A DNA stretch of 64,000 nucleotides from Vulcanimicrobiota bacterium. Lineage in GTDB: Bacteria; Vulcanimicrobiota; Vulcanimicrobiia; Vulcanimicrobiales; Vulcanimicrobiaceae. Made by a program: the position numbers and the translations under genes. Numbering within the stretch: position 1 is the first letter of the stretch; each line of letters begins with the position of its first letter. The stretch is from NCBI GenBank assembly GCA_963714015.1, contig OY970223.1:640001-704000 (forward strand), in the 5' to 3' direction. Of this stretch, positions 1-64,000 are shown piece by piece. Under the pieces are notes generated by a model, which was not told the origin of the DNA, ran no database searches, and saw nothing but the letters and a program-made list of their open reading frames with translations.

Positions 1-1
1 G

Positions 2-547
2 CTCTCGCCGCTGACGCGTCTTCCCGGAAACCTCGCAATCGAAGCGGAACTGCGCCGGCGGCTCGAGACGAAGGAGCTGTTCGCGGTGCTGTACCTGGAT
101 CTCGACAATTTCAAAGCGTTCAACGACGTGTATGGCTTCACGCACGGAGACGAAGCAATACAGCTGGTGGCTTCAACGGCAGTCGACGTCGTTCGACGGC
201 GCGGTACGCAGCAGGATTTCGTCGGACACATCGGCGGCGACGACTTTTTGATCGTGACGCTCCCCGATCGCGCGGAAGAGATTGCTCGTGAGATCATCGA
301 CACGTTCGACCGCGACATTCGCAAACTCTATACTGCGCACGATCTGCGCCAGGGCTATATCGAGACACGCGACCGGCGAGGGACGCTCAACCGCTTTCCG
401 ATCATGTCGCTCTCCATCGCGATCGTCTCAAACGATCAGCGCGAACTGCGTAATTACGCGCAAATCGGCGAGGCGGCCGCGGAACTCAAGCGCTACGCCA
501 AGTCCATTGGGGGTTCGGTCTACGTGAAGGACAAACGCAGAAAATGA
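2..547 (+). CDS. GGDEF-domain protein (diguanylate cyclase family), 5' partial
   Basis: Frame is open from base 2: SPLTRLPGN...YLDLDNFKAFNDVYGFTHGD...GHIGGDDF. Its stop overlaps the next ATG (ATGA). Confidence 0.9.
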   Translation, partial: LSPLTRLPGNLAIEAELRRRLETKELFAVLYLDLDNFKAFNDVYGFTHGDEAIQLVASTAVDVVRRRGTQQDFVGHIGGDDFLIVTLPDRAEEIAREIIDTFDRDIRKLYTAHDLRQGYIETRDRRGTLNRFPIMSLSIAIVSNDQRELRNYAQIGEAAAELKRYAKSIGGSVYVKDKRRK

Positions 548-1734
548 TCTTGAATCTTCGCGCGGCTGCGGCCCTTGCTATGGCTTGCGCCGTTCTCACT
601 ACGGCCGCGCTTCCATCGACGATCTCACAAAAAATCGCGGCGCAACGCAAAAAGGCCGCCCAGATTCAAGCGCAGCTTCACCAGAAGCGCGCGCAACTCC
701 ATGCCGCAACGGTACATTTGAACGATCTCCAGTCGCAACTGGACGAGACGAATTCGTCCATCGATCGCGTGCGCGGCGTCATCGACGATTTGGACGTTCA
801 GCAGCGCAGCACGCAACGCAAGCTCTGGTGGAACACCGTCCAGCTCCAAGCCGCGCAGAAGACGCTCAAACTGCACGACGGCCTGCTCAAACAGCGGCTC
901 GTCGACATTTACGAGCACGGAGATCTGGGGTACGCAAGCGTTCTGCTGGCTTCGAAGTCCTTCAGCGACTTCGTCGAGCGCTGGCAAGACTTGCGTCTGG
1001 TGATTGCCGCAAACCAACGCGCAGTGCGCGAGCGTAAGGCTGCGGAAGGCAAAGTTGCTTCCGCGCAGGCCGATCTCGAGTCCACGCAATTAGCGCTCGA
1101 AAATCAAACGCAAGAGCAGCAGCGAGCTCAGAGCCAACTCGACGCGCTGGCGCAAGAACGCAGCAATCTCGTTGCCGTTGCGGATCAGCAGCGCCGCCAC
1201 GTAGCGACGCAGGTCGCGCAGATGGAAGAACTCTCGGCGGCCGAGGAAGCGCGCCTGGAAGAATACATCCGCGAACGTCAAGCCGAGATCGAAGCGCAAG
1301 CGGAAGCTGCGCGTCGCGCTGCAGGTATCGCCGGTCCCATAACCTCGCCGGGGGAACTCGCGTGGCCCGTGAGCGGGACGATCACCTCGCCCTTCGGAAT
1401 GCGCCAAAATCCGTTTGGCGGCGGCGTGGAGTTTCATCCGGGACTCGATATCGCCGCGCCGATGGGCACGACCGTGACGGCCGCAGCGGGCGGAACCGTG
1501 ATCTCTGCCGGATGGTACGGAGGCTACGGCAACTACATTTTGATCGATCACGGCGGCGGCATGTCCACGGGATACGGACACCTCTCCCAAATATTCGTTT
1601 CAAACGGCCAGACCGTTCAAAAAGGGCAGGCGATCGGAGCCGTGGGATCGACCGGAATGTCGACGGGGCCCCATCTCCATTTCGAAGTGCGCCTCGGCGG
1701 CAAACCCACCGATCCCGCGCCATATCTTCACTAA
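544..1734 (+). CDS. M23 family peptidase / EnvC-like murein hydrolase activator with coiled coil
   Basis: Signal peptide, long Q/A/E coiled coil, C-terminal M23 motifs HPGLD, YGH and GPHLHFEV. Confidence 0.92.
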   Translation: MILNLRAAAALAMACAVLTTAALPSTISQKIAAQRKKAAQIQAQLHQKRAQLHAATVHLNDLQSQLDETNSSIDRVRGVIDDLDVQQRSTQRKLWWNTVQLQAAQKTLKLHDGLLKQRLVDIYEHGDLGYASVLLASKSFSDFVERWQDLRLVIAANQRAVRERKAAEGKVASAQADLESTQLALENQTQEQQRAQSQLDALAQERSNLVAVADQQRRHVATQVAQMEELSAAEEARLEEYIRERQAEIEAQAEAARRAAGIAGPITSPGELAWPVSGTITSPFGMRQNPFGGGVEFHPGLDIAAPMGTTVTAAAGGTVISAGWYGGYGNYILIDHGGGMSTGYGHLSQIFVSNGQTVQKGQAIGAVGSTGMSTGPHLHFEVRLGGKPTDPAPYLH

Positions 1735-1758
1735 CGGAAGCGCATAACCAAAACACGA

Positions 1759-1810
1759 GGGAGCTTGCGAGCAGCATAGAACCTGCTTGCTCCGGCATTT
1801 GTTTGTTTTA
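1759..1810 (+). terminator. Possible intrinsic terminator after the M23 gene
   Basis: GCGAGCAG/CTGCTTGC stem (one G-U pair) followed by the T-rich tract ATTTGTTTGTTTT. Confidence 0.35.
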
Positions 1811-1825
1811 CGTAAAGGAGCATCC

Positions 1826-2476
1826 ATGAAAGCCCTTAGCCTTCGCATTCCGTTTGGTCTTGCGGCGGCCGCACTTCTTGCGGCCTGTTCGGCCCACGGG
1901 AACGGCGTTGTGCCCCCGGCCTTTATCCAAAGCCTCAACTCGATGCCCGTTCAAGCAGCAGCGGTGCCGCCGGCTTGCAAGGGGCAGACGACGACGAAGA
2001 CCCACGCGAGTGTTAAAGAAAAGCTGCTCAGCTCCGGCGGCCACGCGTGCATTCCGGCGTTCGGCGGCCTGGGCGGAAATATTGCCTACCCCGGCGCCAC
2101 GCCGTCGATCACCTTGACACTGATCAGCAGCACGACCAACTATACCGGCAAGCTGCCGAACCTCGGATCGGGCAGCCCCCTCTTCTATCTGCAGGTCGCA
2201 ACCAGCGCCGCAACATCGTTTGCCTCGAACGTTCCGGCCGGCGGCGGGCTCACGGGCGCGTCGATCAAAACCGGCCGCAACTACACGATCTACGGACAGG
2301 CCAAGGTTGACGGGTTCACCCTCAATTTCACGCCGTGCTACACCCAAGCGACCAAAGGCAAGTACGGAGGCGTGATCGGCGGCATGGGAACGCTGCTCAA
2401 GGGCGAGAACGTGCCCGCCGCAGCAACGGGCGTTATCGAAGTCTACTCGGGGAAGAGCGCCTCAGGAACCTGCTAG
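1826..2476 (+). CDS. Hypothetical lipoprotein
   Basis: AAGGAG RBS before ATG 1826; lipobox LLAAC; G/T/S-rich mature part with four more Cys. Confidence 0.75.
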   Translation: MKALSLRIPFGLAAAALLAACSAHGNGVVPPAFIQSLNSMPVQAAAVPPACKGQTTTKTHASVKEKLLSSGGHACIPAFGGLGGNIAYPGATPSITLTLISSTTNYTGKLPNLGSGSPLFYLQVATSAATSFASNVPAGGGLTGASIKTGRNYTIYGQAKVDGFTLNFTPCYTQATKGKYGGVIGGMGTLLKGENVPAAATGVIEVYSGKSASGTC

Positions 2477-2584
2477 CGATTTACGGCCGGAGCACTACGG
2501 CGGCTGGTCCTCGAAACCAGGGAGGCGAAAAATGGGTACTAAGCGGGTACCCGTGTACGTCTTAGGAAGGACGCAGTCGCCCTA

Positions 2585-4027
2585 GTGTCTACCGCAATTC
2601 GTGCTGTAATTGCAGCGCTGCTCGTTGCTGCCGTCGCCTTCGGCGGCGCTTTGTATATCGGATACCGGAATGGCCTGGTGGCGGGGCAAGCCTCGTATGA
2701 CGGGAGCGCGGGGAAAGTCGCGTCCCTCGATCTCGCCGGAATTTTCGGACCGCAGATGGACGAACATCTCGTCGATCTGGCATTTCGCCAAGTCGAGCAG
2801 GTGTATTATCGTCCGGTCGATTCGGCGCAGCTCGTGCAAGGCGAACATAGCGGCCTGCTTGCGTATCTAAACGCGTACTTCAAAGCGAAGAAGATCGAAC
2901 GAGTTGCGGATCTGCCCGGCGCGCAAGCCGACGGCGACCGAACGGAAGACCTTCACGTCCTTGACAGCCAGCTCGCATACGCGCAGGATCACTACGCGCA
3001 GTACCTGGGCAAAGACGGCCGCACGCAGCTCACGACAGCGGCGCTCGACGGTATGCTCGACGCGCTGCGCGATCCGTATACGGTGTATCTCTCTCCGGAT
3101 CAGATTCGCGCCCTCAACGAAGAGCTCAACGGCGGAAACTTCGGCGGGATCGGGGTTTTCATCTATCAGCTCAGTGACGGCCACGTGCTGCTGCAGCCCA
3201 TCGAGGGACTTCCCGCGTCCCGCGCCGGCATGCGCGGTAACGAAATCGTGGTGTCCATCAACGGCACTTCGGTTACCGGCAAACCGCTCGACGACGTCGA
3301 ACGGATGATTCGCGGCCCCGAAGGCACCGACGTAACGATAGCCACGCACCCATACCAGAGCACCGTTTCGCGAGTCTTTCACATCACCCGTGAAATCATT
3401 CACGTGCCGACCGTTCACCAGAAAATGGAAAACGGATACAACTACATCCGTCTCTCGGATTTCGGCGAAACGTCCGCAGACGAAGTGCACAAGGCACTGC
3501 TCGAAGGTCAGAAGGCCGGCGCCAAGGGCACGATCCTGGATCTGCGTGACAACGGCGGTGGTTTACTGGATGCCGCCGTCAACATCTCGAGTTTCTTCAT
3601 TCCACACGGCGTCATCGTTACGGAGATAGACCGGGACGGCGATCGCAACCCTCAGTATGCGAACGGCAACGTCATGCACGGCGTGCGCCCCGTCGTGGTG
3701 CTCGTCAACGGGTACACCGCCAGCGCCTCGGAGATCACCTCGGGCGCTCTCCAAGATTACAAAATCGCCACCCTCATCGGCACCAAGACCTTCGGAAAGG
3801 GCGTCGTGCAGGGGATCTTCACCATGCCCAACGGCGGAGCGCTGAAAATCACGACCGAGCGGTACGTCACGCCGTTGGGCCGGGACATCCAGCACAAGGG
3901 CATCGAGCCCAATCTCGTCGTTCAGGAGTGCCCGCACCCGGACCACTGCCCGGCGGGCATCATCGACACGCCCCGTGACAAACAACTTGCCGCGGCTAAG
4001 GCATTTCTCAGCCGCCTGACGCGTTAG
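2585..4027 (+). CDS. S41 family C-terminal processing protease (CtpA-like, PDZ)
   Basis: DPYTVYL, GGIG PDZ loop, LDLRDNGGG, TASASE (catalytic Ser), TFGKG (catalytic Lys). Confidence 0.93.
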   Translation: MSTAIRAVIAALLVAAVAFGGALYIGYRNGLVAGQASYDGSAGKVASLDLAGIFGPQMDEHLVDLAFRQVEQVYYRPVDSAQLVQGEHSGLLAYLNAYFKAKKIERVADLPGAQADGDRTEDLHVLDSQLAYAQDHYAQYLGKDGRTQLTTAALDGMLDALRDPYTVYLSPDQIRALNEELNGGNFGGIGVFIYQLSDGHVLLQPIEGLPASRAGMRGNEIVVSINGTSVTGKPLDDVERMIRGPEGTDVTIATHPYQSTVSRVFHITREIIHVPTVHQKMENGYNYIRLSDFGETSADEVHKALLEGQKAGAKGTILDLRDNGGGLLDAAVNISSFFIPHGVIVTEIDRDGDRNPQYANGNVMHGVRPVVVLVNGYTASASEITSGALQDYKIATLIGTKTFGKGVVQGIFTMPNGGALKITTERYVTPLGRDIQHKGIEPNLVVQECPHPDHCPAGIIDTPRDKQLAAAKAFLSRLTR

Positions 4028-4036
4028 TAGTAGAGT

Positions 4037-5423
4037 ATGAACCGCATAACAGCCTTGTCCTTGGCCGGTGCCGTCCTTATCGCGGCCGGCCAAATTCCAG
4101 CCGCGCGGTCCGCCGCAGCGCCTTCGAGCCTCTCCGCGCTGGATTCCAACGAAATTCAGTTCAGCTACGAGAAGTTGCGCAGTGATTTCTATCAGAAAAC
4201 GGAGCCGCAAGAGATCGTAGACGGCGCACGGACCGAACTTCAGCACGATCTGAAGACTGGCGGGCATCAACGCATCGCTTCCGCCGATTTTCGCTTCCGA
4301 CGATCCAACGCGCACCGGAAAGGCCGTCGACCATGAGGTTGACGTCGCGTCGCGCGATGCCAAGGGCAAGGTGTCAACGCATCTGCTTGCTTACGCGGCA
4401 ATCTCCGGAATGCTCGACTCCGTGCACGATCGCTATACCGTATTCTTGGATCCGAAGGAGTACGCCGCGCTCAATGAAGGTTTAGACGGAACCTCTTTCG
4501 CGGGAACGGGTATCGTCATTCAGGCCGACGACCAAACGAAGTACATCGACGTGAGCAACGTCGTGCCGGATGGGCCGGCGGACAAAGCGGGTATTCAACA
4601 AGACGACGTCATCACCGGGATCGACGGTGTCTCGACCAAGGGTATGACGATTCAGCAAGCGTCTTCGCATCTGCGCGGCAAGTCGGGCAGCACCGTGCAG
4701 CTCACGATCCAGCGTGACGGCAAACAGTTGCCGCAACCGATCGCGATCACGCGCGCCGAGATTCACGAGCTCTCCGTGTACGAGAAAATGCTCCCCGGCA
4801 AGATCGGCTACGTCGAACTCACGGTGTTCGGACGCGATACCGGTGCCGAACTCACTCAGGCGTTGGACCGTCTGCAGCAGGAAGGCGCGCGCGCAATCGT
4901 CATGGATCTGCGTGACAACGGCGGCGGTTATCTTCAGGCTGCATTAGACGTCAGCTCCAAGTTCATCTCCAGCGGTCCCATCGTCTCCGTCGAATCGCGC
5001 GCTTCCAACGTTACGACGTACGAAGCCGAAGATACCGCGATTCCGCCGGTTCCATTGGCCGTTCTGGTGAACGAGCATACGGCTTCCGCGTCGGAGATCA
5101 CGTCGGGTGCGATTCAAGACAGCGGCGTTGGGACCATCATCGGAACGAAGACGTTCGGCAAGGGCGTCGTCCAAGAGATTCTGCCGTTGCCCGACGGTTC
5201 GGCGATTAAGATCACCGATGCGCGCTATCTGACGCCGCACAACCGCGACATCAACCACTTGGGCATCATGCCCGACATCGCGGTCGCAGAGAACAAGGAT
5301 GCACGCTACGGGGATCCGGCGCACGACATACAGCTGGGGCGCGCTCTGCAATATCTCGACGATCGGATCGCGCACACGCAGGGCAGCGAATCACCGGCTG
5401 CCGCCGATCAACAGCAGCAGTAG
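4037..5423 (+). CDS. Second S41 family protease; one +1 frameshift near 4260 (probable sequencing error)
   Basis: The signal-peptide ORF 4037 continues in the frame of ORF 4371-5423 (AGINASLPP...). DLRDNGGG, TASASE and TFGKG are present. Span is 3n+1. Confidence 0.88.
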
Positions 5424-5561
5424 CAATTAGAAACTGATCAGTCGCCGTTGCCGGGTGCGGCCGGCTGATCGAGTTTGTCGCTCTGCTGTTTCTCCGACTG
5501 ATTCAGACGTTCGGCTTCTTCGCGCTCGCTCGAAGACTTTGCTCGGGCGCATCTTTCTCGT

Positions 5562-5599
5562 ACATGGACGGCTGTTACCCAGCAGCCGTCCATGTTTTT
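5562..5599 (+). terminator. Rho-independent terminator between the convergent S41 and rne genes
   Basis: Perfect 13-bp inverted repeat ACATGGACGGCTG / CAGCCGTCCATGT followed by a T run. Confidence 0.7.
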
Positions 5600-5606
5600 G
5601 GGAAGC

Positions 5607-8313
5607 CTACTTTTTCTTGCGAGCCGGCGTTTTGGCGGCCGTCGTCTTGCGGGTCGAGCGCGTCTTCTTTATCGCGGGTTCAGCCGCGCTTTCGGGGGCC
5701 TTCTTGCGACCGCCCTTGGGTTTGGCCTCGTTCGCGGCCGGGCCGGGCGCCGCCGGCGCGGCGGCTTTGCGCGGCCGTTTCGGCTTTGCCTTTCCGCGCC
5801 GGTTCGGCAGCTTCGGCCTTCGGGGTCGAACGCGTACGCTTGGGCTTCTCGGGAGCCGGCAAGGCTGCAGTGCGCGCAGTTTCGAGTTGGCCTCCGCGAA
5901 CCGGCTCGGTGTCGGCGGCGGATGGACGCCTGCGCCGCGCGGGTTTTGTCGGCTTGGCGCCCTCTTCGGGCGCGCGCAGGTGCGGAGGGGGCGGCTCGAC
6001 GGCCGGCGGCTGGGGCTTCCGGTTCCAAGGCGCGATAGCCCGTCCCGGTTCGCGCGGGGCGGTCTGACCGGTCGGTTCGGCGCTGCCGTCCGATCCGACC
6101 CGGAAGATGTGCCGGTCGGGCACGGCCGAAGGCGGCGGCGCTTGACCCGCCGGTTCGGCTCCTAGCCCGCCGTGTCCGCGACGGCGGCGGCGACGGCGGC
6201 GACGGCGGTGTCCGCCCTCGCCTTCGACATGGCCGGGCGCAGTCTCGTGCTCGACGGCTTCCTGATCCTCTTCGGCCGACTCACTCTGAACCTCGGCGCT
6301 ATGCAGCGGGATGCCGGCTTGCAGAACTTCTTCGGAACGTCCGCCCCGGCCACGTCCGCGGCGCCGCCGCCGGCGCCGGTGCCGTCCCTCGCGTTCGTGC
6401 TCCTCGCCCTGGCCGATAACGATGGCTTCCGGCGTCTGTTCGGCTTTTTGTTCCACGACGGCGGTGCGCTCGGCGCGCTCCTCCTCCTCGGTGACGGTCG
6501 TGATTCCGATCGGCGGACGAGCTTGCGCGAATTTTGCGGCCTCTTCTGCCAATGCGCGCAGCTCTTGCGTCTGCTCCGTGGCGGTGAGTTCGCCTTTGCG
6601 GCCTCCGCGGCGGCGGCGCTTGCGCTTCTCGCCCACCGCGACGGTGGCCAGTTCGGCCAGCGCGAAATCGTCCGCGACGTCGATGAGTTTGATGCGGGCG
6701 GTTTGGCCCGCCATATTAGCAGCGTTTTCGACTTCGATGATGCGGCCTTCGATCACCGCAGCGGCAGATGATACATTCGGAAGCCGTCCCGGAAGCAACT
6801 CCACTTCGTGCTCGTCGCCCACGCGGAGTTTGCCGTCCGGCTTCATGTCGCCGACATTGCGCAGACGAACTTTCTCCGGGTGAAGCAGCGGATCGACGCG
6901 GACGTGAATAGGCGTGCGGAGCTGTTCGATAAGACTCTTGGTTTCGTCCTCGTACCAGAACTCCAGCTGCGCCGCAACGGTTGGCGCGGACTCGACCAAG
7001 ATCGGTTTGTGGTCGACGTGATCGTGCGCGCGAATTCTGCGCAGCGTTTCGATTGCCACGGATTGCGAGGACATCACGGTTCCCAGACCTGCGCAAGTCG
7101 GGCACGATCCGCGCAGCTGCGAGGCAAGGTCTTTGCCGACGCGTTTGCGGGTGAACTCCAGAAGTCCCAAATTGCTGAATGACTGAATCGTCGCGCGCGT
7201 GCGATCTTTGCGAAGTCCCGATTCGAGCGTCTGAATTACCTTGTTACGGGAGCCTTCGGTGTTCATGTCGATGAAATCGCAGACGATGATGCCGCCGATG
7301 TCGCGCAGCCGCACTTGGCGCGCGATCTCCGCAGCCGCTTCAACGTTCGTCTTGACGATTGTGTCTTCGAGATTCTTGCCCCCGGTGAATTTGCCGGAGT
7401 TCACGTCGATGACGGTTAGCGCTTCCGTCGTTTCAATCACGATCGACCCGCCGGAGGGCAGGTTGATCTTCGGCTTCATGAGCTTCTGAAGCTCTTCGTC
7501 GATCTTGAAGTCTTTGAAGAGCGAGCGTCCGGAGTTGTAGTACTGGACGCGATCGAGATACTGCGGACCGAGCAGTTGTAAGAAGCTGCAGATCTTACGG
7601 TACTCGTCTTCGTTGTCGATTAGGACCCGATCGACGTCGGCGGTGATGAAATCGCGCGCCGCCTTGTAAACCAAATTCATGTCTTTGTGCAGCAGCGACG
7701 GCGCGGCAGCGCGCTTATAGGACTCCAGGATGCCGTGCCACATCCGAATGAGGACTCCGAGGTCGGCGATGAGTTCGGCCTCGCTGACGGCGCCCGCCGC
7801 CGTGCGCACAACAGTCGCCATCCCTTCGGGACGGATGCGCTTCATGATGGCCTTGAGCCGGTTGCGCTCCTCGGAGGACTCAATCTTGCGCGAGACGCCG
7901 CTGTACTTGCCGGTAGGCATCAGAATGAGGTAGCGGCCGGGCAGGGAGATATTGGTGCTGATGCGCGCGCCCTTGAGCCCGCGGGGCTCCTTTACGATCT
8001 GCACCAGGACCTCGTCCCCCCGGTTGACCTTCTCGCTGATGGTCCAACCGCTGCGGCCCTGGGTGATCTCGACGTCGCCGATGTTCAGCGGCGTCTTGTT
8101 GATGTCGTCGACGTAGAGAAAGGCGTTGCGGCCGAGGCCGATGTCCACGAAGCTGGCGCCCATGCCGGGCAGCACGTTCTGGACTTTGCCTTTGAAGATC
8201 GAGCCGATGACCTTCTCTTCGCGCTCGACGTAGAGTTCTGAGAGGACGCTGTCCTCGAGGATGGCGACCCGGTTCTCCCAGGGGTCGCTCGAGATCAGGA
8301 TCTCGCTGGACAA
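5607..8313 (-). CDS. rne: Ribonuclease E/G family with TRAM-like domain and long disordered tail; +1 frameshift near 5790
   Basis: S1 domain (GKVQNVLPGMGASFVDIG), TEALTVIDVNSGK, LRDIGGIIVCDFIDM and CPTC Zn-link. The true K/A-rich tail (...KTPARKKK*) is in a shifted frame ending at 5607. Confidence 0.92.
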
Positions 8314-8586
8314 ATTTTACCAAACCTTTTGTCGGTTGAAGCGCGGACCCGGCCGTTGAACTCCTCCGCGAGAAGACCCGGCATCCAATCGCATTCCCTG
8401 CGATTTCCTGCGGTCACCTCGAGCGGGTACGCTAGCGAGCCACTACGCTCTCGAAAAATTTCTTGAACCGTCCGCCCAGTCTTCATAACTCACGAAGGCC
8501 GGGACGGTCTTGGGCCTCCAGGTTCCCGCCCTCCCCCGGCCGGACCTGCCCTGCAAGCTTGCGGGCGGGTTGCCGACAATAATAAG

Positions 8587-9669
8587 GTGGCGCACCTGAG
8601 TGTAACCCAGGCGCTGGCCGGCTTTTTCGCCGCCATCGGCTTGTACAATACGCTGATTTACTTCGTTACGAGCGATCGGGCGTTTCTTTGGTATGCGGTC
8701 CTGATGGATACGATCGCCGGCGTGCAGTTCGTCTTCGCACCGCATTTGATAGGCGTCGCTCCGGGCGAAGCGCTGCTGATCTACCGCTCCGTCATCTTTG
8801 CGCTCTTCTTCAGCGCCGAAGTGATCTTCGCATGGACGTTTTTGCGGCTGGCTACGCGCTTTCCGGCGTACGCCAAAGCCGTCGCTGCACTGCTCGCGGT
8901 GAACGTTGCCGCCGTTGGGCTCGACCGGATCTTCGGGCCGTCGGCATTACATCGCACGATCGATCACGCACTTTTCCTCAGCTTGATTGCAACGTGCGCG
9001 GCGGCCGCCTGGAAGGGAGCCGCGGCCGGACAAGAAGACGCGCGGTACTATCTGACGGCGTACGGCGGACTATTTTTAACCGCCTTCGCCGGTGCGGCGG
9101 GCGAGCTCGCCGGTCTCGAGCGCTTGTCCGTATATTTCTTTCAAGCCGGCGCGCTGTGGCAAGCCGGTCTGCTGACGATTGCGCTCGGCAGCCGCTATTT
9201 CAAATTGGATCCCCTTACAGGCGTGAAGAGCCGCAGAGCATTCGACGAAGGCTTGATTCGCGCGTATCGCTCGTCGTTCAAGGGAAAGTCGGGGCTTGCC
9301 GTGATCGTCGTTGCGATTCACGGGCTCAAAGATTACGAAGCGCGCCAAGGACGCATGGCGGGCGATGCGATGCTGCGCCGCGTTGCGGGCATATGCGCCA
9401 CCTGCTGCCGCGATCGCGCCGACGTCTTCGCGCGCTACGGCGACGAAGCGTTTGCGGCAATCGTGCCGCGTGTCAGCAAAACCGAGGCCGAGGTCATCGC
9501 GCAGAAAATGCGCGAGACGGTTGAAGAGACGTGCCGGATAACGATCGGTGTCGGCGTCGGATCTATCGACGAAGCCAATTCCGCCAAGGGCATCATTCAA
9601 CGCGCCGCCCGCCGCAGCGCGCGGGATGCAATCGGCCGCGCAGACTTTCCCGAAACAGCCGCTCTTTAA
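8587..9669 (+). CDS. Membrane (7TM-DISM-like) protein with degenerate GGDEF domain
   Basis: About 7 hydrophobic segments, then DPLTGVKSRRAF and ARYGDEAF in place of RxGG(D/E)EF. Confidence 0.8.
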   Translation: MAHLSVTQALAGFFAAIGLYNTLIYFVTSDRAFLWYAVLMDTIAGVQFVFAPHLIGVAPGEALLIYRSVIFALFFSAEVIFAWTFLRLATRFPAYAKAVAALLAVNVAAVGLDRIFGPSALHRTIDHALFLSLIATCAAAAWKGAAAGQEDARYYLTAYGGLFLTAFAGAAGELAGLERLSVYFFQAGALWQAGLLTIALGSRYFKLDPLTGVKSRRAFDEGLIRAYRSSFKGKSGLAVIVVAIHGLKDYEARQGRMAGDAMLRRVAGICATCCRDRADVFARYGDEAFAAIVPRVSKTEAEVIAQKMRETVEETCRITIGVGVGSIDEANSAKGIIQRAARRSARDAIGRADFPETAAL

Positions 9670-9674
9670 CGCCG

Positions 9675-9956
9675 CTAATATGCCGGAGGCGAGTACACGT
9701 TGAACGTGACCGCCGGCGCAGACCCGCGATTGACGAATCGGTGCGCGACGCCTTTTCCGACGATTGCGGAATCACCCGCGCGCATGCCGAATGTGCGTTC
9801 GCCAATCTCCGCTTCCAGCGTCCCTTCGGCGAGGTAGAGCACTTGCTCGCTTTGCGCGTGCTCGTTTTCTTTGCGCGGGCCACTCTCTTCGCCGGGCTGC
9901 AGCACCATACGGGCAGTCTGCGTCGCTTGGCTCGTCTCGATTACGGTGAATTCCAC
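9675..9956 (-). CDS. Cupin domain protein
   Basis: MVLQPGE...EHAQSEQVLYLAEG...AGD...AHRFVN cupin motifs; start overlaps the upstream stop. Confidence 0.85.
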   Translation of the reverse strand: MEFTVIETSQATQTARMVLQPGEESGPRKENEHAQSEQVLYLAEGTLEAEIGERTFGMRAGDSAIVGKGVAHRFVNRGSAPAVTFNVYSPPAY

Positions 9957-11146
9957 TATCGCGTTCTTCCCTTCCGCAGCATCCGGTAGACTTCACGGCT
10001 CTTCGTTTTGCTTCCAATTTCGATGGAGAGTCCGAGGCCTTCCGCGCAATCGACGAGCGGCGCGAAGTCGGGAACTTCGAGCTGCGGCATGGCTTCGATA
10101 GTAAGCCTCTGCAGCGCCCGCGCGCTCAAGATCGGCGTCAAATCACGTACCAGCCGAAGATCGCGCAGCGTTAGCGTATGAAGGCCGGAGTTGGAAGAGA
10201 AATCCGGCAAACGATCGATACGCACGTTCTGCAGCTCGAGGCGCTCCAAGGCCGGCAAACTTGCGATCTGCGAAAGATCGTAGATGCCGTGACGCAGCGC
10301 CAAAGTGCGCAAACGGCCTTTGAATCCGAGGGATGCCGGCGAGATGGGCGGGGTGTTGGTGAGCCGCAGATCTTCCAGTTGGGTGAAGCCGTACAGCTCT
10401 TGAACCGGCCACGACGTTCCGCGCAGCTCCAGAAAACGCAGCGACGCCAGTGCAGTGAGCGGCTCCAACGACATTCCACTCTCTACGGCAGCTCGAAAGC
10501 TCGCGAGCCGGTGAAGCTTGCGAAGTTCCGCCGCGTTTCGCACCAGCGGCGTATCGAGCATCAGCGCCGATATTGCGGAGAACCGCCCCAGCAGCGCGGC
10601 GTCGAAGCCGCCGGTCCACGTACCGTGAATTCGCAGCTCTACGTTCGAATGCGAGCGCAAATACGCTGCAAGCCGTTCGTAGTCCGCAGCGGGCAAATCC
10701 CGGCTGAATTGGGCGCGCCCGCCTGCATCGAGCAACGCCGGCGAAGCTAAGTCGAAATCCGGCTTGAGTTCGTAAACGGCAAGCGGCGTCTCAGGCGCGA
10801 TTCCGGCTATGGCTTGCAGCAGTTCTTCTTCCAATTGATCCGGAGTCGCGAATGCGGGCGACGAAAGCGCCGGTGCGGACCACGTTTCGGCCTCGAATGC
10901 GAGCGACGTTGCGAGGATCGGCCAACGTTGTTCTTCCAGCCCGGCGCCGCCGAAGAAACGCGCGAGCACTGCCGACTGCGGTCGCAATTTCCGCAGCATG
11001 TCGGGCGTCACCGGATCGTCTCGCCGTACTGCAAAGAAATAGCCGAACAATCGCGAGCGTTCTGCGCGCGCGATCAATCCGATCGTATCGCTGCTGCTCG
11101 GCAACGGAATCCGAAACCAGTCGCCCGCTTTGTATCGCCGCTTCAC
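9956..11146 (-). CDS. Imm26-like immunity domain fused to leucine-rich repeats
   Basis: N-terminus YKAGDWFRIPL..GLIAR..LFGYFF..L.P....WPIL resembles Imm26; C-terminus has repeated LxxLxL units. GTG start 11146 chosen. Confidence 0.7.
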   Translation of the reverse strand: MKRRYKAGDWFRIPLPSSSDTIGLIARAERSRLFGYFFAVRRDDPVTPDMLRKLRPQSAVLARFFGGAGLEEQRWPILATSLAFEAETWSAPALSSPAFATPDQLEEELLQAIAGIAPETPLAVYELKPDFDLASPALLDAGGRAQFSRDLPAADYERLAAYLRSHSNVELRIHGTWTGGFDAALLGRFSAISALMLDTPLVRNAAELRKLHRLASFRAAVESGMSLEPLTALASLRFLELRGTSWPVQELYGFTQLEDLRLTNTPPISPASLGFKGRLRTLALRHGIYDLSQIASLPALERLELQNVRIDRLPDFSSNSGLHTLTLRDLRLVRDLTPILSARALQRLTIEAMPQLEVPDFAPLVDCAEGLGLSIEIGSKTKSREVYRMLRKGRTR

Positions 11147-11181
11147 GCCGCGCCGGAGTTCGAGCGCGCTCCTCGAAACAC

Positions 11182-11808
11182 ATGGAAACTTTGAGTTCGT
11201 TTCGCACCGGATCCGGCAGACGCAGCGGCCAGCGTTTCGACGCAGAGCACGGCGTCGTGACCGAAGCCCTGATCTTCTTGGGGGAACTCGACCCCGAAGC
11301 GATGGGTGAGGCGCTCGAGGATGCAACGCATTACGAACCGACACCGGTAGCGCAGTGCAACGCCATGCTCGACGCGGTGCCGACGCCGCTCGAAACGTTC
11401 AGCTTCGTCGACGTCGGCGCGGGCATGGGGCGTATCGTGCTGCTCGCCTCTCGACGTCCGTTCAAGCAGATTACCGGCGTCGAATTCTCGCCCGCGCTCT
11501 GTGAGGTGGCGCAAGACAACGTCGTGCGCTGGCGCCGGGGCGGAAGCGGCGTGGCATGCAAAGATCTGCGAATCGTGTGTCGCGATGCGTTGGACTTTCG
11601 CTTTCCGCCGGGCGACCTCGCCGTATATCTTTATAATCCGTTCGGAGCTGCGTCCGTTCAACGGCTTGCGGACACCATGGCAGGGCGTAACGACGGCGCT
11701 TGCTATGTGCTCTACCACACGCCGGTTCACCGAGCAATCTTCGATGCAGACGCGCATTTCAAGCGGGTCGCCGAGCTGCCGTTCGGTGTCGTTTATCGAA
11801 AAGTTTAA
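11182..11808 (+). CDS. Class I SAM-dependent methyltransferase
   Basis: FVDVGAGMGR, GVEFS and YLYNPF motifs; ATG 11182. Confidence 0.85.
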   Translation: METLSSFRTGSGRRSGQRFDAEHGVVTEALIFLGELDPEAMGEALEDATHYEPTPVAQCNAMLDAVPTPLETFSFVDVGAGMGRIVLLASRRPFKQITGVEFSPALCEVAQDNVVRWRRGGSGVACKDLRIVCRDALDFRFPPGDLAVYLYNPFGAASVQRLADTMAGRNDGACYVLYHTPVHRAIFDADAHFKRVAELPFGVVYRKV

Positions 11809-12938
11809 GCGTTGCCCAGCATTCCGCGATCTTTCTGCGCGTAGATGTTGAGCAGAATGCCGATCGCAATAAAGTTCGTGATGATTGCCGAGCCGCCGTA
11901 AGACATGAACGGCAAGGGGATGCCGGTGATAGGCATGATCCCGATCGTCATACCGACGTTCACGACGACGTGGAACGCGAACATACCGACGATGCCCGCG
12001 GCCAGCAGAAAACCGAAACGGTCGCGCGCCGCGATCATCGTTTGGATGCCGCCGAACAGCAGGACCAGATAGCCGCAGATGAGCGCGATCGCGCCGAGAA
12101 AGCCGAGTTCCTCGGCGACGACCGTGAAGATGAAGTCGCGCGAATGTTCCGGTACGAAGTTCAGCTGCGTCTGCGTGCCGTGGTGCAAGCCGCGCCCGAA
12201 CCACTCGCCGCTGCCCACAGCGATCTTCGACTGATCGAGATTGTAGCCGGCGCCTTGCGGATCGGCCTTCGGATTGATGAAAACGAGCAGCCGGGATTTC
12301 TGAAACGGCTTCAAGATGAAGTTCGTTCCGACGGTAAAGGCCGCCGTCCCAATTACCCCGACCGCGTAGAGAAAGAAATACTGAACCTTCTCCAGGCCGA
12401 AAAACAGCTGAGTACTTAGAATCGCCAGAAAAACCAGCGTCGTTCCCAAGTCCGGCTGCTTGACGACCAGCAGCGCCGGAATACCGACGGTGAGGAGCGG
12501 CCGGAGCAGGTCTTCAATGCGCTGAAACGGCCAGCGGCACAATCCGTACGCGATGGAAATTGCCAGAATGAGTTTCGCCGGCTCCGACGGTTGAAACGTT
12601 CCGAGCGGTCCGAGCGATATCCAGCGCTGCGCACCGAGCGCGTTGTGGCCGGCCTTTAAGACGAACGCCAGCAGCAACAGGTTGGCGATGTACAGACCGG
12701 GCGCCCAGCGCTCGAAATTGCGATAGTCGATCCGCGAGAACACGTACATCGTTCCGACGCCGACCAGCAGATAAAAGATCTGCTTCTTGTATTCGGACGC
12801 CGCATCCGCCGAATGTAAATCCGCCGATTGAATCGCGATCACACCGAAAAACGAAATGACGATCGCCGCCGCAATCAAAAACCAGTTGACGCTGCGAAGA
12901 TACCGGCGCGTAGCGATCGGGAGCGCGATAGTGGCCAT
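11805..12938 (-). CDS. rodA: Rod shape-determining protein RodA (SEDS glycosyltransferase)
   Basis: GAQRWI, FQPSE, QPDLGT, GAGYN..QSKIAVGSG, PEHSRDFIF and GIPLPFMSYGGS; lies downstream of minCDE. Confidence 0.95.
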   Translation of the reverse strand: MATIALPIATRRYLRSVNWFLIAAAIVISFFGVIAIQSADLHSADAASEYKKQIFYLLVGVGTMYVFSRIDYRNFERWAPGLYIANLLLLAFVLKAGHNALGAQRWISLGPLGTFQPSEPAKLILAISIAYGLCRWPFQRIEDLLRPLLTVGIPALLVVKQPDLGTTLVFLAILSTQLFFGLEKVQYFFLYAVGVIGTAAFTVGTNFILKPFQKSRLLVFINPKADPQGAGYNLDQSKIAVGSGEWFGRGLHHGTQTQLNFVPEHSRDFIFTVVAEELGFLGAIALICGYLVLLFGGIQTMIAARDRFGFLLAAGIVGMFAFHVVVNVGMTIGIMPITGIPLPFMSYGGSAIITNFIAIGILLNIYAQKDRGMLGNA

Positions 12939-13148
12939 CTAGCGGGGTTATCGGCGGTTTTGCGGACTTAGCCCTCTCAAGCGGCCGAGCCGGCTCCTAT
13001 TGGCGGGACTAGGGAAGAAGCCTCGGCACCGTGGGCGCCGGAAAGACGTGTTTCGAACCGCGGAAATGAGAAAAGTCGGGAAAAATATTCATCATTTCTC
13101 GATTGAAGGATCCAGGATCTCTCCGGGCTCCGACGCTACTCCTCCGGG

Positions 13149-13625
13149 GTGGACCGGTCGGAACCTCGCGCCAATAAAAGAAGCGACGTCGCGGCAAAAC
13201 GGGCCTTTTGCGGGTGGCTCGTCGAGCAAGGATACAGCGATGTCGCCGTCGCGGCGTCCCCAGTTGACGTCATCGCGCGAAAGGACGGGCAGGCGTGGCT
13301 CTTCGAGGTAAAGTTTACGCAGGCTGAAAGCACGTGCTTCGGCGCGGCCACACTTACGGAGTGGGTAGCCGCCGCCAAGGATGCGGAGCACTTCCGATTT
13401 GTCGTCGCTTATGAGCGGTCGGGGAAGTGGATCTTCGACCTCTACACTCCCGAGCAATTCATGGCGTTCAGTTCGGTGCCGCCCTTCAAAGTGTATTTCA
13501 GCGTTCCGCTGGATGGGCTTGCCGCCCGTCAGCGCTCGACGTCATCGAGACGGATCTATTTGACGAAGGCGCGGCTTCGGCTGCTGACGACTCAATTCGA
13601 AGAGCTGCGAAAACTCGAAGACTAA
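13149..13625 (+). CDS. Putative PD-(D/E)xK restriction-fold nuclease (DUF3883-like)
   Basis: PVDVIARKDGQAWLFEVK fits the D...ExK active-site pattern, followed by LTEW..A....FRFVV. Confidence 0.6.
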   Translation: MDRSEPRANKRSDVAAKRAFCGWLVEQGYSDVAVAASPVDVIARKDGQAWLFEVKFTQAESTCFGAATLTEWVAAAKDAEHFRFVVAYERSGKWIFDLYTPEQFMAFSSVPPFKVYFSVPLDGLAARQRSTSSRRIYLTKARLRLLTTQFEELRKLED

Positions 13626-14095
13626 GTAGCGGGCGCGGGTGACGTCGCTGCCTGCGATGCGCCGCCGCCTTGCGTATTCTTACGGCGCTTGCGGCGCGGT
13701 CGCGCCGTCGGTGCAGCTTCGGGCGCATCGGCAATCGCCTGCGGCGCTTGGGGCGCATCGGTTGCGGCGGCGACTGAGGTCTCGGCGCCGTTCGCAGTGT
13801 GACCGTTCGCTGTGTGGCCGTTGGTACTGCCGCCGTCGCCGTTGCGATTGACGCCGGTGATTGGGATGTTGGCCAGCATCGCAAGCGCTTTGTCTTGGTG
13901 CTCGAAGTGCACGTCGATCTTCTCGCGGTCGACCTCCACGTAGCGCGAGATAACGTCGACCAGATCGCGTTTCATCGACTCGATCATCTCAGGCGCGAGC
14001 GAAAGATGGTCGGACATCAGCACCAGACGCAGGCGTTCTTTTGCGGTGGCGCCCGAGCTTTGGCGGCCGAAGAGGCGATTGAAGAACTCGATCAT
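13622..14095 (-). CDS. minE: Cell division topological specificity factor MinE with C-terminal extension
   Basis: FFNRLFG...SGATAKERLRLVL.SD...LANIPI; last gene of the min cluster. Confidence 0.93.
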   Translation of the reverse strand: MIEFFNRLFGRQSSGATAKERLRLVLMSDHLSLAPEMIESMKRDLVDVISRYVEVDREKIDVHFEHQDKALAMLANIPITGVNRNGDGGSTNGHTANGHTANGAETSVAAATDAPQAPQAIADAPEAAPTARPRRKRRKNTQGGGASQAATSPAPAT

Positions 14096-14098
14096 CGT

Positions 14099-14953
14099 TT
14101 AGTGCTTGCCTCCGAAGAACGCGCCCATGCGATCCAGGAAGGACGCCTTGTACTCGACGGTCGGTGCGGGCACGTCTTCGCCCGCGATGCGCGCGGCGAT
14201 CGCGTGATAGGCGCTGGCGGTCTGGGAATCGTTGCGAAGCGCGAGCGGCTCGCCTTTGTTGGTCGAAACGATGACCGCGGGTTCGTCCGCGATGACGCCG
14301 AGCAGCGGAAGGCGCAGAATCGCATTGACGTCGTCGACGGAGAGCATCTTGCCTTTCTTCACCAGTTGCGGACGCACGCGGTTGATGACGAGCTGCGGTG
14401 CGAAGCGATTGCCGAGCAAGCCCACCACGCGATCGACGTCGCGGACCGCGGAAACCTCAGGAGTGCAGACGACGATTGCTTCCAGCGCGCCGGCGACTGC
14501 GTTTTGAAAGCCCTTCTCGATACCCGCGGGACAGTCGATCAGCACGTACTCGAACCGTTCGCGCAGCGTCTGCACGAGCTGGATCATCTTTTCGGTGTCG
14601 ACTTCGTCTTTTTCGCGCGCTTGGGCTGCCGCCAGCAAGTAGAGCGTCGAGGAGTTCTTGTCGCGCACGAGCGCGTCGTCGAGCGTGACTTTCTCTTCGA
14701 GCACGTCGAGCACGTGGTGTTTGACCCGGCTCTCCAAGCCGAGCACGATGTCGAGATTGCGCAGCCCTACGTCTGCATCGATCAGCGCGACCGAAGCGCC
14801 GCGGCGGGCAAGCGCGGTCCCCAAATTCGCAGTCGTCGTCGTTTTACCGACGCCGCCCTTGCCGGACGTGATCACGATCGCGCGTCCGAGTTTCGCCGGA
14901 ACGCCGGCGGCTTGCATCTGCGGATCTGCGGAGTTTTGGCTGAGAACGTGCAT
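14099..14953 (-). CDS. minD: Septum site-determining ATPase MinD (copy 2)
   Basis: SGKGGVGKTT, DVGLRNLD, DCPAG and amphipathic C-terminus SFLDRMGAFF. Confidence 0.9.
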   Translation of the reverse strand: MHVLSQNSADPQMQAAGVPAKLGRAIVITSGKGGVGKTTTTANLGTALARRGASVALIDADVGLRNLDIVLGLESRVKHHVLDVLEEKVTLDDALVRDKNSSTLYLLAAAQAREKDEVDTEKMIQLVQTLRERFEYVLIDCPAGIEKGFQNAVAGALEAIVVCTPEVSAVRDVDRVVGLLGNRFAPQLVINRVRPQLVKKGKMLSVDDVNAILRLPLLGVIADEPAVIVSTNKGEPLALRNDSQTASAYHAIAARIAGEDVPAPTVEYKASFLDRMGAFFGGKH

Positions 14954-14959
14954 GAGGCA

Positions 14960-15751
14960 CTAACCTGCTTTCAGTGCGCCGAAGAGACGCCCGAGGAAAC
15001 CTGGGGAATCGAGGTTGGTGAACGGCACGAGCTCACCTTGGAGGCGGCGCGCGATTTTATCGTAGATGACACGCAGGCGGTTACTTTCGTCCAACACGAT
15101 CGGTTCGCCGCGATTCGTCGTGTCGATGACCTCTTCGTCGTCGGGCACGATCCCGAGCAACTCGGCGGAGAGTATCTCACAGACGTCTTCCACCGAGAGC
15201 ATGTCGCCGGTGCGCACCATCTCGGGACGGATGCGATTGACGATCAGCCGAATCGGCAGTCCGCGCTCGGAGACTTTGCCGATCACCCGGTCCGCGTCGC
15301 GGATCGCGCTGACCTCGGGCGTGGTAACGACGACAGCTTCGGCAGCGCCCGCGACTGCGTTGCGAAAGCCGCCTTCGATCCCCGCCGGGCAGTCGATCAA
15401 AACGTAATCGGCCAACGCCGCCAGATCGTCAACGACCTTGGCCATCTGCTCTTCGGTAACCGCGTCCTTGTCACGCGTCTGCGCCGCCGGAAGAATGGAA
15501 AGCGAATCGAAGCGCTTGTCCTTGATCAGCGCTTGGCGAACCTGACAGCGCCCTTCCACCACTTCGACCAAATCGAAGACGATGCGCTTTTCGAGTCCCA
15601 GGACGAGATCGAGGTTGCGCAGGCCGATGTCGGCGTCAACCAGGATGACGCGTTCCCCGCGCTTGGCCAGAGCCGCGCCGACGTTGGCGGTCGTCGTGGT
15701 TTTGCCGACGCCCCCTTTTCCCGATGTAAAGACGATCTTGCGAGCACTCAC
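14960..15751 (-). CDS. minD: Septum site-determining ATPase MinD (copy 1)
   Basis: SGKGGVGKTT, DIGLRNLD, DCPAG and membrane-targeting helix GFLGRLFG. Confidence 0.95.
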   Translation of the reverse strand: MSARKIVFTSGKGGVGKTTTTANVGAALAKRGERVILVDADIGLRNLDLVLGLEKRIVFDLVEVVEGRCQVRQALIKDKRFDSLSILPAAQTRDKDAVTEEQMAKVVDDLAALADYVLIDCPAGIEGGFRNAVAGAAEAVVVTTPEVSAIRDADRVIGKVSERGLPIRLIVNRIRPEMVRTGDMLSVEDVCEILSAELLGIVPDDEEVIDTTNRGEPIVLDESNRLRVIYDKIARRLQGELVPFTNLDSPGFLGRLFGALKAG

Positions 15752-16608
15752 GCGGGCGCGTTCCCCCTTGGAAAGATCACGATGCGATCATCTTGCACCC
15801 GCGCCGTCTCCCCAGTCCGCGCCGTCCGAGCGTGATTGCCGGGTTCGGCGGCGATGAACGTCGCGATGCGAAGTTGTGTAGGTGCAAGTTCGATAGCGTG
15901 GACGCAAGCTTGCGCATCGCCTTGCGCTCCGGCGTGAGCGACACCACGAAGGGCCCCGAAGACGACGATATCGCCGCTTGCCACCAGCTCCGCTCCCGGA
16001 TTTACGTCACCGATCACGACGATGTTCCCGACGTTGTGCAGCGACTGCCCGCCACGCAGCGTGCCGGTGTGGTAGAGCGTTACGACCGCGGGCGGCACTT
16101 CAGCCGATGCCGGAGGCGGCTTTTGTTGAGCCGCTTCCCGAGCGGCCGGATCGCTGAAGATAACACGCCGGACGCTTGCCTCACCGCTTTTCCGTCTGGA
16201 CGCAATGTCTGCGCGCGCGCCGGCAAAGTCGGCGACCAGCGAGCGCGCCGCGGCCGAAAGCTGAACCTCGCGTTTCGGACGCAGCGCACGCCGCCGCGCA
16301 AGCTCCTCGCCGCCGTCGTCGAGCTGACCGCCGGCAAAACGCAACCCGTTCGCCTCCGCGAGCGGTTCCAAATGCGGACCGCCGCTGATGGCCTCGAGTC
16401 CGATGCCGTGCTGGGTCAGAAGCGCCGTCAGCGCCGCGAGCTGCTCCTCGGATAGGGACGAGCCCCCCAGAGCAGCGGTAGCGGCAGCACCGGTATAAAA
16501 ACCGGGCCGCTCCGCGAGCTTGCCTTTCAGCTCGGCGAGGGCGTCGTCGAATTCGCTGCCTCCCAGAGCGAGTTCGAGACCCATCCCCTTGCCGCGCAAA
16601 ACCGCCAT
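15748..16608 (-). CDS. minC: Septum site-determining protein MinC
   Basis: C-terminal TLRGGQ...GDVNPGAE...GALRGVAHAG...QLRIA; ATG 16608. Confidence 0.93.
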   Translation of the reverse strand: MAVLRGKGMGLELALGGSEFDDALAELKGKLAERPGFYTGAAATAALGGSSLSEEQLAALTALLTQHGIGLEAISGGPHLEPLAEANGLRFAGGQLDDGGEELARRRALRPKREVQLSAAARSLVADFAGARADIASRRKSGEASVRRVIFSDPAAREAAQQKPPPASAEVPPAVVTLYHTGTLRGGQSLHNVGNIVVIGDVNPGAELVASGDIVVFGALRGVAHAGAQGDAQACVHAIELAPTQLRIATFIAAEPGNHARTARTGETARVQDDRIVIFPRGNAPA

Positions 16609-16671
16609 CTGGCGGGCGGTTCGCACGGCCGGTAACGTGCCCTTCGAACTCCACAGTCGCCTCACAAGTTC

Positions 16672-16688
16672 CTGTGGTTTATCCACAG
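16672..16688. promoter_or_regulatory. DnaA box within a palindrome upstream of minC
   Basis: Perfect TTATCCACA at 16679-16687 inside CTGTGG-TTTAT-CCACAG. Confidence 0.6.
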
Positions 16689-16799
16689 AACGTACACATG
16701 AGCGAACCGCGGCCGGACGCGGTAACATAGAGACAGGGGGACGCGTTGTAAATGTGACCCCCGGAGGCCTGACCCCTGTGGCAGGCAGAGGTATTTGAC

Positions 16800-18852
16800 G
16801 TGATGTTTCGCCGTATTATCCCCATCGCCGCCATCATTGCATTGATTGGTGCCATATGCCCGTCACCCGCGCTCGCGGTGTCGACTCAGACCGAAATCGA
16901 GATGGGCCGCGCGTACGATCAGCAGATCGTCGAAAGCAGCGTGGTTGAGACGGATCCGCTGCTCAATCAATGGGTGCAGAGCGTCGCAAGCAAACTGTGG
17001 GCCGAAACGGCACGCAAAGACGTACCGTACAACGTCAAGATACTCAAAGCCGCCGACATCAACGCGTTCTCGACGCTGGGAGGCTACGTGTACGTCGACT
17101 CGCCGCTGCTCGATTTCGTTCAGTCGGACGACGAGCTCGCAGGCGTGCTGGGCCACGAAACCGGCCACATCGAGCGGCGACACGTTCTGACCACGCAGAC
17201 CAAGGCGAACATTCTCAACATCTTGTTCGGCATCGCTTCATTGTTCTCGCCGTTCATTTACAACTTCGGCAACCTCATTGAAGCGGGCGCGATCTCGAAA
17301 ATTCAGCGCACCGACGAGCTGCAGGCCGACCAATACGGCCTGCTGCTGATGTCACGAGCAGGCTACGATCCGGAAGCGATGCTCTCGATGCAGCAGCATC
17401 TGGGAGCGCTCGAAGGCGAGCACAACGACCTCGTAACCAAGTACTTCGAGGATCACCCCGGATCGTCGGCGCGCGTCGCGCATTTGCTCGGGTATCCCGA
17501 ACTCGATCCGACCAAAACCACACCGCAGGAGCGCTTGGTTTGGGCTCTGCACGATCTGGACGAGTGCCGCTACAACATCGCCGGCATGGAACTGCACCAA
17601 ATTCTGCAGACCGATCCGCATAATCAGCAAGCCCTGCTCGCACTCGGGCAATCGCAGCTGGCTCTCGGCTTGACGAGTAAGAGCGAGCAAACGCTGGGAG
17701 AACTTACGACGAGCGCCTCTCCGCAAGTCAAGGCGGCGGCTCACGAAAAGATCGAAGCTCTGCGCGAGATGGAAGTCCGGCGCGTCGATTTGACGCGGCC
17801 CAATCTGACGGATCTGCGTACGCGCCTCGCGCAAGCGCAGACTGTGCAAGAACAGGCGGTCGCGCAAGTCGGATCGCGGCACGACGAGGGCCATAGCCAG
17901 CTCGAAATCGATTCAGTCGCGCCTCGATACGATTACGTACGAGATTCCCGATTTCAGCCGCATTCAAGTCAAGCCCGGTTCGCGTCTGGAAGCGGTCGAG
18001 AAAAATCTCAACGGCATGGCGCGCTCGGTGAACAGCGCACTGGAAGATGCAGGAGAGGCGATCGACCAAGTCGGCTCAGTCGACACCAAGACGAACAAAC
18101 CAACGGGATTGCTCAAAGAGAACGAGCTGATCCTCTCGGAGATGCAGGATCCGCTGAACAACAATCCCATTCCGTCCGACTCGATCGCGACGTTCCCGTC
18201 TTATCCGGACATGCTCGGCGAACTATCTAACGCCGACAGCGACATGGTTCGCTCGGTCGACGCCGGACGCGCCGCAGCGATGCAGCTCGACGTCGCGCTC
18301 GGCGATCTGGATGCGTTCATCAAGCGGCTGCAGCAAGTGCAGCTGAGCTACTTCGGCGACATCGGGGAGATCGACTATCAGGGCCTGGTTCCGTACATGC
18401 AGAAGGCCGAGGGCTCGCTCGGAGAGGCCGCAGTCTCCGCGTCACAAGCGGATCAGCTCTACAACATGGCACGCGCGCGGCAGTTCGCTGCCCGGATTAC
18501 GCTGCTGGGACTGGGAACGTCGCCGCAGCGTTACCAAACGCTTCAGAATGCGATTAACACGCGCTGGAACGTCGACGACTTGAGCTACATCGACATGCTG
18601 CACGACAACGTTTCCCCGGGCGAGCTCACGGCGGCATCGATCGTTGCGGCCGACACGCACACCACGCCTCAAACCATCATCAAAGAAGCCCACGACAGCC
18701 AGCGCAGCATCGTCGACGTCGCCAACGCGCGCGGCATGCACGCGCAGGCGCTCGAAGTGTTCCTGCACCTCATTTACATGGACTACACGGACGACCCGCA
18801 GAAGGAGGCCCACCCCACCGGTCCGCAGATCGGGCAACAATCCGACGCCTAG
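16800..18852 (+). CDS. M48 family metalloprotease (BepA/YfgC-like) with TPR/helical C-terminus; +1 frameshift near 17905
   Basis: Signal peptide, INAF, DELAGVLGHETGH, ELQAD and DHP; continues in the frame of ORF 18016-18852. Span is 3n+1. Confidence 0.85.
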
Positions 18853-18869
18853 CGGGTATGTAGTCGTGT

Positions 18870-19850
18870 ATGGCTACCGCTAGCGCCGAACTCCTCAGGC
18901 TGGTCCGCAAAGGCATAAACGTCAAAACGGTTCACGCGAGCACGCGCAAACCGTTCCGCTTCTACCTGTGCGGCGACCCCGCGTTGATTGCGGAGATGCG
19001 GGGTTTCCTGCTCTCCGGGAGCGATGAAACCGTGCCCCCCGACGCCCCCGGGTGTTTGGAGACGCTGAGCCCCGGAACGATTCCGCCTGCAGACGCGAGC
19101 GAAGCGCGCCTGGTGATTTTCATGGGGAGGCGCGGAGACGCCGCGGCCGGCGTGAATGCGCTGCGCGGGGTTCGGCTGCCGGTCTTTGCGGTGACGGTCG
19201 ACGAGACCGCGGCTGCATCGGGGCCGCCTTCGGCGCCGGCGGGCGACTCCTTCGCTGAGTACGTCGTGCCGCAGATCTCGCGCGAAGCAATGCGCGGCCG
19301 CCTTCTGCCGCACATCGTGGACACGTGTAAAGGCGTGGAGATCGCGGTCGGGCGCCGGCTGCCCGCGATGCGCGAGTTCGTTGCGGCCAAGCTTACACGG
19401 GACGCAGCCAACAATGCGCTCAAGATCGCGCTCGCCAGTGCGGTCGTGGATCACATTCCCCTGGTCGGTCTAGTCGTCGGCCTGTTCGCTTCCGCAGGCG
19501 ACATGGTCGCCATCACCGGCATCCAAATGATGCTGATGCTGCACATCGAGGCGACGTATGGAAAGGACCCGGACGTGCAGCGCATGTGGCAGCTGCTTCC
19601 GGTCATCGGCGGCGGTTTCGGCTGGCGTTCGCTCGCGCGCGAACTTTCCGGGTTCATTCCCGTTGCGGGAATTGCGATAAAAGGCGCGATTGCATATGCC
19701 GGCACAATCGTCGTCGGCGAAGGCGTGACCTTCTACTACCAGCAAGGCCGCCACATGAGCACCGCGGACGCGAAGATGCTCTACGAATCCACGAAGAACG
19801 AAGCGCTCACGTTCGCGCGCGATCTGCTCAAACGCATCGCCAAGCGCTGA
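18870..19850 (+). CDS. Hypothetical protein, DUF697/YcjF-like C-terminal membrane region
   Basis: DMVAITGIQMMLML..I...YG...ARELSGFIPVAGIAIKGAIAYAGT pattern. Confidence 0.65.
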   Translation: MATASAELLRLVRKGINVKTVHASTRKPFRFYLCGDPALIAEMRGFLLSGSDETVPPDAPGCLETLSPGTIPPADASEARLVIFMGRRGDAAAGVNALRGVRLPVFAVTVDETAAASGPPSAPAGDSFAEYVVPQISREAMRGRLLPHIVDTCKGVEIAVGRRLPAMREFVAAKLTRDAANNALKIALASAVVDHIPLVGLVVGLFASAGDMVAITGIQMMLMLHIEATYGKDPDVQRMWQLLPVIGGGFGWRSLARELSGFIPVAGIAIKGAIAYAGTIVVGEGVTFYYQQGRHMSTADAKMLYESTKNEALTFARDLLKRIAKR

Positions 19851-19859
19851 CGCCGGCGC

Positions 19860-20663
19860 TCAACCGAGCGACGCTTCGCGGCGGTACTGCGAGGGCGTCA
19901 TTCCGGTCGTACGTTTGAAGAAGCGCGCGAAGTATCCCTGATCGGTAAAACCGGCGCTGAGAGCCACTTCTTGTATCGGCAGACGGCGGGAAGCCAGCAA
20001 ACGCCGGGCCTTCGCGAGCCGGCATTGCAAAAGATACGCATACGGCGTGCACCCGGTGATCGCTTTGAACTGACGCACGGAAGCAAACGGAGAGAGTCCC
20101 GTTACGGCGGCCATCTCTTGAAGTCCGATCTGTTCGCCTTGATGCTCTTCGATGAAGCGTTTGAGACGCTGCATGCGCACATACCCGGCGGTCCTCGATT
20201 CGTCCAACGAGTACCGCGACGCATAGTCGAACGCTTCGAAAATCGTCGACTCGAACCGGTCGTCTTCGCAGTCCGCGGCGCGCTGCAGCGGCCCGAGCAG
20301 ATAATAGGACGGCATGGTATCCCGTCCGAATATCCGCCGTTCCTCCGGATCGAGTGCGCCCGTGCGCAAACCGGCAATCAGGTTTATCTGCGTTTGCTGC
20401 TCCGAATGGACGCAGTCATAGGAGTCGCCCATACAGCCCAGCACTGCGGTCTGCGGATCGATCACGTGCTCGCCGTGCCTCCCCCGAAATCGCCATCTCC
20501 CGCGCAGCGTAACGTTGATGACGTGCGCGCCGAACGACTTGCCCCTTCCGGCACAATCGCGGATGCTCGAATCCGCGTACATCAGCACTGCAAGCGGCGT
20601 GACTCGAAGCGGACGCATGACGCAGCAGCCCGCGTCCGCTTCGATCTGTTCGGGACACTCCAT
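19860..20663 (-). CDS. AraC family transcriptional regulator
   Basis: C-terminal double HTH: GLSPF...FK..TG.TP..Y..CRL..ARRLL...IQEVALSAGFTDQGYFARFFKRTTGMTPSQYR. Confidence 0.92.
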   Translation of the reverse strand: MECPEQIEADAGCCVMRPLRVTPLAVLMYADSSIRDCAGRGKSFGAHVINVTLRGRWRFRGRHGEHVIDPQTAVLGCMGDSYDCVHSEQQTQINLIAGLRTGALDPEERRIFGRDTMPSYYLLGPLQRAADCEDDRFESTIFEAFDYASRYSLDESRTAGYVRMQRLKRFIEEHQGEQIGLQEMAAVTGLSPFASVRQFKAITGCTPYAYLLQCRLAKARRLLASRRLPIQEVALSAGFTDQGYFARFFKRTTGMTPSQYRREASLG

Positions 20664-20699
20664 TCTGCCCGTATAACGCGGGCGGCGTGCGGCCAGTGA

Positions 20700-21122
20700 C
20701 TAAGGAATCTGGCTGCTGGGAATCACGAATTGATAGCCGCGGCCCGGAATCGCGCTAATGTGATGGACACCGGGTTCGTGTACTGCGAGCGCGCGCCGCA
20801 ACCGATAGACGCACTGGGTGAGCGCGGCATCGCTCACCTCACGCCTGCTCCAAACGCGGCGGATGATCTCTTCCTTGGTTACGAGGTGTCCGGAAGCCCG
20901 CGCTAAGATCACGAGTAGATCGAATTCCCTGGGACGCATCCGAACGATGGCTGCGCCGAATCGCAGCGTGCGTGACGGCACGTCCAATTCGAAACCGCCG
21001 AAGCGCATGCTGCGGCCTTCCCGGGCCCAAGCGTCGTGGGCCTCTGGAAAATCTTGACCTTTCGCAAGGCGCGCCGGAGCGGAGGCGGCGACGCCGCCCC
21101 CGCTCAATTTCGGCACGATCAC
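20700..21122 (-). CDS. Stand-alone OmpR/PhoB(CadC)-type winged-helix DNA-binding protein
   Basis: RFGGFELD..RTL....REFDLL..L....G.LVTKEEI...VW...LTQCVYRLRRAL....IPGRGYQF. No receiver or sensor domain; start uncertain. Confidence 0.8.
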   Translation of the reverse strand: MIVPKLSGGGVAASAPARLAKGQDFPEAHDAWAREGRSMRFGGFELDVPSRTLRFGAAIVRMRPREFDLLVILARASGHLVTKEEIIRRVWSRREVSDAALTQCVYRLRRALAVHEPGVHHISAIPGRGYQFVIPSSQIP

Positions 21123-21123
21123 G

Positions 21124-24100
21124 TTACAACCGGCGCTGCAGGTAGAACTGGATCGTGGTACCGGCTTGATACGGCACTTGGAACGGAGAATTGGACAACG
21201 TTCCCAAGTAGTCGTCGCGAACGCCGGCGAGATACGTCGGCGTTCCCGGATACGCAGTCGCGAGCGTCCCGCTCTGCGGCCCCGAAACGCCGGTGGCTAC
21301 GGGCTGGTACTGCTGGTTGGGATACCACAGACCGTAGTGGTTGTCGAAGACGTTACTGATGTACGCCCCCAACGTCCACGGCGTTCCCTGCGGCGAGTAC
21401 TCCAGATCCAAGTCCAACGTTCCGTGCGCCTTCGTCATCTCGCCGCCCGGAAGCGCGGGTTCGTTGTAACCGCGCGATGCGGCAATGTTCGGACTCAGAT
21501 AGTTTCCGGGATTTGCCGGATCGATGAAGTAGGATGCATTGTATGGATTGCCCGGCCCCTCGGGTCCGCCAAGCGGCGTTGCCGCGCCGAAGTTCGTCGC
21601 CGGAATCCAGGCATATTGTCCATTCACCGCTCCGTACGTCTGCGATCCGACGCCCGTCGGGAATCCGCCGTCGAATGCGAAGATTGGATTGATCTTCCAT
21701 CCGTTGGCGGTCTTGAACGAGAGGCCCAGACGCCCTTGCAGCGGCGGCAGGAACGCGCTGCGGTACAACTGGCCGCTGCCGAATTCATAACCGAACAGAA
21801 TCGGCAGCGTGTCGTTGGCGAAGTTCGTTCCGCCTTCACCGACGGGCGGCGAGGACGAGAACTCGCTGATGTAATTGAGGGTTAGGAATCCGCTCAGACC
21901 CGTGGGACGATCGGGCGAAGTCAGCATGAACTCCAGACCGGAGGTCTTTTCGACTCCGTTCGCGCGCGTTGCGAAAACGAGCGCGGATGTTTGGCCGGTA
22001 ATCGGATTCGGGGGCCCGTTTGCGATCAGCGTGTTTTCTTCGACGTTGTAGCCGCGCCGCGCAAACCCGGTCAGCTTCATGCCGAATCCGCTCAACGCGC
22101 CTCTGGCGAACTGATGCGACCATTGCAGATCCCAATTGTTGTACGTCGGAGGACCGTAGCCGCCCAAATCAGGCGCATCGAAGAATTGATCGCCCAGCCA
22201 GTAGAGCGAATCAGTGTAGTTGGGGCACTTGAACAGATATCCCGTTCCGCCGTTCGGCGGCGCGGGAGAGATCGGATTCGAATTGTTGTAGCCGCTGCCG
22301 CAACCCGGGTTTGCAGCGGCGTCCTTCGCCGGCATCGAATTAAAGAACGCCGGATAGTTCTCCAAGTCGAACGGCGTTCCGGCGGTTTGCGCGAAGAAGA
22401 AGTCCACCGAACGGCCGTACGAAAACCGCAGCGCGTCATCCGTTCCGAGCTGATACGAGGCTGCGAAACGCGGCTGAAGGATCCGCGGGCGCAGGAAGGT
22501 TCCGGTCAGCAAGGACGGCGAGACGTCCGAGGGGTTCGCGAGCGCTTGCGGGGAGCTGTTGAACGGGTTTTGTCCCCAATCCAAATTGTCGAGATCTTCG
22601 CGCACTCCGTAATCGAGATGCAGGCGCGAATTAACCGTGTATTGATCGCGCAAGCCGATTCCGGCTTCGTGGAAGATCGAGTGGTGGTAGTCGATGCCGA
22701 ACGTCGGAATGCGCGGCAGCGAGCCGTTCCACAGTCCGTTGGTCAGCATGTAGTTGTAGATGTAGCAACCGCCGCTCACGGGGCACGGATTGCCCGCGCT
22801 TACCGGCTGTCCGAGTGCGGGCGGCAGATACCAATCGCTAATCGCAGGCTCGTTCGGCAGACCGATCCCGAGCGCTTGAATCGATTGATACGTCGTCTCC
22901 TGGCTGAAGCGCGGCAGATCGTCTTCGTACCGGAAGGCCAGCGTCGTAGTGTGATTCTGGCCGAACTGATGGGTCAGATCGGCCTCGCCGGAGACGCGCT
23001 GTCCGCCGGTTTCCACGAGCGTCGGAACGAAGCTCCCGCTCGTATAGTTCGTGGCGCCGCTCAACTGGTACAGATTTGCCCAGTTGAGGTTGAGGAACGT
23101 CGTGGGATTCATGTTCCACGTGTATCCCACTTTGTTGAACGTGAGCGGCTGATACGTCACTTCCTCCGGAGTAGTTGGCGCGATGTCCGTTGAGGGCACG
23201 CCCGGCAAGAGCCACACATCGGACTGGTACTCCGGCAATCCACCGGGAAAGTACCCTTCCCACGCGATGTACGAGCGCGGGTTGTACGGATAGTATGCGG
23301 CCTGCGCGAGCCCGCCGTAATTTCCGTACTGCCGCTGATCCGACTCCCGCAGCAGCCACTGCAGCGACATGTCGTTGTTGTGCCCGAAGCGGAAGACGAG
23401 ATTGTTTTGGATGTCGTCGTGATCGGTACGGCTGACGCCGAAGTATTCACCGATCGTCGAGGCGTCCACGCCGAAGGGTGCGAATTTCGGAACGGCCCGC
23501 GAACCGTCGTACGAGAAGTAATCGCTGATGCGGTTGTTCGGCGTTGCCCAAGCGTAGCTCGCATCCAACTGATGGTCGAAGTACGGTTCGCCGGCGAGCG
23601 CGCTTACGAGTCCCGACGCCGGATAGGTTCCGCGCGGCGGAACGATGTTGATCACGCCTGCGCCGATGTTGCCTTGCGTTGCATCGCCGGATCCCGAGAC
23701 CACTTGCAGCGAGCCGCCGGAGCCGCCCGTGAGGTTGTTCAGGAATCCGCTGGATCCGTTGCCGTCGAAGAACGGCACCGTGAAGTTTACGCCGTCGTAC
23801 TGATAGCCCAGTTCGACGTTGAGCGAACCGCGGACGGTGACGTTGCCTTGAACGTCTTGCATCGCGCCCGGAGCCGCCAGGATGAGGTTCTGCTCGTTGT
23901 CGGAAGCGACGTTGCCGAGCGCCTCCGTGATGCGTTGACCGCTTATCGTCGTCACATCCTGTGTTTGCGTCGGCTGAAACGCACCGTTGCGCGCTCGGGA
24001 AACGACGTGCGCGATCGTCGCGTACTTAGCCAGCCGGATTACTCCGGTGCTGTCCGTCTCGTCGCCGAAGACCGCGACCCCGGGCTGCGAAACCGAGTCG

Positions 24101-24396
24101 TAGCCGGCTTTCGTGAACGATACGGTATACGTGTCGGCGGGGAGACCCAAAATGGAAAAATGGCCTCCCGCGTCCGTTCTCGCGTTGTAGGAACCCGAAG
24201 GTGAACGTGCGATGACAGCGACGTCAGCAAGCGGCTGGGACGTCGATGCATCGATAACTTGCCCGGACAGGTTGCCTTGAACGCCGCCCGCAGCGTATGC
24301 GGGAGCAGCGATCGAGAGTATACTGCCGAGCACGAGGGCGGCCGCAAGGCATAATGCCATAGGCCTCCCGCGGCCGAAGCCGATCTTTGAAGGCAT
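21124..24396 (-). CDS. TonB-dependent receptor-like outer membrane protein with N-terminal carboxypeptidase-regulatory-like domain
   Basis: GAGGAG RBS, signal peptide, GNLSGQVID...TDAGGHFSILGLPADTYTV, plug motif VTVRG, and a long aromatic-rich beta-barrel (LDYGVR, QPRFAASY). Confidence 0.85.
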   Translation of the reverse strand: MPSKIGFGRGRPMALCLAAALVLGSILSIAAPAYAAGGVQGNLSGQVIDASTSQPLADVAVIARSPSGSYNARTDAGGHFSILGLPADTYTVSFTKAGYDSVSQPGVAVFGDETDSTGVIRLAKYATIAHVVSRARNGAFQPTQTQDVTTISGQRITEALGNVASDNEQNLILAAPGAMQDVQGNVTVRGSLNVELGYQYDGVNFTVPFFDGNGSSGFLNNLTGGSGGSLQVVSGSGDATQGNIGAGVINIVPPRGTYPASGLVSALAGEPYFDHQLDASYAWATPNNRISDYFSYDGSRAVPKFAPFGVDASTIGEYFGVSRTDHDDIQNNLVFRFGHNNDMSLQWLLRESDQRQYGNYGGLAQAAYYPYNPRSYIAWEGYFPGGLPEYQSDVWLLPGVPSTDIAPTTPEEVTYQPLTFNKVGYTWNMNPTTFLNLNWANLYQLSGATNYTSGSFVPTLVETGGQRVSGEADLTHQFGQNHTTTLAFRYEDDLPRFSQETTYQSIQALGIGLPNEPAISDWYLPPALGQPVSAGNPCPVSGGCYIYNYMLTNGLWNGSLPRIPTFGIDYHHSIFHEAGIGLRDQYTVNSRLHLDYGVREDLDNLDWGQNPFNSSPQALANPSDVSPSLLTGTFLRPRILQPRFAASYQLGTDDALRFSYGRSVDFFFAQTAGTPFDLENYPAFFNSMPAKDAAANPGCGSGYNNSNPISPAPPNGGTGYLFKCPNYTDSLYWLGDQFFDAPDLGGYGPPTYNNWDLQWSHQFARGALSGFGMKLTGFARRGYNVEENTLIANGPPNPITGQTSALVFATRANGVEKTSGLEFMLTSPDRPTGLSGFLTLNYISEFSSSPPVGEGGTNFANDTLPILFGYEFGSGQLYRSAFLPPLQGRLGLSFKTANGWKINPIFAFDGGFPTGVGSQTYGAVNGQYAWIPATNFGAATPLGGPEGPGNPYNASYFIDPANPGNYLSPNIAASRGYNEPALPGGEMTKAHGTLDLDLEYSPQGTPWTLGAYISNVFDNHYGLWYPNQQYQPVATGVSGPQSGTLATAYPGTPTYLAGVRDDYLGTLSNSPFQVPYQAGTTIQFYLQRRL

Positions 24397-24544
24397 AAAT
24401 GTACTCCTCAAAAGTAGACGGCGTCGCAGCCACGGCGTGCGGTGAACTCTATCCTTGTTACGAATTCGCGCGCGCTGCGGAAGTGCGCCGTTCATTAGAA
24501 CGCGCCGGAAGGTGCGCTCGTGATTCAGTATGCGGCCCGGCGCT

Positions 24545-24560
24545 CTAACATGTCCTAACA
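24545..24560. promoter_or_regulatory. Direct repeat CTAACA-N4-CTAACA, possible OmpR/PhoB-family site
   Basis: Hexamer repeat with 10-bp period in the divergent intergenic region upstream of the receptor gene. Confidence 0.35.
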
Positions 24561-24643
24561 GGCCGGCGTTTGTATTGGGACGATATTGACGACGTGCGAA
24601 GAGTGCTTCGGTAAACGCCGGTTGCGTATGCTAGAATCGTCGC

Positions 24644-25114
24644 GTGAAAATCGTCATTGCGGCAGGGCTTGCCGGCGCGGCAGCGATCGACTTGTACTTG
24701 ACCGTCATTCATGCCGTCGTCTTGCACGATGCGAGCGCTCTTGCAGTGCAGCAGTGGGACGCCTCGAATGCGTTGGGTCCGGCGGCTTTTGCGCAGCCGG
24801 CTTCGGCGTGGCTCGGCTTTTGCATGCACGCGCTCGTAAGCATCGGGTGGGCGGCGATCTACGTCTTAGCGAGCGCGCGCCTTCCCGTACTGCGCGCCAA
24901 TTACTTGGTGTCGGGGACGATCTTGGGGATCGCCGCATTCTTAGTCATGCGCTACGCCGTGGTACCGCTGGGACACGCGCAATTAGGAGGCATCCACACC
25001 TTCGGCGCACTGATTAATCTGCTCGTCGCGCACACGATCTTCTTCGGCATACCGCTGGTCGCAACCGTCGACTGGATGCGCCGCACTGCGGCGAACGCCG
25101 TTACTGCGCGCTAA
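24644..25114 (+). CDS. Hypothetical membrane protein (about 4 TM)
   Basis: Hydrophobic helices with H..VS..WA and AHTIFFGIP; TAGAAT-like -10 just before the GTG. Confidence 0.7.
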   Translation: MKIVIAAGLAGAAAIDLYLTVIHAVVLHDASALAVQQWDASNALGPAAFAQPASAWLGFCMHALVSIGWAAIYVLASARLPVLRANYLVSGTILGIAAFLVMRYAVVPLGHAQLGGIHTFGALINLLVAHTIFFGIPLVATVDWMRRTAANAVTAR

Positions 25115-25832
25115 GGCGCACGAGCATCTCTTCGTCGTCGAGGCGCTGAAGATCCGACGTTACGCGCGATCGAACGAGATCCGCGATGCGCATCGCCAAC
25201 TGCGTCCGCACCGAAGGCGAGAGGCTCTTACGGCGAGCCACGAACTGCTCGATCAGCGCGTGTTCCCTTTCCGAGAGCAGCGGAGAACGGGGCACTTCCC
25301 CGGACTGGGCCAGCAGTGCTTCGAGTGAGTCAATGCGCGAATTCCGCACGACGACCGTCCCCGCCGCCATATCCCCGAGGCGTTTGTTTTCGGCCGAGAC
25401 GATGCACGCGACCGCGCTCATCGCGTAAAAGCCGAGCGTCGCTTCGCCGACGCGAATAAGATTGCGGATCGCGGAACTGGCAAAGTCGATCGGATATCCG
25501 CCGTCGCGCACGACCCGCAAACCAAGCAATTTTTTCCCAGGCGTTTGGCCGTTCCAAGACGCTTCGAAAGCGATGAAGTATCCGAAGAAGACGATAAAGA
25601 CGATGAACGCAAGAATCGCTTCCGCGACCGATTGACTCGCCTTCGATAGCGTGCCGGCCGGCAAGTGCACGGTTCCGGAGGCCGCCCATGAAATGCCCAG
25701 CAGAATCGCGGTTAGAATTGCAAGTTGAATGACGAAGTCCACGACCACCGCGAGAAACCGGCTCCCCAACCCCGCCAGATCGTACGAGAAGGCAATGCTT
25801 TCGGGGGTGTGCACGTTCAAACTGCGATCCAT
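25101..25832 (-). CDS. RDD family protein
   Basis: TPE....LAGLGSRFLAVVVD, GQTPGK...LRVV, IRNLIR and KRLGDMAAGTVV. Confidence 0.92.
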   Translation of the reverse strand: MDRSLNVHTPESIAFSYDLAGLGSRFLAVVVDFVIQLAILTAILLGISWAASGTVHLPAGTLSKASQSVAEAILAFIVFIVFFGYFIAFEASWNGQTPGKKLLGLRVVRDGGYPIDFASSAIRNLIRVGEATLGFYAMSAVACIVSAENKRLGDMAAGTVVVRNSRIDSLEALLAQSGEVPRSPLLSEREHALIEQFVARRKSLSPSVRTQLAMRIADLVRSRVTSDLQRLDDEEMLVRLSAQ

Positions 25833-25894
25833 CGCGTTTTCTCTTCGGCCGTCAGCAGATGAAGCCCCGCGCATTCCGTCGAAGCAGCCGCGCC

Positions 25895-26965
25895 GTGGAT
25901 CAACGTACGTTCATACGCCGGCGTTCGAGCGCGTGGGAACGGCTCGAACTGCTGCTGGCGCGCACCGAGCGGCAAGGTCTGAGCAAGCTCGATGCGGCCG
26001 AGATGTTCGAAATGGGGCGTCTTTACCGTTGCGTTACGTCGGATTTGGCGTACGCACAAGGGCACAGCTTCGACGTCCGCACGCAGCAGTATCTGAACCG
26101 GTTGACGGCACGCGCTCACGCTTACGTCTACGGCGCCGGGGTTCAGGGCGGACGCGCCCGCATCGCGCGGTTCTTCTCGCATACGTTTCCTGCCGAGTTC
26201 CGCCGGTCTTGGCCATACATCGCTACGTGCATTGCATTGACGGTGCTTTGGGCTTGCGTTTCGTACGGCATCGTGCAACGCAATCCCGCGGATGCCACCG
26301 CGCTGCTCCCCGAATCCATGGTCCCCGCGCATATCACCAAGAGCCTGCATGACTCGAATTTCGGCTTTTCGTCCACGGACTCGGCGGCGATGTCGTCGTT
26401 CATCATCACGAACAACATCCGCGTCAGCGTCCTGGCCTTTGCGGCGGGAATCGTGACGCTCGGCGTCTTTACGATCTACGTGATAGTCTTGAACGCGCTG
26501 ATGCTCGGAGCTTTGGGTGCGCTGTACGCGCAAGCCGGATTCGGCCCCGATTTCTGGGCGACCATTGCACCGCACGGGGTCATCGAACTGACCGCGATTC
26601 AAATTGCGGGCGGCGCGGGACTGCTTATGGCTGCAGGCGTTCTGCTTCCGGGACGCATGCGGCGCAGAGAGGCAATCGTTCGCAACGGGAGGCGCGCGGG
26701 AATTCTGGCCGGCGGGGTCGTCGCGATGCTGTGCGTCGCGGGAACCATCGAGGGCTTTTTTTCGCCGCTCCGTTTTCCGGCGGACGTCCGTGCCGGCGTC
26801 GGAATCCTTACGGCGGCCTTGCTGGTCGCATACTTCGGCTTTGCCGGACGCGATCGGATCGGGCCGGGTGCGCTAAAGCAGAGCGCGCTGTTTGATGCGC
26901 AAGTAGCGGTCGATGAGCGCGGTGGTGAGATCGCCGGCCGGAACGTCGATCACCTGCACGCCTAA
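25895..26965 (+). CDS. SpoIIM/DUF95 family membrane protein
   Basis: W..LE.LL, LYR...SDLA, YLNRL, IITNNIRV, PHGVIELTAI and AGTIEGF. The 3' end is uncertain: a +1 correction would stop it at 26876. Confidence 0.88.
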   Translation: MDQRTFIRRRSSAWERLELLLARTERQGLSKLDAAEMFEMGRLYRCVTSDLAYAQGHSFDVRTQQYLNRLTARAHAYVYGAGVQGGRARIARFFSHTFPAEFRRSWPYIATCIALTVLWACVSYGIVQRNPADATALLPESMVPAHITKSLHDSNFGFSSTDSAAMSSFIITNNIRVSVLAFAAGIVTLGVFTIYVIVLNALMLGALGALYAQAGFGPDFWATIAPHGVIELTAIQIAGGAGLLMAAGVLLPGRMRRREAIVRNGRRAGILAGGVVAMLCVAGTIEGFFSPLRFPADVRAGVGILTAALLVAYFGFAGRDRIGPGALKQSALFDAQVAVDERGGEIAGRNVDHLHA

Positions 26966-28213
26966 GCGCGAAAGCGTCGCAGCGGCGGTTCGCCTCTCGT
27001 CTCGCAGCTCGAGCGCCACGGCCGCGGCATACGCATCCGAGGGTGAGCGCTGTTCCGACGACATCGCGCGATCGATCGCGGCGTCGTTCATAAAAGCGCA
27101 GACGACCAAATGCTGCCGGCACAGCGTGCCGATTTGCGCGAGCACCGAACTTTGGGCCGCCGGATCCACCATGTCCGTAAAGAAGATGACCAGGCTGCGT
27201 TTACGGACGTGCGCTCGAACGTACGCAAAGGCGCGGTCGTAGTCGGACTCTTCAAACGCGGGCTCGACGTCGTAGAGTTCTTCGGCAATACGCGAGAGCG
27301 ATTTGCCCGCTGCCCGCGGCGCGAACGCGCGCCGGATCTCGCGCGAAAAAGCGACGACGCCGACCTTGTCGTTCGCCAGGCTTGCGATCGAAGCAACGGA
27401 GAGCGCGGCCGTGACGGCATAATCGAACTTACGCTGATTACCGACGCGCGGCGTCATGAGGCGCCCCGCGTCCAGCAGAATCATTACGTTCTGGCTGCGC
27501 TCCACTTCGTATTGCGCAACCATGAGGCGGCCGCGGCGAGCGGTGGCTTTCCAATTGATCGCTCGAAACGCGTCTCCGGTTGTGAATTCCCGCACGCTCT
27601 CCGGCTCGGTTCCGGAGCCGCGCAGCCGCATTTTGCGCAGACCGCTTTCGATCAAACGATTGCGAACGTGCAGCGTGCCGTAGCGCTCAACTGCAGAAAG
27701 GTCCGGATAGACGCGGATCGGCAACGGCAGCGAGCGCCGTACGCGCCGCCTGATCAGGCCGATGGGATTCTCGAACCACACGAAGAGCTCGTCCAAGCCG
27801 GCGCTGCCGCGCGCCACCGGCGTTACGGGCCGCTCCAAAAGCACTTCGCTTTTTGCCGGGACGTAAGCACGCAGCTCGTCGGCGTCGTAGTTCAGCAGCG
27901 GTACCGGCGCCTCCAAGACGCCGATGCGCACCGCCGCTGCGCTTTCGTTGCGGACTCGATAGGCGATCTGTGCGGAACGCCGCAGCGAGAAGGGCTCGGG
28001 CGCAACGCGTTCGATGCGCAGACGCCGCCCCGGCGGACCGATTGCCGCATCGGCGATCGCGCAGATCGCCGTCGCGCCGGCCGCAGCATAGGCAAGCCAC
28101 AAAAGCGGAGGCGCTGCTGCACCCGCGGCAAGCAATACGGCAATCGCCGCGATGCACCAATACGCGCGCGGAGAAGGCCAGGCCGGCACTCTCAGGCGAT
28201 CAGCTCGTTTCAC
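26873..28213 (-). CDS. DUF58 (vWA-like) protein, MoxR partner
   Basis: RVYPDL, GTEPESVREF..GD..R.INWKATARRG and LLDAGRLM. Confidence 0.92.
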   Translation of the reverse strand: MKRADRLRVPAWPSPRAYWCIAAIAVLLAAGAAAPPLLWLAYAAAGATAICAIADAAIGPPGRRLRIERVAPEPFSLRRSAQIAYRVRNESAAAVRIGVLEAPVPLLNYDADELRAYVPAKSEVLLERPVTPVARGSAGLDELFVWFENPIGLIRRRVRRSLPLPIRVYPDLSAVERYGTLHVRNRLIESGLRKMRLRGSGTEPESVREFTTGDAFRAINWKATARRGRLMVAQYEVERSQNVMILLDAGRLMTPRVGNQRKFDYAVTAALSVASIASLANDKVGVVAFSREIRRAFAPRAAGKSLSRIAEELYDVEPAFEESDYDRAFAYVRAHVRKRSLVIFFTDMVDPAAQSSVLAQIGTLCRQHLVVCAFMNDAAIDRAMSSEQRSPSDAYAAAVALELRDERRTAAATLSRLGVQVIDVPAGDLTTALIDRYLRIKQRALL

Positions 28214-29162
28214 GCGGAACCGGAACGCTCAGCAGAATCTCGTCGACCACGGCGCTCGCGCGCAATCCATCGATCTCCGCTTGCGGCTGCACGATGAGCC
28301 GATGTCCAAGCACGAGCGGTGCGATATTCTTGACGTCGTCGGGCGTTGCATAATCGCGAGCGTCGATTGCGGCCGCTGCTTGCGCCGCAACCAGAAGCGA
28401 AACGCCCGCGCGAGGACTCGCACCCAAAGACAGCCGGCGATGCGCACGCGTGGCTTCGACCACGTCCAAGACATAGCGCTGCACCGGGACGGAAACGTGC
28501 ACCCGGCGCACTTGCGCCTGCGCGAGTTCGATGTCTTCGGTGGAGGCAACCGGCGCAATCTCGCCGGGCTCGACGGCACGCGCGTCAAAGCCGCCGGCAA
28601 CTCGCGCCAACAGCTCCAATTCGTGCTCGCGGCTCGGATAACCGGATTCTATCTTCACCAGAAAGCGATCGAGCTGAGCTTCAGGAAGCGGATACGTGCC
28701 TTCGTATTCGATCGGATTCTGCGTGGCGCAGACGAAGAAGGGACGGGGCAGCGCGAACAGCGTTCCGTCGATGGTGACGTGACCTTCCTCCATCGCTTCG
28801 AGCAGCGCCGACTGCGTTTTCGGCGGCGTGCGGTTAATCTCGTCGGCGAGCAGGACGTTGGTCATCACCGGTCCCGTTCGCGTCGAAAATTGGGCGGTTT
28901 GCGGGTTGAACACCGTCGTGCCGGTCAAATCGGCCGGTACCAAATCCGGCGTGAACTGCACGCGCCGGTATTGCGCGCGAACGAGCGCCGCAAATGCGCG
29001 AACGGTGAGCGTTTTACCCGTTCCCGGAACGCCTTCGAGGAGTGCGTGACCTCGGCTAAAGAGCGCGACGAGCAGCGCGAACAACGTTCGCTCGCCGCCC
29101 ACGACGATGCCGTTCATCGCCTCGCCGATGCGCGCAGAAAGCTCCTCGGCGGAAGCGCTCAC
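28200..29162 (-). CDS. MoxR family AAA+ ATPase
   Basis: HALLEGVPGTGKT, RVQFTPDL.PAD, LADEINRTPPKTQSALLEAMEE and YPLPEAQLDRF; GTGA coupling. Confidence 0.96.
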   Translation of the reverse strand: MSASAEELSARIGEAMNGIVVGGERTLFALLVALFSRGHALLEGVPGTGKTLTVRAFAALVRAQYRRVQFTPDLVPADLTGTTVFNPQTAQFSTRTGPVMTNVLLADEINRTPPKTQSALLEAMEEGHVTIDGTLFALPRPFFVCATQNPIEYEGTYPLPEAQLDRFLVKIESGYPSREHELELLARVAGGFDARAVEPGEIAPVASTEDIELAQAQVRRVHVSVPVQRYVLDVVEATRAHRRLSLGASPRAGVSLLVAAQAAAAIDARDYATPDDVKNIAPLVLGHRLIVQPQAEIDGLRASAVVDEILLSVPVPRETS

Positions 29163-30232
29163 GTTCCATACTCCTTCTGCACGCAGGCAAAAATGCGGCC
29201 GGCGGCGGCAACGTCCTCCGCACGCGGATCGTACACTTCTTGCAGCGCTCGAGCCTGCGACGCCAGCGTTCGCGCTTTTTCGTCGCCTTGAGCGAGCGGC
29301 GTCACGACCGCCAAAGCATAGCGGCAAAGCCGCCGAATGACGTCGCGCCGCGCGCCGCCGCGCTCGAGCATACGGGAAAGCGAGGAGATATACTCACCGG
29401 AGTCGCGCTCGCCCGCAGAGCGTATTTCATACGGCGGTGCGAACGGCAGATTTTCCCCGGTGACGGCGACGAGGACCGCGGCGCAGGCAAGCAGGATTGC
29501 CCATTGCATCGCAAACGGCAGCACGCTCCAGAAGCTCTTTCCGGCCGCGTGTCCGTAGATACGCTCTTCGAACGCCACCGGACCGCCGCCTGAAAAGAGC
29601 GCATACGCGAATGCCGCATTGTCGCGCTTAGCCAGATGGGCGTTGTCGAAGATCGACGGCGAAGCGATCCACACGATCGTCCCGCGGCCGTGAACGAATG
29701 CGGCGCCTACGGCATACCGCCCGGAAACGAGCAGCGACGAACGTTTGGAAGTGCAGCCGCGAGGCAGACCGGCACCGAAATCGCCGGCGACTCGGAGCAT
29801 TCGCGTTCGGCCTGCCATGCCGCATGCGGCGTACCCGGACGCACCTTTGAGTGAAGCCGCTCGAGGCAAGCCGAAGTCGTTCGGAGCGAAGCTCCCCAGC
29901 ACGAGCAGTCTACCGCCGGCGCGGATCCAATCATCGATCGCCCGGCGCTGTTGTTTGCCGCCGGCCAGTGCATCGATCTCGCCGTCTCCGGCGACGGCCA
30001 GCGTCCCATGCTGCGCGAAAAGCTGCGTCAACGGCGTTTCGAAGCGGCCAACCGCGATCTTTTCACGTGCGAGCAGCGAGTAGAGCGCCGCGTAGCCGGA
30101 CTGGCCGGTATCGTAAGTGGACGGCACGGACGGGCTTTGCGTCGAAATGGAAGCGCGCAGCAAAGCCAAAACGGCAAGGACAATTACGGCGACCGTGAGA
30201 GCGGCGACGTCGCCGCGGGACTTACGCTGCAT
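29159..30232 (-). CDS. DUF4350 domain protein
   Basis: N-terminal TM, PSTY.....GYAALY.LL, WIRAGGRLLV and IFDN..L...DN; typical MoxR-cluster position. Confidence 0.8.
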   Translation of the reverse strand: MQRKSRGDVAALTVAVIVLAVLALLRASISTQSPSVPSTYDTGQSGYAALYSLLAREKIAVGRFETPLTQLFAQHGTLAVAGDGEIDALAGGKQQRRAIDDWIRAGGRLLVLGSFAPNDFGLPRAASLKGASGYAACGMAGRTRMLRVAGDFGAGLPRGCTSKRSSLLVSGRYAVGAAFVHGRGTIVWIASPSIFDNAHLAKRDNAAFAYALFSGGGPVAFEERIYGHAAGKSFWSVLPFAMQWAILLACAAVLVAVTGENLPFAPPYEIRSAGERDSGEYISSLSRMLERGGARRDVIRRLCRYALAVVTPLAQGDEKARTLASQARALQEVYDPRAEDVAAAGRIFACVQKEYGT

Positions 30233-30884
30233 CGACCGCGTGGGGCGCAAGCTGTGCGTACGCCCGTCGCGCTTCGAGCCAAGACTCCCGGCTTACCGGC
30301 GTGTCCGCGTACAGAACGTCGCTGAAGATCCGGGCGAGTGCATCGAACGGGGCGATGAATTGCTGCTCGCCGCGGCCTATTTGCCGGCGGCATTCGTTGA
30401 CGGTGAAGCTTGGATCGTCGTGAACGACTCCGCGTACGTCGAGCGCCGCCAGGGAAGCGCGAAAAAGCAGCGTCACTGCAAGGGCGTAGCGGCCGTTCGC
30501 CTCGGCGGTCACACTCTGCTGATACAGAGTGCGCGCCGTGAGTCGCCCGGCGATTGGAACCGCCGCTGCAGCATCGCTGCGTTCTCGCGCATAAAGCGAG
30601 AGCAGCCGGACGAGGACCGCAATGACCAATATCGCGGCTGCCGCGACCAGTAAATCGCCGAAAAGAACGCTCACACCGGGTGCAACGTGGACGTTGTGGC
30701 CGAACGCTTGAACGAAACGGTCCCATTCCCCGCCCAGCCAGTTTCCCAGGCGATCCCACCAAGTCGTTTGCTGCAGCGGGTTCCGGTGCGCAAAACGCCG
30801 TTCGGCGAGAATGAGGCGCGCAGCCGCGCGCGGATCGATCGGAGGCGCGTTCGCGCCGAATGCTGGAAGACCCGCGAGGGTCAC
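30222..30884 (-). CDS. DUF4129 domain protein
   Basis: GRYALAV..LFRA.L..LD, TVNE and FSDVLYA; GTG 30884 overlaps the upstream TGA. Confidence 0.8.
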   Translation of the reverse strand: MTLAGLPAFGANAPPIDPRAAARLILAERRFAHRNPLQQTTWWDRLGNWLGGEWDRFVQAFGHNVHVAPGVSVLFGDLLVAAAAILVIAVLVRLLSLYARERSDAAAAVPIAGRLTARTLYQQSVTAEANGRYALAVTLLFRASLAALDVRGVVHDDPSFTVNECRRQIGRGEQQFIAPFDALARIFSDVLYADTPVSRESWLEARRAYAQLAPHAVDAA

Positions 30885-31822
30885 GTTTGCGGCGTCGTCT
30901 GCAGAGCGTCGATCTGCGCGTGTAGATCCAATCCTTCGAAACGGATGCGAACGTCGTAGTAGTAGACGGCTATGAGCACGCCCATGAAGCCCGTCGCTAT
31001 CAGCGAGAGCACCGCTTGAAACACCTGAACGATCAGCAGTTGGTGCGTCGCGCCGAGCGCTAAACTGACGGCGCCCGACAACAGCATCAGCGCTATCTCG
31101 AGCGCGACGAAGACGAGGCAAATCAGCGCGCTGCGTCCCAGCTCGCGCCGGTTGAAGACTCGCGCGAACGACGCGCGAAGGGCGCTGCCGAAAGACATCT
31201 CCTCGATGCCGATTGCCTGAAACGCGAGCGCCATCGCCAAATAGCACAGCATGAACACGATGACGTACGCGAGCGCGAGAGGAAGCAGCAGCACGATCAA
31301 TAGAATGCCCACCGCGGGCTGAACTTGCACCACAACTGCCGCTATGCCGCCGCCGATGCCGAAGACGATAGCACCGCCGAGCACTACGGCGATGTAAACG
31401 AACACCGCCGTCAACACCAGCATCAGAATGGCCCCGGCATGGCGAAGCGCCACCGCGTACGCTTCTTTCCAATCGCTCGTCCGGGACGCGTACAGTTGCC
31501 CAACTGCGGATCCTATCGCCACGTACATGAACGGTGTAAGCAGCAGCGACGCCACGATCACCAAAAAGTACCAGGGTGCGATAGCGGGAAACGCCTGCGA
31601 GGCAGGCGTGGGGTGCTGAACTTGCTTGAGTATGCTTTCCAGCGCTCCCGCCGAACCCAATGCCGCGAAATATCCGGCGATCGCTACCGGAATCGTCACG
31701 AACGCAGCGATGATGCAAAACATCACGAAGTTGCGAACGAAGATTGTTACCGCTCGATCGACGATCTCCCCGATACCGAGAGGACGCAGGTCGAAGCTCT
31801 GGGCAGGTTCCGATGCCGTCAT
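30881..31822 (-). CDS. Integral membrane protein of MoxR clusters (GDPD-membrane-domain-like)
   Basis: LRPLGIGEIVDRA N-terminus, about 6 TM segments, YYYDVRIRFEGLDL C-terminus. Confidence 0.85.
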   Translation of the reverse strand: MTASEPAQSFDLRPLGIGEIVDRAVTIFVRNFVMFCIIAAFVTIPVAIAGYFAALGSAGALESILKQVQHPTPASQAFPAIAPWYFLVIVASLLLTPFMYVAIGSAVGQLYASRTSDWKEAYAVALRHAGAILMLVLTAVFVYIAVVLGGAIVFGIGGGIAAVVVQVQPAVGILLIVLLLPLALAYVIVFMLCYLAMALAFQAIGIEEMSFGSALRASFARVFNRRELGRSALICLVFVALEIALMLLSGAVSLALGATHQLLIVQVFQAVLSLIATGFMGVLIAVYYYDVRIRFEGLDLHAQIDALQTTPQT

Positions 31823-32030
31823 ATCAGCGATGACTCCATTGCGTCGAGCGAAGTATCGGGATCGGATGCTTCGCGCCGAATGCGAATATCGAAATAATAG
31901 AGCGAGGCGCCGCAAAGCGGAAGCAATGCTCCCAAACGCGCGCCGGTTGCGAAAGCAACGTAATCGCGCGATTGAAAATCTCGCCGATCCCTAAAGGACG
32001 CAGCGTCAAGCTATGCTCGCCGGCACCCAT
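31819..32030 (-). pseudogene. Internally deleted paralog of the adjacent membrane-protein gene
   Basis: Encodes LRPLGIGEIFNRAITL and, in another frame, LYYFDIRIRREASD...*, within only 212 bp. Confidence 0.75.
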
Positions 32031-32075
32031 CCACGCCACTTTCTTGAGGATTCGGGGGCTGTCCTATGGTAAAAC

Positions 32076-32723
32076 ATGATTATGCGCGTCTTGGGCGAGC
32101 TGCGGAACATCTGGCGCTATCCGGTGAAAAGCCTGGCTGCTGAATCATTGGCGGTCGCGCCCCTGGAGGCAAACGGCATTCCGGGCGATCGCGCCCGCGC
32201 GCTGTTCGTGGAGTCCGGTCACGCTCGCGAGGGGAAAACCTACCGCGGGAAGGAGCACAATCTGCTCCATACGACCGCTCGACCAACGGCGGCAGCAGAT
32301 CTGGCCCGCGATCGCGGCGTGAACGTGGAACTGCGGCGCGACGAGGAACAGCGGTTCTTCGACGACGCGCCCGTTTCACTCATATTCGACCGGTGGATCG
32401 ACGAGGTGTCCGCCGCGATGGGCACAAGGATGGATCCCCTCCGGTGGCGGCCGAACCTGTACGCTTGTGCCGCGAGCGATTTCGGATTTCGCGAACGCGA
32501 CTTGCTGGGCGGATTGCTGCTCTTGGGACAGGCTGTGCTCTTGGCGGTTTCGCCTATCGAGCGCTGCGTGACGACGACCTACGACGTCGCGACCGGCGAG
32601 CCCGATCCGGCAGTACTGAAGTACGTCGCGCAACAACGGGGAAACGTAATGGGCGTTTACTGCGAGGTCGAATTGGCCGGAACCGTTCGGGTGGGAGATC
32701 CTTTGCGTTTACGCGATCGCTGA
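32076..32723 (+). CDS. MOSC domain protein
   Basis: IWRYPVKS, GIPGDR, RWRPNL, ERCVTT and GTVRVGD. Confidence 0.92.
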   Translation: MIMRVLGELRNIWRYPVKSLAAESLAVAPLEANGIPGDRARALFVESGHAREGKTYRGKEHNLLHTTARPTAAADLARDRGVNVELRRDEEQRFFDDAPVSLIFDRWIDEVSAAMGTRMDPLRWRPNLYACAASDFGFRERDLLGGLLLLGQAVLLAVSPIERCVTTTYDVATGEPDPAVLKYVAQQRGNVMGVYCEVELAGTVRVGDPLRLRDR

Positions 32724-33028
32724 ACCTCACGCACCAACGACTCGAGTTCGTCGATATATTCCAAAAAACGTTCTCGACCGCTTGAGGTGATGCGCACGAT
32801 CGTCTGGGGGCGGCCCTTTCCGGTAATCCGCTCCATCTGCACGATCCCGATTTCGGCGAGGGCATGCAGGTGCCGGTTCAAATTTCCATCAGTAAGGTCG
32901 CAAGCGTCTTGAAGCTGCGTAAAGGACGCGCCGTCGGGATTCGCGACGAGCGCGCTGCAGATGGCAAGGCGTCCTCGCTCGTGGAACGTGCGGTCTAGTC
33001 CGCTCAGCGAAAACGGAGCTTCAGGCAT
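32657..33028 (-). CDS. Winged-helix (ArsR/MarR-like) transcriptional regulator
   Basis: LDRTFHERGRLAI.S.L...SFTQL....LTDGNLNRHL..L...RP.T....T..GR..F..Y. Confidence 0.9.
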   Translation of the reverse strand: MPEAPFSLSGLDRTFHERGRLAICSALVANPDGASFTQLQDACDLTDGNLNRHLHALAEIGIVQMERITGKGRPQTIVRITSSGRERFLEYIDELESLVREVQRSRKRKGSPTRTVPANSTSQ

Positions 33029-33626
33029 GCGCCGCACGCTCGCGCATCACGCTAAAGCCGATCGCCAGCTGACCCGCCGCAAAACCCAGCGCGGGAATCC
33101 ACCACTGCAGCGCGATCGCCGCCGGAACAAAGAACAGCACTAATCCCGCCAGCAGAAATCCCGCCGCTATCGGGGTGGCGGCGCGCGGAATCATCATGCG
33201 CGATGCGCAAAGGCCGACGCCGTAACACCCGAACCACACGCCGGGTAAAAACGCGAACAGCTTCGCGTTCAGCAGCGAAAATGAAAGCGCGCCGCCCAGT
33301 AACAATGCCGGGATGATTGCGAAGCCCACGGTCGCGGTTTGCCACCGGTCGCGGGCGTCCGCGTCATTGACGTACCAGTGGGCGATTGCACCGTAGTTGA
33401 TCAGAACCGAGGCCGCGCAGCAGACGAACCAAATGGCGAAATACAGATGGCCCTGCGCCGCGGTTTGCACGGAGGGCACCATGAGCGATTGCACTACGCC
33501 GGCGATCAACGCAAAAACGCCGGAGACTGCCGACGCAATGCCGGAGTAGCCTTTGAACCGCTGCGCGTGGCCGAGGCGCTCACGCACCTCGGCGATGTCG
33601 GCCAGCGCTCTTTCCAGATCGGTCAT
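33021..33626 (-). CDS. Hypothetical membrane protein (about 6 TM), co-transcribed with the regulator
   Basis: ALADIAEVR N-terminus and hydrophobic helices; overlaps the regulator start. Confidence 0.8.
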   Translation of the reverse strand: MTDLERALADIAEVRERLGHAQRFKGYSGIASAVSGVFALIAGVVQSLMVPSVQTAAQGHLYFAIWFVCCAASVLINYGAIAHWYVNDADARDRWQTATVGFAIIPALLLGGALSFSLLNAKLFAFLPGVWFGCYGVGLCASRMMIPRAATPIAAGFLLAGLVLFFVPAAIALQWWIPALGFAAGQLAIGFSVMRERAAHA

Positions 33627-33632
33627 CTACAA

Positions 33633-33649
33633 ACTTTGTATCACAAAGT
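33633..33649. promoter_or_regulatory. Palindromic operator ACTTTGT-N3-ACAAAGT
   Basis: Perfect 7-bp inverted repeat 6 bp upstream of the start at 33626, AT-rich in a GC-rich background. Confidence 0.65.
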
Positions 33650-33669
33650 GGTAGCGGCCGCAATGCCGT

Positions 33670-34350
33670 TTAGGGCGTCCAGATGCTCGTCGGATAGAAA
33701 TTCCCGTGGCCGTCGATGGTGCCGTGCGCGGCAATTCGTTGTCCGATTCGGAACTGTCCGGCATCCGCTACGACCCATTCTCCGGTGGTGTGGCGCGAAG
33801 GTTCCCATACGGCGATCGTATGGGTGCCGATGCGCTGTACCGTGCCGCTGAGCGTCACCGTGTTCGGAACCGCGCCGACGGCGACGCGCTGCGGAAAGAA
33901 GTGGCCGAAGCGATCCTCCGTGCCCCAGCCCGTCACGATTTGACCGGGCCGATAACCGGACGCGTTGGCCACAATCCATTCGCCGGTTTCGTTAACCCCG
34001 TTTTCCCAAACCGCAATCGTGTTCGTACCGACGCGCTGTACTACGCCGCTGAGCGAGATCGTCGACGGATTTCCGGCAACCCTGACGCGCCTGGGATAGA
34101 AGCGTCCGGAACGGTCTTCAGTACCGACGCCCACGACGTATTCGCCGGAGTGGTACGCTCCTGGATTTGAAAGTACCCATTCGCCGGTCTCGCCGCGTGC
34201 GTTCTCCCAAACCGCGATAGTGTGCGCACCGATGCTCTGCACTGTCCCCGAGAGCGTAATGGTATTCGACTGCGCGGCGGCCCGCAGTGCGGGCACTGCA
34301 AGCGATCCCGCCAAGACCGCGGCGCTCAAGTAGGTGATGAAGCGAGCCAT
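33670..34350 (-). CDS. Secreted protein with three tandem ~67-aa beta-rich repeats
   Basis: GGAGG RBS, signal peptide, three copies of T.LSG.VQ..G..TIAVWE.....TGEW...GT.D..G.F.P. Confidence 0.8.
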   Translation of the reverse strand: MARFITYLSAAVLAGSLAVPALRAAAQSNTITLSGTVQSIGAHTIAVWENARGETGEWVLSNPGAYHSGEYVVGVGTEDRSGRFYPRRVRVAGNPSTISLSGVVQRVGTNTIAVWENGVNETGEWIVANASGYRPGQIVTGWGTEDRFGHFFPQRVAVGAVPNTVTLSGTVQRIGTHTIAVWEPSRHTTGEWVVADAGQFRIGQRIAAHGTIDGHGNFYPTSIWTP

Positions 34351-34378
34351 TGCTCTTCCTCCGTTGTGTGTGTTCCAG

Positions 34379-35089
34379 TTACACAACGTTTCCCAGGCCG
34401 GGACGTTCTCGCTCACTTGCTGCACCGGAAACGGAACGCTCTTCTGCGCAGTTGATACGCAGCACGAATCCCGCGCTGACGCGCGCCGCATCGACGCAGC
34501 GAAAGTCCGGAACCGCATCGATGGTGAACGCTTGGTGCGATCCGACGGCGATCGCTTTTGCGCCCGCGCGAATCGCGGAGAGTATTCCGCTGGGAGCGTC
34601 TTCGAACACGAGGCAGCGGCGGCGATCGACGCCTAATGCGGCGATGGCCTTGGCGTACGGCTGAGGATCCGGCTTGCCTTGCGTAACGTCCTCCGCGGCG
34701 ATCAGTACGCGCGGACTGGGAATACCGCACCGCTTCAGACGCGGAATTGCGATTCGGCGTGTGCTCGACGTGGCGACCGCCCACGGCGCGCTCATCTCGA
34801 TCAGGCGGCAAACGAATTGGGCAGCTCCGGCCACGGGCACGACGCTCTCCAGCAAAGATTGTTCCAATTGCTCCATCTGCTCGAACGACGCTTGCAGATC
34901 CCCATCCGGTACCAAGACCCGCAGCGCTTCGATCGTCGTGCGTCCGTGGCCCGTTTGGATCGCGCGGCGCACATCGACGCCGTGCAGACGCGACCACGCT
35001 TCCCACGATTGGTTCACCGCCTGCTTCGAGTCGGCGAGCACGCCGTCGAGATCGAAAACGATTCCTTCGAACGGATGCTCGCGGATCAC
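34379..35089 (-). CDS. HAD-IA family phosphatase
   Basis: FDLDGVLADS, WAVATSS, GKPDPQPY and VFEDAPSG. Confidence 0.92.
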   Translation of the reverse strand: MIREHPFEGIVFDLDGVLADSKQAVNQSWEAWSRLHGVDVRRAIQTGHGRTTIEALRVLVPDGDLQASFEQMEQLEQSLLESVVPVAGAAQFVCRLIEMSAPWAVATSSTRRIAIPRLKRCGIPSPRVLIAAEDVTQGKPDPQPYAKAIAALGVDRRRCLVFEDAPSGILSAIRAGAKAIAVGSHQAFTIDAVPDFRCVDAARVSAGFVLRINCAEERSVSGAASERERPGLGNVV

Positions 35090-35694
35090 AATACCCGGCG
35101 GCCTTCGATCGCTTTGGCCAGGGTCACTTCATCAGCGTAATCTAAGTCGCCGCCAATCGGCAGTCCGTACGCAAGACGCGTAACGCTCACCCCGAGCGGC
35201 GTGAGCAAACGGGAGAGATAGAGCGCCGTCGCTTCACCTTCGGCATTGGGATTGGTTGCGATGATGATTTCGTGCGGTGCTTCGGCGGCAATGCGCTCGA
35301 CGAGCTCTTTTACGTGTAATTGCGCGGGACCGATGCCGTCCATCGGAGAGATCAGCCCGCCCAGTACGTGATAACGGCCCTTGAACGCGTGCGTACGCTC
35401 GAGAGCGTAGATGTCCTTGGCTTCCGCGACGACGCAAATCGTTTTCCCGTCGCGGCGTTCGTCGGTGCAGAACTCGCACGGATCTTCTTCCGTTATTGCA
35501 AAGCAGGTCGAGCACAAACGAACCCGGTCCTTGACCGCGATGATCGCTTCCGCGAGCTCCTGTGCTTCGTTGCGCGGGCGGTTGAGCAGATAGAAGACCA
35601 GGCGCGCTGCAGTCTTCGGACCAACCGTCGGAAGCTTGGAGAATTCGTTGATCAGCGTTTCGACGGGACCCGCGATGCCGTTGGAACCGGGCAC
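35086..35694 (-). CDS. recR: Recombination mediator RecR
   Basis: LPTVGPKTAARL, CxxC...CxxC, YHVLGGLISP, ATNPNAEGEATA and LDYADEVTL. Confidence 0.98.
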   Translation of the reverse strand: MPGSNGIAGPVETLINEFSKLPTVGPKTAARLVFYLLNRPRNEAQELAEAIIAVKDRVRLCSTCFAITEEDPCEFCTDERRDGKTICVVAEAKDIYALERTHAFKGRYHVLGGLISPMDGIGPAQLHVKELVERIAAEAPHEIIIATNPNAEGEATALYLSRLLTPLGVSVTRLAYGLPIGGDLDYADEVTLAKAIEGRRVL

Positions 35695-35697
35695 GGC

Positions 35698-36006
35698 TTA
35701 CATGAGGCCGGGAATCTTCATGCCCCCGGTCAGCCGTCCCATCCGCGACTGCGCGGTCTCTTCCACTTTTTTGAGCGCATCGTTGAAAGCCACGACCAGC
35801 AAATCTTCCAGCGTCTCCACGTCGCCGGGATCGACTGCTTCTTTGGAAACGCTTATGCTCTTGACTCGATGGTCGCACGTCATTTCTATTCGAACCGAGT
35901 CGCCCGAAGCAACGCCCGTGACGGCGGTGTTCGCGAGCTCGTCCTGAGCTTTTGCCATCTCTTGCTGCATCTTGCGCATCTGCGCCAACAACTGCGCCTG
36001 GTTCAT
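35698..36006 (-). CDS. ybaB: YbaB/EbfC nucleoid-associated protein
   Basis: MQQEMAKAQDEL, VDPGDVETLEDLLVVAFNDA; dnaX-ybaB-recR synteny. Confidence 0.96.
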   Translation of the reverse strand: MNQAQLLAQMRKMQQEMAKAQDELANTAVTGVASGDSVRIEMTCDHRVKSISVSKEAVDPGDVETLEDLLVVAFNDALKKVEETAQSRMGRLTGGMKIPGLM

Positions 36007-36007
36007 C

Positions 36008-37654
36008 TCACTTGATCCGTTCGTTCAAATAGGAAAAGAGTTCGTCGGGGTCGTCGCCGGGGCCATTCGCAAAGGCGTCTGCGCCGTCTTGCAGCCGTGC
36101 TGCCGTACGCGCGGCGGTTCCCCCTTTTGGCTTAGCGGCCGCCGCACCCGCTTCAAACCGAACCTGCAGATCCGCGCCAAGGGCCTCTTGAATCGCCGAG
36201 CGGATCAACGGCGCACTCTCTTTGAGGATCTCCGCCGAGTACGGACTGGGAACTTTGATCGCCAGGACGCCGTCCTGCAACGAGGCCGGCATCGCGCGCC
36301 GCAGCTCCCCGCGCAGCGATTGCCGCTGGCTCTCGACCTTCGTGCGGATCGACTCCCAGGCAGCTCGGACTTTCTGGATCGTCACGGGAGCCTGCGGCGA
36401 AGCAGAAGCGGCCGGCGAGCGGCCGGAAGAGTCCGCCGGCGCAGGGGGCACGCGGGCCGGCGCAGGAGCCGGAACATCCGGCGGCGTTTCGACGGCCGGT
36501 GCGGTTTGGAGCGCGGGTACCGTGGGGCCGGCTTCTAGGACGGAAACGCGGGCGCTCAGGGCGTCGTAGGTGGGGTCCTCCGGCGCAAAGACGTACCGCA
36601 GCAGCGCCGTTTCGAGCTCGAGGCGCGGGTTGCCCGAGGATCGCGCCGTCGTGAGCCCGTCCGAGAGCAGACGCAGCGCGCGCACGACGAGCGCCTGCGG
36701 AAGTTGCCGGCTCCGCTCCGCCGCGACTCGTGCGTCCTCGGGTGCGAGATCGCGGGCCAGCAGCGCCGGCTCGATCCGGGCCACCAGCAAATTGCGAAAC
36801 TCGGCGATGAGGCCGCGCATAAGCACCTGCATGTCGGCGCCTGCGTCGCTGGCCTCGTCGATGGTCTTGAGCACGCCGCTCGCATCGCGCGCGATCAATT
36901 GATCGATCAGCGTACCTGCGTAATTTCGGCCGCTCGCGCCGAACGCCAGATCGATGGTCTGCGCCGCGATCGCGCCTTCCGCGAACGCCGCGGCTTGTTC
37001 GAGCATGGTGAGTGCGTCGCGCAATCCGCCGTCGGCCCGGTACGCAATTGCGGAGAGCGCCGCGTCGTCCACGGGTATGCCTTCGGCTTTTGCAATGTCC
37101 CGCATGCGTTCGATCATCACGGGAATTGCAATGCGACGGAATGCATAACGCTGACATCGTGACAGAATCGTTACGGGCAGTTTCTCCGGCTCGGTCGTCG
37201 CCAAAATGAAGACCGCGTGCGGCGGCGGCTCTTCCAACGTCTTCAAAAACGCGTTAGCGCCCTCTTTGGTGAGCATGTGCGCCTCGTCGATGATGTAAAC
37301 TTTCATCCGCATCGTCGCCGGCGCAAACTTCACCGCGTCGCGCAGCGCGCGGATCTCGTCGATCCCGCGATTGCTGGCCGCATCTATCTCCAGGACGTCG
37401 AGAGCGGTGCCCGCTAAAATGGCCTGACAGTTCTCGCAGGTGTTGTCGGGCGCCGCCGTAGGACCGTTTACGCAGTCGATGCAGCGCGCGAGGATCTTTG
37501 CCGCGGACGTCTTTCCCGAACCGCGCGGCCCCGAGAAGAGATAGGCGTGCGCGAGCTTACCGCTCTCAAGTGCACTCGTCAGCGTACGAACGACTGCGTC
37601 CTGGCCGACGAGATCGGCAAAGGTCTTTGGGCGCCAGGTTCGATAGAGGGACAC
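36008..37654 (-). CDS. dnaX: DNA polymerase III subunit gamma/tau
   Basis: LYRTWRP..F, HAYLFSGPRGSGKT, EIDAASNRG, IIDEAHML, LKTLEEPP and SRCQ. Confidence 0.98.
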   Translation of the reverse strand: MSLYRTWRPKTFADLVGQDAVVRTLTSALESGKLAHAYLFSGPRGSGKTSAAKILARCIDCVNGPTAAPDNTCENCQAILAGTALDVLEIDAASNRGIDEIRALRDAVKFAPATMRMKVYIIDEAHMLTKEGANAFLKTLEEPPPHAVFILATTEPEKLPVTILSRCQRYAFRRIAIPVMIERMRDIAKAEGIPVDDAALSAIAYRADGGLRDALTMLEQAAAFAEGAIAAQTIDLAFGASGRNYAGTLIDQLIARDASGVLKTIDEASDAGADMQVLMRGLIAEFRNLLVARIEPALLARDLAPEDARVAAERSRQLPQALVVRALRLLSDGLTTARSSGNPRLELETALLRYVFAPEDPTYDALSARVSVLEAGPTVPALQTAPAVETPPDVPAPAPARVPPAPADSSGRSPAASASPQAPVTIQKVRAAWESIRTKVESQRQSLRGELRRAMPASLQDGVLAIKVPSPYSAEILKESAPLIRSAIQEALGADLQVRFEAGAAAAKPKGGTAARTAARLQDGADAFANGPGDDPDELFSYLNERIK

Positions 37655-37674
37655 TCCGGGTAGTACTTTTCAGC

Positions 37675-37700
37675 GTTTCGCCGAGCCTGCCGCAGGGTAT
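37675..37700 (+). promoter_or_regulatory. SigB/SigF-like promoter GTTT-N16-GGGTAT upstream of recQ
   Basis: GTTT at 37675-37678 and GGGTAT at 37695-37700. Confidence 0.45.
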
Positions 37701-37786
37701 ACTGGTCACGTGCCGCCTCTTTCGTCCTTTTAGTGAAGAGGTGGGAACTTTGTTCTCCCCGGGCAATGCAAATAAGGAAGAGTGCC

Positions 37787-39433
37787 GTGGATCTGCGGAC
37801 TGCGCTTCGTGAGAAGTTCGGTTTCGAGTCGTTTCAGCCGGGCCAGGAAGAAGTCGTGAACCGGGTCGTCTCCGGTCAGGACACACTGGCCATTTTGGCC
37901 ACCGGTGCCGGCAAAAGTCTGACGTATCAACTGCCTGCTCTGCTGCTCGAGGGAACGACGGTCGTGGTGAGCCCGCTCATCGCGCTCATGAAGGATCAGC
38001 TCGATATGCTGCGCGAGCTTTCGATCACCGCAGTGGTCGCCCTCAACTCGACGCTCTCGGAAGATCAGGAAGCCGCAGCACTCGAACGCATTCGCAGCAA
38101 AGGCATCAAGATCGTGTTCGTGACTCCGGAGAAACTCGAAGACGAGACGTTTATGGCGCTGCTGCAGTCCGTCAAAGTACCGCTCTTCGTCGTCGACGAG
38201 GCGCACTGCATCAGTCAGTGGGGCCACGATTTTCGCCCGGCGTATCTCGCGCTCGGGCACGTCATCGAGCGCCTGGGACATCCCACCGTGCTCGCCTTGA
38301 CCGCGACGGCAACGCCGGCCGTGCGCGAAGACATTCTGCATCAGCTCGGGATACCGAACGTCAAACCGATCGTCAAAGGGTTCGACCGGCCCAGTCTGAT
38401 CTATCAGGTGCGGCGCGCGGAGAAGGAAGCCGACAAGTTCAAGATTCTGAAGGCGCTGTTCGAACGCGAGTTGCAAGGCACCGGCATCATCTACACCGCG
38501 ACGATCAAGAACGCGCTCGAAGTACAGCACTATCTTCAAGAATATCTCGACATTCCGGCGGCGGTGTATCACTCAAAACTGCAAAAACACGATCGCACGG
38601 CCGTACACGAGCTGTTCATGGGCGAACACATCCGTGCCGTCGTCGCGACGAACGCATTCGGCCTTGGCATCGACAAGCCGAACATCCGCTTCGTCGTGCA
38701 TTACGACTTGCCGGGATCGGTCGAGGCTTACACGCAGGAAGCCGGCCGATCGGGCCGCGACGGTTTGCCTTCGAACTGCATCCTGATCTATCGAATGAGC
38801 GACACGCGGGTGCAAAACTACTTTCTGACGGGCAAGTATCCGGATATCGAAGAGGTGCAGAAAGTCTTCGGGACCTTGGAGATATTCGGCGCGCAAGAGG
38901 GCGGCGTTTCAATGACCGATCTGCGCAAAATCCTGCAGCTGCCGCTCACCAAGCTCAAAGTGATTCTGGCGCTGCTCAAGAAGGGCGGCTTCATCGAAAC
39001 CAGCAGCCGTTCGAAGTACCGGCTCACCGAAGCGGCGCGCAAGAACCGCGACATGGTCTTGAACCTGGCGAGCTACGAAACCAAGAAGTCGTACGATCAG
39101 AGTAAATTGGCGATGATGCTGCAGTACGCGGAGACGACGTCGTGCCGCCGTAAGTTTATCCTGAATTACTTCGGCGAAGATTTTGAGAAAGGGTACTGCG
39201 GCGCGTGCGACAACTGCTTGCGTGCTGCCGCAGCAACCACGCCCAAGGCCGAGCGAGGCGAAGTCGCGGTGGTTTCAGGCTATCGGATAGCCGACGTCGT
39301 CTTTCACCGGAAATTCGGACAGGGCACCGTCGAACGGACCGAAAAAGACTTGGTCACCGTGCTGTTCCCGAGTGTCGGCTATAAAACGCTGCTTGCCTCC
39401 GCGGTGAGCCGCTCCGAAGCCAAGATCGCCTAG
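37787..39433 (+). CDS. recQ: RecQ family ATP-dependent DNA helicase
   Basis: TGAGKSLTYQLP, VDEAHCISQWGHDFRPAY, QEAGRSGRDG and Zn site CRR...YFGE...CG.CDNC. Alternative start at 37766. Confidence 0.95.
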   Translation: MDLRTALREKFGFESFQPGQEEVVNRVVSGQDTLAILATGAGKSLTYQLPALLLEGTTVVVSPLIALMKDQLDMLRELSITAVVALNSTLSEDQEAAALERIRSKGIKIVFVTPEKLEDETFMALLQSVKVPLFVVDEAHCISQWGHDFRPAYLALGHVIERLGHPTVLALTATATPAVREDILHQLGIPNVKPIVKGFDRPSLIYQVRRAEKEADKFKILKALFERELQGTGIIYTATIKNALEVQHYLQEYLDIPAAVYHSKLQKHDRTAVHELFMGEHIRAVVATNAFGLGIDKPNIRFVVHYDLPGSVEAYTQEAGRSGRDGLPSNCILIYRMSDTRVQNYFLTGKYPDIEEVQKVFGTLEIFGAQEGGVSMTDLRKILQLPLTKLKVILALLKKGGFIETSSRSKYRLTEAARKNRDMVLNLASYETKKSYDQSKLAMMLQYAETTSCRRKFILNYFGEDFEKGYCGACDNCLRAAAATTPKAERGEVAVVSGYRIADVVFHRKFGQGTVERTEKDLVTVLFPSVGYKTLLASAVSRSEAKIA

Positions 39434-39436
39434 GGC

Positions 39437-41117
39437 GTGAAGTTCGCGTGGGTCTGGAGCGCGATCGTTTCGATCGCGTGCCTTCTGGTTTGGGGCAACG
39501 TGCTGGCTCAGACGCCTGCGCCGCAGTCGTCACCGAGCGGATCCGCGGTCCCCTCAGCAACTCCGTCTGCAACGCCGACGCCGCCGGGAATGGCCGGCCC
39601 TACCCCCGAGCCTTCAGTCCGGACCAGTGTCGCACCGGCTCCCACACCAACACCGACGCAGCCGCCGATCATCGTTCAGCCGCAAGCCGCATCGGTACCG
39701 GTCGGACAGACGCAGCAAATTCGCGTACAGTCCGCATTAGGGAATCTCACCGTCACGGGACAAAATTCTGCGGTGGTCGACGTTTCGATCGATCAGCCGG
39801 ATCAGATCGTCACGCTCACCGGAAAATCTCCGGGTGCAACGGTGCTGACCATCACGGACCAGCGAGGAATTTCGGCCAGCGTACCCGTGCGGGTTGCATT
39901 CAACGCCGGAACCATTGCGGATCAGGCGGACGTGCGCGTCACCGGCGACCCCGCTTCAGCCGCATTCGTCAAAGAACAGGCCGTAACGGCTGCGGTTGCA
40001 CTGGCACAAGCGCGGACCGGCGCGCAGGTCGTCGCGGCGCCGGACGAGGTCCAGTTCGATCGATCGCTCTCACAAGACGACGCGGCGATCGTGGACGTTC
40101 CGATTCTGATACAGGGCAATGAGTATTTCAGCGTCGAGGGCACGACGCACGTGCGCGTCGAGAACGTCGCCGCTCCGAAGATCGTACCTGACTCGCTCAT
40201 GGTCAGCGATTTTCCGGAACGCCTAACCGAAAACGGCGTGCTCTTTACGGCGGATCTGAAACGCACGCAGCCCTCGCGATTTTTGTACTTCCACTATAAC
40301 CCGCCCGGCGAACCGGACCGCCGCGTGGTTCTGCGCGCGCAGAACCTCTCGCCAGAGCCTGCAATCGTGCAATACATCAACGGTCAAGGCGCAACCTCGA
40401 CCAACGAGATGCTGACCGGGCACGAAGCTGACTTCCGAATTTCTGAAAAATCTGGTCCAGAATCAGGGGCACATCATCGAGATTCCGGGCAACGGCACGA
40501 TGAACATCAGCGAGCAGGATCTGCCCGCGAAAAGCATCGTCTGCAGCCTGCTGCAGTTGCGGGTGCTGAACGGCAGCACCGTCCATTTAACGCTGTTCGC
40601 GCAGGACGCGACCGACTCGCCCGATGCCTCCCTGGCAGACACGGGACTCTTGTCCGGCGGCCATCCGCACGCGCGGGGGGTCTACAAGATTCCCGAATTT
40701 CACTTCAGCACGCTCTGGGACGTCGACGAAGAGTATCTCGAATTGCCTATCGGGCAAGTGCCGCTGCCGAACCTGATCAACGGCCAGGCGCTGGCGGGCG
40801 ATTACGGCGTGCTCGAAACGTTCGTCATCAAAGTGCAGAACCCGAACCGCTCGCCGCAGGCCATCGCGATTTACGAAAATCCGCGCGGCGGACGCGCCAC
40901 CGGCACGTATCTCATCGACGGCGTGCTGATCCAATCGCATCAGGTCCCCGCGTTCTCACGCTATAAAGTGCGGCAGTACGTCGTGCCGGCTCGAGGCTTC
41001 GTCCGCGTCACCATCGCCACTATTCCCGACAGCGGCAGCAGCTATCCGCTGAGACTCGAATTTGCACCCGACGACGGCAGCGTGCCGCCCGGCGCACCCG
41101 GTTCTCCGGTTTACTAG
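39437..41117 (+). CDS. Secreted protein: P/T-rich linker, Ig-like (pilus-assembly N-terminal-like) domain and uncharacterised C-terminal domain; +1 frameshift near 40430
   Basis: Signal peptide, PTPTP linker, LTGKSPGATVLTITD; continues in the frame of ORF 40500-41117. Span is 3n+1. Confidence 0.7.
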
Positions 41118-41173
41118 GCCGTTTTAGAGATAGCGCAAGAATAATTGCCGGAGCGGCTCAATCTATTAACCGA

Positions 41174-42196
41174 TCACCGAGCCGATTCATATATCGAAAT
41201 CATCGCTGCGGCGCCCGAAGGCCAGGCAAAGCGCGCAATCGATTTTTCGCGAACGGATTCGCAGTGCGCACCGGCAGTAGCGGGATCGTTCAAGATGTTA
41301 TCGATGGCGCGAGCCCAGGCCGCCGTGTCGTCGACCGGAATGGCCGGTGCATCGCCTGCGGCCACTTCGGGGAGCGACGATTGGTCCGAAACGATCGTGG
41401 GCGTACCCGAGCAAAGAGCCTGCGCCGCGGCGTACCCGAAGCCTTCGTAGCGCGAAGGAACGGCGACGAGCGCGCAGGTTGCGTAAAGTTCCAATAATTC
41501 GGAGCGCTCGACATATCCGCGAAACTCCACGCGATCGTGCACGCCGAGCTCGGCCGCCAACCGTTCGCAGTCGTCCTTGTACGGTGTAAATGGCCCGGTG
41601 GAGACGATGCGGGCGCCGGGCAATTGCGGCAACGCGCGAATCAGCACTTCGATATTTTTGCGCCGCTCGACCGTGCCGGGAACCAAGACCGCGCGGCCCT
41701 CACCGGGGCGCCTTTGAACGGCGCAAAAATCGGCGGCAACTCCCGGGTAGACGACGTGCACGCGCTCTTCAGGCACCCCGAGCACCTCGAGCAGTTCGCG
41801 TTTGGAAAATTCGGAGTCCACGGCAATCGCTGCCGCTCGCCGATATTGCGCGAGCGCAAATTTTCCGAAATACCAGCGGGCGTACGGCCGAGTGTGTGAC
41901 TGCACTTTGAGCCATGCGACGTCATGAACGGTGACGACGCACGGCAGCGCCGATCGCACCGGCATCGTTCCGGAGGCGCAGTGCAGCAACTGTGCTCCGC
42001 TGGCCCGTGCGCGCATCGGCAAGAGAAGTTGGTCCCAAACGACGCGGCGATCGAAACGCCAAGGATCCAAGTTGGGCGCAGCAAGCTCCGCTACGGTGAC
42101 ACCCTGCGCGGACAACGCATCCGCCAACCCTCGCGCGTACTCGCCTATGCCGGTCGCCGTTCCGCTCGCCAGTTGCATGTCGAGCGCGACGATCAT
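41174..42196 (-). CDS. GT4 family glycosyltransferase
   Basis: GIGEYA, VTVHD, RRKN, VPSRYEGFG and SSLPEVA. Confidence 0.93.
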   Translation of the reverse strand: MIVALDMQLASGTATGIGEYARGLADALSAQGVTVAELAAPNLDPWRFDRRVVWDQLLLPMRARASGAQLLHCASGTMPVRSALPCVVTVHDVAWLKVQSHTRPYARWYFGKFALAQYRRAAAIAVDSEFSKRELLEVLGVPEERVHVVYPGVAADFCAVQRRPGEGRAVLVPGTVERRKNIEVLIRALPQLPGARIVSTGPFTPYKDDCERLAAELGVHDRVEFRGYVERSELLELYATCALVAVPSRYEGFGYAAAQALCSGTPTIVSDQSSLPEVAAGDAPAIPVDDTAAWARAIDNILNDPATAGAHCESVREKSIARFAWPSGAAAMISIYESAR

Positions 42197-42979
42197 CGCA
42201 GCTTGGCTTGTAGCGACCGTACCGGCGGCGAGGCGGGATTCAACGCCGACGCGCGCTGCAGGTCGGCGCGCGCCGCGGAGCGCTCCCCGAGTCCTAAAGC
42301 CACCATGCCGGCGCCGGCGTACGCGTCGGCGCTCGTGGGATCGGCGCTTATCGCGCGCTGAAAATACCTCGAAGCTTGAGCCGGTCCGACGAAGACGTAG
42401 GTTTCAAATCCCGCAGAGAGCAGATATTTTTCGGAAAGCGGCGAGAGATGAACCGCTTTGAGGAAATCCTGGATCGCCAGACGGCTGTTTCTTTGACCGC
42501 CCGCGAGTTTGCCCAAGCGCCAATACGCCTCGGCCAGCGCGTCCGGGTGCGTGCTCGTTGTTTCCAGACGGTTCTTCAGGCGCAGTTCGAGGGCATATGC
42601 GACCGGAAAGCTTCCTGATTGCCTGCACTTCATCGGTAATTGCATAGATGTCGTCCGCAAGAATGAAGTAGTGCTGCGCAGCGCGCCGATCGCCTCGGGC
42701 AAGCGCGATCCGGCCCAGCAGATCGTCGCGCGTCGTGCCCTGCGGAAGCCTCAGCGCATACATCCGCGCCAGCGATAAATCGCCGCGGTTGAAGGCGGCC
42801 CGCTCCAACATTGCGTATGCGTATGGAGCAGGAGCAACGCGCGCCACGGCCCGGTAGATATTCTCCCCGATCTCGGGACGCAAGTGCGCCGGAACCGACA
42901 ATGCCGCACCCGCTGAAGATAGGATTGCATCGGATCCGATTTGCACCGTACCCAGTGCGGCCGCCAGCAGAAAAATCAC
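42193..42979 (-). CDS. TPR-containing membrane/exported protein; +1 frameshift near 42610, start uncertain
   Basis: Two overlapping ORFs with TPR-like helices (AEAYWRLG, YFQRAISADP.SADAYAG, ALNP). Confidence 0.7.
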
Positions 42980-43023
42980 CGCGACGAGTATCGCGGTGAC
43001 CGCTGACCGGCGCCGCGCATCGA

Positions 43024-44187
43024 TCAGAATTTCACCGTGAAATTCAAATCGGCGCGGGTCTGCGTAAGATTGAAATTGGGATCGAAGGTGTCCTGATAGC
43101 GGTACTGGCGCGCGGAAAGCGTCACAATGCTGTTCGTGTTCGGAATCTGATAGCTGAGATTGCCCAAATACGTGTTCTTGTATGCGTCGACGTCGGGCAG
43201 CACAGTGTTGAGGTAGTCGCCCTGATAATGCGCGCGGTCGTACTGCAAACCAAGCGTGATACGGCTGTTCACCGGCACCGCGAGGCGCGCATCCACGCCG
43301 GTCTTCGTAACGTCGGCCAGTCCCGGGTACTGCACGATTGACGACCCGGGAGCCGCAGGTCCAAACGCATTGTCGTTCAGTTGAGCGTCAGGATCCGCCG
43401 GAACGTACTGGAAGATCGCCGAGTCGCCGAGCGAGAGATGCGAAACGGTGCTCGAGAGCTGCAAATTCACGTTGCTGTTCCAGGCGCGCACGTTGAAATC
43501 GGTCGCCGCGACGAAACTCTGCGCGCTCGTGTCGTGCAGATACGGACACGCCGCGTTTTGATCGGTCGTTCCGCAGACTTGCATGGCGCGGAAAGCGTCT
43601 GACTGGAGTGACTGCTGCTGTGAGCCGGCCATCACTTCGTTGAAGTGCACCTTGCCCACGCGCATCGGAACGTTGACCTCCGCGCCGAGCGACTGCGCGG
43701 CGGGAGTGAACGATGAATAGCTGCCGAACCAGACCGGCGCTATCGGAACCGGCGCTCCGGCGGGTTGCACCTCCGCGCTCGCCGGCGTTGCGGAAACCGC
43801 GACGCTGAGCGCCCCGTCCGAAGGAGCGGCGAGCTCGGGCGCAGGCACCACAGACGCGCGCAGATCGGGGACGTACGTCTTCACCGGCGAGACGCCCGGC
43901 AAATTCACGTCGGCCGCTGATGCGGGCTGACTGGGAGCGAGCAGATCGGCGAGTTCGCGATCGACGAATTGTGAGGACGGTTCGAGATTGAATACCGACT
44001 GCGCCAAGTACGACATCCCGTGGATCTCGCCCGCGAGTGCGCCAAGCAGTGATTCGGAGTTGGGATCGAAGAGCCGGCTTATTTCGAGCCTGACTTGCGG
44101 AGTGGGCACCGCGCTCGCAGGCAAACCGAGAGCAAGCGCTGACAGCAGCACTGCCAAACCGGCGACGCGAACGGACCGGGCCTCCAT
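43024..44187 (-). CDS. Putative outer-membrane beta-barrel protein
   Basis: GGAGGAG RBS, signal peptide, alternating amphipathic strands and C-terminal ADLNFTVKF. Confidence 0.65.
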   Translation of the reverse strand: MEARSVRVAGLAVLLSALALGLPASAVPTPQVRLEISRLFDPNSESLLGALAGEIHGMSYLAQSVFNLEPSSQFVDRELADLLAPSQPASAADVNLPGVSPVKTYVPDLRASVVPAPELAAPSDGALSVAVSATPASAEVQPAGAPVPIAPVWFGSYSSFTPAAQSLGAEVNVPMRVGKVHFNEVMAGSQQQSLQSDAFRAMQVCGTTDQNAACPYLHDTSAQSFVAATDFNVRAWNSNVNLQLSSTVSHLSLGDSAIFQYVPADPDAQLNDNAFGPAAPGSSIVQYPGLADVTKTGVDARLAVPVNSRITLGLQYDRAHYQGDYLNTVLPDVDAYKNTYLGNLSYQIPNTNSIVTLSARQYRYQDTFDPNFNLTQTRADLNFTVKF

Positions 44188-44251
44188 TACTCCTCCATAC
44201 CCGCTTACCTTGGGGGGCACTATCTAGTATCGGATAAAACCGGGGTCAGTT

Positions 44252-44668
44252 TCATACGACGTTTGGCCTATTGGACCCCCGTCCTATGTACCGGCGAGCG
44301 ATTAGCAACGCCGCATAATCGTCGATCGGGCGAGGCGGAAGCTGCAATCCGATGGGAAGGAGCCGGCGCCAGCCGCGTGGGGGGTTGTCTGCAAAGTAGA
44401 GGGCGCGGGCCCGGTACGTCGTGTCTGTTTCGTCCACGAGGTGGACGGGGAGTCCCAGCGTCTCGACGACGCCGACTACTACACCCGCGTTCGTCCCGGC
44501 ACCGAGCGCGACCGCGGTGACGTCGTGCTGCGCAATAAGGGGCGTTAGACGCTCGATCAGGGTCTCCACAGGGACGATTCCGAGCGCTAGCGCCGCAGAA
44601 ACGCGATCGGCGGCGACCGCGTAGCCGACTTTGCGGGTGCCGGGATCGATTCCAAGGACGGCGCTCAT
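44252..44668 (-). CDS. RuvX/YqgF family RNase H-fold nuclease
   Basis: VLGIDPG..KVGYA, LGAGT, VDETDTT..AR..YF and IDDYAA. Confidence 0.88.
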   Translation of the reverse strand: MSAVLGIDPGTRKVGYAVAADRVSAALALGIVPVETLIERLTPLIAQHDVTAVALGAGTNAGVVVGVVETLGLPVHLVDETDTTYRARALYFADNPPRGWRRLLPIGLQLPPRPIDDYAALLIARRYIGRGSNRPNVV

Positions 44669-45630
44669 CGTTGCGGCGCCTGCTGAAGCGTGACCACCAC
44701 CGGAACCCCGAAGGTCGACTCGTAGATGTCCGAAGCCGCGAAGGCTGTCAGGATGTAGGTGCCGGTCGTAGAGGTAAGCGTCTTCTGCATGTGAGCTTCA
44801 TCGGGCAGCATACGCCGTACCGTGACGTTGCCGGCGAAATATGGAAGCATTTGGTGCTGAATCATGACGCGCGGAACCCAGCCGGAGGGTCCCAGCAATT
44901 CGATCAAGGCGACACGGGCGTCGGCGTTCTTTCCGGCCGGAATCTGCTCGGATTCGATGGGCTGGCCGGCCGGGACAATCAACTTGTCCGGCACGGAGTT
45001 CATTGCAAAATGGATTTGGTCGTGGGGATAGAGATTTTGCGAGGCGGTTGCCAGCAGCAGAACGTTGTTTTGCGAAACGTAAGCCTGCATCTTCGGATCG
45101 TCGGCGTACTGGCGCAGGATGCTTTCGACGCCATGCGGCGGGACGAAGGGCTTGAGGTTGTAGGGGGGACGCGTGTACTGTTGATTGATCGACGCGACGG
45201 TCTGGTTGTAAAAGTCGCGGACGATCTGCCGGCGCAGCGCCGATGGCGCGTTCATCGGAATCCTTCCGACGACCGGGCTCATCAGCGATTCATAGTTCAC
45301 CAGCACGGGTGAGGTAGTGAACTTCTCCTCCAGAGCATTGGCGCGCGCCTGCGCCTTCTGAATCTCGGCGTTGATCTCGTTGAGGTGGAAGAACGCGGTT
45401 TGCACCTGATTCGAGGCGAAGATCGCAATCAGCATGATCACCAGTGCAATGATCATACCGGTTCCGACCGCGATGATCGTCGACGTGTATCGCGGCCGGA
45501 TGTTGAAGATCGTCAACCGCTTGCGCCCGACCTGGTGTCCGACGCGATCGCCGATGTAGGCGATGATACCAGCCAGAATCGCGATGAACACGATGAGGCC
45601 GATCCCGCGCAGCATTCCTTCCAGCGTCAT
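44665..45630 (-). CDS. DUF3084 domain protein
   Basis: GIIAYIGDRVG..VGRKRLTIFNIRPRYT signature; coupled to lptFG and the RuvX-like gene. Confidence 0.85.
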   Translation of the reverse strand: MTLEGMLRGIGLIVFIAILAGIIAYIGDRVGHQVGRKRLTIFNIRPRYTSTIIAVGTGMIIALVIMLIAIFASNQVQTAFFHLNEINAEIQKAQARANALEEKFTTSPVLVNYESLMSPVVGRIPMNAPSALRRQIVRDFYNQTVASINQQYTRPPYNLKPFVPPHGVESILRQYADDPKMQAYVSQNNVLLLATASQNLYPHDQIHFAMNSVPDKLIVPAGQPIESEQIPAGKNADARVALIELLGPSGWVPRVMIQHQMLPYFAGNVTVRRMLPDEAHMQKTLTSTTGTYILTAFAASDIYESTFGVPVVVTLQQAPQR

Positions 45631-46734
45631 ATCATTGCCGCCCGGTACAGCCGGCGCCCGCCGATGACCGTGAAGATGAGATTGGGGAGCCACGCCGCCA
45701 GCGCCGCAAGCGGCAGAAACGCTTCACCGACGTACGAACAGATCGTCGAAACGATATAGTAGGCGAACACAATTAGGACCGCAAGGCCGAAGCCCAGCCC
45801 GGTGCTTCCGCCGCCCCGAACCGAACGGATTCCGAACGGCACGGCAATCAAGGTGAATACGAAACACGCGAACGGCTGCGCCAGCTTCTGCTGGTACACC
45901 ATCGTGTACTTGCGAATCTCCCCCGCCGAGAGTTGACCGGTCCGAATGATCTCGGCGATCTGCGCGCGGCTCATGTTCTGGGGATTGTTGTTCGCTACGC
46001 GTTTGGCAATCGCGGCCGGGTTTTGCCCGAGCGAGACTTGGAGGGAGGGCGTACGCACGTCCGTGTCGCCGTTTGCCTGCAGCCGGATCACGCGCGCGTT
46101 CTGCAGCGTCCACTGGTCGGCCAAGAACTGCGCCTGATCGGCGAAGACGATCTGCGTCGGGTTTCCGGAGCGATCGTACTGAACGAGCGTGACGCCGACC
46201 AACGTGCGGCAGTTTTGCAGGCAGGCGCGTTCGAACGTCGTCTGCCTTCCGCCGCCCGGCAGCGGCGCAGAGATCAGTTGATCGCCACCGAAGGCGCTCG
46301 TGTGATTGATTACGACGGCTTCGATGATGCTGGCTTGGCTGTCGGCAAACGGAACGACCGCCTCTTGCAGCGCAAGCGTAACGAAGGAAAGAAAAAACGC
46401 CGCCGCGAGCATCGGCGCGATGATCCGCAGGAACGTAATTCCAGCCTGATTTGAGGGCTGTAATCTCACTCTCGCCGGAGAGGCGCTGAATGGCCAGGAG
46501 CGTGCCGAGCAGCAGTCCCATGGGGATCGTCAGCACGAACATGCTCGGTAACTGCCAAAGAAAGACTTCGATTGCCGCCCAGACCGGTGCGTTGGTTTCG
46601 GAGACCTCCCGCCCGATCGCGATGATCTGACCGGCCGCCAGCAGCAGCGTAAAGGCGGCAACACCGAACAGGAACGGGCCGCTGAGCTCGCTGAGCATGT
46701 ACCGATCCAGAATCGTGAGCCGCAAAGAGTTCAA
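45627..46734 (-). CDS. LptF/LptG family LPS export permease; +1 frameshift near 46445
   Basis: ILDRYM..E...PFLFG and RLSGESEITALK, then in the shifted frame GITFLRI...PFAC.VF.LIAVP...AAWLPN. Confidence 0.9.
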
Positions 46735-47465
46735 AGACGAAAGCCTTCGCCGAGATAAAACTGGCGCGCGATCGGACTCTCGAGCACGTCGTGCGCCGTG
46801 CCGGAGACTTCGATCTTTCCGTTGTTAAGAATGTACGCCCGGTCGACGATTGCGAGCGTTTCGCGAACTTGATGGTCCGTAATCAGCACGCCCAAACCGC
46901 GTTCGCGCAGCTGCCGGATCATCGCTTGGATATCGGCGACCGCGATCGGATCGATGCCGGTGAACGGTTCGTCCAACAGCAGAAACGCGGGCTCCGTAGC
47001 GATCGCGCGCGCTATCTCGACGCGCCGGCGCTCGCCGCCCGAGAGCGAATCGCCGCGCGCGTCGACGAATTTGAGCAGGCCGAATTCCTCGAGCAGCGGG
47101 TGAAGGCGCTCTTCCTGCTCTTCGCGCGAGACGCCGTGCATCTCCCAAATCAGACGAATGTTGTCGCCGACGGAGAGTTTGCGAAAGATCGAGTTCTCCT
47201 GCGCCAAGTACCCGATCCCGCGGCGCGAACGCATGTACATCGGCGCCGACGTAAGGTCGAAGTGCTGCGTCTCCGTATCGAGCAGCACCGTTCCGCCGTC
47301 GGGTTTGACCAGACCTACGACCATGTAAAAGGTGGTCGTCTTTCCGGCACCGTTGGGACCCAGCAAGCCGACAATCTCGCCCGTGCGCACTTCGGCACTG
47401 ACGCCGTTGACCACCGCGCGCTCGCCGTAGCGCTTGAGGAGTCCGCGCATTTGAATCTCGGGCAC
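46731..47465 (-). CDS. lptB: LPS export ABC transporter ATPase LptB
   Basis: GPNGAGKTTTFYM, GYLAQE.SIFRKL, LSGGERRRVEIAR, LLDEPF.GIDP and YLGEGF. Confidence 0.96.
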   Translation of the reverse strand: MPEIQMRGLLKRYGERAVVNGVSAEVRTGEIVGLLGPNGAGKTTTFYMVVGLVKPDGGTVLLDTETQHFDLTSAPMYMRSRRGIGYLAQENSIFRKLSVGDNIRLIWEMHGVSREEQEERLHPLLEEFGLLKFVDARGDSLSGGERRRVEIARAIATEPAFLLLDEPFTGIDPIAVADIQAMIRQLRERGLGVLITDHQVRETLAIVDRAYILNNGKIEVSGTAHDVLESPIARQFYLGEGFRL

Positions 47466-48013
47466 TACTGCATCACCATCTGCGTCAGCTTCACGTCCGA
47501 AGTGAACGTGTTTCCGGTCAGAAGTTCCTGTTGGCCGCCCTGCATGCCGGTTATTCGCACGTGTCCCTCTCCGTGAAGCATGGCGGTCGTCTGATCGTAC
47601 GTGAGCCGGTCGCACGTCAAGTGCAGACCGGTGCTCGTCGTCGCGCGAACTCCGCCGGAAAGGACCACCTTCTTGTCCCGCGCGATCGCAGCGGTCGGAG
47701 CCGCCGCCTGCAGCCGCGTACCGTCTTTGTCAAAGAACGTTACCGTCGTTTGCTGAAAATTTGCTTGGGCCAGGTTCTGAGCGGAATGGCTCTCGCAGGA
47801 CTGCGCCAGCATCTCATACGCTTTCCGGTTGCCGGACTGCTGCGTGATGCGGACGGGCCGGGCGCGCGTCCCGCGGCACCGTATGTCGAGCGGCGGCAGA
47901 CCGCTCGGACTTGCAGCCGGACCGGGCGTTCCCCCCGGCCTTCGCTGCGGCTGCGGATTGCACGCCGAGCATGCAAGGACCGCCGCGAGAGCCCAAATCA
48001 GGGTCCCCTTCAT
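47465..48013 (-). CDS. lptC: LptC-like periplasmic LPS export lipoprotein
   Basis: Lipobox (CSAC), beta-jellyroll-like pattern (LSGGV.A..., LTCDRLTYD, GHVRI); directly upstream of lptB. Confidence 0.75.
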   Translation of the reverse strand: MKGTLIWALAAVLACSACNPQPQRRPGGTPGPAASPSGLPPLDIRCRGTRARPVRITQQSGNRKAYEMLAQSCESHSAQNLAQANFQQTTVTFFDKDGTRLQAAAPTAAIARDKKVVLSGGVRATTSTGLHLTCDRLTYDQTTAMLHGEGHVRITGMQGGQQELLTGNTFTSDVKLTQMVMQ

Positions 48014-49206
48014 GACTCCTCTCCCAAGCCGTCATCGGCCGCCGCGAGTGCGAGCGCCATAGCGGGCATCCACAATCCGAAGATCACGATGCTCACGGTA
48101 TCGATGAGCCCTTGCACCCACGTTCCGGCAAGTCCCGCCGCGACCGCGAAAGCCAGCACGCGGCCGGTCTGCGAAGCTCCCCGCAGCCGATCGCGCAGCG
48201 TCGTCGCGAATCTCCACCACGCCGCAAGAACGGCAACCAGCCCGACGATCCCGGTTTCGGCAAAAATGGTCAGCAGAAAGCTGTGCGCGTGAAAGGCAAT
48301 CGCGTCGCCGTCGGGCAGCCGCACCAGCGGGTAGATTCGGGCAAAGTCGAACGGCCCGACGCCGGTGAGCGGAAAGCGCCGCACAATCTCCAGTCCCGCT
48401 TCCCAAATCGAAAGACGGGTGTAGTTTTCCGCCGGATTGTGGTGGGCGTTGAATACGACGAGCACTGCGGCCAGACCGGCCAGAAGGATCGCGGGAGCGA
48501 ATCGCCGCTGCACGTTCCCGCTGAGATAAGCGTAAAACGCGATTGCCGCGGCCAAACCCATCCAGCCCGCGCGAGAAAAAGTTAACACGAGGGCAGCGAG
48601 TCCGGCTGCGATCGCGATGCAGGCGATTATCCGCAGAATACGATCGCGTGCAACGCGCGCGAGCGCATATGCCAGCGGCAAGAAGACGATGAGATACCCC
48701 GCGAGCTCGCCCGGCAGAACGAACGTTCCGATCGCGCGCCCATGCCCAATGGCGTACTGATCCGCGGGAAGCCGCAACAGCACCATGACGACCGCCGCCA
48801 GCGATGCCATTGCGCCCGAAACAAGAAACGCGTAATAGATCGCGCGGCTTGCTCCGGGATATGTATAGTAGCGCAGGACGAACAAGTGCCAAATGACGCT
48901 GACCGCCGCTATTCCCAGAAACAACAGCCCGCCCGCGGGATCGAATCCCACGAGTGCCGACAATACGCCGGACGCAACCCATGCAACCAACGGGACGAGT
49001 GTCGGCGGACGCTCGACCGGCGGCCGCAGAATCATTGCTGCGAAATACGACCCGAGCAGGGCGCAAACTGCAAGCAGTGCGATGCCCGCGGTGCGCGGGA
49101 CCAGCGACACTCCGGGAACCGAAACGACGGTCAGCATGATGAACGCGGGGAAGAGCGGCACAATGAAAAACGCGAGCGCCAAGCTTGCGGGGATTAGTCG
49201 TTTCAC
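48010..49206 (-). CDS. O-antigen ligase (WaaL/Wzy_C) family protein
   Basis: RAIGTF..P..LAGY, LTFSRAGW, R..IW......FPLTGVG and HAHS. Confidence 0.9.
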   Translation of the reverse strand: MKRLIPASLALAFFIVPLFPAFIMLTVVSVPGVSLVPRTAGIALLAVCALLGSYFAAMILRPPVERPPTLVPLVAWVASGVLSALVGFDPAGGLLFLGIAAVSVIWHLFVLRYYTYPGASRAIYYAFLVSGAMASLAAVVMVLLRLPADQYAIGHGRAIGTFVLPGELAGYLIVFLPLAYALARVARDRILRIIACIAIAAGLAALVLTFSRAGWMGLAAAIAFYAYLSGNVQRRFAPAILLAGLAAVLVVFNAHHNPAENYTRLSIWEAGLEIVRRFPLTGVGPFDFARIYPLVRLPDGDAIAFHAHSFLLTIFAETGIVGLVAVLAAWWRFATTLRDRLRGASQTGRVLAFAVAAGLAGTWVQGLIDTVSIVIFGLWMPAMALALAAADDGLGEES

Positions 49207-50333
49207 GCGATGAGCTGCGCAATCTCGGCTGCGATCCGTTTTGCAGCACCGGGAGGTCCCATCCGTTCGCGTCCCGCGGCCGACATGGCGGCGCGCCGTT
49301 TTTCGTCCGCCAGCAGCTGTGCAACTTCCGAGGCCGCCGAGCGTTCGTCCCCGGCTACGACCAAAAGGGCCTCGCCCAGAAGACCGGCTTGCCTATGCCG
49401 GTACCACGCATGTTTGCCGCGCTCGCTGGTTGTGAACGCGATCACGGGAATGCCGGCGGCGGCGGCAGCTTCGTTTGCGGTCCCCGCCTGCCCGAGCACA
49501 GCATCCGCGCCGCGCAGCATTGCACCGATTGGGCCGCGCCAGGCGCGCAGCATTTCACGTCCGCCGGCCAGGGCGCGGAAAGGAGCGGCCGCATCGGCGA
49601 CGACTTCGAAGCCGGCCGATACCACGGCGCTAGCCATGCGATTTGCGTCCAGCCCGGGCGCGATCGAAAGCGCCGCTCCGAGCGACGGTTGCTCGCGCCC
49701 GAGCTCGCGTACGACGCGTGCGAGAAATTCTGCGGCGGCGTACGCGTCCTGGCGGCTTCCCGGGAAGAGCGCCAAATACGGCGCGAACGCATCATTGGGC
49801 GAGGGCCCTTCGTCCTGATAGAGATCGACGATCACGTTGCCGCTTCGCGCCGCTATACCGTGCCGGCGAAGGCGCTGCGCCGTCGGTTCGTCGCGCACGT
49901 ATACCACGGCCGCCTTACGGATCACGCGCTCTTCGAATGCACCGTAAGGCGCGACATACACGCTCTTTGCGGTTCCGACGAAAGCCGTGGCCGCTCGCGC
50001 CTGGAGTGCCATCATCAGTGCGAACACGTCGCCGACCGCGATTACCGCCGCATACTCCTTGCGGGCACGACGCAGAAATCGCAATTGCGTCAGCGTATGC
50101 GCGGCTAACCCTGCACGCAGATCGCGCAGGATGTTTTGCGCGTTGCCCATGGCGATGAGGCCGCCGCTCGGCATTTGCCGGCGAGGTCCCACGTCCCGCA
50201 TAACACTCGGGTGCTCAAAATCACCGACCAGCGCGAGATGATCGCCGGCAGCCGCCTGCGTCAATTCGGCAGCGATTTGCGCCGCTATGGCGACCTCGCC
50301 GTGGCCGTTCGAAACGAAGAGCACGCGTTTCAT
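49203..50333 (-). CDS. Lipid-A-disaccharide-synthase-related GT-B protein (TIGR03492-like)
   Basis: LFVSNGHGE, MPSGG, AVGD, FVGTAKS, VRDEPTA, FPGSR, AGTANE and RMGPPGA. Confidence 0.85.
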   Translation of the reverse strand: MKRVLFVSNGHGEVAIAAQIAAELTQAAAGDHLALVGDFEHPSVMRDVGPRRQMPSGGLIAMGNAQNILRDLRAGLAAHTLTQLRFLRRARKEYAAVIAVGDVFALMMALQARAATAFVGTAKSVYVAPYGAFEERVIRKAAVVYVRDEPTAQRLRRHGIAARSGNVIVDLYQDEGPSPNDAFAPYLALFPGSRQDAYAAAEFLARVVRELGREQPSLGAALSIAPGLDANRMASAVVSAGFEVVADAAAPFRALAGGREMLRAWRGPIGAMLRGADAVLGQAGTANEAAAAAGIPVIAFTTSERGKHAWYRHRQAGLLGEALLVVAGDERSAASEVAQLLADEKRRAAMSAAGRERMGPPGAAKRIAAEIAQLIA

Positions 50334-51046
50334 ACGCCGAGCAGCGGGCGCAGAGCGAATTCGCGCAACGTCCAGCGCCCTTGCGCGTAAGCGATGTCGC
50401 TTTGCGATACGAATTTGCCGTATGGACCCGCGTGCACGATCGGAACGCCGGCAATGACTTCGGGCTGCGCAAGCGTGTCGTGACTGTGGCCGCCCAATAA
50501 TAGCGTGATTCGCGGCACCGCCGCTGCGAGTTTGCGATCGAGGCGCAGACCGATGTGCGAAAGCACGACGAGCGGTTCATCTTGGGGAAGGCTGCACGCG
50601 TATTCGCCGACGACAGTCGCCGGATCGAGAAATCGCCAGCCGAAAACGCGCTCCCACGGACTGCCGGCCGGGTACTGCATAACGAGCAATCCGAGCAAGT
50701 GCACGCGCACGCCGCCGCTTTCAATGACGTGCGATCGTAAAAAGGGCAGTTCCCGCTCCTTGAGATCCACGAGGTTGCTGCAGATCAGCGGATGCCGCAT
50801 CCGTGCAGCTCGCGCTCGAACGCAGCCGAAGACGTAATGAAACTCCCGGTTACCCATGGCCTGCGCGTCATAGCCGGCGGCGTCGATCTCGCCGATGATC
50901 GGCTCTTGGCGGTGATAGACCGTTTGACTGCCGCGCAGTGAGTCGCCGCAGTCGAAGAGCAGCCCGGACTCCCGTTCGCGCAGCGCGCGCAGCGGTGCCT
51001 CGATCCCACGATGATCGTGAAGATCAGAGGTGTGGTAAATCCGCAC
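50330..51046 (-). CDS. Calcineurin-like metallophosphoesterase (5'-nucleotidase N-terminal-like)
   Basis: HTSDLH, DCGD, GNRE, LSHIG and GGHSH; its GTG overlaps the corrected lpxB stop. Confidence 0.9.
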   Translation of the reverse strand: MRIYHTSDLHDHRGIEAPLRALRERESGLLFDCGDSLRGSQTVYHRQEPIIGEIDAAGYDAQAMGNREFHYVFGCVRARAARMRHPLICSNLVDLKERELPFLRSHVIESGGVRVHLLGLLVMQYPAGSPWERVFGWRFLDPATVVGEYACSLPQDEPLVVLSHIGLRLDRKLAAAVPRITLLLGGHSHDTLAQPEVIAGVPIVHAGPYGKFVSQSDIAYAQGRWTLREFALRPLLGV

Positions 51047-52162
51047 TACCCGGCACCTTTGCGCGCCGCCGCTACGACGAACGCAGCGCATTGCCGGAGC
51101 GCGTCGTCTGAACCAAGCGCCGCGCGAAGCTCCGCCAGCGCGGCGTATTGCTGGGCCGGATCGTGCAGAGATCTCGTCCATCGCGGTCGACAAGTTGGCC
51201 GGCGTCGCGCGCTCCTGCAGAATCTCCGGCACGATTTCGCGCCCGAGTACCAGGTTGGGAAGCGTGAAAAAACGCCGGGAATAAACTTTGCGCACGTAAC
51301 GTTCGAGCAGCGGTGAGACGATGTACATTGCCGCGCAAGGCACGCCGGAAAGCGCACATTCGAGCACGGCCGTACCTGACGCAACCCACGCTGCGTCGGC
51401 CTGCGCGATTGCGGCACGGGTCCCACGAGCGAACGTCACATCGTTCAGCTGCGCGCGCGCCGCCGCAGACCGAAGCTCGCGCTCAATGCGTTCGTCAGGC
51501 GCACCGATAACGGCGCGGGCGTACGGGCGTTTGCGTTTCAGATCGCGAAATGCGTTCAGCAGCGCCGGCACGTGATACCGCAGTTCGGCCGGGCGGCTTC
51601 CCGGGAGAATCGCCACTGTGCCGCCGTCCCGCGGCGGCGCTTCGCGCGGCGGACGCATCGCATATTGTGAGGCGAGCGGGTGGCCGAAGTATGCCGCTTG
51701 CAATCCGCGTGCGGCGTAAAACTCGTGCTGATGGGCGAATGCCGTAAGCGGCAGCGCAACTGCAGCAACGGCGCGCGCCGTACGCTCGGAGTCCAGCCAC
51801 GCGCCGGGCGGGAAGAGATCGACGATCGTGCCGCCGTAGTGCATGCGGCGCAGGCGTTGCGCGAGCCGCACGTTGAACGCGCCGAAGTCGACGAGCACCA
51901 GCACGTCGGGTTTACTCGCAAAGATATGGCGCGTCGCGGCTTGCCATGCGAAGTACAGCTTCGGAATCTTGGGAATCGCGGCAAACGGCCCGAACGAGGC
52001 CCAGCCCGTGTTTTCGCGCCACACCGTAAAGCCGGCTTCACGCATCAGGCCTGCGCCTATTCCTTCGAATTGCGCGTCCGGATCGATTTGCGCAATTGCT
52101 TGCGCCAACACGACGGCGGCGAACTCTCCCGACGCCTCGCCGGTCGAAAAAAAATACCGCAA
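51046..52162 (-). CDS. lpxB: Lipid-A-disaccharide synthase LpxB; +1 frameshift near 51170
   Basis: STGEASG, LVDFGAFN, GHPL, LPGSR..E, SGTAVLE and LPNLVLG..IVPEILQ. The true C-terminus ...LRAALG...* ends at 51046. Confidence 0.9.
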
Positions 52163-52189
52163 TTTACGAAAGGCGGCTCGGCGGCCGCC

Positions 52190-52960
52190 TCATTTCAGCA
52201 GGACGCCGCGCTGCGATTCCCCTTCCAGAAACTGCAGCATATGCCGGCCCGAATCGGTAGCCGCTTCGGACTTCATCACCTCGAGCGCTTCCGCCAAACG
52301 CAACTTCGAACCGTTGAGCAGCTTGTAGAACTTTTTGATCTCGGCTCGGTCTTCGTCGCTGAAGCTGGCGCGCCGAAGGCCGACGCTGTTCAATCCATAC
52401 GGTACGGCCGGGTCGCCTTCGACGAGAAAATACGGCGGAATGTCGCGGCGCACTTTACTGGCGCCCCCGACGAACGCGTAGCGCCCTACGCGGACGAATT
52501 GATGAAATCCCGCCATGCCGCCGATCGTCACGTTGTCTTCGACGAAGCAATGTCCGGCAAGCTGCGCCAGGTTGCTCATCGTCACGTTGTTCCCGACCTC
52601 GCAATTGTGCGCGATGTGCACGTACCCCAGCAGCAAACAGTCGTCGCCGACGACCGTTGCTTGGTCTTCTCCCGTCGCGCGCTGAATGCTGACGTACTCC
52701 CGAATGACCGTACGGCTTCCAATTCTCGTGTACGCGCGCTCGCCTTCGTATTTTTTATCTTGCGAGGCGGCTCCGATGGTCGCGAACGGATAAATCCGGC
52801 TATCCTCGCCGATCGAAGTCCAGCCGTTTACCACGACGTGCGCTTGCAGCACCGTCCCGCGTCCGATCGACACGTTCTCTCCGACGACGCAATACGGACC
52901 GATCTCGACGCCGCGATCGAGTTTCGCATTCGGATGGACGATCGCCGTCGGGTGGATCAT
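52190..52960 (-). CDS. lpxA: UDP-N-acetylglucosamine acyltransferase LpxA
   Basis: IHPTAIV, hexapeptide repeats, IREYV, HIAHNC, LAGH, HQF and GLNSVGLRR. Confidence 0.97.
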   Translation of the reverse strand: MIHPTAIVHPNAKLDRGVEIGPYCVVGENVSIGRGTVLQAHVVVNGWTSIGEDSRIYPFATIGAASQDKKYEGERAYTRIGSRTVIREYVSIQRATGEDQATVVGDDCLLLGYVHIAHNCEVGNNVTMSNLAQLAGHCFVEDNVTIGGMAGFHQFVRVGRYAFVGGASKVRRDIPPYFLVEGDPAVPYGLNSVGLRRASFSDEDRAEIKKFYKLLNGSKLRLAEALEVMKSEAATDSGRHMLQFLEGESQRGVLLK

Positions 52961-53102
52961 TTAAAAGGCGCTCCGCCCTAGGCTCCGCGCCCCCCACGCT
53001 AAAGCGTGGGGCCCCCACGTCCTCATGGCGCTTAAAGCTCGTACTCGACCATCGCCTCCCCGAGGGCGCCGGTGAGGTCTCTCCACGGGGGCTGCCAAGG
53101 CC
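52961..53102. repeat. REP-like palindromic intergenic element between fabZ and lpxA
   Basis: CCCCACGCT-AA-AGCGTGGGG perfect stem at ~52992-53011, plus further small hairpins. Confidence 0.45.
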
Positions 53103-53576
53103 TCAAGCATGCAGCACCGTCGCGTCAAAACCGAAGAGCCGCGGATCCGACGCAATTGAAAACATGAGTTCCGCCGAGACGACGAATTGATCTTCTACGC
53201 GTCCTTCGGCATGCACCCAGCCGATGTTGCGCTTGTGTTTGGTCAGGCGCACTTCCATCATGAAACGATCGCCCGGCACGACGGGGCGGCGGAATTTGCA
53301 CGCGTCGATACCGGCCAGGTACGGCGTCTTGCGAGAAAATTCGCCGGGCTCCAGGACGACGGCGCCGCCGAGCTGCGCAAGCGCTTCGATCATGTAGACG
53401 CCGGGCAGGAGCGGATTTCCCGGGAAATGCCCCGTGAATACGGGCTCGGTCGCGGTTACGTTCTTGTAACCGACGGCGCGCACGCCGGGCTCTAATTCCA
53501 CGATCCGATCGACCAGCAGAATCGGATAGCGGTGCGGCAAGATCTCCATGATCTGCCGGATGTCGAGTTCAGCCAA
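53103..53576 (-). CDS. fabZ: 3-hydroxyacyl-ACP dehydratase FabZ
   Basis: LPHRYP.LLVDR, F.GHFP..P.LPGV..IEALAQ and KFRRPVVPGD. Confidence 0.96.
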   Translation of the reverse strand: MAELDIRQIMEILPHRYPILLVDRIVELEPGVRAVGYKNVTATEPVFTGHFPGNPLLPGVYMIEALAQLGGAVVLEPGEFSRKTPYLAGIDACKFRRPVVPGDRFMMEVRLTKHKRNIGWVHAEGRVEDQFVVSAELMFSIASDPRLFGFDATVLHA

Positions 53577-53578
53577 GG

Positions 53579-54421
53579 CTATTGCACTTTCGCAGCCGGC
53601 AGAGGATTTTGGCGAAGCTTGCGCAGCTCGCTCGTGGCGAGGCAGTGCAGCTTGTGACCGCTCTTGATCGCCACGATCTCGCATTGCGGATATGCGCCGA
53701 GCAGCGCGAAGTCTCCAAGCAGGTCGAGCACTTTATGGCGCACCGGCTCGTCGGGCCAGCGCAGTTCCTGCATGGGTCCTTCGGGCGCAAACACCACGGC
53801 GTTCTCGAGCGTACCGCCCTTGGCCAGCCCGCGATCCAGCAGCGCCTGCACTTCGTGCAGATATCCGAACGTGCGCGCAGCCGCTATTTCGCGCTCGAAC
53901 ACGCCGGAATCCATTTCGGCGTCAAAGTATTGCGCACCGATGGGCGGAGCAAAGTCGGCGATGAAGCGCACGCGCAAACGCGCGGCGGGAAGAATGACGA
54001 TCGCGCGGTCGCCGTCCCGCAGGAAGACCGCCGAGAGCGGGACGTACGTCTCGCGAACTTCTTTTTGCCGGACGGTGCCGGCTTCATGGATGCGATCGAC
54101 GAAGAACTTGGCGCTGCCGTCCGCGACGGGAATTTCCGGACCGTCGACGTGGATCTCGGCGTTGGCAACTCCCGTTCCGAACAGTGCGGAAAGCAGATGC
54201 TCGACCGTGGAGATAGTGACGCCGTCTTTGCCCAAGACCGTTGCGCGCGCGGTTTCGACGACGAACTCGGCCAGAGCCGGAATGTTTACGCCGCCGGAGC
54301 GAAAGACGAATCCCGAATCGGGAGCCCCGGGACGCACTTCAATGCGGCAAGCAGCGCCGCTATGCAGTCCTACGCCGTGCACTTCGAACGCGTTGCGCAG
54401 CGTGCTCTGGTACTGCGTCAC
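53579..54421 (-). CDS. lpxC: UDP-3-O-acyl-GlcNAc deacetylase LpxC
   Basis: GVGLHSG, TVEHLLSAL, ARTFG, HKVLDLLGD and SGH. Confidence 0.97.
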   Translation of the reverse strand: MTQYQSTLRNAFEVHGVGLHSGAACRIEVRPGAPDSGFVFRSGGVNIPALAEFVVETARATVLGKDGVTISTVEHLLSALFGTGVANAEIHVDGPEIPVADGSAKFFVDRIHEAGTVRQKEVRETYVPLSAVFLRDGDRAIVILPAARLRVRFIADFAPPIGAQYFDAEMDSGVFEREIAAARTFGYLHEVQALLDRGLAKGGTLENAVVFAPEGPMQELRWPDEPVRHKVLDLLGDFALLGAYPQCEIVAIKSGHKLHCLATSELRKLRQNPLPAAKVQ

Positions 54422-54424
54422 CGT

Positions 54425-55453
54425 TCAGCGTCCGCTGTCTTTTTCTTCGAGCGCCTCGACACGGGCAACCAGCTTAGGCAGGTCTCGAAGCATGACCTCT
54501 CGTCTGAGGTCCTCCCGATGCGGCCGTGCCGGCGTGCCGCTGACGAATGCGTCGTCCGGAAGGTTGCTCCATACCCTCGCGCCCGCTGCAATTTTCACGC
54601 GAGAACCAATGGTAATGTGTCCTTTGAAGCCTGACTGGCCGCCGACCAGCACGTAGTCTCCCAGAATGGTGCTGCCCGCGAGACCCGTTTGAGCGGCCAT
54701 GCCGACGCCGCGCCCGATGCGGCAATTATGTCCGACCTGGCACAGGTTGTCGATTTTGGTGCCGTCGCCGATCTGCGTACTGCCCGTTTGCGCGCGGTCG
54801 ATGCACGTATTGGCGCCAATCTCGACGTCGTCGCCCAGCACCACGTTGCCGACTTGCGGAATCCGCTCGAACCGGCCGTCGACGAAGACGTAGCCGAACC
54901 CGTCGCTGCCAACGGTCGCGCCGGCTTGCAGAATCACCCGATCGCCGGCGACGCACTCGTCCAAGATGCGCGCGTGCGGATGAAGAATCGCATCGGCGCC
55001 TACTCGCGCGTCTTGCCCGACGTACGTCCCTGCTTCGAGTACCGTTCGGTCACCGACCACCGCACCGCGGGAGACGACGACGTGGGGCCCGATGTACACG
55101 TCCTCACCGACTTGCGCCGAAGCTTCGACGATGGCGGAAGCATCGCGATACGGACCGCACTTTCGAGGACGATCGAACTCACGCAGAAGTTCCATCAGCG
55201 CGATGCGCGCGCTGGCGACGCAGATGAGCGGCTTACGGGCGTCGGTCATGCTTTCGACGAGGGCTTCATCGACGATAATGGCGGCGGCTCGCGACTTCAG
55301 GGCTGCCTGCAGATAAGCCGGGGTCGTTGCGAACGTCAGGGTCCCCGAATCAGCCTCGTCGATAGCCGCTATACTTGCGATGCGCAGGCCGGAATCGCCG
55401 CGAACCGTTCCGCCTACCCGCCGCGCAAGATCGGCCAGCGTTCCGAGGCTCAT
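54425..55453 (-). CDS. lpxD: UDP-3-O-acylglucosamine N-acyltransferase LpxD
   Basis: GSDGFGY, IPQVG.V, VEIGANTCIDR and TKIDNLCQVGHN. Confidence 0.97.
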   Translation of the reverse strand: MSLGTLADLARRVGGTVRGDSGLRIASIAAIDEADSGTLTFATTPAYLQAALKSRAAAIIVDEALVESMTDARKPLICVASARIALMELLREFDRPRKCGPYRDASAIVEASAQVGEDVYIGPHVVVSRGAVVGDRTVLEAGTYVGQDARVGADAILHPHARILDECVAGDRVILQAGATVGSDGFGYVFVDGRFERIPQVGNVVLGDDVEIGANTCIDRAQTGSTQIGDGTKIDNLCQVGHNCRIGRGVGMAAQTGLAGSTILGDYVLVGGQSGFKGHITIGSRVKIAAGARVWSNLPDDAFVSGTPARPHREDLRREVMLRDLPKLVARVEALEEKDSGR

Positions 55454-55460
55454 CGGCGCT

Positions 55461-55871
55461 TTACGGACTGGACGAAGGCGACGGCGAGGTCTCCGTGATC
55501 CCCAGAATCTTTTCCACGTCCGGAGTGATGTCGGTTCCGCCGTATCCGATGAATTCGCGGGTCAGCACGAGCCGCAAATTCTTCTGCTGCGCGACCTTCT
55601 GGGCCGCGTCTTTGATTTGATCGACCAGCTGTTGGGAAATCTTGCCGTACTTGGCCTGCAACTGCATCGCCTGCGCACGCTTCTGCGCGGTGGACTGGTT
55701 GCCTGATTCGACGGCGCGCTCGTCGGCCATCAGTTGGTTCTGAGCATTGTTGTACTGCGGCCAATTGGCGGTCAACCGCTGAACATCCAGAAGTCCCACC
55801 GGACTCGATTGCGCAGCGCATCCGCTCAAAAGCGCGGCCGCGAGGGCGATAATCGTGCGTTGCTTTTTCAC
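55461..55871 (-). CDS. Short OmpH/Skp-like lipoprotein
   Basis: Lipobox LSGC, VGLLDVQR and C-terminal YGGTDITPDV. Confidence 0.8.
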   Translation of the reverse strand: MKKQRTIIALAAALLSGCAAQSSPVGLLDVQRLTANWPQYNNAQNQLMADERAVESGNQSTAQKRAQAMQLQAKYGKISQQLVDQIKDAAQKVAQQKNLRLVLTREFIGYGGTDITPDVEKILGITETSPSPSSSP

Positions 55872-57186
55872 TGGTTCAAACTCTCTATGTCCTTTTCGAC
55901 GTCGTCGGTCAGGTCGATGCCGCCGCTTGCGGCGGTGACGTGGCTGAAAACTACCGTCAGACCGCGCTTTGCCGCCTCGGTGTGCGCGTCGTTTGTGATC
56001 TGATCGACCATCTTGCTGTACAGATCGTCGCGCTGGTGCTGAAGGTCGGCAAGCTGTTTGGCCGCTGCGCCCGTCGCCACGGAAGTGGCTCCCTGCAGCG
56101 CCGAATACTGCGCGTCCAAGTCGTCCTTCGTGGCTTGATACTGCGCGATCGTCTTTTGCGCGTCGGCTTGAAACTCCGACTTGAACTGTTTGTCGATCTG
56201 CGCGAGCCGATCGCGAGTCGAAGCCGGCAGATTGGATGGAATCGGCGCCGGCCGCAGGCCTTGCAGTCTGCGAGGAAACCTGCTGCGAGACTTCGTTCTG
56301 GCGCGAGGAGATCTTCGCGGCGGTTTGACTGTGAATCTTTGCCGCCTGGGCGGCGATATCGCGCTGCGTTGTGGAGGCGAGCTGCTTGCGATATGCCGCA
56401 AGGGTTTGTTGATCTCGCCGGCGCTGCGCAGCGACTGCACCGTTTTCTTGCTCTTGAATTGCGCTTCAGCTGGTTGCGGTACTGCGCGCGCGTGGCATCG
56501 TCCATGGCTAGGTTGTTCAGTTTCGTTTGGAGATCGAGCTTCTTGGAGGCGTCTTGCTGCGAGAGGTTGAGCGCGAGTTGCGACTCTTGTTCGTTCAGCT
56601 CGGTAGCCTTCTGGCGAAACGACTGCTCCGCCCGCAATTGGAGCTGCCGGCTAATCTGGGCGACGGCGGCGTTGTCTTGAGCAACGACCGTAGTACGATA
56701 GTTTTGAAAGTCGGCGTTCGCTTCCGACGTCACGGCCTGCGCCTGTTGGGCGGTCGTGGTCTGCATTTGCGTGAGCGCCTGGTTGCCGTTCGTTCCCGAT
56801 GCAGCCGAACCGAGCGCTGCATCGATCGCCGCTTGTTCGCGGCGCGCATAATCGACCTGCTTTTGGCGAAGGATTGCCGAAGCGCGGTTCTGAGCCTGCT
56901 GCAGTTCTTGATTGAGCTCCCGGGTCTGCTGCGCGATCTGCGCGCTCGAGCGAGGGACCGCGGACGCCCCAAGCGATTTCAGGTCCAGGGCGTCAATCGC
57001 ATCCTGAATCTGAGAGAGTCGCGTGTAAAGCGGGTGCTTCTTGACGACGTCGTCCAGCCGGACGTACCCGATTCCGCGTACGTCGGCATCCGTCGCCTTT
57101 TGCTCGTGCGCGCAGCCGGCGACAAAAAGCGCTGCCAAGACGGCCGGCAACATCACCCCGAACTTACTTGAGCCCATTTTGGACAT
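55868..57186 (-). CDS. Long coiled-coil OmpH/Skp-like lipoprotein; two +1 frameshifts (~56465, ~56270)
   Basis: Lipobox VAGC, IGYVRLDDVVKKHP, Q/A coiled coil and C-terminal GLTVVF....GGIDLTDDV. Confidence 0.75.
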
Positions 57187-57967
57187 CTTGCGTGATGTCC
57201 GTGCCTCCGTAAATGATATCCGATCGATCGATAACGAGAATCAGATTCTTCTGCTGCGCGACTTTGGACATCACGTTGCGCGTCTGATCGACCAGCGGCT
57301 TGAGCGTCTTGTCCTGCTGCGCGCTCACCTGCTTCTGGTAATCTTGGAAAATCTGTTGCTGCTGTTGCGGATTGTTCTTGGCGGCCTGCATTCGCTTCAT
57401 CGCATCTTGGCGCTGCTGCGCGGCGTACTTTACGAAGTCGTCGTTGGCCTGTTTGATGCGCGGAACTTGATCGATCTGCGTCTGGTCGACGTAGCCGATC
57501 TGGGAGGGCGGCGGCGTCGCCGTCGGCGGAACGACTTGTCCCGGCTCATTGAACAGATCGATTACCGACTTGGTGATGTCCTTACCGCCGTAGACGACGA
57601 TCCGTTTGTCGACGACCACCGACAGGCGATTGTTGGAGCTCGCCTGCGCTATGGCGGCCTGCGCGCGCGCGAAGAGCGGCCCGAGCACCTGGCGCTGACG
57701 GTTGAAGAACTTGTCGCGGAACGGTCCCGCAATGCGCTGTACATCCGCCTGCGACTTGCCGCGCGTCGCGGACGCATATTGCGCGTCCAATTGGCTCTTG
57801 TACTGCGCGACCTGCGCGTTCGCGCGCTGAAACTGCGGAAGGGCGCCGATTGCCGCTTGATCGATGAACCCGACGTCGGTTAAATCCGCGGCGAGAGCGA
57901 CAGGCGCAGCGATGAAGGCCGCGAGAGCGGCCAATGCCACGAGTGTGATGGTTTTCCGAATCTTCAT
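57164..57967 (-). CDS. OmpH/Skp family chaperone with two tandem OmpH domains
   Basis: AAGGA RBS, signal peptide, VGFID...YGGKDIT and IGYVD...YGGTDIT. Confidence 0.9.
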   Translation of the reverse strand: MKIRKTITLVALAALAAFIAAPVALAADLTDVGFIDQAAIGALPQFQRANAQVAQYKSQLDAQYASATRGKSQADVQRIAGPFRDKFFNRQRQVLGPLFARAQAAIAQASSNNRLSVVVDKRIVVYGGKDITKSVIDLFNEPGQVVPPTATPPPSQIGYVDQTQIDQVPRIKQANDDFVKYAAQQRQDAMKRMQAAKNNPQQQQQIFQDYQKQVSAQQDKTLKPLVDQTRNVMSKVAQQKNLILVIDRSDIIYGGTDITQDVQNGLK

Positions 57968-58002
57968 GGGTCCTTTAGGAGATCTCTCCTTTAATCTACG
58001 GC

Positions 58003-60261
58003 CTAGAAACTTTGGCCGATGCCGAAGCTGGTGTGCGTGCCGTTCGCGCCCTTGGCGAAATCGATTCGAATCGTATGGAATCCGAGTTGCGGGACATCGA
58101 AGCGGAACCCTATGCCGTAGTCGCCCCGATACGTCCACTCCGCCGGATAACCGACGATGCGGCTGGTATAGGGATCGAGCAACGGAGAGGCGCCGCGTAC
58201 GCGGAATCCGCCCTCGTCGACGAACAGCGCGATCCCGAACTTGCGATCGGCCGTGAACGGATAGCGCAGCTCGGCCTGGCCGAGCACCGTGTCCGTACCG
58301 TAAAAGACGCTGTTATATCCGCGCAGTTGCTGATCGGAGAACGTATAGAGCGAGCTGGGCGGAATGATGCCGGTGGAAAGCCGCCCTTGCCCGTGCAGTG
58401 CGAACGTCGAGTTCTTCAAAACGGGCAGAAACTTGGTCAGGTCGAGCTGCGTCTGCGTGTACCGGAAATTCGAACCGAGCGCCGGATCGGAGAACGTCTC
58501 GCCGAGATTGATCGTGCCGCCGTGGCGCGGGTTGAAGATGTCGTCGAGCGTTGCCGCGGAGTTGGTTCCCAGGCCGAGCGTAACCGTGTCCAAGTCATAG
58601 AGCTGGCCGGTGTTGATGTTGGCGAGCGAGGTTGCGGTGATACCGAACGTTCCGGTGTTCGTCTGCGAACCGAAAGGCCCCGGAGTGGGCCCGACCAGCA
58701 CGTTGGGTTGAACGCTCTGGAAGTAGTACGGCGACGGAACCGTGGTGCTGTTGGAGAAACGCTCGCCGCTCACTCCGACGCTTGCGGTAAAGAAGTCGGT
58801 CAAACGGCGTCCCACCTGCGCGCTGGCGCCGAGCGAGTCCGCCGTGCTCGTGGAAACGACGCCCGGCACGAGCTGCGAGGTACCGGTCTGAAGCAGCGTC
58901 ACGGGAACGGGCGAAGTACCGGTCGCGGTCGTGAGCGACGTGGTGTACACCGGATAGAAGTACGTGTAGCCGTTCGTGAACACGGTGCCGCTGAAGCTGT
59001 ACTTCTGCGAGTTCTTCGTGTTGCCGACGTACGGAATGGTCACCTGCGCCTGCGTGACGTAGCTGTTGGCGCCGCGTTCGAACTGCACGGAAACGCCGTT
59101 GCCGGTGCCGTGCAGATTCGTGTCGGAGTAGCCGAGCGTGCCGTAGAGGCCTTGTCCGGTCAAACCGCCGGAATAGCCGGCGCCGATCGAAGCCTGCGCC
59201 GTTTTCTGTTCCGTGACGACCCAGTCCAGAACGACGCAGCCCGGATCTTTCTTCATCATCTCCTCGGGGCACGACTTGGGATTGACGTCGACCTTCGAGA
59301 AGAATCCGGTGTTGTTGAGGCGTTCGAGATCGCGCTGCACGCCGGACTTGGTGAGCAGAAATCCGGGGCGTTCGGAAAGTTCGCGGCGGATCACGACGTC
59401 TTTGGTCTTGGTATTGCCGGTGATCTGCACCAGACCGACGCGAGCCGCATAGACGTCATATTTGACGCGCGCCGTTCCGGCTTTCTGATCGATGGTGGCC
59501 GGGTCGATGCCGCCCGGCATGTCCCCGAGCAGCAGATTGTACTTCTCGAACAGCGCGTTGACCGCATCACGATCGGATTGATACATCTGGTCCGAATATT
59601 CGGCGCCGGGCTTGGCCTTGAGGACCGGCAGGATCACCGACGGCGGCAAAACCGGATCGCCGCCGATGTCGACGCCCGTGATCGTCAGGCCTTCGCGCAG
59701 ATCGATCGTGAGCGTTCCCGCCTTCGAGTCGATGTTCAGGTTCAGCACGTGCGAGGGTAGCTGGCCGCTGTAGCCGATGCGATCGTAGTAGGAGTTGATC
59801 TTCAGGAAGTCTTCGCGCAGCGTATTCGTGTTGAGCACCTGTCCGACGGACGTGTCCATCAGCGCGAGCAGCGTGTCCGCCGGAACGTGCTGATTGCCCG
59901 TGAAGGCGATCTTGGTGATGACCGGGTTCTCGATAACCCGGTACGTGATAGCGATCCCGCCCGGTCGCTGCCGGATCAGCGGCGCGGCCTGATCGGAAAA
60001 GTATCCCAGCGCGAAGATGCGCCCCAGGTCGCTCTGGATTACCTTCGGGTCGTACGGCTGCCCCGGCCGTGCCTGCACGACCGCCATGATCGTCTGTGTC
60101 GGAACGTGCGCGTTGCCCGAGACGTCCACGGAGACGATCTTCGGGGTCGCGGCCGATTGGGCCGGCGCCGGCGGACATACCAGCAGAACACAGACAAGTG
60201 CGAGCACCAGGCCCACACACCGGTGGAGCGCGCCCCGCGCACGCCAGAGGCTAGAGGTCAT
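58003..60261 (-). CDS. bamA: Outer membrane protein assembly factor BamA (Omp85)
   Basis: About 4 POTRA-like repeats (GN..V, GNTKTKD.VIRREL), NLHGTG, LRGY loop-6 motif and C-terminal FGIGQSF. Confidence 0.93.
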   Translation of the reverse strand: MTSSLWRARGALHRCVGLVLALVCVLLVCPPAPAQSAATPKIVSVDVSGNAHVPTQTIMAVVQARPGQPYDPKVIQSDLGRIFALGYFSDQAAPLIRQRPGGIAITYRVIENPVITKIAFTGNQHVPADTLLALMDTSVGQVLNTNTLREDFLKINSYYDRIGYSGQLPSHVLNLNIDSKAGTLTIDLREGLTITGVDIGGDPVLPPSVILPVLKAKPGAEYSDQMYQSDRDAVNALFEKYNLLLGDMPGGIDPATIDQKAGTARVKYDVYAARVGLVQITGNTKTKDVVIRRELSERPGFLLTKSGVQRDLERLNNTGFFSKVDVNPKSCPEEMMKKDPGCVVLDWVVTEQKTAQASIGAGYSGGLTGQGLYGTLGYSDTNLHGTGNGVSVQFERGANSYVTQAQVTIPYVGNTKNSQKYSFSGTVFTNGYTYFYPVYTTSLTTATGTSPVPVTLLQTGTSQLVPGVVSTSTADSLGASAQVGRRLTDFFTASVGVSGERFSNSTTVPSPYYFQSVQPNVLVGPTPGPFGSQTNTGTFGITATSLANINTGQLYDLDTVTLGLGTNSAATLDDIFNPRHGGTINLGETFSDPALGSNFRYTQTQLDLTKFLPVLKNSTFALHGQGRLSTGIIPPSSLYTFSDQQLRGYNSVFYGTDTVLGQAELRYPFTADRKFGIALFVDEGGFRVRGASPLLDPYTSRIVGYPAEWTYRGDYGIGFRFDVPQLGFHTIRIDFAKGANGTHTSFGIGQSF

Positions 60262-60402
60262 CAAAAATCTTTTCCCTATATGAGAAGGTTCGACTCCAAC
60301 GCTATTGCTGCATTGGCACATTAACGCGCCCGGAGTACGCGCCGTTTCGACCCGCCCCGCCTGTTCGAGGCTATCGGTCCCGGTCCTTGCAACCGTGAAA
60401 TC

Positions 60403-63400
60403 TCAGAAAAGTCTCTGATAGAGGAAGGTAAAACCAGTAGTGCCCTGCACAGCCTGCCCTGCCGTAACGCGCGGGTTGGTGGAGACCGTGACAACGGGGC
60501 TCGTGATCAGCGGGGTGGGGCCTTGCTGGACGAACATGGTGAACTGCACCGAGGTCAAGGCGTTGGGCTCGTAATCGAAGCCGAACGTCTGGCGAATCGG
60601 AATGCCGAACGTCGTGCCGTAGAGCGCGTAGAAGTCCTGGCCGAGCAGGCGCCTGGCAGCCACCCCGACGTTCCCGGTGTAGTCGACCGTAAGATTGACG
60701 TCCGAGAGGCCGAGCGTGTTGCCGAGCGCCGTCTCAACCGGCGAAAGCAGTCCTGCCGCAAACTGGGCATTGAGAATGTTGAAGGCTTCCTGCCCGACAG
60801 TCAGCGTGCCGTTCTCCCTCCGGACCAAGATGCTCGGCAGGAGCGCGCCCGTGCCCGGCTGGGGAGCGCCGTTGAGCTGGCCGGCCGGCAGGATCACTCC
60901 GGTGTCCGTAAACTGAATCGGTCCAACCAAACCGCCCAATGGGAGCAGCAGGGCAATGATCTGCTGATCGGTATAGCCGGGCGGATCGGAGGTGAAGGTC
61001 GAGCTTCGGATTGCCGACCGAGCCGCTGACCGTGACGGTAATGTCGGCGCTTCCGGTGGGATTTCGGGTGATATCCGGATCCGGATCGGTCACGTGCGTG
61101 GTTCCGACTGCGAAGATGTCCGGGACGACGCCGTTGGCGGGATCGAACGTCACCCTTCCCGTCTGCACGCGGAATGCATGATCGATGTAGGTCAGCGTCC
61201 CGCCGGCCGAATTGAATTGTCCCGCCAGGGCCGGATGCTGCAGCGAGCCCGTTAAGTGCGCTCGGCCTTCGCCCGAAATGTCCAAGCCGAAGAGGCCGAC
61301 GCCGCCGCCACGCACTCGCACGTTGCGCCCGGCGACGATGTTCAAATCGAAGCCGAGATTGAAGGGCGGCCCCGCCGGCGCTGCGCCGCCCGGTCCTGCG
61401 CCGAACTGCATGAACGTATTGAACGGCAGCACCGCATCCGAAATGCGCGCAGTTCCGTCGAGCAATGCTAACGCGCCGTTGGAACGGTGCAATCGCAGCG
61501 ACGCATCGAACGTACCGGCTCCGTACTGCGGCAAGCTCAGCTGCGCACCGACGCTGGTGAGGGCGATTGCATAGGAAAGAGGACCGCCGTGAAGACCGCT
61601 GCCGAAGTCGAGCGATCCCCTACCGTTCACCGTTCCGTTTCCGAGCTGAGCGTGTAAACGATCGAGCGTAGCGTGCGTTCCTCCGAACGTGAGTTGCGCA
61701 ACGGTATTCGTGATCGGAATCGTCTCGAGCGAGCTGACGTAGTTCACGTTGGCCGCCGCGAGCTGTCCGAAGATGCGTGGTGAGCCGACGGTGCCGCTGA
61801 TGCCGACGTGTCCGCTCAGAACGCCGCCGAGTTTCGTATTACTGCCGAGCAGCGGACCGAACGCGGAAAGATCGACGTTTTGACCGATTAGATCCATGGA
61901 GATCGGCGCCGCCGCAGGACCGATGGAGAAGGGCTGCAGCTGCAGTGGAAGCGCGCCGGCGATCGATGCGGTGCCTCGCGCGAACGTGAACTCCGCATTG
62001 CGTACCACCAAGTCGCGACGGTGCAGCTCGAGCTGACCGGTCATGGACGGAATGGCAATCCCGAATGCATTCACCCCGGTTGCGTCGATGCCGGCCGAGA
62101 GTGTGGGCTGCTTGAACGATCCGCCGATCGAGAGCGTCGTTTCAAATCGCCCGGCAAGGTCCAAATGTTTCTTGGAGACTTGCGCCACCAGGCGCGGCAA
62201 ATCGTTCGTGACCGCATGGATTTGCACGTGCATCGCCGAGGCAGGCGTCAATCCGAAATCACCGGAGCCCGTCGCCTGCAGCGACGACAATCCGAAGACC
62301 AGATTCGTAATTTGAATACGATCGCCGGGCGCCGTGCGCGCGGAGACTTCGGCTTGCTCGATAGCCAGCGGCCCGATAGTTCCGTCGTGAATCGAAGCGT
62401 TGCCCGTTACCGCGATGTGCGGATAACTTCCGCGAATTTGGGCCGCGCCGGCGATGCGCCCGGTCAGCGGCAACTGCGGAAACCCCATCGCAGGAAGCCA
62501 GGTGGTCAGACTGACGTCGCTTAGGGACGCATTGATGTTGTAGCGCGAATGCGCGATAACGCCCGACAGCCCCGATGCGGAAGCCAGGCCAATCGTGCCG
62601 GACGCGGCGAGCTGACCTTGATCGCCGCCGACGCGCACGCGGCCCTGCACCACGTTGCGAACTCCGGTCCAATCGGCGAGGGTGTCCCCGATCGGAAAAT
62701 CCTTGTAGCGCATACCCTTCACGTCGATGTCGCCCGAAGTGAACGTCAGGTTCGCGAAGTGCGAGAACTGAATCGCGATGGGCCCTTCTCCCGCGAGCGT
62801 ATCGCCCGTGTTGAAGTAGTCGTTGAAGTCGGCGAGATCGGCATGCGGCGATCGTAAGGAAAACGCTGCTCGTCCTTGGTGACGGTCGCCGCGAACTGCG
62901 CCGTCGTGCTTCCGACTTGCACCGAGGCGTGCTGCACCGATGCACCGCCCGGACTGACCGAAATCTGCGCGAACGCGTCCCGGAATCCCAAACCGTTGAT
63001 CTCACCAACGGGCACTGCGACCGAGCCGTGCACGGTGGGATCGGTGCCGTGGCCGCCGATGCGCACGTGGCCTTCGAAGCTTCCGTCTGCGTTGAAAGCC
63101 GGTGCGCGGGCAAGCGCGGCCATTGGCGCAATTTGCCCAATTGGCACGTCGGCCGCGATGTCGTATGAAGGAACGCCCGCCGCAAGATCGCCGATCGTAC
63201 CGTCGACCGACGCAAAGGTATTGCCCAGTCCCGCAAGTGCATCGCGAACGCGCAGCGTATCGCCCGCTATGGCGATTTCCGCCGTCGTTTCGAACGGACC
63301 GTAGCCGGCGGCGCTGCCGTGCTGCAATACGACGCCGGCATCTACGCCCGGGATCGCGGCTCCGGGGCTCAGTGCGCCGATCGCGCGCAGCGTTCCGTGC

Positions 63401-64000
63401 GCGATGGGCACTCCGAATCCGCCGTGCAGTGCCGCAGCATCGAGCGCGCTGGTGGCTAACGCCAAACGCGTCGGCCGCGAGGACGGGCCGGTCGCGAACG
63501 ATCCGGCGGCCACGACTGTACCGCCCGCTGCCGCAGCCTTCATTCCGTAGACGCGCAGCACGTTGTTGTCGAACTCCATCGTTCCGCTCAGGCGCTGCAC
63601 GGGAATGCCGTGCATCGTCGCGTTCTGCAGTATTGCGTTTTGCGCCTGGACGTAAATCTTGTTCTGCGCGATCGCGATGCCCATCGTGCCGCTGATCCCG
63701 CCGTGTAAGGGGAACGTGCCCAGAAACATGGTGCAGCTCTCGAACGATCCGTTGTAGTTTCCGCGCGCCGCGATGACGTTGGGCGCAAACGTCCCGGTGC
63801 CGTTGAACGTTCCCCATGGACCGTCGGCGTGCACGCGGCTGATCTGCGATGCGGCAAACGGGCCGGCGAAATGCGCGTCGATCGTATCGAACGGCACACC
63901 GGCGATCTTCGCGGGCGACATCAGCGCCGATCCGCCGATGACCACATCGCGCGCGGATCCGGTTCCCGCCAGATTCGCGCTGACTACTCGCGCGTCCATC
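60403..64000 (-). CDS. tamB: TamB/AsmA-like translocation and assembly module protein, 5' partial; frameshifts near 62860 and 60995
   Basis: Long G-rich beta-taco-like repeats; DUF490-like C-terminus (G...P.L.FTSDPP.Y..QQI.ALL); immediately upstream of bamA. Confidence 0.85.

Follow-up and report, generated by a model that had tools for sequence, protein, structure and literature searches.

A short GNRE metallophosphoesterase of the Eremiobacterota lipid A operon is a candidate for the missing lipid X step

The window examined here, a stretch of 64,000 nucleotides, contains a gene at 50330..51046 (minus strand) for a 238-aa metallophosphoesterase that we propose as a candidate UDP-2,3-diacylglucosamine hydrolase, the enzyme making lipid X. 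Taking sequence, predicted structure and gene neighborhood together, we regard this as the best of the readings weighed below and give it an even chance of being right. The protein has the predicted fold of a 5'-nucleotidase catalytic domain with a full set of metal ligands, carries an invariant His-to-Arg change in its active site, and is encoded with overlapping stop and start codons in a lipid A operon of a soil Eremiobacterota genome in which profile searches found none of the three known lipid X enzymes (LpxH, LpxI and LpxG). LpxB needs lipid X to act, and whole lipid A-making phyla are without any of these enzymes; the same gap has stood since at least 2010 in the lipid A pathway of four enzymes known from cyanobacteria and Dictyoglomi. 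If the proposal is true, the protein would represent a third independent metallophosphoesterase lineage for this step, its LpxH-like His-to-Arg change being a clear instance of convergence at an active site; the pathway map would be completed for the Eremiobacterota and probably for the Armatimonadota, and annotators could use the family to recognize lipid A synthesis in soil phyla that have received little study.

The candidate lies in an lpx/lpt operon composed of the following features, given in the order of transcription:

54425..55453, minus strand: lpxD (Pfam LpxD and Hexapep)
53579..54421, minus strand: lpxC (Pfam LpxC, 1.5e-83)
53103..53684, minus strand: fabZ (Pfam FabA, 7.8e-29)
52190..52960, minus strand: lpxA (Pfam Hexapep and Acetyltransf_11)
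51046..52162, minus strand: lpxB, its frame broken in the assembly (Pfam LpxB, 1.2e-51 over aa 4-328)
51168..51168: probable extra assembly base that frameshifts lpxB (public contig; continuous LpxB in relatives)
50330..51046, minus strand: short GNRE metallophosphoesterase, 238 aa, of the 5'-nucleotidase N-domain type (translation, NCBIfam, Pfam, AF2, VIA)
50843..50854, minus strand: GNRE codons (residues 65-68), with Arg67 in place of the catalytic His of GNH[ED]
49203..50333, minus strand: TIGR03492 "lipid-A-disaccharide synthase-related protein", 376 aa (NCBIfam, 9.4e-65)
48010..49206, minus strand: O-antigen ligase-like membrane protein (Pfam Wzy_C, 1e-19)
47465..48013, minus strand: lptC-like gene (Pfam LptC, 9.5e-08)
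46731..47615, minus strand: lptB, ABC ATPase (Pfam ABC_tran, 3.8e-33)
45627..46734, minus strand: lptF/G permease, split by a second assembly frameshift (profile halves in two ORFs)

The first-pass annotation had placed lpxD, lpxC, lpxA and lpxB in this cluster, and Pfam searches identify all four, together with fabZ. The order lpxB-phosphoesterase-TIGR03492 runs through overlapping codons: the lpxB stop (TAG, 51048-51046) has its G in common with the GTG start of the phosphoesterase, the stop of which overlaps the TIGR03492 ATG (ATGA at 50330-50333). The TIGR03492 gene scores 218.8 bits against an NCBIfam cut-off of 219.2, lptB shares 64-68% identity with the copies in relatives' operons, and the lptF/G profile is divided between ORF 45724-46734 (positions 1-86) and ORF 45627-46469 (positions 87-353).

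The earlier claim that the phosphoesterase start overlaps the lpxB stop holds after discounting the extra base at 51168; as assembled, however, lpxB is not one open frame. The Pfam LpxB domain spans residues 4-328 of the 610-aa ORF 50330-52162, the rest of which is nonsense running into the phosphoesterase frame, and the true LpxB C-terminus (...LHDPAQQYAALAELRAALG...KGAG, then the stop) sits in another frame that ends at the TAG named above. LpxB is unbroken across this point in nine close relatives, and a public short contig (depth 3.5; possibly from the same sample) is identical over 51043-51224 except for having one base fewer at 51168. Because this contig is without the base, the excess at 51168 is probably an assembly error. 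A genuine lpxB-phosphoesterase fusion and a programmed frameshift were both rejected on the basis of the continuous LpxB of relatives and the public contig.

The phosphoesterase ORF runs from a GTG start at 51046 to a TGA stop at 50330 and has the N-terminus VRIYHTSDLHD. Its translation places GNRE at exactly the codons where it had first been read, and alignment recovers a complete motif set (D8-x-H10, D32-x-G-D35, G-N66-R67-E68, H164 and G-H187-x-H189), with all five PF00149 motifs present and D8, H10, D35, N66, H164, H187 and H189 invariant among 22 aligned relatives. Its NCBIfam matches, to models of the 5'-nucleotidase type, are all partial and far below threshold (SoxB, 1.1e-22; UshA-like, 6.2e-14; UshA, 1.6e-11), and a match among PDB sequences (4e-08) is of this type too. 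Against Pfam Metallophos the protein scores 20.6 bits for a cut-off of 21.5, which many relatives exceed, and residues 1-189 cover profile positions 1-189 of 191. No match to LpxH (TIGR01854) or LpxG (NF033458) was obtained in NCBIfam at E<=0.1, and the Pfam search returned neither an LpxI domain (PF06230) nor the 5'-nucleotidase C-terminal domain (PF02872), the chain ending at residue 238. Since motif I begins at residue 8, the protein is without a signal peptide or N-terminal transmembrane helix. The lack of a signal peptide and of a nucleotidase C-terminal domain had both been anticipated in the first-pass annotation, as had a scaffold of the UshA/5'-nucleotidase type rather than that of LpxH, and structural comparison agrees on this last point as well.

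The AF2 model of the phosphoesterase (pLDDT 96.7) has 5'-nucleotidases and UshA as its nearest solved folds in Foldseek (E 1.2e-17), with no LpxH chain among the PDB matches listed. VIA comparison covers residues 1-238 and yields Z scores of 27.4 (2z1a) and 26.1 (1ush), against 10.8 for LpxH 5b49 (160 residues aligned, rank 41). The helices of the model correspond to those at the periphery of the 5'-nucleotidase N-domain, and the model contains nothing comparable to the LpxH cap, neither an inserted helical domain nor another obvious pocket for acyl chains. That the candidate has neither an LpxH-like cap nor a nucleotide-binding C-terminal domain with which to recognize its substrate weighs against the proposal; the membrane or a partner protein might substitute for the lost C-terminal domain.

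The active-site change sets the family apart from the enzymes it resembles in fold. Arg67 is kept in 22/22 aligned relatives and at 32/32 loci in the phylum. Among the best 150 library matches, all 64 short proteins, each too short to hold the 5'-nucleotidase C-terminal domain, carry Arg, and 82 of the 86 long ones carry GNH[ED]. A FastTree phylogeny of 95 GNRE proteins and 83 GNH[ED] domains of long 5'-nucleotidases resolves the former as one clade with support of 100. Furthermore, the Asp that follows GNHEF in T. thermophilus 5'-nucleotidase and CD73 aligns with His in the phosphoesterase, and with His or Asn across its GNRE relatives. The GNH[ED] motif with its catalytic His, a membership feature of the 5'-nucleotidase/UshA family, is thus absent, and the GNH-to-GNR change in motif III that characterizes LpxH is present as Arg67. 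In the available portion of their article, Okada et al. (PMC5016852) describe LpxH as the sole metallophosphoesterase with Arg at this His position, and its Arg80 as forming a salt bridge to the lipid X phosphate.

We infer from these features that the protein, a two-metal phosphoesterase of the cytoplasm that descends from the N-terminal, catalytic part of the 5'-nucleotidase/UDP-sugar hydrolases, may perform the LpxH/LpxI/LpxG step as a fourth, independent lineage. UshA converts UDP-sugars to sugar-1-phosphate and UMP; acting on UDP-2,3-diacylglucosamine, its putative substrate, the phosphoesterase would use Arg67 to hold the sugar-side (beta) phosphate, much as LpxH uses Arg80. Our literature search found no paper on the GNRE family, TIGR03492 or a fourth UDP-diacylglucosamine hydrolase.

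The first-pass annotation had noted that the cluster contains no recognizable lpxH, lpxI or lpxG, and profile searches extend this to the genome and the phylum. In this genome, a single contig of 3.56 Mb with a marker completeness of 89.6%, LpxH has no match at E<=1, and LpxI and LpxG were not found. Across 121 sampled Eremiobacterota genomes, none has LpxH, LpxI or LpxG above cut-off (0 in each case), and LpxC is present in 120. Counting against the proposal, weak LpxG-like phosphoesterases are present in 60/121 genomes, with no piece scoring above 84 bits where the cut-off is 350. In the organism's class, however, only two of the 51 other genomes sampled (52 with G000) have one, and the signal is equally strong in B. 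subtilis and Lactococcus. The four other metallophosphoesterases of this genome comprise a CpdA/SpdA-like protein with a Tat signal, two YfcE/ApaH-like proteins and a YmdB-like one.

The phosphoesterase family, by comparison, has a match in 121/121 phylum genomes. The gene resides in the lpx operon at 29/32 loci, at identities down to 31%, which together with the invariant GNRE shows the family to be conserved in relatives, in line with the first-pass proposal. A conserved linkage to lpxB was borne out in part: lpxB lies upstream on the same strand at 29/32 loci, but is the immediate neighbor at only 15, TIGR03492 being more tightly linked, and a second GNRE branch has no lpxB nearby. The best 80 loci in a scan of named genomes all come from close Eremiobacterota relatives, and the contigs of the second branch point to Armatimonadota in 9/9 named matches. 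In this Armatimonadota-type branch, neither lpxB nor TIGR03492 is a neighbor (0/80 loci) and the gene forms part of kdsD-kdsC-phosphoesterase-GT-C operons, with KdsC upstream at no fewer than 41 of 58 loci and a GT-C protein downstream at no fewer than 41 of 46. The common denominator of the GNRE gene neighborhoods is therefore an LPS context, and not lpxB. A Kdo-related role, as suggested by the kdsD-kdsC neighbors, was ruled out, since WaaA, KdsB and KdsD were not found in this genome; given that the Kdo pathway is missing here, a role common to both branches should be in the lipid A core pathway.

Of the known lipid X enzymes, LpxH (TIGR01854; 5B49) resembles the phosphoesterase in being a cytoplasmic, calcineurin-like enzyme with two metals and a length of about 240 aa, encoded with lipid A genes, marked by Arg in place of the motif III His and responsible for the reaction proposed here. 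The phosphoesterase differs from LpxH in showing no sequence-family match, only a distant structural one, and no helical, lipid-binding insertion domain. With UshA and 5'-nucleotidases (1USH, 2Z1A; NF007109) it shares the N-terminal catalytic fold (Z 26-27 over residues 1-238) and the same metal ligands, but not the signal peptide, PF02872, the GNHE motif, the Asp after GNHEF or the clade. LpxI (PF06230/PF17930) is assigned the same step but is an unrelated family, without a match in the phosphoesterase or the 121 genomes. LpxG was reportedly found by a complementation screen. The accessible text of PMC4807358 presents this chlamydial enzyme as a metallophosphoesterase recruited for the lipid X step independently of LpxH, with a GNHD motif and an N-terminal transmembrane helix; the phosphoesterase, unlike LpxG (NF033458), has GNRE, leaves no room for such a helix and shows no profile match.

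The strongest alternative arises from the neighboring TIGR03492 gene. Because this gene is the tightest neighbor of the phosphoesterase and two clean fusions of the pair are known, the phosphoesterase may serve the TIGR03492 protein's own reaction, as its catalytic partner in a different lipid A step, with lipid X made otherwise; the target might be another UDP- or pyrophosphate-linked lipid intermediate bound by the GT-B-fold protein. The two genes adjoin on the same strand at 31/32 loci and in 5/5 g33 genomes (36/37 genomes in all), both families are matched in every one of the 121 genomes, and apparently clean single-chain fusions exist in P0141 (650 aa) and P0288 (640 aa). The TIGR03492 protein is probably active, as many invariant residues are kept. 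We nevertheless consider this alternative unlikely, since it leaves no candidate for the lipid X step, and the association is not universal: the genes are 13 kb apart in one genome (G002) and on different contigs in another (G032), and TIGR03492 is adjacent at 0/46 loci of the Armatimonadota-type branch with at least 1.5 kb downstream. TIGR03492 also scores above cut-off in the control genomes of Synechococcus elongatus and Deinococcus radiodurans, yet no GNRE relative from cyanobacteria or Deinococcus appears among the named matches.

The proposed hydrolase activity and the TIGR03492 association could also be combined. The GT-B-fold paralogue would replace the lost 5'-nucleotidase C-terminal domain, binding UDP-2,3-diacylglucosamine at the membrane and offering its pyrophosphate to the two-metal site. 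The two proteins would act as one machine (fused in a few lineages) that makes lipid X and passes it on to LpxB, within a lipid A pathway that dispenses with Kdo and LpxK across the whole phylum. This more specific arrangement is a rather unlikely one on present indications.

That the protein is instead a cytoplasmic phosphatase of lipid A or lipid X (a monoesterase or diphosphatase), stripping the 1-phosphate to produce phosphate-poor lipid A, appears to us improbable, even though 5'-nucleotidases double as phosphomonoesterases; to our knowledge, the lipid A phosphatases described so far are periplasmic in their action and come from a different family. The phylum is without LpxK (0/121) and has WaaA in 1/121 genomes, a situation reminiscent of cyanobacteria, for which the part of Opiyo 2010 (PMC3087551) available to us reports LPS without phosphate and Kdo and the same lpxD-lpxC-fabZ-lpxA-lpxB pathway. 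No named cyanobacterial member is seen among the matches, however, and where monoesterase relatives have a His that assists catalysis, the family has Arg, a trait in common with the pyrophosphatase LpxH (PMC5016852, available portion). Furthermore, genes for LmtA-like methyltransferases and ArnT/PMT_2-like GT-C proteins in the operons suggest that the phosphate is kept and decorated. Other classes of the phylum have the LmtA-like gene within the operon, and this genome has a homologue; the best NCBIfam match of the LmtA-like protein is lipid A 1-phosphate O-methyltransferase (59 bits, far below cut-off), a hint, in favor of the hydrolase reading, that the lipid A 1-phosphate is retained.

The cyanobacterial and Dictyoglomi pathway, as outlined in the same part of PMC3087551, resembles that of the Eremiobacterota in its gene set and in having no LpxH, LpxK or WaaA, but here lpxB is followed by the conserved GNRE phosphoesterase and TIGR03492. 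As no cyanobacterial GNRE protein was found among the named matches, the hydrolase reading would not account for the gap in the cyanobacterial pathway.

Least probable of all, and in our view a very doubtful reading, is a soluble housekeeping enzyme for nucleotides or nucleotide sugars (UDP, UDP-sugars or 2',3'-cyclic nucleotides) traveling as a passenger in LPS operons, which would agree with existing annotations of the family as 5'-nucleotidase or 2',3'-cyclic-nucleotide phosphodiesterase and with a model showing no evident lipid-binding element, but not with two independent LPS-operon contexts kept over wide divergence, stop/start overlaps with lipid A genes and an invariant active-site change that separates the family from housekeeping enzymes.

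Two further observations concern the pairing of these proteins. Complex prediction with the phosphoesterase and TIGR03492 alignments, run without controls, returned 0.00 twice and speaks neither for nor against binding. Most of the apparent LpxB-phosphoesterase and phosphoesterase-TIGR03492 fusions are singletons with partial domains, which have the look of chimeras created by frameshifts in noisy assemblies; a 571-aa protein predicted from this genome belongs with them.

Pfam and NCBIfam identification placed all genes of the region on the minus strand, in the following arrangement.

Genes of the lipid A region (window coordinates)
54425-55453, minus strand, lpxD
53579-54421, minus strand, lpxC
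53103-53684, minus strand, fabZ
52190-52960, minus strand, lpxA
about 52162-51046, minus strand, lpxB
51046-50330, minus strand, GNRE phosphoesterase (238 aa, starting VRIYHTSDLHD)
50333-49203, minus strand, TIGR03492 'lipid-A-disaccharide synthase-related protein'
49206-48010, minus strand, Wzy_C O-antigen-ligase-like protein
48013-47465, minus strand, lptC
47615-46731, minus strand, lptB
46734-45627, minus strand, lptF/G

Translation of the phosphoesterase reading frame places the GNRE motif at 50843-50854, in agreement with the first-pass annotation, and its stop codon overlaps the ATG of the TIGR03492 gene as ATGA (50333-50330). The lpxB stop codon (TAG, 51048-51046) shares one base with the GTG start of the phosphoesterase, so the overlap originally described is present once a surplus base in the assembly is discounted; lpxB does not form a single frame in this assembly. 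At the borders of the region, an OmpH/Skp-like gene (55868-56440, minus strand; 28.5 bits, below cut-off) lies upstream of lpxD, an arrangement that resembles classical bamA-skp-lpxD clusters, and the gene just downstream of the lpt genes (44665-45693, minus strand) encodes a DUF3084 protein that weakly matches the cyanobacterial slr1601 family, which has a putative role in cell division.

The 610-aa open reading frame at 50330-52162 passes from 328 LpxB residues through nonsense into the phosphoesterase, with the true LpxB C-terminus found in a different reading frame. LpxB is uninterrupted at the break point in nine close relatives, comparison with which puts one surplus base near 51168, and a single base, at 51168, is missing from a public soil-run contig (depth 3.5, possibly the same sample) that otherwise agrees fully with the assembly over 51043-51224. 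The lptF/G gene (45627-46734, minus strand) is likewise split, with profile positions 1-86 in one open reading frame and 87-353 in another, and a third frameshifted gene encodes another phosphoesterase elsewhere in the genome (C1:3409306-3410032). Given these three cases, we read the frameshifts as probable assembly indel errors rather than biology. A 571-aa LpxB-phosphoesterase chimera called on the source genome and present in the protein collection was rejected as a biological fusion and read as a product of the assembly indel, LpxB being continuous in the nine relatives.

The initial observation that the cluster has no recognisable lpxH, lpxI or lpxG was extended to the genome as a whole by profile searches. 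Across the whole source genome (a single contig of 3.56 Mb, with a marker completeness of 89.6%), neither LpxH nor LpxI had a match at E<=1, and LpxG reached 16 bits against a cut-off of 350. The other metallophosphoesterases of this genome are Tat-signal CpdA/SpdA-like, YfcE-like, frameshifted ApaH/YfcE-like and YmdB-like proteins. Among 121 sampled genomes of the phylum, LpxC was matched in 120 and TIGR03492 in all 121, and there were no matches to LpxH, LpxI or LpxK and none to LpxG over cut-off. WaaA, the Kdo transferase, was matched in one genome only (G110:C203:2271-2762), and since this MAG has 9% contamination the contig is probably foreign. Weak LpxG-like matches (<=84 bits per piece) in 60 of the 121 genomes count against the phosphoesterase as the lipid X enzyme; of the 51 other genomes sampled from the same class as the source organism (52 with the source genome), 2 have such matches, which are equally present in B. 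subtilis and Lactococcus, neither of which is known to make lipid A.

In NCBIfam searches the phosphoesterase gave only partial, sub-threshold matches of 5'-nucleotidase type (SoxB, UshA-like, UshA, CpdB) and none to the LpxH or LpxG models, and its best solved relative by sequence is the T. thermophilus 5'-nucleotidase (4e-08). AlphaFold modelling based on 22 relatives gave a structure of very high confidence (pLDDT 96.7) that superposes full-length on 5'-nucleotidase N-terminal domains (2z1a: Z 27.4, with 228 residues aligned at an rmsd of 2.4; UshA 1ush: Z 26.1), compared with a Z of just 10.8 over 160 residues, at rank 41, for LpxH 5b49; Foldseek was in agreement. Since motif I already lies at residue 8, the protein has no signal peptide, and Pfam and the translation show no C-terminal nucleotidase domain, so the structural description given at first reading, a bare UshA-like domain, is correct. 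In pairwise alignments the solved 5'-nucleotidases carry Asp after GNHEF, whereas the phosphoesterase has His at that position.

A single-protein search retrieved 1736 proteins at E<=0.001; the best 120 are 237-257 aa long, and the three of these with organism names are Eremiobacterota. GNRE is kept in 32 of 32 phylum loci, at identities down to 31%, and D8, H10, D35, N66, R67, E68, H164, H187 and H189 are invariant in the 22-sequence alignment. When 1.84 billion representatives were searched with a profile, 25073 relatives were found; among the best 150, all 64 proteins of up to 300 aa carry GNRE, and the 86 longer ones carry GNH[ED] apart from four: a fusion with TIGR03492, two more proteins having GNRE and a single one having GNQE. 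In a FastTree phylogeny of 178 domains, drawn from the best matches to the family's own profile and with the motif columns kept in the alignment, the 95 GNRE proteins form a single clade, on a stem of 0.50 with support 100, that excludes the 83 GNH[ED] domains. Two apparent exceptions were traced to motif-search artefacts. Together with the short lengths, this tree thus indicates that C-terminal domain loss and the His-to-Arg change go together and had a single origin. The single-protein search found a match in all 121 phylum genomes; in the genus g33 the best matches were ordinary long 5'-nucleotidases, and in all five of its genomes tested a profile search recovered a short GNRE form that is divergent and carries about 40 inserted residues. 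This variant (L113:1501-2319; L114:1501-2340; 273-280 aa) has its insertion after a CSNL motif, keeps GNRE and adjoins TIGR03492.

On the 5'-nucleotidase/UshA scaffold, nucleotides or UDP-sugars are attacked at their alpha-phosphate by a metal-bound hydroxide; the same chemistry on UDP-2,3-diacylglucosamine would be the LpxH reaction. According to Okada et al., LpxH alone among metallophosphoesterases has Arg at the motif III His, in all species, and its Arg80 is linked through a bidentate salt bridge to the lipid X phosphate, that is, the substrate beta-phosphate (PMC5016852). The phosphoesterase shares this Arg on a different scaffold; LpxG retains GNHD (PMC4807358). The core of the case is the same His-to-Arg change, invariant on a different scaffold, within lipid A operons of genomes lacking LpxH, LpxI and LpxG, which a 2025 review still lists as the sole enzymes for this step (PMC12444477). 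We therefore put forward the phosphoesterase as a candidate UDP-2,3-diacylglucosamine hydrolase, a hypothesis to which we give about an even chance. A partner protein may serve to hold the lipid without a cap domain and the nucleotide without a C-terminal domain, the candidate being TIGR03492; alternatively, the membrane surface may serve.

This candidate came through all computational tests run, except that its conserved partner is TIGR03492, with LPS genes generally, rather than lpxB. In 29 of 32 loci the lpxB gene is found upstream in the same orientation, but it is the immediate neighbour in just 15, so the linkage first suggested holds in this looser form. TIGR03492 directly follows in 31 of the 32 loci and in 5 of 5 g33 genomes; the two genes are 13 kb apart in G002 and on different contigs in G032, and contig ends prevent the call in G009, G023, G028 and G096. 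P0141 (650 aa) and P0288 (640 aa), from short-read assemblies, are apparently clean single-chain fusions of the two. A function linked to TIGR03492, phosphatase activity and a housekeeping function are jointly a serious possibility, somewhat short of even. Of the control genomes, Synechococcus elongatus and Deinococcus radiodurans have TIGR03492 over cut-off, and as the latter has no LpxC match, the role of TIGR03492 may extend beyond lipid A. The window has the lpxD-lpxC-fabZ-lpxA-lpxB order of the Cyanobacteria/Dictyoglomi 'four-enzyme' pathway (PMC3087551). Among the best 120 matches listed in the single-protein and profile searches, no GNRE protein carries a cyanobacterial or Deinococcus name, so even a confirmed activity of the phosphoesterase may leave the cyanobacterial case unsolved. 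Extra LpxB paralogues were also seen in loci of the phylum. Of loci from other classes, the two examined (L021:4730-6981; L018:7714-10212) have three genes between lpxB and the phosphoesterase. One encodes a further LpxB-like paralogue (387-438 aa) and another a membrane methyltransferase, for which NCBIfam gives Leptospira LmtA, the model for lipid A 1-phosphate methyltransferase, as best match at a score far under the cut-off (49-59 bits); the third encodes an unknown protein of ~170 aa. An LmtA-like homologue is also encoded in the source genome, at C1:231635-232096.

A second context emerged when 20 divergent short GNRE proteins were combined in a profile, with which 80 metagenome loci (L123-L202) were retrieved; all nine named relatives among the 120 listed are Armatimonadota by at least one source. 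Here the operon order is kdsD (SIS+CBS), kdsC (HAD), phosphoesterase, GT-C (PMT_2, ~630 aa) and a further GT-C, with neither TIGR03492 nor lpxB in the DNA available for any of the 80 loci, including the 46 with at least 1.5 kb downstream. Since WaaA, KdsB and KdsD are all absent from the source genome, the common ground of the two contexts is LPS/lipid A, not Kdo and not lpxB itself. Upstream, at least 41 of 58 loci have KdsC and at least 31 of 47 have KdsD, and at least 41 of 46 have GT-C downstream; all three counts are lower bounds, as the adjacency windows missed cases visible by Pfam. In some cases lptB, lptC and lptFG are found a few kb away from the kds operon.
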